From positions 1 through 32,274 of the forward strand of contig JYFJ02004426.1 of NCBI GenBank assembly GCA_000934665.2: a stretch of 32,274 nt of DNA, written 5' to 3'. The stretch is from Catajapyx aquilonaris. Taxonomy: Eukaryota. The notes beneath the pieces are model-generated. The model saw only the letters and a list, made by a program, of their open reading frames with translations, ran no database searches and was not told the origin of the DNA. Each line of letters starts with the position of its first letter. Within the stretch, counting starts at the first letter, position 1. The translations under genes were made by a program, and so were the position numbers. This document shows positions 1 to 32,274 of this stretch, piece after piece.

Positions 1-107
1 GCAGAAGAGATCCGTCGCTGGGTCGTCCGCGTCACTCACTCAATTTGTAAACAGTGGCAACAATGGAAGCAGTCTCCATGGGCTGATGTTTGAATTGGCC
101 CGCCGGA

Positions 108-196
108 CAGGGTTGCCAGGTAACGCACTACAACATAAGCAGCTTAGGTCTAATTTGTCAATAGCTGTTCGGACAAAAAAGTTGGACCACCCTGTA
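108..196. mobile_element. Probable right end of a Tc1/mariner-type non-autonomous DNA transposon
   Basis: Ends in GGACCACCCTG followed by TA (195-196), the reverse complement of the TA|CAGGGTG terminus common to mariner-family elements. No partner end identified, so the left boundary is arbitrary. Confidence 0.35.
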
Positions 197-294
197 TAGT
201 GTATGCAACAACCAGTAACAACCCGCAGTATTATAATTTAGTTGTTATTGCAACAAAATAATATAGTGTATGCAACAAATATAGTGTATGCAAC
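196..294 (+). repeat. Three copies of ATAGTGTATGCAAC
   Basis: Exact 14-mer at 196-209, 263-276 and 281-294; the last two are tandem with an 18-bp period. Confidence 0.85.
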
Positions 295-295
295 G

Positions 296-618
296 GTATG
301 CAATGTTCTCCGGACGAGTCAACTTCCTGTAGGCTACATTCTGACAGGTGGGAATGTGAGGATGAAGTCATCAGATGCACAGGGAGAAATAATTTTAATA
401 TCATCCGTGCGGACTTTGTGGTTACGATATACTTGTAGCAGGATGTGAACGTGTGACTACGACGCGAGCTGGCTTTGAGGACACGGACTTTCGACCCCCG
501 ACACGACGCCATAACCCTCCGCATTGAAGCACGACATCAAGGACACTCTCATTGTTATTATCAGTCTTTACGGTACATTGTGTGGTCTCTATACCTTGAC
601 CCTTGGACAGAAAGCTAT
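296..618 (+). repeat. Diverged ~320-bp dispersed repeat, copy A (copy B inverted at 17655-17978)
   Basis: Collinear shared blocks GTATGCAATGTTCTCC, GAATGTGAGGATGAAGTCATCAG, GGACTTTCGACCCCCGACAC, ATTGTTATTATCAGTCTT and GACCCTTGGACAGAAAGCTAT match the reverse complement of 17655-17978. Confidence 0.85.
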
Positions 619-735
619 TAATAAACTATAGGTGTCCAAAAAGTTGAAAATGATATGCCCACTGCACCGCAATAGACTTTATAATTATATAATTGATATT
701 AGGGAGGTTAAGGATAGGGAAGGAAGGAACCTTAC

Positions 736-810
736 CCTCCACACCTTTGTCGCACCAACAGGCACCGACATGCACCATTCAACCATGCAAACCAAGACAA
801 AAAGTCCAGC
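736..810 (-). CDS. Possible isolated 75-bp exon encoding a hydrophobic, signal-peptide-like segment (AGLFVLVCMVEWCMSVPVGATKVWR)
   Basis: Flanked on the minus strand by a TTCACAG acceptor and GTAAGG donor and open in phase 0; no partner exons identified. Confidence 0.25.
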
Positions 811-2112
811 CTGTGAAGTAGATAATTCCCATAACATATTATATCTTAATGTTGCCAGAATGCGGCGCGGTGTTGCCCGATTGATGTTTTCATAATGGCC
901 GGTGCGGCCATTATGACATTGTTGCCTATGGGAGTTTCCGTTTGACCCTGTCCGCTGGCTCATCCAACCCCCCCCCCCCNCAACCGTTGGTATCCGGATG
1001 CTTAATTAATTAAACGGCGGAATTTGGCGAGTTACTTAAAAAGCAAGCGATTATAGAAAACGCCAAAGAACCAAATATTAGAACCACACGCAAAAGTTCT
1101 CACCAGTTAGATATTGCACACGTGTTATCTCCAGCACTCCGCAAAAAAAAAAGAATTACCGGCATTTTAAAAACACGAAAGGTCGAAACTCGCATGATCG
1201 AAGGAAATAAAATCTCACTTCCTTTTGTGACCGTTTAAACATAGTCTACCTAGAAACACAAATTGAAGGTGAAATTTTCCATCCCATTTCGGCCCATCTC
1301 ACTCGTGAGAACGTACTTAACCCTTCTAAAACTCACGTTTATCTTTGATTGTCTTAGGGTTAATAAGACACTGGTAAGGTAGGTGCTGGCTGATGTGCTG
1401 CTTGTCGAATCTTCAGCACTGTCAGATGAGGAGTCGCCTCAAGCCGTCAATCGCCACACCGCCTGAACAATGCCACTCCTGGAGATGAATTGCTTCCTTA
1501 CTTCGACTGAAGTGCTAACCAATGGCGCACGAGGAAACTAGTCCCGCAGACAGCCAACAGAGGAGCTGCTACCGACCTGCCTCTAACTGATGGTTTGTTT
1601 TATTCTACATGCGTGGGGTGCAAAGCAATATAAGAGTCGACCCGTCCCATAGTATTATAATTTAGTTGTTATTGCAAAAATTCTTGCGTAGCAATTAGGT
1701 GTTGATCACTACTTGCATACGTGACAGACATGACGGTGACCTGCAAGGGCGTGCAAGGGCGAGTGTAAGTCACCCCCCAAATATGGTAATGTGATGTGAT
1801 GCCTCCAGACGAAAAGGAGATAAGGTGTTGATTCTTTTTTGCTGCTAGTCTGATTCCAGCGGCCAGGCTCGGATTCACTTCCTCTATGAATAAATGGCCA
1901 GTAAACATTCCCTACATGTTTGGTGTGTTGCGAATTTCCCAGGCTCAGAAATTACAGTCTACTTTTATATTCTGCACTGCATGAAAATTGAGCTGCCCCT
2001 GCCCCCAATCGTCCTCAACCAATAATTTGCAGAGTTTTCTTTATTTATTTTACAGCAATGATGATTTCTCCAAGAACCAGTTATACCCTATCCAGTGTCC
2101 TGAAGGTACACA

Positions 2113-2460
2113 AGATTGGCAAATCACGCGAGCATGATTCGAGTAGACCTTTTCTCATTACCAAGGAAATTCAAATAGGACAACAACGACATAGAACTTT
2201 GTCAGTCTCATTTATCGTTTCCAAGGAACACAAGGACACCCGCCTGTGGACTTGAACTTGGCAGATAGAGTGAACCCAGAAAGCCGGAAGTGGCCGGTCA
2301 CCGGAAGTTGACCATGAAAACCTATTTAGGGTCCGCTGAATCCGAATCCGAAAACCACTTGTCGCTATCTCTTGCGGTTTAGGCTGATACGAGCGGTTTT
2401 TGACGGCAATGATAATAATCTGCCGTCAAAAAACGCAATTTTCCAGGAATGGCACCTCCA
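2113..2460. mobile_element. Helentron/DINE-like repeat fragments
   Basis: AGATTGGCAAATCACG.GAGC.TGATT.GAGTAGAC (from ~2113) recurs at ~18620-18660 and GATAGAGTGAACCC (~2264) recurs at ~18948. Family assignment is inferred from the 18831-19079 copy; the right boundary is approximate. Confidence 0.4.
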
Positions 2461-2799
2461 TCCTTATCCCATGGCAACTCTCATGCCCGGTTGCACCAAA
2501 AATCCACCTCGCTGCCTTACAGCTCCCAATAGCAAACGGCCGTTACCGGTTACAGACACCTTTAGGAGATACGGGTTGCACATGTCCCTCTTTCCCCCTC
2601 CTGCAACTAACGGAGCGGTAACATGCAGAGTTGTCAAATCGGCAAATCTGAAAGCCATATCATTGGCCGATTTGGTCCATGGCGTAATGATCTGACGTCT
2701 GCATGGGATTTTACTGCCGCCAAATTCACTTGCGAGGCCAAGCTGCGTTGAACCTGCCTTTGCACAGAAATAAAACCAATGACATTGGGAATAGATGTT

Positions 2800-3033
2800 T
2801 TATTCAAACAGGCGAATGATTGCGTCCCTCACGTTTGTACCACCCTGGGGAACATTGCTTGGGGGTGGGGTCACATCGGGGTCCTCGAAATCAACCATGA
2901 CACCTTGTCGACGCAACTGATCAATGAATTCCGTGAGCTCCACGTCTTCAGGTGGTTCCTCTTCCCCCAAAATGGATGCTAGGTTGTGCAGAACCGCAGC
3001 AGCAGCAACCACAGGGGGAATCCTCTTCAGTTT
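2800..3033 (-). mobile_element. PIF/Harbinger (HARBI1-like) transposase C-terminal fragment
   Basis: Translation KLKRIPPVVAAAAVLHNLASILGEEEPPED...GGTNVRDAIIRLFE* matches the Harbinger C-terminal pattern (IxACxVLHN, acidic stretch, GxxVRxxLI). The catalytic region upstream is absent. Confidence 0.8.
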
Positions 3034-3346
3034 AATTAATTTGGAAATTATTCGTATTTCCATCTGAATTCCATAGATCGATTTCATCCCGAAATTTGGT
3101 ACATTTTGAAATGAAAACAAGCAATTTCAAGTACATTTTGTTAACATCTTACTTAACTCTGTTAGAGGTAAGGATGTGATAAACCACAAGTTAATTTAAT
3201 TCATGTAGGGTTATTGCCAATCAAAGTCAATTGAATCCCATTCATCAATTTGGAATTACGTCCGAATTAATTCAAATCCGAATTGATTTCTGCCTTTAAG
3301 CATTTATCGAAAATACAAAACATGATGTGCCATTTTCTACTTGTAG

Positions 3347-4720
3347 CCTTGTCGCTTCAGAGCTGTGGATCCAATAAAAAGATTACTGCGCTTGAAGGCT
3401 ACAAATTTCAACCCGAAAGACACCACTACTGTAGTGACCAACTACTATCATGTCGGCTCCTTGACGCCTGAGTCATACACAATGCTGAGCATGTTGGCGG
3501 TGAGAAAACTGCATGGATCACCTTTCTTCTTTGTTGCACTCATATTGTGCAGTAGTAATGCAAAGATGTAAGTTGTATTTTCAGATCCTTCTAAACTACG
3601 TGGAGTGTGCCAAAGTCCTCCGGACTGGATTTCACCAGGGCTTCTTGATTGAGGCCAGGAAAGTGAATCACCACAATGTCTACGGCTCGCTCCTCCTGAC
3701 CGTGGCGAGCAAAGCTTCATTGTTTTCAACAACATACTTTGACGATTATCTAGAATCTAGATGAATATCTGGAAGGTTCTGCCTCTTGCCTTGAACGTAT
3801 CCCAGACAATGTCGTTTATCAGGCCAACAAGGACGTGATAGATCGTGCACCCCCAATTATCACTTCTGCCCTACGAGCTGGCGCATCCCAGCATGCAGAT
3901 GTACGATTTATCATACTAAGTTCAGTAGTGAATTGAATGGTATTATTTCTCATTGTAATGTTCAATTTTTTACCAAGGAAAACGCCATGATGGGAGTAAC
4001 CGCTGAGGCCATTGTCAATTGGTCTAAAGAGTACTTTGTTAAGAAGTCCAGTATGAACTTCCGCAAAATCAGCATTCAGGTAAGACAACGTTGCTGTGCT
4101 TGATGATCCCTTTGCGCATCTATTGCTGTAATATTGCATTTATTCCCAAGATTGCTGGGAATCCTGAATCTCCAGTCTCAAATACCCAACCTCAACTGGC
4201 TGCAGGGCCAGGATCCAATGTTGATGCTCCTGGCACGTACAAAATTTTACGGTCTTGTTTGAAGCACCTTCCGGGATACCTGCAAACCCCTTCCAACTGC
4301 AGTGAGTTATTCACGTCTAGTAGCCTATAAGTAGAACCAAGAGCTAATATGTAGAACCACCTTAAATGAGATATCCTGACTTTGCAGTTTACTACAGGGA
4401 ACCTGATTAGCATGTGATCCAAACCAACAATATAAGATAGAATCAGGTGTTCCTTTTTTAGCCAGACTGCTTGGCCCTAGAACCACGTGTTCCTAACAGT
4501 AAGGCATTATGGTTGTAGTGCATAAATGGGTTACTTTTGTGATACATGCGTTTAGGCCTACTTCCTTGTTATCTACCTCTAAACCTGTAGACTATCTCCT
4601 AAAATTCATATTAAGTGAGTTCCGCAATTATTTAAGTGCTACTTTTCTTTGATTTCAGGCAAGCAGAAGTATGATACTGAGGCCAAATACGTCACCGAAA
4701 TTGTTCCGGAGATGGAGTAG
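3347..4720 (+). pseudogene. NRDC: Nardilysin-like (M16A/insulinase family) C-terminal exons with a frameshift; exons 3347-3499, 3585-3900, 3978-4079, 4151-4301, 4659-4720
   Basis: Canonical GT-AG introns with compatible phases once 7 bp are removed. Peptides NFNPKDTTTVVTNYYHVG, LRTGFHQGF, LLLTVASKASLFSTTYFDDYL and AIVNWSKEY...NFRKISIQ|IAGNP follow the order of nardilysin C-terminal motifs. Premature TGA at 3762-3764; AATAAA at 4805-4810. Confidence 0.75.
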
Positions 4721-6335
4721 TCCACATTAGAGGTGCCATCAGGTTGAGCTCAAGAATCATGGAAGTTGGCTTATTCATAAAGACCTATCATCCGTGCCTT
4801 CAGCAATAAAAATATCAATCAACAGTTCAAAATGCAGAGATCCCTATGATGTACAGCACCAATATGCTATAAAATTAACCTAGTTATCATCTACCAACAG
4901 GTTTTGACACTAACTGGACTGCATATTGCTGTGCCAGCAGCATGATATAGTGGTTATAGTCTATTTACTTTGGGTAACCTAAATATTTCTCACAAATCAC
5001 AACATGGTTTCTGTGAAGCTTTTTGGTTACTCTGACAAGAGAAAAAGTAATTTTCTAATAACAAGAAGTGGAAAAAATAAACTTCAGAAATGGTGACATC
5101 AGAATAATTATATTGTTCCCCCCTGAGAAAAAAAAAAACTGTAAAAAAAATAGAGAGACTGCTGACCTTGACTTCCTGATTCCACCATGGAGGGATAACC
5201 TCAAACCTCGTCAACATAATTATCCTACTCCAAAATTTGCTGATGGAGCAAAACGGATGCCAGTTTTGGAATCAGCGCCACAGATCTACCCTAAAATCAA
5301 TCTAACCTTCAAGGCAACAAAATGTGTGTTGACCAGTGTTATGGTTCAAAAGAAAGCATCTCACACTAGTGACAGTACTATGGAAAAAATGGCAGCAGGA
5401 TAGGAACAACGGGCTGCTTTGTCCAAATACTCGTATGCCAAGTGACAAAGTCACAATTTTTATTGCATATACAAGAAACCAACAAATGAAGAAAAACAAT
5501 GTCGAGTTGTGCAGACATCTCCCAACTAGAATGTGGGCATCATTGTGTATGACTTTACTCCAGACAATTCTACCTGCATCACTCTCCGTGCTACCCTCAA
5601 GATGAGCAGGAACCAAAAAGCAAGGTTTCAAAACCATTACAGCACCTTTTCTTTAACGTAAATAAAACCAAATGTGCTTACTCAATGCAACAAAGCATGT
5701 CCTTCCCACTCTCACACAGGACCCTCCCTTGCATAACCTGGCTTTCCTATGTCAAACTGTTTCCTTCCTTCCTGCATTATTCGAAAAACCCGCACTTAGA
5801 GCAGCTGCTTCACATCTGTCTTCTTGGAACCAGGTGCTTTCAAACATGCAGCACCCAGTGTGTATGGTTAAGAGTCACCATTCGGGATATTTTTATTGGG
5901 TAGGTTACAAGGTCAGCAGGTATTCATAACAATGGAAGCATCAGGTAGCAAAGAGGTTTAGCTACAGAGGGTGGGAACCAAACAAATCAATGGCTCGGAA
6001 TCTATACTAGGCTAGCAGAGTGCAGTAAGGGAGGTCAAGAGTGCACAAAATAATTAACAATAGTAGAGGCACAAAATAATGCCAAAATTCAAAAAAAAAA
6101 AGGAAAGGGAAGCATGTCAAGTTTTTCTTTGCATCTCCTTCCGTATATGAAAAATAAGTTCAGAGTGAGGACAAGCTGAGAAGGCAATGAGAACCACAGG
6201 ATATGAATTGGGGAGAAGGCGCAAAGGGAGGGGAACACTATTGTAGTATACGTACAGCGTAAGTCCTGCGGGTGCACAGAAGGTGATGGGATGGCTGGCT
6301 GGTTCACTTGAATCCCAATCAAATGGCGTTGGGCA

Positions 6336-6495
6336 TTAAAAGGTGCTTCCTTCAGGTGGCTGTGACAACTTAATGTTCTCCTTGACTGTCATTAGTCGGC
6401 GGAGCTCTTGGAGCACGGTTTTCATGATGTGGTCTCGCTGCCACCTGGCCAGCAATATGGGAACACACTCAACACAGTACATGGGTTCGGGGTTT
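6336..6495 (-). CDS. UBE2V: Terminal exon resembling the C-terminus of ubiquitin-conjugating enzyme E2 variant (UBE2V/Uev1A/MMS2)
   Basis: Translates to NPEPMYCVECVPILLARWQRDHIMKTVLQELRRLMTVKENIKLSQPPEGSTF*, matching the UEV tail LAxW...IKxxLQELRRLMxxKENxKLxQPPEG. Not in the ORF track; TACAG acceptor ends at 6496. Confidence 0.88.
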
Positions 6496-9400
6496 CTGTA
6501 ATTGGTACCGTGCATATGTGAAGAGTGTCATCCCCTTAGGGAAAGCAGTCATAAAAGTCGCTAGCTTATAAACATGATTTCAGACCATAATGCTAAAAAC
6601 AAACTTCAGACTAGGTTACTCCTGCAGGCCCCTATGCCATGGGGTAAATGTGCCCTCCACCTTCCTCCCCTCGTAGCCCAGGATGCAGTGAACCTGCTCA
6701 TGATTTTCGCTCATCTTCACCACCTGAGCACGGACCATCATACCTTCCATCCAGGTGACCCCCTGTTTTAGATCACACCTGGCCCCGTGCCCCGGTAACC
6801 TCCTGAACTCCACAGGCATTTCAGCTACCTCTGCTCCATTCATCACCTTCTCTTTGCAAGTATCAATCACCAGAACGTCCATCAACTCCCCATCCACTTT
6901 CAGGATATACACACGCTCCCAGAAATCTTCTTCTGGTAGCTTTGCAAGCATGATGGTCATCGGTAATGGCTTGCATCGCGGTAAGTTGTGCTTAACTGCA
7001 TCCAGATCTGCCATGTTTTGAAAGACATCCATAGAAGATATAACACTTGCAAGGAAGGCCTCAGTGGTAAGGGCTCTTGTGATAATGACCCTCAGCCGTT
7101 GCCCAGGTGTCACCTGACACAGACTGCTTATTCCCAATCCTTGGAAATGAGACAAGCATTGGTCCATCTCCGTGTGCTGTGAAAAGGGGTGAGCAGAACG
7201 GTTGGATTCGGGATCAGATGCACACCCTTCCTCAGAGTCCTTCATGCCCTTTCCATCTAAGCTCGGCAAGAAGCCTGCAGCATCATTATGCTGGAAATAA
7301 AAATTAAAAGGCAATGTGATGATGTTTGTGACCATTTCACACTGAATTATCTGAGTGTTCTGAAGCATCATTTGACGATTCATAGTGTGATCAATCCATA
7401 ATAAACTCTTACTTTAAAAAAGCAAACAGCCAGTGATTAAGTTCAAACATGTAGCTCAGACAAGATGGGTGTAAAATGCCAAATGAAAGGCTTGCTTATT
7501 CCAGCTGACAACAAAGCAGAAATGCAAATTAATGTTTATCTAAATTGCTGCATTAGGATGGCCATTATTAGGTTGATCAGTGGATAGTGTGTTGCAACTG
7601 ACATCTGCCAGCTTCACATTTGCCTCCTAGCCATGAGAACATACCAGCTTTGCAGAAGCACGAGTGCATGACCCATCACTCGGCATGTGGGAGGCCACTT
7701 CATCATCCCCTCCTGGTGGTTCCTTCCTATCTTGCTTTTCTGCATAAGAGAAGTCAAATCTGTACTTTCACATACCTTACCCAAAAGAATGGATAGTCCT
7801 TGGATCACATAAAAACTACACAATGCAATATTATTTCTTGTAAGCTACCAGTATCTTAAGTCAATGACCATGATGGCCAATGTGAGGGGAAGGTCTAATT
7901 CTTTGGTGATGACATTTCTGTAAGGGCCTTACAGAAATGTCATCACCAAAGAACCAAAGCCTTACAGTAAGGCAGTGCTATAGTATAGAAAAAGTTCACA
8001 ACTACACTGCTGTCCCACCTAGAAAAGGCACATATCTGCACTTTGCAACAAGTTCCTTTGGGCCTTTTGGGTACGAATTCCTCACAGCAAACTTTAAAGT
8101 GGGTTCAGAAGAGTAGGCATCCACATTTCCATCAATGTGAATATGAGTTAACATCTAAACACATGGGACCCCAGTAACTTAAATTTTTTATAATGCACAG
8201 AACAAAAATTTACCAAGGTGCCACAAGATATATTGCTCACATACCAAAATTAAGAAGAAAAAAACACTATTATATTTCCACTGTTGTCATGATTCTCAAG
8301 TGTCTTATGAAATATGGCAAAAGTCATGATTTGTGGTTTATGTTGGTCCCAGGATCTTTCAGTGAGTGGCCCAAATATTTGGAAATAGTTATTGCCTGCC
8401 AAGTACATCGTGAACCAGTGGGTATGGACTTAAAACTGCCAATATATGCCACTTATTAATCAAAATAATTAAGGAAAATGTACCAGTCCTAAAGAAAAAA
8501 TGAGAGCCTTGTCTCACCTTGTTGAACAGTCCCAGTGTCAGCCAGGCATCCAACCTGCTCTCTGCCATCTGAGGGTATAAACTCCTGAAAAGAAAATGTG
8601 TTTTCAATCTCGTTATTGTTGCACTCACCTCATGTTCACCCTAAGCATGCTAATCCAGAAACACTCGGCCTCTAAAAATGATAAATTTGATATTCAATAT
8701 TCCTTTATTTACCCAAGACTTGGCCATTGAAACTTACAGGAAGCACACCAAAAATATTGTGGGTTAGTCTGCTGAATAGGACAAGGTAACTGGGCATTAT
8801 GAGATCTTAACTCAAAAAGTAGGATGGATACTGGTGTTTAATAGCACATTATTTTAAATGAGCTAAGTAGAATGGTATTGTATTGTTACTAAACATCAAG
8901 AGATATTTTAAAAAGTTTCAGTGATGTATTCATCAACAGTACACCAAGGAAATATCAGTTTTTATAACACTACCAATCCCACTTGCCCTATCCAATTTGG
9001 CTGATTTATTTTCTGAGTGATGCATGCTGGTGTAATGATATACCGGTACTGCACTTCTTTCACTAGCCTAACTCTGATTCTTGCTTGTCAGAATCTCCAT
9101 TTGATGGACTGTGGCATACTGAGGAGCATAATCTTTTCCCATTAGACTAAATAGAGATCAGAATACCTGGAAAAACTCAGATTCTTAATGCATCCAACCT
9201 GATGCAACTGGCAATAATTAATTAAGCAGTTCAAATAATCATTTTTACAGAAAGGTATTGTCCTAATAATGGCAATCTTTAAGTGATATTCCCTGGAAGG
9301 GCTGGTCATGCATAATTATACACCTGGTACACCATGGTGTTAGTGGAAACTTGCCAGAATGATGCCACCTTCCAAACTGCCTTCATTGCATCCCTTGACT

Positions 9401-10533
9401 ATACTGATATAGCAAAGTACAGTGCACTTGAAAAACCATGGTAAAATGCTAATGCAGTACACTAAGACCCTAGTCTGGCTATGCTGGGCAGCATACCCAT
9501 GCATCTTGTGTATCTTTCTTGGATGTCTCTTTGATGAATGTATAAAAGTTTTGTCAACCCATAGTAATAGCAAGAGGTAATAGTTATATTGTGAATACCC
9601 TAATTTCATCTGTTAACCCCGCTCTCGCCTTTGTGCCGTCATTATAATTATAATTATTATTTATTTTTTTACGTTACCCCGTGCTAGGGCCATAGGCCCT
9701 TATAGGGGGGTGGAATACCACCATTTTTCCTTCAATTTTCTGATTTTTTCTTCTAACTCCGGTGCAAGGATGAAAGGACATGAGGTAAGGATATAGGAAT
9801 TTTTGGGGAGGGAACATTGGGGCAAGTGCAATGTCGGTAAAGGGGTCATGTGCTGTTCCCCAGGAGGTTAGGTTGCCAGACACCTCCTTGGTGCAGGTCA
9901 GAGACCCTCCTGACGCAGGTGAAAGGAAAGTTCCCCAGGCGGGGATCGAACCTGGGGCCTTTCACTCAGCAAGCCGAGACGTTACCATCACGGCCACCAC
10001 ACCTCCCCCATTATAATTATTTGCAACATCATATAGGACAGGATGCAGGTCAAGTGCCAAAACATCCTGTCATTAAAAGCCGGCAAGGAAATTCCCAACT
10101 TGAAGCAAATCTCACCTTCTGACTGAATGGTACCTTCAAAATTACAAACCATCTATATTTTTGTGGTTGGATGCTATGCTAAATGCCATATAACGTTAAC
10201 GGGGAGGCGGAGTGGTACTGCGGTAACGTATGCCCCCACGGATGTTAAGGTCCCGGGTTCGATCCCAACCCGGGGACAACCCCTTCATCTCGTGCAGAGT
10301 TCAGGGTCACCTCTGGCTTCGTCTCGGGTGGTATTTCCCCAGACTAAACCACCCGGGGGAGTTCACTAAAAATGGCCACGTTTAAGACATTGCACTGCAC
10401 CTTGCACATCCCCTCCTGTCATCCTGCCCGTGGGCCCGGGCGTTACGTATAAAGGTTCCAATAAATTATGTACGAGACATAAATAAAGGTCCGTAAGTGC
10501 TATATACCTCCGATGAGGTCAAGTACTACCCGG

Positions 10534-10583
<50 letters not shown>

Positions 10584-11106
10584 ACGTCAATAGTGGTAGT
10601 TTTTCCCATCTAGAATGGACATTGACATCATTGTTTCTGCAGCATTCACATTTCTTTCTTTCAAGACCCAGAGTATTCCGTATTTGTGGGTTCCTGTCAC
10701 CTGAGGATACAAAGGTAATGTCATCCAATGCTATGTAGAATTTGGGAACATAGGACCCAACCTGGCAACAGTATGCATGTAAAAACCCATGACCATACTC
10801 CATCTCTTCGCTTTTACCTTCTCAGCAGCATAGTTACCATTCCCAAGCAGCAGTTTCCCCTCACTTAAACTAGAATCACTATGCTATTACTAGTATTACA
10901 TGCATTTCACCTTTCACTTGAAAGAAAATGAGCTATCCTATTGTCCAGCACCCTTTCATATGCATCATGTCACGTTCAAATACAAACGAGTAATAAGTTA
11001 GTGGTCTCACCTCCTCCATGAAGCCCCAGCCTGGCATGGAGCTGGACCTGACGCGGACCTCGTCAGACTCCTTTTGTATCATTGGCTTGGCAAATGGATT
11101 GCCCAT
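6336..11106 (-). CDS. Multi-exon chimeric gene: PP2C-like N-terminus, extended Tudor domain, UBE2V-like C-terminus; proposed exons 11106-11011, 10761-10701, 8671-8629, 8584-8518, 8154-8019, 7739-7645, 7290-6620, 6495-6336 (442 aa if all used)
   Basis: All eight exons have GT-AG boundaries and successive phases match, giving a 1329-nt stop-free ORF. The last five exons are well supported. Linkage of the first exons, the 44-bp intron (8585-8628) and possible extra exons at 9000-9550 are less certain. Confidence 0.6.
6620..7290 (-). CDS. Exon encoding an extended Tudor (eTudor) domain
   Basis: MLAKLPEEDFWERVYILKVDGELMDVLVIDTCKEKV...AEMPVEFRRLPGHGARCDL parallels the eTudor pattern CxAxFxxDxxWYRAxI...VxFVDYGNxE...LPxxFxxLPxQAxxCxL. 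TTTCCAG acceptor and GTAACC donor. Confidence 0.8.
7899..7953. repeat. Perfect 55-bp palindrome (27-bp arms, 1-nt centre) in an intron
   Basis: TTCTTTGGTGATGACATTTCTGTAAGG-G-CCTTACAGAAATGTCATCACCAAAGAA, followed by a smaller palindrome GCCTTAC-A-GTAAGGC at 7959-7973. Confidence 0.95.
9652..10008 (-). mobile_element. tRNA-derived SINE
   Basis: Minus-strand head with A box TGGCCGTGATGG and B box GGTTCGATCC, internal GACATTGCAC, 3' end AGCACGGGGTAAC plus A-rich tail, and TSD CATTATAATTAT at 9640-9651 and 10009-10020. Confidence 0.9.
10201..10578 (+). mobile_element. tRNA-derived SINE with (ATT)n tail
   Basis: A box TGGTACTGCGG, B box GGTTCGATCC, internal GACATTGCAC, (ATT)n tail from ~10534, and TSD ATATAACGT(T/C)AA at 10188-10199 and 10579-10590. 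Confidence 0.9.
11011..11106 (-). CDS. First coding exon resembling a PP2C/PPM phosphatase N-terminus
   Basis: MGNPFAKPMIQKESDEVRVRSSSMPGWGFMEE resembles the PP2C start MGxxLSxPxxxKES...GSSxMQGWRxxMED; ends at a GTGAGA donor in phase 0. Confidence 0.5.
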
Positions 11107-11802
11107 GGTTGATGGTTGGTGAGGAGGCAATCAGCAGGGCCAAACGGGTAGGGGCGGAAGCGAATAAACAATTAAGGCAGGTGGACAACAATTGAATGAG
11201 TCAAGCTTCGTATTCCGGCTAATAGAACACAGCCACCATCTTGGAATGTTCGACGGGAGGGGGGGGGGGGGGGCNGGGGGCACGGGTGCCAGATGGAAAT
11301 TTTCCCTCGCTCTCCTTCTCCCCTCACCTGGGCATGCACCTGGGCCACCTGGGCAATGGGTGTTGTGTTGGGCAGTTAGATGCTGAACCTGGCAACAAGT
11401 GAGGCCATCTCTGAGAGAGCCATGATGGAGCTCCTTCCTAACCGATTGGCTGACATATCAGCTCAAACTAATGTGTAACATAAGTAATGTTTAATGTCCA
11501 GATTTTTTTTCTCCTTCACCCGCACACCTCAGGGCATATAATTATATGAAAGATACAGGGTGACCGAAAATACTTGTCATCTTCTTGGCATCCACGGGGA
11601 TCACGTGGGCCGTGACGTGAGGATCATAATACACACAAAAAAAAAACATCGGACTGTCAAGGAGCGCCGAGAAGCTTGGGCTTTGTTAACGGCGTCTTTG
11701 TTCAATTATTATTAGTGTCACTTCCCTGTAAACGTGTTTCTCTTTCTTTTTCTTTTACTTTACAGCTGGGAGGAACCTGCCGTAAGGGTAAGTGGACATA
11801 TG

Positions 11803-12487
11803 AGGGAGGCGTGGAAGTCTAGTGGTTACGCCACAGACTAGCCAAGCAGGAGGCCGGGGTTCAAATCCCGTCCCCGTCACCTCTGCTTGGCCGGGTCTTT
11901 TTCCGCTTTTCACCCGACACGCCGGGGCAGCATTGCACTCCCTTAGCGGCCCGGGGCCAGAGAAAAGGTCTGGTGTATCTGAGAGAGTCGTGAGCACGGC
12001 TGTAGAAGACTCAGGTTAGGTCACTCCCCACCCACCCCCTGCCGAAGGATTACGCACCGGGTGGCCACTTGAGATCGCTACGAGACATTTCCCAAGGCTA
12101 TCATGTGGCGACCCTACCGGACTAAGGCTGAACTTTACAGGTACGAAGGGGAGGGCTACATGCTGGCCCAACATGGCCGCCAGCGGCCATGTTGGGCCCC
12201 CCAATGTAGCCCCCCCCCTTTCGTACCGGTAAAGTTCAGCCTTAGTCCGGTAGGGTCGCCACATGATAGCCTTGGGAAATGTCTCGTAGCGATCTCAAGT
12301 GGCCACCCGGTGCGTAATCCCTCGGCAGCTGATAACGCCAGAACGTAAGTATAAGTGTCCGTGGGCTGGTCGTGAGTGACTATAAACCGTGGATGCCCTT
12401 GGGAACCTTTCCCCTCCCCACAAAACGAGCCGCAATGGCTCGAGCACGGGGTAACAATAAAAAATATTAAAAAAATAAGATATAAAA
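11803..12487 (+). mobile_element. tRNA-derived SINE carrying an internal 290-bp palindrome
   Basis: B box GGTTCAAATCC, 3' end AGCACGGGGTAAC plus A-rich tail, exact 13-bp TSD AAGTGGACATATG at 11790-11802 and 12488-12500. Related to the 29036-29317 copy. Confidence 0.92.
12039..12328. repeat. Near-perfect 290-bp foldback palindrome (~140-bp arms)
   Basis: CTGCCGAAGGATTACGCACC...CATGGCCGC-CA-GCGGCCATG...GGTGCGTAATCCCTCGGCAG; explains the mirror-image ORFs in the ORF track. Confidence 0.95.
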
Positions 12488-12701
12488 AAGTGGACATATG
12501 GGATAATTGGTGATGGTTTATTGGGAGGGGGCTGAGGAGGAAGCAATCCAGCAATTAATGGTCACAAATAATGAGCGATTAGTCATCCAACTTTGGTTAT
12601 TTACTGAGGGGTTTTTCACTTTGACGTGTACTACGTGTCCGGTTATAGATCGTTTGTTATTACTTAGAGAGGTGCCATGGATGATAGAAAATGTGCTCTA
12701 C

Positions 12702-12850
12702 TACAGTGCGGAAAACGAAACGACGATCTGACGTCATCATTTTGTTCTCATGCAACAATAGGCGTAAACAATGTTCTTTTTGCTGACACTGTTTACTCGT
12801 ATTGTTGTGTGACGATGACGTCAGATAGTCGTTTCGTTTTCCGCACAGTA
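12702..12850. mobile_element. MITE with ~38-bp TIRs and TA flanks (mariner-type)
   Basis: TA-CAGTGCGGAAAACGAAACGACGATCTGACGTCATC ... GATGACGTCAGATAGTCGTTTCGTTTTCCGCACAG-TA; second copy in opposite orientation at 16243-16390. Confidence 0.85.
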
Positions 12851-13352
12851 GGAGCAGTGCAGAAAGGGCAGACCACAAATTGCAATAATTCAGTCAATAT
12901 CACTTTAGCCATTATTTGGTTTTGGCATTAGGTGGCATTATTACATAAATAGCAGTCTACTTAATCAGAAAAAAATATGAAATAGTGCAAGATTTTGTTG
13001 ATTACTGAGTGATTAGTGGATGTTATTCATTGATAATTGAAGGGGTCGGTGCAATACTGCCCTAACCCTCCCAAACCTGATTTTGAGAAAACCGAAGTTG
13101 AAAGTTTGAGATGACCCATAAATCACATTTTCCATAGGACAATTTTCATATCTCCCCCAATGTACAAGGCACTAATAAGGGATATTTATGTGCTATTATG
13201 ATGATGATGATGCACCACCCGCTCTAAGAATGAACAAAATAAGGTGGCCACGTGTGAAAAAAAGGGTTAGGGCAGTATTGCACCCAAGTTGTAATGCGAA
13301 CTAAATTTTGGTCAAGAACGTATCACAAGCTTCACTAGTTAGTTTAGTGATC

Positions 13353-13970
13353 ATATAAATTATATCAAATGAACTGTCGTGAGATGAGGAAACATTTTGG
13401 TGGCATCGGGTATAACCTAGATTGTAAAATAAAAATGCTAAAAAATTCGCATTATTGTTCAAAACGGACACATTTCATATGGTCCAATGTCATTGCTAAA
13501 CACATGCTAAGCGTGTGGAATTAATATGGTAGGTATACATTGTCATCTGATCATTACTATACTGTCGAAGGACAACATCACAGGTCAAGCAGTCTTGGAA
13601 ATAAAACTTCTGAAATGTCTGTTTTCCACTAATTTGGTCATCTTCGAGGTAATTTTTTCTCAATGTAGGGCTGGGTTGAAGTTACCAAATAACGTAGCCT
13701 ATAGAGGGCTTTTCCGGACATTTCATGATTTATTGTGTCCAAGTCTGATTGACCTTGATGTTGCCCTACAATAGTAATGAGCAGATGACAATGTACCTAC
13801 CACATTAATTCCACACAATTAGCATCTGTTTAACAATGACATTGGACCATATGAAATGTGTCCGTTTTGCACAATAATGCGATTTTTTAGCATTTTGATT
13901 TTACAATCTAGGTTAAACATGTTGCCACAAAATGTTCCTCATCTCACAACAGTTCATTTGATATAATATG
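13353..13970. repeat. Long imperfect inverted repeat (arms ~13353-13621 and ~13714-13970) inside the Sola-like element
   Basis: For example AAAACGGACACATTTCATATGGTCCAATGTCATTG pairs with CAATGACATTGGACCATATGAAATGTGTCCGTTTT, and ATATCAAATGAACTGT pairs with ACAGTTCATTTGATAT. Confidence 0.9.
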
Positions 13971-14309
13971 AACATGAGGGTACAATAATAACTTCACCTG
14001 AAATAAATGGACCTTCGAATCCGTCTCCATTGTTTCTGAAAGACGTTGCCATATCTCCGTGGGATTTTCACCTGGGAGGCTCTTAACTTTATTTTTGGCA
14101 ACACTTCAATGATTTTTATATATCAAATTATGAGATGGTCGAGCCACCAACTTGTCTATCTTGACATGGAATGACTCAACTATTATTATTATTTTGCTGC
14201 AATTGACTACTACTTTGCACAGCATCATTATCAGGATCGAACTCTGAATCGTAGGTACAGTAGTACTCTCATCCACATCGGTGTCATCAGGCAAAAGCTC
14301 ACTATTTAA

Positions 14310-14781
14310 CCCTTAACTACGTAGGTGGGTGAAACACCTTTAACTACGTAGGTGGAGCCTGAGAGGCTCCAACGGTATATTTAAATTTCTGCTTATCAAC
14401 TAAATTGTTATATTGGACTTTTCACATACAGAAAGTGCAGTTCAGATCATTAGGCTTCCGAAAACGTAAAAATCACACTCTGAGTCAGCATATTCCGACA
14501 GGGAAAAATTGCTAATTAAAAGGTTACATCATGTGTTTGAGCCGCTCAGGCTTCACCTGAGTTATAGAGCCTGAGCGGTTCCAGGAGCGACCTGTTCCTC
14601 ATTACGAATTTTTTAAAACCAAAGAATAGGGACTAAAAAATTTTTTCTTTCCTTTCCATGCTTAGGAAGGTTTTTCTGACAAAGTCACGGAAGGACAGGG
14701 GAAAATAAAATTCAATGAAAAAGTTACATGCGTTTAAATAGTGCTTGGAGCCTCTCAGGCTCCACCTACGTATAGTTAAGG
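14310..14781. mobile_element. piggyBac-like MITE nested in the Sola-like element
   Basis: TTAA|CCCTTAACTACGTAGGTGG start; ACGTAGGTGGAGCCTGAGAGGCTCCAA is mirrored by TTGGAGCCTCTCAGGCTCCACCTACGT near the right end. The right TTAA is not preserved. Confidence 0.65.
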
Positions 14782-15073
14782 CCCGACTCGTGAGACACAG
14801 CAGCTCGCAGCTGCAACCTACGCGCTGCCATATTTGCAGATGGAGGGTTAGGGCGGTTTTGCTACAGAAAAGCCATTCATAACTTTGCAGCAAGAAAAAC
14901 ATTGCTTGATTTCTCGCCAACAAATGACAGAAACTGGACAATCTCAGTGTACTTTATTAGATATTTGAGTGTAGTATATGGAAGTGCGCGAAACTCAATA
15001 TATTTGTGTCATTTGGTGGGTTAGGGCAGTATTGCACCGACCCCCTTCAATTGTTTACCAGGACCAACACACC

Positions 15074-15283
15074 ATGATGTCAGCAGTTTCTGTCAAGATA
15101 GAGGTGGAAGAAGAAGGTGAAATGCCTGTCACGACTGAAGAGGAAGAGGATTTGGCGTCATGGAAAGCAGCATTATCCAGCTTGATTGCTGATAACGCCA
15201 GTGCTACTGGAGATGTGCATCCGGATATAAAAGAGGAGCCGAAGGAGGATGAAGAGATTGCAGTCGGACCCAGTCAAGTACCA
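15074..15283 (+). CDS. Orphan acidic coding exon with VKIE and IKEE motifs, typical of nuclear/zinc-finger protein N-termini
   Basis: Acceptor TTTACCAG ending at 15061, ACCATG at 15074, MMSAVSVKIEVEEEGE...DIKEEPKEDEEIAVGPSQVP, donor GTATGT at 15284. No downstream exon identified. Confidence 0.55.
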
Positions 15284-15324
15284 GTATGTGCTGCTTTCAA
15301 TGATTGTTATACCTGAGTATGAAA

Positions 15325-15402
15325 TCGTCGGGTGAGAATTACATGGTTGTAACTGCAATGAAAATCCTGTGTAGTTACAACCTTGTAATTCTCACCCAAC
15401 GA
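15325..15402. repeat. Short hairpin / mini-MITE
   Basis: TCGTCGGGTGAGAATTACATGGTTGTAACTGCA is mirrored by TGTAGTTACAACCTTGTAATTCTCACCCAACGA. Confidence 0.8.
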
Positions 15403-15603
15403 AATTATGTCCTTTATTGATATCATCCCAATAACTTTTCAATGCAATCCTCCCTGACATTCACACACCTTTTCCACCTCATCTCAAATGACTTTATGCC
15501 ATCATTAAAAAGTATTTTCTGTTGCGTGCCAAATCGCCCTTCCACTATACTTCCTGGAATTCGTCATTGCTGAAAAATCGATGGCAATGAAGGGATTTTT
15601 GAA

Positions 15604-15795
15604 GGCCCCTGCCACACTAGACGGAATTTCCGCGACGGAATTTCCGTCGCATCCCACTCAAATAATCAAACTCATAAGTAAACGGGATTCCGTCGGGGCC
15701 GATTTTTTCCGCCGTGTCTTCGGCTGGTGCTCGACGGAAGAACAGAAAATCCGTCGTGGGTGTCACATCCCGACGGAATCCCGTTTTCTGTCGGT
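15604..15795. mobile_element. Harbinger-like MITE left end with GACGGAATTTCC-type subterminal repeats
   Basis: Starts GGCCCCTGCCACACTAGACGG and has repeated GACGGAAT/TTCCGTC motifs in both orientations; no right TIR found. Confidence 0.45.
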
Positions 15796-15914
15796 CGTTT
15801 GTGACAGTCAAGAAATTACTTGGTAGACATAAGAAAGGGAGAAAAAAAAGAAAGACACGAAAAAGACGAAAGAAAAGGGGGAATGGGAAGAAGAAGAAAA
15901 ACGAAACTGGAAAC

Positions 15915-15975
15915 GGCTCTCCGACCAGGGTCGAACCTACGACCCTTTGATCTTCTATGACCGTGCTCTAATCTG
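15915..15975 (-). other. Degenerate tRNA-like sequence / SINE head
   Basis: Minus strand TTAGAGCACGG...GGTCGTAGGTTCGACCCTG has a B box but no complete cloverleaf. Confidence 0.4.
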
Positions 15976-16242
15976 TAAACAGCAGTGTTACCAACTGGGT
16001 CATTGACTTGTTTGGAACGTTACAATTAGCGCTCTACCGTATCTCCGTCGCCGTGGTTACGGGCCCACATTTATTAAATTGCTAATTACTCGAAAATGCA
16101 TGAGCATATGAGACGGTTGTGATTTTCACATATTCATACCTGGCCTACAATTGACCAGCCATGTAATTTTGGGTCCGATCGGTGACATGTTGGTGCGTAA
16201 GTTGTACTGAGCACGGTGAAACGTAACTGGCCCTGAGGGAGG

Positions 16243-16390
16243 TAATGTACGGAAAATGAAAGAACGATCTGACGTCATAAAGGTTTCCATGGAAATACCG
16301 TCACAGAACAATGTGAGTAAACAGTGTCAACAAAAAGCATCAATGGAAGAAACGATGACGTCAGATCGTTCTCTCGTTTTCCATACATTA
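16243..16390. mobile_element. MITE, second copy of the 12702-12850 family (inverted)
   Basis: TA-ATGTACGGAAAATGAAAGAACGATCTGACGTCAT ... ATGACGTCAGATCGTTCTCTCGTTTTCCATACAT-TA; internal GAGTAAACAGTGTCA is the reverse complement of copy 1. Confidence 0.85.
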
Positions 16391-17654
16391 GCAGCGCCTC
16401 TGTTGGCTGTCGGAAGCACTCGTTCTGTCGCCGCCATTGCATAGTTTCGCACTTCATTCGAAGCAAGGCAGCAAGGTGCCCAAGCAATTCATTCCCTACC
16501 AGTGCAGTGGCATTGTTCGGTCGGTGTGACAAGTGACGACTTGAGGCGACTCCGCATCTTCCAGTGCTGAAGGTTGGACAATCATCACATCAGCTAGCAC
16601 CCATCTTGCCGGTGTCTTATTTCACCTGAGACAATCAAGCGTGAGTTTTTAGAAGGGTTATAATTATGCGGGGATGTCGAAAACTTCCTAAAAGTAACTG
16701 GTGGTAGTTTGTTTGTAATTGGAGATTGTTTGTAATTGGTTGTTTGTGGTAGTGGAAGGTTCCAACAGCAACCCCCTTCTATACCGTACATCTTGTATTG
16801 GCAATACTGCCATTTTCGGCGTGGCCATTACGAAAAGATCAGTCGGTTCCAAAATGTTGGTCGAGCTCATTCTCTAATCGGGGACAACGGCGACACTAAC
16901 AGTCAAAAAGAGTGTGAATGTTTCCATTGCTGTCATCATGCGGGCAAGATTGGCATGAAGAATTTATGTCTATAATTGCACGTGATACACAGATGTAATG
17001 TGAGAGGATCTTGCATTTGGAGTGGGGAGGGGAGGTGTTCTGAAATATGTAAGCCACCAGGTTGTTGACTCGACCGGGCCGCGCCTGCAAGAATGGGACA
17101 GACATTCGATTACAATAGGGCTCTGATTACGGGAATTATCTGCTTTGAACTGGAATTTTTGTCTTGCTTTGCCTCTTTGTCCGCAAAGGTATTGTGAGAA
17201 ATCAGCTCACCTGCAGGATTATTGACACATTACGCATAACGTCCGTATATAATTACATTGTTGAACGAGGAGTCAAGGTTGATCTGGGGTTGAGAGGGGC
17301 TTAACCCCCTGTTCATACGTCATGGTAGTTCAGCCCAGCATGAAGGGATCGAGTTGGACACTATAATTATATAGGTACGGTATGGTTCTGAATCAGCGAA
17401 GTGTACCTGAGGAACCAACGCCACGGAGGTTACTGTGCGGTTTTTTTCCAGAAAATACCGGGTTCCGGTTCGGGATTGTGTTTGTTTATCGTTATGTACA
17501 CGGGTCTTACTAGACTCTGGATTCAACCCTGGGTCGCTGTCGAGCCGAGGTTACTCAACCTCGCCATTTTCCAGTATAGACTAAAGGTAGCTCGATCACT
17601 ATATTCATTCGACATAAGCTTTTTGGGCATGTAATCATAGCCTCTTAAGCCAGC

Positions 17655-17978
17655 ATAGCTTTCTGTCCAAGGGTCGTAAGGTAGACACTACGAAATGTAC
17701 CACTAAGACTGATAATAACAATATGAGGGTGTCCTTGGTGTCACTGGGCACCAGGCGGCTGGCGACATGGCGTTGTGTCGGGGGTCGAAAGTCCATGGCC
17801 AAGCAAGCTCGAATCAGCCGGACACTCACATCCTGTTATGTTAAAAGGTTCATAATCTTCACCCGTGGCTGACATTAAAATAATTTCTATTTGTCCCTGA
17901 TGACTTCATCCTCACATTCGCACCTGTGATAATGTAGGTTACAGGATGTTTACTCTTCCGACGGAGAACATTGCATAC
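17655..17978 (-). repeat. Diverged dispersed repeat, copy B (inverted homolog of 296-618)
   Basis: Same collinear conserved blocks as copy A, on the reverse strand. Confidence 0.85.
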
Positions 17979-18830
17979 ACCCCAGGATCAAAAGAATGTT
18001 AATTGCAAAACATGTGTAGCAATGAACGAAAACATCCACGCTTTGTCGTCGTAACATTTGCATATGGTATATTATTATTTTGTCTTCGAAATTCGGGCCA
18101 CGAAGTGAACAAAAATTCAATTCTTTCTTGCATCGTGCTGGCGAAAGACAGGATGCTTATGGGGATGAATGGCCTATGAAAGTGAGGGCCAAAAATATTG
18201 TTGCTTTCTCCCTGATAAGAAGGCCACGATCAAAAACGTTTTATAGGAACATTTGCATGCATGTTCTGTCTCGTTTTGTTTCTCCGTTGAGCCTTGCCCA
18301 GCACATGATAGGCCTTGATGTTCCTCTGGCCAGGAAAACGCGACCATTTCTTCGCGGGTAGTCCATCATGGAAGTGAACTCATTCGAGGAATTCCCTTGC
18401 AATAGCCAATATCCATAATGGATTGCGAAATATTTGATAGGTTGAACCCACGAATATAATAGCTAACTAAGTTACCTTTTTGAGTATAAATTTTCCTCTT
18501 TGCATGCAGGACATCCACGATGTTGTAAAACTTAATCATTCGTATCCAATAACCCTCAACCTGTAACCTTTCATTAACGTGTGCATTAAATGTTCCAAAA
18601 ACTGTACTCAGCATAAAACGAGATTGGCAAATCACGTGAGCGTGATTAGAGTAGACTTTTTCATATTTACTGCTATTGTCCCCAATGTCCGTCACGGAAC
18701 TGGGACTGAAACCGAAACCACCCATAACTCATTTTCAGCCAAAAGTGGACTTACCCTTTTCCCCCTCCCTCCTCCTACTCCCAGACCGCCCCTTTCCCTT
18801 TAAAAAAAATCTATGCTAGCAAACCCATCT

Positions 18831-19079
18831 TTAAGACCTTTTTTCAGCAATCGAAAAAAGTCTTCTAGAACCGCACTGTCCGTCCGTCCATCCGTCTGTG
18901 GACAGGTATCAGGACGGTATCATGGGATAGGAGGAGGGGGGGGGGGGGATAGAGTGAACCCGGAACCCGAAAATCGGAAAAAATCTTATAGCGCAGCTCT
19001 GTCTGTTTGATATCTGTCCGCAGACAGACAGACAGACAGAGCCGTTCTATAAGACTTTTTCCCCCCAAAAGTCTAAAAA
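18831..19079. mobile_element. Two inward-facing DINE-1/HINE-like (Helentron-associated) ends
   Basis: Left end AGACCTTTTTT...AAAAAAGTCTTCTAGAACCGCACTGTCCGTCCGTCC; right end on the minus strand TTTTTAGACTTTT...AAAAAGTCTTATAGAACGGCTCTGTCTGTCTGTCTG. A short subterminal inverted repeat followed by (GTCY)n is the DINE-1/HINE layout. Confidence 0.6.
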
Positions 19080-19562
19080 TATAAATATTAGTACAGTGCA
19101 CGGAAAAATCTGGGAAATTTTGTAACTTAACCTGGGGCTATACCTGTACTTTACGGTACGTCGAGATGGACATGTTTTCGCGGAGGGCATGCGTAGTACC
19201 TGACCGAACTACTAGGGTACATTCTCTCACATTCTGCGCATAACAGGTGCTTTATTGGCAAACTTCAATTTGCAGGTGGAACACTACTCCGTACACGCAC
19301 TAAACGATTAATCGAGTGCGTCAAACATACTGTAAAATCATCTCCAAAAATTTAAAAAGATCCCATCTCTGCTATTTTTCGGTAATAATTATTTCTTAGG
19401 TGCTTCTTTCATGCAACAGTTACGGAACTATTGCAAGTCCCAGATCAATTGTAGATGTGAAGAATATTACATGCCCATGCCCAGAATATTACCATTAATT
19501 TGATCCCTCCTAAAGTACGTAACATGTTGTAAATAATAATGTCCTTTTATTTGCAGACTGGC

Positions 19563-22500
19563 ATGGCCTTACAATCAATGAGACGTACCTTCGTCACCAA
19601 CCTCAAGACTGGGGTGTATGAGGCAAAGCTACTGCCAACAGTAGAGGTATGCTTATTAGCAATAATATTGGCCGGTTCACCTTTACGTGACCAAATAAGC
19701 AATGGGTGGGACGGAACTCCAGGTCAAAATCCCGCCATGGTACGCTTTGACAGTACAAGTCTAAAATGTAGATGTAGGGGTGAGAAATAACTGGTACCTA
19801 CATAGACGACGATCGACGAGCCCTGACTAGTTGCAGGATGAGTCAGAACTCCCGGTCAATTGGCCGCCAGTGTAGCCTACTTCTTGGTCCAAAACTAAAC
19901 TATGAAAAATAATCATGGCCGATAAATATCGAGACATCAACCAGACGTCGACAATAACGGACGTTTTGGTGACTCTTATTATGTTAGATTGTCAAGTGAA
20001 ATATTGTGAAAACTATTTTGAGCAGAACTACTTGGCGTCCCCGATAGTTCTTTGTAGGCTTACAGCACAAAGCCAGCATGTGTAAGCTACATAAAAACTA
20101 ACTCTGAATGTAATGATTGAGATATTTTGTAAAATAAAATCACTCCATTGCATTGGACTGGTTACAGGCATGGTTAAGAGGCTCCGAGGAAGAAATGCCT
20201 TTTGACTTATCACTACTAGACGCCCTCAGCAGACAGGTGCTAACCAATGCGAACATGATGGAGTCATCTACTTTGGCAAAACTGGCGCACATGTGTCTTG
20301 ACAGGATCTTCAGAACCCAGAGGAAGGACGTGCTCACATATATCATGCCATGCATTCAGTACCGAATTACGAAGATCGTCGCCTACCTGCAAGCCAAGGC
20401 AAGTCATAATATTTATACTGTACTCTCCATAACTGATCAACTTTATTATCTTGTAAAGCGTAAATGTTCCATTTTTGAAGAAAGATGATCAATGTGGCAA
20501 TTATTAAATAAATTGCAATCACAAGGAAAACAAAAATATTCAGGAATATAACTACTCTTCTACTGTATATGAAACGGAAATCACACTCTGCATGATTAAT
20601 TTTTTTTTACAAAATTATCCCATACCATTTCAGGATGAAAGTTACCTGGCATGCTGCGTAGGGAGCAACCTGGTTCGTGTGATCTATTTCGAAAATGCAT
20701 GGTTGAAAGAGCCAATGATTTCCATCACTCAGGAAGCAATTTCCATACTCTGCAAAGCCTACTCACATGCCACTTTGAACACCCCAATCGGGAATACTGC
20801 AAACCAATTCATGGACCAAACACCTGATCTCATCTTCCAAATGTGCAGGTCTACACTAATTCTGCACTGCAACTATGCGTGGAGCGACCGAATACCTTGG
20901 TTTACTATTGTTGATGACATCATAAAAGCATGTGGAAGGCGTACATTGGAACGTTATTCTTTTCACATTCTCAATGCCCTGGTGCGACATGCTCTTGACA
21001 TCGGCAAAAGACTTGTCCAAGGAGGCAGTTTTATCTCACGGGACTTGTCCATGTGGCTAGAGGTGGCCATTCCAAGATGGATTGGCACGATGTTTCGGGT
21101 TTGTCCGATCCAGGAACCTGACCTTCTGAATTCGTTACAAAATACCATCCAATCGAGAGTGTCGCCCTTGTACTCGGCAATACTGGCATGTGGGATAGAA
21201 ACCTGTCGTATGGAGTTACAGTGCATCATCATATTCGATGCAATCTCTTTCTACAGAATGTTCAACCTCTTTTCCCTTAAACAAATGCTCAATGCAAATC
21301 CGTTGGTGTGGAAGAATCCTCAGTACAATTCGCCTACAGTGGCAGTTGTTCAGAGCATCATGGAACATATGCTGGATAATGATCATGCAGCTCCGCTTAT
21401 GCAAGTCAATGGTGCTACCAAAAGACTGTTGCTCATGATGTCACGCGCCTTGGTCCTGCTGAGCCCTGCTGAGCCTGCCTGCAACGATTCGTCCAAACTG
21501 GAAGAAATTGAATGGCAGGTCCAAACTTCGAAGTCAATATTGGAAGTGATTCTCAGAGAGACAAATGCAGAACACGTGCCATGGGAGAGTGCGGCCCTTG
21601 CTCTCCTGTCGGCCTTCTCTCGGATCGTGTGGTGGTTGAACACAATTAAGCCGCATACTGATAAGCATGTGAAATTGTGTAAACTGATGAGTAAGTAGAG
21701 GACATAATCTTTTTGGAATAAAATATTATTCTGACTTTGTAACTTTGTGGCTGGCAGCATCAGTTTAACCTCACAGATTTGGTCGGCTTGTTGGTTTGTT
21801 CATTGGGGTCAAGCGATCTGGCCCCGAAGGGCCTCATAGGATATCCATCGCACAATAGTAATCATAACCAAGCTATGAGAGATCAAGGAAAGGAGGGAGT
21901 AGTCAGCCACAAAGTTACTCACTCCAGTCTATGTGAACATGACCATGGCAAAAATGTTCTTTGCAGTCGAGCTTGTGCGGCCAGTGTGTATCGTTGCCAG
22001 TCAGAGAGGCCTTGCTCGAGAAGAAAAGGATTTGCAAGAACTATGGACTAACTGTTCTGACATGATCGCCAGCCAACAACCCCAGCAACAATCCCAGCAA
22101 CAACCACAGGTAACACTTCATTCCTAATAGCTTTACTTCAGTCTATTGCATTCAAATAATATTAGGACAGGTAAATCCAAGTTGAAAATTCATTTTACAT
22201 AAGGACCCAAAGCGAGTGACTGGGACTGAGTGGGAAATAAGTATCGGTACTCGTACTATCATCAGGCATGTATAATAATATATTAATCACTAATCAGGTA
22301 TCAGGTAACTAATCTCTATCGAATCCACATGCTGCTGAAGCTGCTAACATGCCTTGAACTCCCCACAGTGACCAAGAAAAAGTGTATCCAACTGTATACT
22401 GTCTTGTATATAGTCTGCATCAGAAATCATCAGCAGTACATGATATACTAACTATAGAAACTGAACCTTGTTGTAAGAATAGAGCTACAGAACTCTAAGT

Positions 22501-23666
22501 AGAATTACAGTAAAATATAACATGCAGGAGTGAATTTCACAATAATTAAAAAGAAACAATTGTGCCAGTAGTCCAAGCCTACCCAATGGCTCTCATTGAC
22601 GGCCTGCTCTAGAGCTAAAGTATATGCTGTGTCATTTTGGTTGCCACAAAAAGCAGGCTCTGATTGTCTGACTTCACACTCTGGTCAATTTCTGGGGATC
22701 ATTTTCACCGACGCGACGGTGATCTTGGGAGGTGAGAATATTGTCTCATGAATTAGCAGGCGTGTGACAGTGAGGTTTTTTAACTGGTGTATGCAGCAAT
22801 AATGGCACAACCTTGACGTTTTGACACCAACTGGCCAAAAAGGTATGTCAGTACCAGCAAAGTAATTCTGCTCATCTTGCAGGACTCACACATCTCCCAC
22901 GCTTCCTTTCACTCGATCAACTGGACACCAGATGTTATGGCATTACTCAAAGAGTTTGTGGACACTGAAACAGCCAAGAAAACACGTCAGAAAGCAACTC
23001 GACTGGTGAAACCTCCCCTTGACACGGAAACATCTAAGAAAACACGCCAGCAAGCAACTCGACTGGTGAAACCTCCCCTTGACACGGAAACATCTAAGAA
23101 AACACGCCAGCAAGCACCTCTACTGGTGAAACATACCCTTGACGCTGTCCAGGCACATGAAACTGTAGCCATAGCAAGGACATCCAGAAACATGGTAAAA
23201 GAAGTTGACATAGATTGTACTCTTTGTGTTGGCTTTTATACCCACTTGTGTCGTAAGATTTTCAGAACTTGCGCATGAAAATTTGTTATTGCCGCTGCAT
23301 GTTTTTATGCTTCTAAGACCATGTTATTTCATGCAGGAGGATGTAGAGTGTGGGGTGAAGAAGGTAGCAGATGTTTCCAACGAACACCCTTCCACACCAA
23401 CACCTGTCACTGCTCTTGCCCCGACTGCAGCGGCCATTCCTCGGGTTCGGAGGAATACAGTGATCAATGTTAATCCTGTACTTCACGATATTCTTCCTGA
23501 GTCCTATCGCCGAATGTACCAACTAACACGTTGTAAGAGAAGCCCGCCTCAAAACAATCAGAGGGAGGCACAAGCATTATCTACCCACATGTGTGTCCCA
23601 AGCCATGCAGTCCCACGAAATCCAAAATCCCGCAAGGTTGCTGACAAGGGACACAATCGAAATTAA
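19563..23666 (+). pseudogene. Six-exon uncharacterised, probably alpha-helical protein gene with a disrupted exon 4; exons 19563-19646, 20168-20398, 20634-21690, 21777-22109, 22883-23194, 23337-23666
   Basis: Phase-compatible splice sites including an AAG|GCAAGT GC donor at 20399, a 1057-bp open exon 3, and AATAAA at 23812-23817. Exon 4 needs a frameshift near 21839 and read-through of TGA (21876) and TAG (21900) to reach its donor in the frame exon 5 requires. No family recognised. Confidence 0.65.
22961..23143 (+). repeat. Coding minisatellite, 3 x 60 bp (DTETSKKTRQQATRLVKPPL)
   Basis: Units start at 22961, 23021 and 23081 and preserve the reading frame. Confidence 0.95.
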
Positions 23667-26048
23667 ATCCATTCCCTGCAAAGTTGAGAGTACTGCACTA
23701 GGATGCTTTGCATTATCACAGACTCAATATAATATGTAAGGTGCTGCATGCAGTCCCACAATGTCTGATGAAGAACTTAGCTTGCTGATTTTATATTCTT
23801 GTTTTATTGGTAATAAACATTATTTTGTCCGTCTATTTTGCCTTGTAATCAGAGCAATCATGTCTAACTGTAAGTGGACCTGGAGTGAGGTGCTTGCATA
23901 ATAGATGGGATGCAGGTGCTGACCTTTATGCAACTGAATTTCACATGGGCATTATTTATGGACAAACACAATGGATATAGTGGGTGTCACAGGACAAGGA
24001 GAGGATGAGGCCCAAACAGAACCTATAGATCATAGTTCGCGGTAAATCAAGCGCAGCAGACTTAATAATCATGTAATGGCAATTTGCCCCATTTAATGCC
24101 CAGCACATTGTGCACACATCTCTGACCATTGCATCTGCTTCTCAACACACATATGACAAATGCTGCGAATCCCCCTTCCTTTCCCCTGTTGCATCCAAAA
24201 CATCAATTAAATAATACCTCTTCACAATCAATGAATCAATCCATACATTACACACTGAACAATGGACTCCAAAAATAAAGAACCTTAATGATGCAATAAT
24301 GGGGGAGGATAGGTCGCACAAATTCACTGAACATCACACTTTAAAGTGCGTTTAATATTTCCCCCCCAAACCTGATGATGTAACCATGGGACGAATAGGA
24401 CATGTAACTCACTGAACCTCACACTTGACGTGCGTTCAACCTGCCCCCAAATCCCTCAACTATGGACCCTGAATTCCGGTTCAACAATACCATCAGCAAG
24501 GGGACTCCCAAACCCAACATATCACAGAATACTTAGCCAGTATCAGCAGCTCCTCTGGACACCCTCACATCGTGAAGCTCAAAAAGGGAGTGGGTCCAAA
24601 ACAAAAAGGGGCTGTTCAAGCAAGGTCAGATAACTCTGTCTGCTGAGAGGGAAGTCAATGGCCCAATTGCCCCAACGTCACATTCAACTGTGACAGTGGG
24701 TGAAACCCAATGTGATGTTATCAGGAGCCTTCAGTCATTCGGAAACCAGGAAAAAGAGGCTATGGTGCTAAATTGAAAATGAGCAAAAAATTGCAGTAGA
24801 TTAATTCCAATTCCTACATTTTTAATATAAGTATAGTGCTAACTCTATGGTAGATGCTTTGAAAATGCTGATTACCAGATTTTGCATTACATCACTCTGC
24901 AACCCCTTTATTTATTAGGTTGTTTTTTAAGCAAATAATTGAGCAAATTCCATCATTATGACACAAGTAGTGATATATTTTTAAAATCTTGAAACACGTG
25001 CATGACCTACACCAATATCTACAAAACCTTTAACGTAATACAAGCAGGCCTGCTACACTTTCGTGGCTATCATGCGAATAAATAAATAATAAATGAATTT
25101 AGAACGATTTAACTTGACATCAATCAAAAACAATCCCCGTCTGCATCGAACTGCTGATTAGAGGCGGGTTCATTTGAGTTTTAAATGCAGCATTTTACTT
25201 TAGAGCTTTTTTTCTTTCAATAACGTACCAAATTAACATTGTTTAAACATTAGGACCAATATTTATGTATACTTGTAATTATCTAACAGAGTTGGAATCA
25301 GAATGGAGAGCAGTCCACGACTTTGTACAGCAGATATTTATGTTACCTTAATTATGAAACACACGCCATATTTTTTAAAGTGATGAACTGGTGCACAGGA
25401 GTTTATCCTGGAAGTGCGTCTGAGTCATCATGAAAGACCATGTACAGTATTTTCCAGCTAAATATTTTCAGAAGAATAAATTCTCTTTACATGAAGAAAC
25501 GAAAAATCTGTGTCACACATCTGAGAAAAACAGTGTCAACTATTTCACTGAGGTGTTGCATCCTTGAAGCAGTTGCAGCAAGTGGACTTATGCTGGATGT
25601 ATCACAACGATTCCGACAAGCCCCGATATAAATTTTTACAGTAAAGTCGCTGCTGTAATCTAGGAATCATTTTATGCATAGATGTGCCATAATATACTCT
25701 CCTTAGCCTCGTTACTGAGTGAGTTACTTAATGTCATGATGGGCAGAAGGCCTGTTGTGCAGAGCAAGCCCGCTACACTTTCGTGGCTATCATGACGGCG
25801 ACCTTCCATCACGACTGTCTGCTATCCGTAATAATCTTTTGATTGACATCCGGACACCCCACTGTCAAGGCAACCGGAAAATATTCCAAATACAGTAGAC
25901 TTAGGCATACATATAATAGACTTCAAGAGATCGCGGGAAAACGTCTACTATAGCCGAGGTATGTTATAGCCAAGTCGCCACTTTTGCTATTTAACTTACA
26001 AAGACACCAAGTTTTATGCCTTCCGTATGCCTATAATGCACACTACAG

Positions 26049-26234
26049 GGACCTGAGGGACTGCACACGACCCCCAACTTGATGACATTGCACATGCACC
26101 AGTGTCCCCCCCTCCTATCCCTACCAGGCTGTCCCTACACAATAGTGCACATAGTGGTATTCCACTCCCCTAAGAGAGCCCATGGCTCTAGCACGGGGTA
26201 TATCTAAAAAATAAAAATAAAAATATAAATATAA
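26049..26234 (+). mobile_element. 5'-truncated SINE related to the 9652-10008 element
   Basis: GACATTGCAC core, GTGGTATTCCAC...AGCACGGGGTA 3' end, A-rich tail, and exact 16-bp TSD ATAATGCACACTACAG at 26033-26048 and 26235-26250. No tRNA head. Confidence 0.9.
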
Positions 26235-26339
26235 ATAATGCACACTACAGCATACTTATTAATGAAACTATCCATAGAAATCTCACCCTCCCACTCCTTT
26301 CTGAAGGTTTGGTTGAATGAGATGCTGCGGGAAAAACAT

Positions 26340-26470
26340 TTTCGACGAAGTGTCCCCTGCACGAAAAGTTTTATTTGACAAGAATTCTGTTGGACAAAAT
26401 GTAATTAGATAAATTTTCATTGGAAGAAATGCTTTGTACAAAAATTACTTGGGCGAAGTAGCATGTAACC
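26340..26470 (+). repeat. Degenerate ~15-bp tandem array ending in CATGTAACC, probably a DNA transposon subterminal region
   Basis: Successive units TTGGACAAAATGTAA, TTAGATAAATTTTCA, TTGGAAGAAATGCTT, TGTACAAAAATTACT. Confidence 0.45.
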
Positions 26471-26599
26471 GAATTTTTTTGCACTGCATAACAATAAACA
26501 CTAAAATAATTTTAGGTCGATTAAATATAGACTATCAAAGCAAACAAATTCTTATGTAATTGTGAGGGAGGGGAGGAATTGCATGAATTGTGTGCACTG

Positions 26600-27067
26600 G
26601 GGCCGTATACTCATCCAGGTCACTCGCAATCGACAAAGTCGATTGACGTCAAAATGACGTCACCAATTCTCTTCCCCCTGCCCTGGATTGGCCGGCGGGT
26701 GAGGCCTGGGGGATGACACCTCGAATGCGGTTGACTCCGCCTTTCGAACTCGGTTACTGCCGATCGGGCGATCGTTCGTTGTTTTCGAGTGACGATATCA
26801 TCCACCCGGCCAGCACTCGGCAATTCTAGTCGGCAAGTTTTTTGGTGTTGAGTGCGACTTGTAGGTGGTGAATGCAGCCGGTGGGAAAGTTTCGTGTGTG
26901 TGATTGGCCTTCCGTCAGCTACCGAAATCACGATCGATACTACCCGCAGCTACCGACATCACGACAGCGATACAGCCAACACCATCGAGGTCCCGGCACC
27001 TCCCACTCGATCGACCTACGTCATTTCGCCGTGTCGATTGCGAGCGACCTGGATGAGTATACGGCTC
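26600..27067. mobile_element. PIF/Harbinger-type MITE with ~36-bp TIRs and CWG flanks
   Basis: GGGCCGTATACTCATCCAGGTCACTCGCAATCGACA / TGTCGATTGCGAGCGACCTGGATGAGTATACGGCTC, flanked by CTG (26597-26599) and CAG (27068-27070). Confidence 0.85.
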
Positions 27068-27924
27068 CAGGTGTTGAAAATGTAGATGATCCCTTGGATT
27101 CATGATCGCCTTTTTTCCTCTCAATAATGTCAATATATGCATATTTATTTGTTTATCTTGTTATAAGCCTATAGACAGCAGGACCACAGAATTTGCTTTG
27201 GCTTATCCCCACATAATCAATCAACACCAAGCATTGATCATTTACCATTTACAATTTACAATTTGCATTGTCATTCAGACTGTTAATCACCGTTAATCAC
27301 ATTGAGCCATAAGACAGCATACTCGTAAATTGTCAAGTCAGTGCAGTTAAAATTATTATCTACCGGTACTTGTACATGTTAGCACGCATTAATAAATCAA
27401 CACCACACCTTATCTTGTTTAGCTGTAGTAGGCTATACACAATTAGAGCCCTTCTTCTCTAGTTCAAGGACTGTAGTATTGAGCACTGAATCAACAGTTC
27501 GCAGCTTGGGACAACAATAATAATAATTTATTCCAGCTGGATGATTCATCTCATCTGTTTTCCATCCCAAGTTCTGGAAACTTATGTGGAATGTTACATG
27601 CTCAAATATATTTCTTATTATTTATTTTATTAGTGCTGTCAAGGTACTGTCCAATTAAGAGGATATTATTGGAAATTGATGCTTCATAGCAAGTCCAAAC
27701 AAGTCCTTCAGTAAAAATATGCTTATAAGTTTGGTTAGCCATCAAACTTAGGTGTGAAGGAATTAAACCTGATTAATTTGATTGACTCAAAGTGGAAACA
27801 GCCGTATATAAAACTGTTTTCCAAGCTGGTTTTTTCCTTCTTCTGAAGGCATCTGGAGACGATTAGTCAGCATGGAGTCTTCTTTCACACATGTGTCGCG
27901 ATAAGGGGCCTGGGAAAGAGTAAG

Positions 27925-28043
27925 CATGGCGCGGCCGCCATTGCCTCCGCAGCTCTCGTGGTGGCAACAAGGAAGTGACAGACATTCGCAGGAGTTAATT
28001 AGGCGTCATTTATAGTGAGCGTGTTGCAGTATTTATCGTGAGT
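27925..28043 (+). promoter_or_regulatory. Possible promoter and first non-coding exon of the ankyrin gene
   Basis: Local GC/CpG-rich patch with GCCGCCAT (YY1-like) and GGAAGT (ETS-like) motifs followed by a GTGAGT donor at 28038; the link to the 29534 acceptor is inference. Confidence 0.3.
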
Positions 28044-29035
28044 TTCGTCAAAATAGTGCAGTGAATTTCGGGTTTTGTGAATGCAGGGCAAATATTTAGG
28101 TTCCAATGCTATAATTTTAGTCGCTTACTCAAAAGTAGCTGTCTGACCTTGCAAAGTGCATTTCTGTACGCATATCTAAATTCGCATTTATTTGATGATT
28201 GTCAGGGGTGACAAAACGTGAAGTTGACTCACACTTCCGTGACACCAAGAATATGCCATTTTGTACAGTCGTGAAGTGTGAACAAAGTTGGACCTACTCG
28301 GGATCGAAGGCCTACATGTTACACGGGATTTCAAAATGTTCAGCCACCACCCATGCGTATGAAATTCACGGAGAACTAGTCACGTAGGGCCAGTTCGTGT
28401 TCATCTTGATATTTCACTTCCCTTTCAATTTTTATCTATATCGATGCTTCGGTTCAGATGCTTCGGATGATCGGTTCAGCTGTTTGATGAACCACCTCTG
28501 ACTCCAATGTATAACAATTGAAAGTATTTTTGGTCCCTTGCAGATTCGAGTTGTAGAAGTTACACTGTACATTTTTATGCTTACTGTACTTACTGTACAT
28601 CACAGCTAAGTTAAGCAGCTATTTTTCGAGTTGACTAAATTATTTGTAAGAATGGGTGTACTTTCAACAAAGCATTATTAACTAAGAGTAGTCCCCTGCA
28701 CTAGCTTCAGATGATTCTTTTTAAAATACTTTATTTAAATCACCGCTTTAAATATATGCAAAAAATATCATGCACTTTTTGTAAAACCTTTTTTTATTCA
28801 ATTTGCGAAGAGAAAAATAATGACATTTGCGTACATGGTGGCAATACTCATCTTCAATGACGAAAAATTATTATACTGACACATAATATAAAACTGTCAC
28901 ATTACATGTCCTATTGAAAGGATATTTCTGACTGGGGTAACTCAAAACTTAACAAAATTAGTCGTCAGTTGCTCAGTTCTTATTCCACAAGGCTCTTCAA
29001 TTCATTGTGCAGTTGTCAATAAAGGTGCATAAGTA

Positions 29036-29317
29036 TTTTTTTATTAATGTAAATACCCCGTGATATGCCCAGGGGTCCGTTTAGTGGGGGAATGGGAGGT
29101 TCCCAATGGAGGGCACTCTTAAATAGTTTCTAGTCATTTCAGACCCTCTGAAATATCAGACCTTTTTCTCTTGGCCCTGGGCAGAGAAGGGAGTGTAATT
29201 CTGTCCTGACATGTCGGGTGAAAGCGGAAAAAGACCCGACCAAGCGAAGGTACGGGGACGAGATCTGAACCCCGGACCTCCAGGTAGCATATTAGTCACT
29301 AGACCACCATGCCCCCC
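29036..29317 (-). mobile_element. tRNA-derived SINE of the 11803-12487 family, without the palindrome
   Basis: Minus strand shares CGTCCCCGT, GCTTGG.CGGGTCTTTTTCCGCTTT, CACCCGACA, TTGGGAACCT and CACGGGGTA with the 11803 copy; candidate TSD ATAAGTA at 29029-29035 and 29320-29326. Confidence 0.88.
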
Positions 29318-29542
29318 AAATAAGTAAATATTATCACACCCGAAGGTAGGCTGCATTAAATTCCTAACTCCCTTTTAGCTTTAGGACTAAGGGCTTATGC
29401 ACACAGGTCAACCGGAAACTGGTAATCTTCTGTGTACATAAGCCCTGACTAATTGACATGCAAGATACCAATGGTGAAATCTTGCCTTTCCTACCAACCT
29501 CAGACATATAAGGTAATTTTGATCTTCTATGCAGGTGGCGCA

Positions 29543-30100
29543 ATGGCCCAGTACTCCGGGGGAAAGGAGTCAGGAGCAGAAGAGGCACAAGCATTGGTGG
29601 AGAATGAAGAAATTGAGGACAATGGTGAAAATTTGGATCCTAGAGATATCCATGGAGCTGCCTGGTTGGGTGACAATGAAGCGGTCACCAGATTTTTGGA
29701 CGATGGAACAGATGTGGACAAGCGGAATATTGACTCATACACCGCACTCCATTTCGCCGCCTTTCAAGGTCACCAATCAACATGCAGGCTTTTGATCGAG
29801 AGGGGAGCAGGAGTAAAGATTCAAACCGTTAGTGGAGACGCTGCAATTCACTTCGCTGCTAAGCAAGGTCACTTGGAGGTTGTTGCCCTCCTCCTTGGGT
29901 CAGGAGCAAACATATCCGACACTGGAGAAAATGGTCAGATGCCTCTTCACTACGCACTGCGTGAGCATCATTTGGATATGGCTCGCCATCTCGTCTCTTC
30001 AATGTCAGCTGATGCAACAGCCATGGACGGGTTTGGAGTACGTGCCATCCATCTGACGAACGAGACGCTGGTAGAAGAAGTGAGTGCACAAGTCATATGA
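29543..30100 (+). CDS. Ankyrin-repeat protein (about four repeats); probably a first coding exon spliced at 30079
   Basis: Repeats IHGAAWLGDNEAVTRFLDDGTDVD, TALHFAAFQGHQSTCRLLIERGA, AAIHFAAKQGHLEVVALLLGSGANI and MPLHYALREHHLDMARHLV. Acceptor TATGCAG ends at 29534, ATG at 29543, GTGAGT donor at 30080, otherwise TGA at 30098-30100. Confidence 0.9.
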   Translation: MAQYSGGKESGAEEAQALVENEEIEDNGENLDPRDIHGAAWLGDNEAVTRFLDDGTDVDKRNIDSYTALHFAAFQGHQSTCRLLIERGAGVKIQTVSGDAAIHFAAKQGHLEVVALLLGSGANISDTGENGQMPLHYALREHHLDMARHLVSSMSADATAMDGFGVRAIHLTNETLVEEVSAQVI

Positions 30101-30139
30101 ATCATTGCTATTTCAATAAGTTAAAAATTGAAGAGGTAT

Positions 30140-30265
30140 AGGGGCTATCGCCAGAGCCCTTCCGCCTCTGAGGTCCCGAGTTCAATCCCTGCGTCATACA
30201 GAGGATTCTCATGTGGAAAGAGCTTCCACAGATCCTCTCCCATGTTCGTATGGGTTTTCTATGCG
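30140..30265 (+). mobile_element. Degenerate SINE 5' fragment
   Basis: B-box-like GAGTTCAATCC preceded by GAGGTCCC and followed by TGGGTTTTCT. Confidence 0.45.
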
Positions 30266-30330
30266 TATGTGTACAGTAGGCCTACCCCCATTTCATCCAA
30301 CCATCATAATCCAGTAGACGACCAGACAAT

Positions 30331-30519
30331 GGCCTGCCCCTAGACACATGCGACACAGCTCACTTCCCAGGGGTTGCCTAGGCATGATGACTGCAAAGAG
30401 TACCATATCGTCATATCTTTCTCCGTTCGCAACCACTGTAAGTACCCGGGTCCATTTGTCAGGGGATCTCACTCTAAAGAGGTGTCGTGTGTGTTCTCGC
30501 ATGTGTCTAGGGGCAGGCC
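30331..30519. mobile_element. MITE with perfect 23-bp TIRs (Harbinger-like GGCC termini)
   Basis: GGCCTGCCCCTAGACACATGCGA / TCGCATGTGTCTAGGGGCAGGCC; the TSD is not clean. Confidence 0.8.
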
Positions 30520-31278
30520 TATGTGATATACGTCGGTATCAATATATTCGTCCCTCGACATTTTTCTCTCCACCTGTTTTGGGCCATGGAATAAGCGGGC
30601 TAACCATTATCGGACATACAGTACTTCCTGGTACTGGAGTACCAAGAAAAACTCTGTGGAGTGGAGAATTTGTAAAAGTTTTCCATCAAGGCCACATGCT
30701 TTTCACAAGTTAATCATTCATTATCAGTATAGGCTACAGTAGTTCTAGTAGTCAGAATATATTTTAGTTTTATTTCTTGTATCAAAATGGACAGACAAGA
30801 GTAACTTAACTGCCACCAAGGGGATTGTCCTCATGCATGCTATGTGGTTGTCTTATGATTGGGAGAGATATTGATACAGCCAGAATTCTGGAGATTTTAT
30901 GTTGCAATAGGCTGCAATAGGAACACTGGAATAGCAGGGTATATCTCTGCTCCAATACAAATATTCAATACTGTATGTCCTAGCCTAGTAGCCTTAACTT
31001 CTGCTACATTATATTCACGTTAGAGGTGAGATATAATTAGTTTTCCTGTGTAATTGTTGCAGCCTTGCAACGCAAGCTATCTTTAGCTATCTTGCAAACA
31101 ATAAAATAACTGCTCTCTTCAAAACCAAGCCGTAGCGGTGAGAATTGAAGGGCTCGGTGAAAGAACCAGGTAGCTCCACTTTTCATGGAAAATGAGTTAA
31201 TCATGGGATCCTATGAAGAAAAAAACTGTCCTTAGTTTGGTCAAAGAATCATGTACCTCCAAGCTTTCCTCGAGACAT

Positions 31279-31488
31279 GAGATGTCGACCTTTGACATCG
31301 ACGATGTCCATCCTTTTCAAGTGCGGATACCTCCATGCATGGCTCCATTGCTGGTTGCTGGAGTCAGGCGCTCGAACCGCCAAATAGTAGCTCAACCGCC
31401 TGACCAGCCTCAACCAGCAATGCAAGCATGCATGGGGGTATCCACACTTGAAAGGATGGACATCGTCGATGTCAATGGTCGACATCTC
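31279..31488. repeat. 210-bp foldback element (~90-bp arms)
   Basis: GAGATGTCGACCTTTGACATCGACGATGTCCATCCTTT... is mirrored by ...AAAGGATGGACATCGTCGATGTCAATGGTCGACATCTC. Confidence 0.9.
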
Positions 31489-31992
31489 CGAAACGGATCG
31501 TCGCTGGCCCTTCGGACCCATTCCCGGCTTCTTCCATACCACCCGTTCAAATTACCGTTTTTAAATTAATTTCTTTTGCCGAGCACCGCCCCCCCCCCCC
31601 CATCCAGCCNCCCCCCGAGAAACACGCTTAACTTGCATACTACACAATTTCCGGGTTTTCCATTAGATTCCCCATACCAAGAAACCGCTAAGTACCAAAA
31701 ATCTTGCCGATAGCACTAATGATACGAGCTTCTTCAGTGCCTTTCATAAAGTGTTCAATTTTTTGGCATTTTGACCCCCATATCTCAAAAACGCTTGATA
31801 TCCGAAGGGTGCTTTCTTTCTAGCAGGTGCGGAATCTGATTAAAATTATTTGAACATGAAGTTCGCTTAGCACTTTGAGAGGTTCCCGTGCTGTTGGGTC
31901 TTTGGTGAAAGAACCAGGTAGCTCCACGGATTTTAAAATTTATTTACTTATGATTTATTTGGTTACCGGCTTACTACTTAATACCATTTTAA

Positions 31993-32274
31993 CCCTTTGA
32001 TGACGGAGTTTTTTTTCCCCCTTTTCCGGAAATTTTATGACCTCGCCGATTTTCTTGAAATTCGGTGCATTGGTAGCCCACCCCAAGGGATGAAAAACGC
32101 ACCTATAGTTACCTGATCAAAATGACCTCGTGACCCAATTTTGAGGGGGGGGCAGAGGTCAAATTTCGACCTCACCGGATTTTTTTCAAATTCGGTGCAT
32201 TGCTAGCCCACACCAAGGGATTAAAAACGCACCTATAGTTACCTGATCAAAATGACCTCGTGACCCAATTTTGA
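31993..32274. mobile_element. piggyBac-like left end followed by a 130-bp tandem repeat running off the window
   Basis: TTAA (31989-31992) then CCCTTTG; AAATTCGGTGCATTG...AAAAACGCACCTATAGTTACCTGATCAAAATGACCTCGTGACCCAATTTTGA occurs at 32058 and 32188. Confidence 0.7.

Follow-up and report, generated by a model that had tools for sequence, protein, structure and literature searches.

A young partial duplicate of UBE2V downstream of a Tudor-domain exon in Catajapyx aquilonaris

We analysed a window of 32,274 nt of Catajapyx aquilonaris DNA (contig JYFJ02004426.1, positions 1 to 32,274), in which an earlier note, made from the letters, had proposed that a Tudor exon is spliced in frame to a captured UBE2V C-terminus. 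The locus was compared with public sequencing-run contigs of the same organism (X1, X3, X5), from which a canonical UBE2V copy is known. In the order of the minus strand, the features are:

7291..7311, minus strand: pyrimidine-rich acceptor ccttttaatttttatttccag before the Tudor exon, read directly from the letters
6619..7290, minus strand: Tudor-domain coding exon, 224 open codons, Pfam PF00567, core at residues 88-175
6616..6618, minus strand: TAA stop of the Tudor frame, overlapping the GT (6619-6618) that was proposed as the donor
6467..6615, minus strand: spacer from the Tudor stop to the UBE2V-derived DNA, with contig loose ends at 6466 (X1, X3, X5) and 6604 (X5)
6500-6496, minus strand: proposed TACAG acceptor, inside the spacer
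6339..6466, minus strand: UBE2V-derived coding remnant of 42 codons, VPILLARWQ...EGSTF, from the profile and contig comparison
6336..6338, minus strand: stop inherited from UBE2V, TAA here and TAG in the canonical copy (6336 T>C)
5464..6335, minus strand: copied UBE2V 3' UTR, from X5 record 19, with AATAAA at 5897-5892 and 5464-5459
5339..5463, minus strand: further DNA, beyond where the mRNA-like contig stops, resembling a canonical-type DNA contig

We observed that the Tudor exon is open and lies where the earlier note had placed it. Its match to the Pfam Tudor domain (E 1.1e-7, 32.4 bits) was above the gathering cut-off of 23, the part beyond the core was strand-rich up to the exon end, and the stop-to-stop open reading frame around it was 6616-7413 (265 aa). 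A library of cluster representatives gave 90 matches at 21-30% identity (best E 1.4e-22), nearly all of them long multi-Tudor proteins. The names found among the ten matches that were checked were TDRD15, TDRD15-like and maternal tudor-like, and a fourth was labelled merely as a Tudor domain-containing protein. The one Tudor domain of the exon matches the repeats of such multi-Tudor germline proteins; unlike them, the window holds a single Tudor exon, and no Tudor match was seen elsewhere in it. Its Atlas neighbours were Tudor clusters throughout (0.90-0.93), with a recognition value of 2197, below the 2300 mark. No close orthologue turned up in the homologue searches. A protein search for relatives of near length gave 91 candidates, none of them significant, and the PDB sequence search gave no match at E 0.01. 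The single-sequence AlphaFold model (mean pLDDT 36.2) was too poor for use. The neighbouring 396-aa ORF at 20508-21698 had no homologue among longer proteins.

At its downstream end the Tudor exon reads ...CTG CAG GAG TAA. The contigs also contain a second Tudor copy, which is alike through the TAA and down to 6604 but differs from the window at, for example, 6643/6645. A low-depth X5 contig of this copy crosses the same GT without a splice and reaches 6604. It is the sole Tudor contig of X5, in which 6815-7290 is uncovered, and this coverage has no bearing on expression of the exon in the window. The spacer from 6467 to 6603 was unlike both the canonical UBE2V copy and the second Tudor copy.

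We further examined the tail. The earlier assignment to a UBE2V-type C-terminus held, since 95 of 99 candidates in the homologue search were UBE2V-type and the tail matched UBE2V2 chains in the PDB with an E of 4.9e-12, positions 6-53 of the query aligning to chain residues 92-138. With a 142-position UBE2V profile built from 64 full-length homologues, it occupied positions 102-142 at 63.6-65.1 bits. Judged from these scores, the UBE2V homology of the tail is far beyond chance. Its last 42 residues align with canonical UBE2V/Uev1A/Mms2 proteins (UBE2V2 structures such as 1j7d and 3von), at up to 86% identity (an insect UBE2V); unlike these proteins, it lacks profile positions 1-101 and has the Y, T and I of the RDYTIK stretch replaced. 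The UBC-like core (Pfam PF00179), which spans about 140 residues, is incomplete, and the tail gave no PF00179 match. This fits the earlier remark that the tail alone would not form a UBC fold, and that its contribution may at most be that of a UTR or terminator.

Further UBE2V exons were not found in the window, as the earlier note had also stated. The next profile scores were 5.6 and 4.8 bits, within the range of the best scores in 30 shuffled windows (mean 6.1, maximum 11.2). A possible relic of UBE2V exon 3 at 25355-25447 (minus strand), with weak tblastn support (39 HSPs from 95 queries, best E 0.008) and in-frame stops, was ruled out, as its profile score was the one of 4.8 bits. MAFFT placed the first nine residues of the tail, RNPEPMYCV, on upstream UBE2V columns, a hint of a processed copy with deletions. 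This placement was also ruled out, since the profile alignment begins at ORF residue 22 and both contig types depart at 6466.

The earlier note had called for a search for an intact parental gene and for similarity extending into the 3' UTR. Both were found, in a second, canonical UBE2V copy. DNA contigs of X1 and X3 agree with the window as far as 6466, beyond which they read tttcag|GTGGATGGGCGAG, an intron acceptor followed by 13 exon letters. The window has neither this acceptor (tttcag|GTGGAT) nor those 13 nt, with which the parental last exon begins. In X5, record 19 (1524 letters, depth 61.6) aligned to 5464-6466, and upstream of 6466 its hand-read translation ..SSTGVVDGRG|VPIL is UBE2V across the exon junction; the P0029 counterpart reads ..NSTTGVVDNRQVPVL. 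X5 is an independent sample, taken as RNA because this contig is spliced and of high depth. As record 19 carries upstream coding sequence at that depth, canonical UBE2V is spliced and abundant in X5.

Between the window and the canonical copy, similarity extends over 6466-5464 in the mRNA-like contig; DNA contigs carry it on to 5339. It includes the AATAAA at 5897-5892 that had been named as a candidate, together with the more distal one. A contig on 5339-5450 differed by four letters and then had a 52-letter loose end before 5339; another agreed with the left flank as far as 5345, where it departed. The 3' breakpoint of the copied piece is therefore likely, from these contigs, to lie at 5339-5345, and the 7-nt overlap of the two contig ends is a hint of microhomology. 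This border rests on contigs of other copies, as no window-type contigs are listed for 5346-5450 (X1-X3). The repeat search and self-BLAST gave no repeats touching 5300-7300 and no transposon ends nearby. Since the flanks differ on both sides (loose ends at 6466 and at 5339/5345), the piece is no allele but a copy dispersed to another place. The suggestion of a duplicated UBE2V 3' end with its 3' UTR was thus borne out, and the piece is distinct from the ordinary UBE2V gene, a possibility that the earlier note had itself raised against its proposal.

The copy is young by its differences to X5 record 19. Across 1003 positions, 31 letters were substituted (~3%) and 37 were gap letters. Of the 27 listed differences, 24 were also present in one or more DNA runs of the window-type sample, as were eight of nine indels. 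This divergence, together with the two different flanks, points to a young partial duplicate made at the DNA level. The 42-codon part differed from the canonical copy by four nonsynonymous and three synonymous changes and by one extra codon; up to four of the 31 substitutions are unlisted and could fall in the coding part. At each of the four replacement sites the state of the canonical copy is the one most frequent across 95 homologues (Y in 88, T in 73, I in 91, M in 45), whereas the residues of the window occur in 2, 0, 0 and 18 of them. The window copy has replaced Y by H, T by I and I by M in the conserved RDYTIK stretch (window-specific letters include 6423, 6427 and 6431), and its extra L, from the additional codon near 6450, has no counterpart.

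A dN/dS comparison had been proposed earlier as a check. Strong constraint was disfavoured, with P = 0.010 for at least four of seven changes being nonsynonymous if both copies evolved at an omega of 0.05 (P = 0.76 for a neutral window copy). An omega of 0.2-0.5 was compatible (P = 0.12-0.45), and such moderate constraint stays possible because there are just seven coding differences. On this comparison, constraint on the window tail is relaxed. The open frame is expected anyway, as drift would have produced 0.09-0.33 stops in the tail. The density of differences was higher in the coding part (seven in 128 nt) than in the UTR (19 listed in 872 nt), an excess that would not be predicted from drift alone. 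Three of the changes lie in adjacent codons.

The central claim of the earlier note was that the tail is the in-frame last exon of the Tudor gene. The letters of the exon end, the TACAG acceptor and the open reading on the minus strand are as it described. On paper, the junction joins GA to A and gives E-NPEPMYCVECVPILLARWQRDHIMKTVLQELRRLMTVKENIKLSQPPEGSTF*, with 52 added codons open, and the open UBE2V-type frame lies 124 nt from the Tudor exon. The proposed donor GGA|GTAACC matches two of seven positions of the consensus (MAG|GTRAGT), whereas 29 of the 60 GT sites on the minus strand between 6300 and 7420 match at least three. The proposed acceptor at 6496 has 9 pyrimidines among 19 positions, and the one at 7291..7311 is far stronger. 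Between the proposed donor and the TACAG lies another acceptor, at 6535, with a better tract (15 of 19) but out of frame, its hand-read frame reaching a stop after two codons. By our estimate, the final usable GT and the two AG within the open tail frame would pair in frame in roughly half of cases by chance (one or two candidate junctions, one in three each). Taken by its signals, the putative intron does not exceed chance, and the candidate TACAG acceptor is, from the contig comparison, DNA of non-UBE2V origin. An in-frame splice from the Tudor exon to the UBE2V tail appears unsupported by these signals and is improbable.

We also looked for a fused form. A UBE2V-like tail was present in none of the 90 Tudor homologues in the cluster-representative library, and the variant tail of the window in none of the 95 UBE2V matches (94-262 aa). 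These two sets and the run contigs yielded neither a chimeric protein nor a contig across the junction. A limited literature search found no paper on a Tudor domain fused to a UEV, which is no proof that the architecture is unpublished. The human Kua-UEV (TMEM189-UBE2V1) contains the UEV domain of the genuine UBE2V1 gene in full; unlike it, the window has the C-terminal quarter of a duplicate and no parental acceptor. Kua-UEV is given in PMC2926785 as an example of exon joining between adjacent genes, and it resembles the proposal in that exons of an upstream gene are spliced onto UBE2V-family exons, although here the splice is putative. Many young duplicates are partial, with examples of 21-38% in C. 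elegans and of 27% among new genes in D. melanogaster (PMC3449122). The animal partial duplicates with recruitment described there are likewise young and dispersed, with their own upstream exons lost and foreign sequence as neighbour. The present one differs in that it has the last 42 codons and the 3' UTR alone, and is known from DNA. Of the features of a chimeric young gene from a partial duplicate, a parental gene elsewhere and different flanks are present.

These likenesses bear on the reading that the proposal implies, a nascent chimera in which some Tudor transcripts are spliced from the GT over the TAA to the TACAG at 6496. Its product would be a Tudor domain with a 52-residue tail of spacer and UBE2V C-terminus, ending at the captured polyadenylation signals. 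The junction is indeed in frame and open, both AATAAA signals are kept in the copied 3' UTR, and both partial duplicates that recruit their flanks (a known source of new genes; PMC3449122) and Kua-UEV (PMC2926785) lend it precedent. The three clustered replacements in adjacent codons could also reflect new selection. The strongest version would be a gene caught at birth, with the weak GT already used and some germline Tudor protein molecules carrying a new 52-residue helical tail, which we hold to be doubtful; equally doubtful are its further parts, that the UBE2V 3' UTR and polyadenylation signals are in use and that the change of YTI to HIM records early adaptive changes. We consider the chimera unlikely as a whole, as the donor is outscored by nearby GT sites, the acceptor is non-parental with a mediocre tract and a better out-of-frame one stands before it, and the frame agreement amounts to a coin flip. 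The tail also replaces residues that are near-invariant among the 95 homologues, such a protein is absent from both sets of matches, and the X5 contig of the second Tudor copy is unspliced through the same GT.

Two other origins of the piece were weighed. Retrocopies truncated at the 5' end typically start inside the last exon and hold the whole 3' UTR. The piece does both, and has no parental intron sequence at its 5' border, as would be seen if reverse transcription of a UBE2V mRNA had halted 13 nt inside the last exon. However, the canonical-type DNA contig is alike for ~125 nt more (5463 to 5339) after the mRNA-like contig and its AATAAA have ended, which a longer isoform could explain, and the window letters have no A-run at 5339-5345. 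A retrocopy is very unlikely, and it would leave the consequences for the Tudor exon unchanged. Least credible of all is that the tail is an ordinary UBE2V last exon (other exons outside the window, the Tudor exon within its last intron), or that the two forms are alleles or a misassembly. The DNA-run contigs do alternate between two forms along the UTR in an allele-like manner, and the lack of listed window-type contigs on 5346-5450 would agree with this. Yet the canonical form has another upstream acceptor and another downstream flank, the window is without the 13 exon letters, and X5 expresses the canonical form only. Window-type contigs cover 6613-6890 and 6962-7490 with no other letters, the depth across 6512-6612 is 26-33 in three runs (one sample, probably the source of the assembly), and the 25.8 kb upstream contain no other UBE2V exon.

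Together, these comparisons have led us to favour, with a probability of about 0.7, the reading that the UBE2V-like tail is an ordinary young partial duplicate and that the Tudor frame ends at its own TAA. On this reading, a piece of ~1.13 kb (roughly 5339-6466) was copied at the DNA level from the canonical UBE2V of the organism, starting 13 nt inside the last exon and extending through the stop and the whole 3' UTR to ~120 nt past the distal AATAAA. It lies ~150 nt downstream of the TAA of the Tudor exon. The comparisons show the duplication itself, with its borders and its youth, as well as the replacements at conserved residues. The canonical gene is elsewhere, with its own intron acceptor and normal splicing; the copied piece has lost the parental acceptor and would now be drifting. 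Splicing into the Tudor coding sequence is probably absent, and the piece would be untranslated downstream DNA that at most lends polyadenylation signals to the Tudor transcript.

If the chimera existed, a germline Tudor gene would be seen at a very early, dated stage of exon capture, with donor, breakpoints and source visible, and the locus would be useful for studying how C-termini and 3' ends originate. Even then it would not amount to new ubiquitin machinery, since the N-terminal helix, the part of UEV that binds Ubc13, is absent. With an ordinary duplicate, the locus is one more young gene-fragment duplicate and serves mainly as a caution: an intact open frame says nothing on function, because a conserved, exon-like piece can be a few percent from its source.

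We observed that the open frame on the minus strand at 6619-7290 carries a Tudor domain (Pfam PF00567, residues 88-175, E 1.1e-7, 32.4 bits against a cut-off of 23). The features around it are the following:

7311-7291, minus: strong, pyrimidine-rich acceptor directly before the Tudor open frame
6619-7290, minus: Tudor open frame of 224 codons (sequence reading)
6616-7413, minus: stop-to-stop ORF of 265 aa containing the Tudor exon
6616-6618, minus: TAA stop of the Tudor frame, which ends ...CAG GAG TAA

The frame had 90 matches at E <= 0.001 in a library of cluster representatives (22 of them at <= 1e-10), with identities of 21-30% throughout, and nearly all were long proteins with several Tudor stretches. 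Ten of the 90 were looked up, and the names among them were 'Tudor domain containing 15', 'tudor domain-containing protein 15-like' and 'maternal protein tudor-like', while a Lottia record carried only the label 'Tudor domain-containing protein'. When all 90 were compared with the window by tblastn, no further Tudor-like stretch was found besides the Tudor exon.

Behind this exon lies a tail resembling UBE2V, the ubiquitin-conjugating enzyme variant (UEV) family. A TACAG ends at 6496, 124 nt past the Tudor exon, and the frame from there reads NPEPMYCVECVPILLARWQRDHIMKTVLQELRRLMTVKENIKLSQPPEGSTF, with a stop at 6338-6336 (minus). Human UBE2V2 chains match this tail (E 4.9e-12, with query 6-53 aligned to residues 92-138 of a chain of 138 residues), and in a large protein collection 95 of 99 candidates were UBE2V-type proteins, the best being insect sequences that reach 86% identity across 79% of the query. 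A profile of 142 positions, built from the 64 of these 95 matches that were 134-150 aa long, aligned by its positions 102-142 to 6339-6464 at 63.6-65.1 bits. The earlier note had recognised no upstream UBE2V exon in the window, and the profile search agreed: the next scores (5.6 and 4.8 bits) lay within the noise of 30 block-shuffled windows (best scores with a mean of 6.1 and a maximum of 11.2). A tblastn candidate for a decayed UBE2V exon 3 at 25355-25447 (E 0.008) was rejected, its profile score also falling inside this noise.

Public runs under the same organism label were compared with 5300-8300 at 80% likeness. X1-X3 are DNA runs made from a single sample, from which the assembly probably derives; X5 is of another sample and study, its kind unrecorded. 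An X5 contig of 1524 letters (depth 61.6) covers 5464-6466, where 31 letters are different and 37 are gap letters; the other 518 letters of the contig are unlike the window. The 30 contig letters adjoining 6466, reverse-complemented by hand in the tail's frame, give ..SSTGVVDGRG, then VPIL. The contig at 6466 is thus UBE2V coding sequence crossing the site of the last intron in insect genes, as compared with the UBE2V-type P0029 (..NSTTGVVDNRQVPVL) and the intron-retaining ORFs P0008 and P0012 (starting ..FQ/VDNRQ). In X1 and X3, a contig diverges from the window at the same place and reads ...catttcag/GTGGATGGGCGAG, an intron acceptor followed by 13 exon letters identical to X5. From this coding junction and acceptor, a canonical UBE2V gene is present in the organism, its last exon having its own acceptor. 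As it is spliced and abundant in X5, we infer that X5 behaves as an RNA run. The ORFs P0008, P0009 and P0012 (public contigs, other species) run from the last UBE2V intron through the last exon and past ..EGSTF with no stop. They are 3' ends of insect-type UBE2V, either read-through or variant, and have no relation to the window.

The window copy starts 13 nt inside the canonical last exon and runs on through the stop and 3' UTR. The mRNA-like X5 contig stops at 5464, where the distal AATAAA (5464-5459) lies. Over 5339-5450 a DNA contig of the canonical type differs from the window at 4 letters, and before 5339 it has a 52-letter loose end. A further contig follows the window's left flank as far as 5345 and diverges to the right. 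Because both flanks differ from the canonical gene, the piece is, by its sequence, not an allele but a dispersed copy that sits at a second locus. Of the differences in X5, 24/27 listed substitutions and 8/9 indels recur in at least one DNA run (only those at 6204, 6220 and 6225 and a 6-nt gap at 6246 are private to X5), so canonical and window forms coexist in the same DNA sample. That the piece is an allele, an assembly error or the ordinary UBE2V gene is very improbable. A retrocopy variant of the same event is also quite improbable: similarity passes the mRNA end at 5464 and continues to 5339, which makes a DNA-level duplication the more likely origin, and the 5339-5345 border holds no A-run in the window. 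The 7-nt overlap of the contig ends there may be junction microhomology, though this is only a hint. With only about 3% substitutions from the canonical copy, the piece is young. The suggestion that a UBE2V 3' end had been duplicated with its UTR is thereby borne out, since the likeness spans 6466, the stop and the 3' UTR; the proposed search for a parental gene recovered the canonical UBE2V in contigs, with similarity reaching through the 3' UTR to 5339.

X1-X3 show that the same DNA sample also contains a second copy of the Tudor exon, together with the intron upstream of it; this copy is more diverged. On 6962-7404 it shows 40 other letters and 23 gap letters, and single-letter gaps at 7021 and 7179 would break its frame. 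Contigs of this type (X1-X3 and X5) were found over 6604-8140, with a replaced segment at 7404-7517. The X5 one (237 letters, depth 2.2, on 6604-6805) crosses the TAA/GT without a joint and diverges from the window at 6604, so the second copy seems to be without the UBE2V piece. At this low depth, and with the second copy's stop not seen letter for letter, the contig would fit a Tudor frame that ended at the TAA before the UBE2V piece arrived.

The window has several other features. Palindromic elements at 12039-12328, 13359-13967, 31279-31488 and 7899-7953 (arms 80-98% complementary) look like miniature inverted-repeat transposons, and at the last of these the second Tudor copy has a 57-nt skip. 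Two pairs of old inverted repeats with about 75% likeness (296-618 with 17655-17978, and 1318-1571 with 16389-16660) are colinear, lie about 15-17 kb apart and flank the region with the Tudor exon. They probably represent a single dispersed repeat present twice, in opposite orientation. On the plus strand, opposite to the Tudor exon, 29453-30100 is an exon that encodes ankyrin repeats (Pfam Ank_2, E 8.2e-28) and contains a start codon. A 396-codon open frame at 20508-21698 (+), with 20138-20488 (+) just before it, had no Pfam family and no homologue in a search among longer proteins; either this is a large exon specific to the lineage, or it is no gene. Three tandem 60-nt units at 22961-23140 (+), 85-100% alike and within the open frame 22817-23278, encode a repeated 20-residue motif, DTETSKKTRQQATRLVKPPL-like.

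The earlier note had proposed that the Tudor exon is spliced in frame to the tail. The letters it gave (Tudor frame, GT, TACAG, open tail) are right. The candidate donor is the GT that spans the junction of GAG and TAA at the frame end. Splice donors follow the consensus MAG/GTRAGT, of which GGA/GTAACC matches 2/7 positions; the minus strand has 60 GT in 6300-7420, of which 29 reach at least 3 positions and 6 reach 5. The TACAG acceptor has 9/19 pyrimidines and did not come with UBE2V, since its stretch (6467-6603) is unlike canonical UBE2V; it is also unlike the second Tudor copy. A competing AG at 6535 has 15/19 pyrimidines and leads to a stop after two codons, and another at 6468 is out of frame (both read by hand). 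An in-frame pair would arise by chance about as often as a coin-flip, given a single last possible GT and, in the open part of the tail's frame, two AG. A profile search found nothing significant resembling UBE2V in the Tudor homologues (0/90), 0/95 UBE2V matches (94-262 aa) had a Tudor part or the tail variant seen in the window, and one search of the literature on the combination turned up no paper holding both Tudor and UEV domains.

We further compared the 42 aligned codons of the window and canonical copies, which hold 7 listed differences, one extra window codon and a changed stop (TAA in the window, TAG in the canonical copy).

Codon differences between the window and canonical copies (counts among 95 homologues)
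6357: synonymous; window P, canonical P
6368: synonymous; window L, canonical L
6375: synonymous; window N, canonical N
6372: replacement; window I, canonical M; I in 18/95, consensus M 45
6423: replacement; window M, canonical I; M in 0/95, consensus I 91
6427: replacement; window I, canonical T; I in 0/95, consensus T 73
6431: replacement; window H, canonical Y; H in 2/95, consensus Y 88

The canonical copy has the commonest residue at all replacement sites, the replacements are all assigned to the window's branch, and the extra L of the tail has a counterpart in 0/95 homologues. The pN/pS of the pair is 0.40 (97 nonsynonymous and 29 synonymous sites). At least 4/7 replacements would be seen with P = 0.010 if omega were 0.05 for both copies, 0.034 with the window copy at 0.1 and 0.76 if it were neutral; moderate constraint (omega 0.2-0.5) is possible. 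Only 0.09-0.33 stops are expected in the tail at this age, so its open frame is expected by default and the lack of stops is uninformative. Two features are odd: differences are denser in the coding part (7 over 128 nt) than in the UTR (19 listed over 872 nt, and up to 4 further ones not listed), and 3 of the replacements fall in adjacent codons.

Several sequence features thus speak against the spliced in-frame protein, which is unsupported, and a real Tudor-UEV chimera is unlikely. We consider the UBE2V piece to be an untranslated young relic (probability roughly 0.7). Parallels are known: young duplicates are often partial, whether or not they recruit flanking DNA (PMC3449122), and human Kua-UEV is a fusion of adjacent genes (PMC2926785).

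Follow-up and report, generated by a model that had tools for sequence, protein, structure and literature searches.

Introduction

Chimeric genes formed by DNA-level partial duplication and exon shuffling have been described with RNA support in Drosophila yakuba (PMC5460883) and rice (PMC3673630), and some of the new rice genes have more than one parent (PMC3673630), as far as the accessible portions of these reports go. Kua-UEV (TMEM189-UBE2V1), according to the available part of its description, is a read-through of intact neighbours in which UEV is kept from exon 2 on (PMC6862657). For the individual parts of such genes, the accessible text of two further reports lists Xenopus Ppm1g and Ppm1b among proteins labelled by a myristate probe (PMC10994533) and documents methylarginine-independent Tudor binding by the upstream domain of Krimper (PMC10711660).

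Here we analysed a 32,274-nt stretch of DNA (the window), contig JYFJ02004426.1 of Catajapyx aquilonaris. Like the chimeras of D. yakuba and rice, as they appear in the accessible portions of those reports, its locus has the 5' regulatory end of one gene in front of 3' exons from another, with the introns kept; unlike them, it draws on three donor loci, the third probably contributing UTR only, and is known here from DNA alone. The route by which the gene was made is of an already known kind.

Results

Three donor genes behind one locus

The original prediction for this locus was a mosaic gene with a PP2C start, a Tudor module and a UEV tail, encoded by eight exons. Nucleotide mapping to PP2C, Tudor and UBE2V relatives bore out the three donors, and the minus-strand DNA mosaic is real; the eight-exon protein with a translated UEV tail did not stand. 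The block at 11798-8721, with promoter, exon 1 and the greater part of intron 1, derives from a PPM1G-like PP2C paralog, 8721-6477 from the 3' end of a multi-Tudor gene, and 6466-5339 from the last exon and 3' region of UBE2V. The components are as follows.

11107..11798, minus strand: promoter and 5' UTR region from the PPM1G-like PP2C paralog (blastn to C3876, C6161 and C9430; alignment)
11011..11106, minus strand: exon 1, a copy of PP2C exon 1, 32 aa (homology to paralog exon 1, nucleotide alignment)
8722..11010, minus strand: most of PP2C intron 1 (homology to PP2C paralogs)
8710..8735, minus strand: junction 1, near 8721, where PP2C intron 1 meets the final ~10 nt of a Tudor-gene exon (alignment)
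8518..8584, minus strand: exon 2 of the four-exon model, Tudor-parent exon B, linker, phase 0 to 1 (open parent path; indels in multiples of 3)
7645..7739, minus strand: exon 3 of the four-exon model, Tudor-parent exon C, linker, phase 1 to 0 (parent alignment)
7425..7516, minus strand: site of the missing parent exon D (comparison with the Tudor parent)
6616..7290, minus strand: exon 4, the parent's last exon E, a ~52-aa linker and then one extended Tudor domain (Pfam, AlphaFold, Foldseek, alignment)
6477..6615, minus strand: Tudor-gene 3' remnant (alignment to parent)
6467..6476, minus strand: junction 2, Tudor 3' region to UBE2V (alignment)
5339..6466, minus strand: UBE2V last-exon fragment and 3' UTR (93% to C1214:42357-43487)
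5228..5342, no strand assigned: multi-copy repeat adjoining the end of UBE2V homology (genome repeat comparison)

All three donor families mapped to contigs other than the window's, and the fused form occurred only once in a genome search. The locus contains a colinear open frame with parts from at least two parent loci. Exon boundaries of the Tudor and PP2C parents were inferred from DNA only. Comparison was with paralogs other than the direct donors, which precludes dating of the fusion.

At junction 1 the PP2C and Tudor donor families share an 11/12-nt match, a level reached by 20 of 5000 random window pairs, and junction 2 carries ~10 nt of filler in which the hexamer just after it recurs. 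We consider it very unlikely that real but separate paralog pieces were joined by the assembly. The assembly is indeed fragmented (20,583 contigs), with many related paralog fragments, and the window is one whole 32-kb contig. However, neither side of junction 1 has a near-identical counterpart (best matches are 6-13% different), both junctions lie outside high-copy repeats and Ns, and phases and splice sites are compatible across the junction.

The capture of three gene fragments as cargo of a Pack-type or Helitron-like transposon is extremely improbable. The repeat reaching 5342 at the 3' end of the block occurs elsewhere in inverted pairs, resembling a terminal-inverted-repeat element, and a second repeat family lies at 15784-16197. 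The two are, however, unrelated, the former has no inverted partner in the window, no paired ends surround the block (Helitron hairpin ends were judged by eye only), and such cargo is hard to reconcile with a fused form of single occurrence. The absence of paired ends largely refutes this origin. Simple tandem duplication fails to explain the flanks, because the promoter is not preceded by Tudor DNA and the locus is not followed by a PP2C body. On C3876, Tudor-gene DNA does lie upstream of a PP2C copy.

A PP2C promoter and first exon without a phosphatase

The promoter region shows a substitution divergence of 10-12% from C6161 and C3876 and contains what we take to be a CCAAT-box-like motif and an AAGATGG motif, common to the paralogs. 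Nucleotide identity to the PP2C 5' regions is 81-83% over 11011-11260 and 11011-11500, which supports the proposed PP2C-derived promoter and start. Exon 1 was found as quoted in the prediction (11106-11011, 96 nt, phase-0 GT donor, consensus 7/9); it carries an in-frame 15-nt deletion against the PP2C paralogs, and the parent PP2C genes also splice exon 1 at phase 0. Its PP2C origin, previously judged by eye, rests on 63% and 58% amino-acid identity to exon 1 of two genes with downstream PF00481 exons. The similarity search thus succeeded against the PP2C paralogs of the genome but not for the window exon alone, which has no PDB match at E<=10 and no Pfam match; one paralog exon 1 matches the PP2C structure 2i0o (E 2.4e-5), the closest of the PP2C structures, with PPM1A and PPM1B weaker.

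We presume the donor to be of PPM1G type from its sequence and large insert. The locus resembles PPM1G-type PP2C in promoter, exon 1, phase-0 intron 1 and N-terminal Gly pattern; unlike PPM1G-type PP2C, it lacks PF00481 (none of the 40 matches scored genome-wide falls in the window's contig) and the aspartates that bind metal, and its exon-1 motif has other residues in place of the conserved Gln and Arg. Exon 1 contains no catalytic motifs, and homology to PP2C genes stops inside intron 1, in agreement with the earlier observation that no catalytic part follows. The product of the locus cannot be a phosphatase. The donor is not the single housekeeping gene that had been envisaged; it belongs to a family of paralogs that has expanded and is diverging. 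The N-terminus in the window, C5513 and C3876 begins with Met-Gly and has a small residue at position 6 (MG-x-x-x-[A/S]), which we assume to be a myristoylation pattern, and C638 and C4220 also start with Met-Gly and have Ser at 6; the 32-aa leader is possibly myristoylated, judging from this N-terminal pattern. Intron 1 has received two later interspersed-repeat insertions (about 9640-10021 and 10195-10590), includes the segment formerly read as exon 2 (10761-10701), and offers a possible in-frame 51-nt cassette at 10700-10650.

One extended Tudor domain lacking an aromatic cage

The Tudor parent has an open path through exons A-B-C-D-E (phases 0,1,0,0). The locus has lost exon D (246 nt, phase 0-0), a frame-neutral loss, and a 64-nt piece at the loss site matches C2407. 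Exon E ends at TAA 6618-6616, the parent's own stop, and ~880 nt of the parent are gone between 6604 and 6575. The Tudor piece differs by 6.5-7.2% from fragments in C2803 and C3876 versus 9.6% from C1463, and the parent cluster contains several Tudor domains and a weak RRM match.

The proposed Tudor domain was confirmed by Pfam (TUDOR, E 7.7e-8) and by a predicted extended-Tudor fold. The AlphaFold model (pLDDT 86) gave 49 Foldseek matches at E<=0.001; among the matches listed, all were Tudor-domain or piRNA-complex entries, with E 1e-7 to 3nth and 5m9n. In this model the domain has the extended Tudor architecture, a Tudor barrel inserted in an SN-like fold. A database search with the Tudor exon found no match at E<=0.001 among 91 candidates of 123-392 aa. 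The domain has no aromatic cage: the positions that we take to form the cage in Tudor-SN (2wac) are Leu, Glu, Val, Thr and Lys. Methylarginine reading requires a four-residue aromatic cage plus Asn, and the window domain appears not to be of that type; the cage is missing from the parent domain too. The modelled fold is like that of the piRNA-pathway scaffolds (Tudor, TDRD1, Krimper eTud1 and the Vreteno-type RRM plus Tudor proteins). Unlike these, the window has a single domain with no cage residues, no RRM and no MYND seen.

A UBE2V-derived 3' end

The last piece is a UBE2V C-terminus, as predicted (E 1.3e-11 to UBE2V2 chains; 87% amino-acid identity to the genome's own UBE2V). Its coding remnant (6466-6336) covers UBE2V2 residues ~100-138 only, no upstream UBE2V exon is found in the window, and the locus does not contain the whole UBC-like fold (about 140 aa) of UBE2V/UEV. 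The piece has no natural acceptor, because it starts ~14 nt inside the parental exon. As in Kua-UEV, UBE2V sequence forms the 3' part of a putative hybrid transcript; unlike Kua-UEV, as far as its accessible description goes, what the window holds is a DNA copy restricted to the final ~40 codons, lacking an acceptor and following a stop. The amino-acid changes of the piece bear no sign of constraint, judging from dN 0.063 versus a UTR divergence of 0.038 and from three changes at positions where the parent agrees with human UBE2V2. Two AATAAA signals, at 5897 and 5464, both come from UBE2V. The block probably serves only as the untranslated 3' end and terminator of the chimera: of the proposed UEV part, the borrowed 3' end and poly(A) signals stand, but the translated tail does not, with the Tudor frame closing at the parental TAA. 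A UBE2V retrocopy is unlikely, as a poly(A) tail is absent and homology continues ~120 nt beyond the distal AATAAA. Stop read-through from Tudor into UEV was ruled out because the frames differ and stops intervene.

Four inherited exons or eight

Joining the inherited pieces gives an open frame of 933 nt and 310 aa (11106-11011, 8584-8518, 7739-7645, 7290-6616) that uses only inherited splice sites with compatible phases; it would encode the 32-aa PP2C leader, a linker and one cage-less extended Tudor domain. Splice sites were scored by consensus counts, as the ~15 anchored sites were too few for a species-specific matrix. With strong sites only, four open chains lead to exon E, two of which contain exactly exons B and C. 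None of nine candidate second exons of 112 nt was open. Other or frame-shifted products could result from the hybrid intron, where there are decent cryptic sites (10761-10701, 8671-8629) and an inherited donor near 8710.

A protein of eight exons and 442 aa, with a UEV C-terminal tail spliced from within the Tudor stop codon, is improbable. As the prediction gave no exon coordinates, we reconstructed them consistently with its position 10701 (11106-11011, 10761-10701, 8671-8629, 8584-8518, 8154-8019, 7739-7645, 7341-6620, 6444-6336). The GT-AG chain can be built as claimed, open over 1329 nt with no internal stop; two of its donors, at 10700 and 8628, reach 7/9 and 8/9, the UBE2V remnant is stop-free with a sole insertion of 3 nt, and 10761-10701 differs from C5513 at one of 61 bases. 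Its in-phase joining, however, is no better than chance: 1.2e9 open chains with six middle exons connect exon 1 to the UEV frame at a site threshold set to the weakest site used in the prediction, and ten Markov-regenerated controls gave 3e6 to 3e9. The rebuilt frame has no weight because ~10^9 open chains exist, and this route is not among the four strong-site chains. Three of its exons are parental intron and one is in a frame other than the parent's open one. At 6619 the donor has a score of 4/9, and the parent shows the same bases there as its stop; the acceptor used at 6444 falls within a parental coding exon and has pyrimidines at 6/11; a shift of the PP2C frame would follow from use of the homolog of 10761-10701; and the 36-aa tail is an unconstrained part of a fold of roughly 145 aa. 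Pfam gave no match for exon 8154-8019, and the sole other genomic match of this exon is a parental intron closed in all three phases.

Maintenance of the frame

Indels in multiples of 3 account for all eight exonic cases versus 14 of 43 intronic ones (Fisher p 5e-4), and three of the eight are specific to the window lineage (by eye). The frame was kept despite two repeat insertions and one exon loss. None of 3000 neutral simulation runs kept it at half the pairwise divergence; survival was 2.4% at a quarter, but 24% if the fusion spans only a tenth of that divergence. Against paralogs, dN/dS is 0.82 for exon E (Fisher p 0.46), 0.77 for B+C+E and 1.22 for exon 1, values that refer to an undated fusion. 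Frame conservation could be older than the fusion.

These data bear on whether the same DNA mosaic is instead dead or decaying, a by-product left by a PP2C/Tudor duplication hub prone to rearrangement, with a frame that is open only because each half was under constraint as a separate paralog up to a recent fusion. We regard this as a possible but less probable reading. It fits a dN/dS indistinguishable from 1, the 24% neutral survival of a young fusion, the missing Tudor cage, the broken sister fragments in C2803 and C3876, and the lack of a start codon at the aligned position in C5410, C2745 and C1319. On the other side, the locus combines a promoter, a strong start context, the full set of six inherited splice sites and a 3' end, the window-specific indels are in frame, and the parent domain also lacks the cage. 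Fast evolution is, moreover, common among Tudor/piRNA genes. On balance, we lean towards a new gene built from three donors by DNA-level rearrangement with introns retained, a live chimera with putative expression.

Discussion

If the locus is such a live chimera, it would be transcribed from the PP2C promoter, with PP2C exon 1 spliced from its phase-0 donor over the hybrid intron to the first inherited Tudor-gene acceptor. Translation would end at the native Tudor TAA, and UBE2V would therefore supply the 3' UTR and poly(A) site only. The predicted protein would be a non-catalytic adaptor with a 32-aa leader that may be myristoylated, followed by ~105 disordered residues and a single Tudor module limited to methylarginine-independent contacts. 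Junction 1 may have arisen by microhomology-guided rearrangement within a duplicated block that already had Tudor-gene DNA upstream of a PP2C copy, as in C3876, and the UBE2V end may have been joined in a separate, perhaps later, event.

A bolder functional proposal, which we offer with considerable doubt, is that of a lipid-anchored cage-less extended-Tudor adaptor in which each of the three donors gave one working part: the phosphatase exon would provide a broadly active promoter and a myristoylation signal, moving a germline piRNA-type module to membranes or new tissues, and UBE2V a housekeeping 3' end. On this proposal, the UEV C-terminal helix might be added in a minor isoform. A literature search, with a coverage lacking most subscription papers, found no PP2C-Tudor fusion. 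The surprise is limited because the mechanism is well known. The donors and breakpoints of the locus are nevertheless still readable, and the locus points to a local hub of co-duplicated PP2C and Tudor copies. If expressed, it would be a compact, fully mapped new gene made from the promoter, domain and terminator modules of three genes, and would make it possible to test directly whether a first exon taken from another gene can relocalise a Tudor domain by way of myristoylation.

A mosaic of three donor loci

The chimeric locus lies on the minus strand of one complete contig, among 20,583 in the 285.6-Mb assembly, whose genes resemble those of animals. It had been proposed that a Tudor module is bracketed here by parts of two other genes, and mapping of all three donors on DNA establishes that the mosaic is real (C plus a number denotes other contigs of the assembly).

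Donor pieces
11798-8721, minus, PP2C piece, nucleotide homology to paralogs
8721-6477, minus, Tudor piece, matching C1463:167381-170695
6466-5339, minus, UBE2V piece, matching C1214:42357-43487 at 93%

The exon 1 sequence, re-read from the window, agrees with that originally quoted. Its PP2C likeness, formerly judged by eye, was proven via paralogs and not via the window exon itself, which found no match when searched alone against structures. The exon is 63% and 58% identical to loci on C5513 and C3876, both with PF00481 exons downstream of exon 1; exon 1 of C3876 matched the PP2C structure 2i0o (E 2.4e-5), as did exon 2 of a relative on C638 (E 4e-17). The homology, aligned with at least eight related 5' ends, takes in the promoter, exon 1 and the greater part of intron 1, ending before PP2C exon 2; over the intron, C5513 is the nearest relative among these 5' ends. 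We take the donor family to be PPM1G-like. It is expanded (C5513, C3876, C6161, C5281, C638, C4220, C8017, C5424, C5410, C2745, C1319); C638 and C4220 appear nearest the canonical form, and several other copies lack a start codon or are only fragments. An exon 1 Arg is lost in both C5513 and the window.

The Tudor piece matches the 3' end of a gene within a cluster in which Tudor domains occur several times, along with a weak RRM match, and the Atlas clusters closest to its domain are mostly arthropod. Internal duplications in this cluster (C1463:147500-153258 versus 161595-164315, about 90% identity) indicate that the parent locus was itself rearranged. Since the PP2C and Tudor pieces retain introns, and the UBE2V piece lacks a poly(A) tail and extends about 120 nt beyond the distal AATAAA, the pieces are DNA-level copies. 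Chimeric genes arising by partial DNA duplication are well documented (excerpts of PMC5460883 and PMC3673630). The UBE2V fusion in an excerpt of PMC6862657 is a read-through, unlike the DNA-level copy in the window. No PP2C-Tudor fusion was found in the literature searched.

The eight-exon chain and the UBE2V remnant

The original prediction joined eight GT-AG exons into a 1329-nt ORF but gave no exon list. A chain of that length without internal stops could be rebuilt.

Reconstructed eight-exon chain
11106-11011, minus, first exon
10761-10701, minus, second exon
8671-8629, minus, third exon
8584-8518, minus, fourth exon
8154-8019, minus, fifth exon
7739-7645, minus, sixth exon
7341-6620, minus, seventh exon
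6444-6336, minus, UEV tail

In-phase joining, however, proves nothing, because exon 1 can be connected to the UEV frame by 1.2e9 open chains having six exons in between, through sites at least as strong as the weakest of this chain; 10 Markov-regenerated controls yielded 3e6 to 3e9. The segment 10761-10701 is PP2C intron sequence, and its use as an exon would throw the PP2C reading frame out; in the phase offered by the parent the homolog of 8671-8629 is closed, that of 8154-8019 is closed in all three phases, and exon B is read in a frame other than the parental one. The proposed UEV tail is implausible: its donor at 6619, with a score of 4/9, is the unchanged stop context of the parent, its acceptor at 6444 lies inside a parental coding exon because the copy starts about 14 nt past the real UBE2V acceptor, and dN in the remnant (0.063) exceeds UTR divergence (0.038), with three changes at residues where the parent agrees with human UBE2V2. 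The idea of a borrowed terminator fared better. The UBE2V piece supplies AATAAA at 5897 and 5464, and neither AATAAA nor ATTAAA occurs within 1.8 kb after the stop of the Tudor parent, making this piece a plausible terminator of the chimera.

One point favours the original prediction: 10761-10701 matches C5513 at all but 1 of 61 bases, and PP2C paralogs broadly retain the CAG at 10701, most of them with a pyrimidine-rich tract and then GT, so that alternative splicing within PP2C intron 1 is possible. A 51-nt cassette here (10700-10650) is open in the window and contains a stop in C5513; it may serve the PP2C family as an alternative or poison exon.

A four-exon gene model

Judging from DNA, the Tudor parent has an open path across five exons, A to E, with intron phases 0, 1, 0 and 0.

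Exons kept from the Tudor parent
8584-8518, minus, exon B
7739-7645, minus, exon C
7290-6616, minus, exon E, ending at the parent's own TAA

Parental exon D (phase 0-0) is missing from the window. Its phase-0 end allows PP2C exon 1 to be spliced directly to B, and exon 1 with B, C and E gives 933 nt encoding 310 aa with zero internal stops. When sites were restricted to strong ones (a donor score of 7/9 or more and 9 or more of 11 pyrimidines), four open chains reach exon E: one directly, one through the cassette, one through B and C, and one through all three. The mosaic is most probably a four-exon gene with a PP2C leader, a Tudor part and a 3' end derived from UBE2V.

Origin of the mosaic

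On C3876, a broken fragment of this Tudor gene lies upstream of the contig's own PP2C gene and points the same way; on C9430 Tudor-cluster DNA adjoins a PP2C promoter. C3876:16444-17717 and C2803:24405-25703 are broken copies of Tudor segment A-B with nearly equal end points. The window Tudor piece diverges by 6.5% from C2803, 7.2% from C3876 and 9.6% from C1463 (418 columns). At junction 1, near 8721, 11 of 12 bases are common to both donor families, a level reached by 20 of 5000 random window pairs. The simplest origin would be a microhomology-guided rearrangement inside a duplicated Tudor-plus-PP2C block; flanks expected from plain tandem duplication are absent, and no paired transposon ends were found around the three-donor block. 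Junction 2, near 6467-6476, holds a short filler repeating the following hexamer, which may reflect end joining. The UBE2V divergence of 3.8%, versus 9-10% in introns, suggests a later capture of this piece, although a conserved parental UBE2V UTR could also account for it. Misassembly of separate paralog pieces is unlikely, as a near-identical counterpart of either side was not found among the best-scoring candidates.

Other features in the window
2800-3126, minus, 108-aa frame, presumably like a Harbinger transposase C-terminus, no Pfam match
3304-4443, beside it, 69% identical to C2803:12950-14054
12038-12328, 13035-15052, 15784-16197, 22961-23143, insertions resembling inverted-repeat transposons, plus a 60-nt tandem repeat within a 153-aa open frame
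14975-15316, acidic 113-aa open frame, part of the colinear sequence in the next row; it points away from the PP2C start and has no significant match in Pfam
15049-15604, plus, upstream of the promoter, colinear with C3876 and C6161; about 2 kb of window-only repeat insertions lie between
20138-21698, plus, two open frames (116 and 396 aa), no Pfam match; the look-alikes in the Atlas belong to mixed helical-repeat families, with low recognition score
29453-30100, plus, 215-aa ankyrin-repeat open frame (Ank_2 E 8e-28)

Possible constraint on the reading frame

In favour of a live gene, each of the eight indels that separate the four exons from their paralogs has a length divisible by three, whereas in introns this holds for 14 of 43 (Fisher p 5e-4). 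Three appear window-specific by eye (-15 nt in exon 1, -15 nt and +3 nt in B); part of the in-frame indels fall in parent lineages, and the frame constraint may be older than the fusion. Neutral simulation, also in favour, left the frame intact in none of 3000 runs when the divergence was set to half the pairwise value, in 2.4% when set to a quarter and in 24% when set to a tenth; as none of the paralogs compared is a direct donor, their divergence gives no date for the fusion. Against a live gene stands the dN/dS ratio, which is 0.82 for exon E (p 0.46), 0.38 for C, above 1 for B and for exon 1, and 0.77 for B, C and E together.

The predicted protein

Phosphatase activity of the chimera is impossible. 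The first residues of the window protein and of its PP2C paralogs fit what we take to be the N-myristoylation pattern. Ppm1g and Ppm1b are listed among proteins labelled by a myristate probe in Xenopus in an excerpt of PMC10994533. The Tudor part, modelled from a 9-sequence alignment (pLDDT 86, pTM 0.75), shares the extended Tudor fold of Tudor, TDRD1, SND1 and Krimper. At the positions we assume to form the aromatic methylarginine-binding cage, the residues of the window domain are Leu, Glu, Val, Thr and Lys; the cage is missing from the parent domain too. Tudor domains can bind partners free of methylarginine, according to an excerpt of PMC10711660. The protein would be a non-catalytic adaptor, with its expression, and perhaps membrane targeting, provided by the PP2C start.
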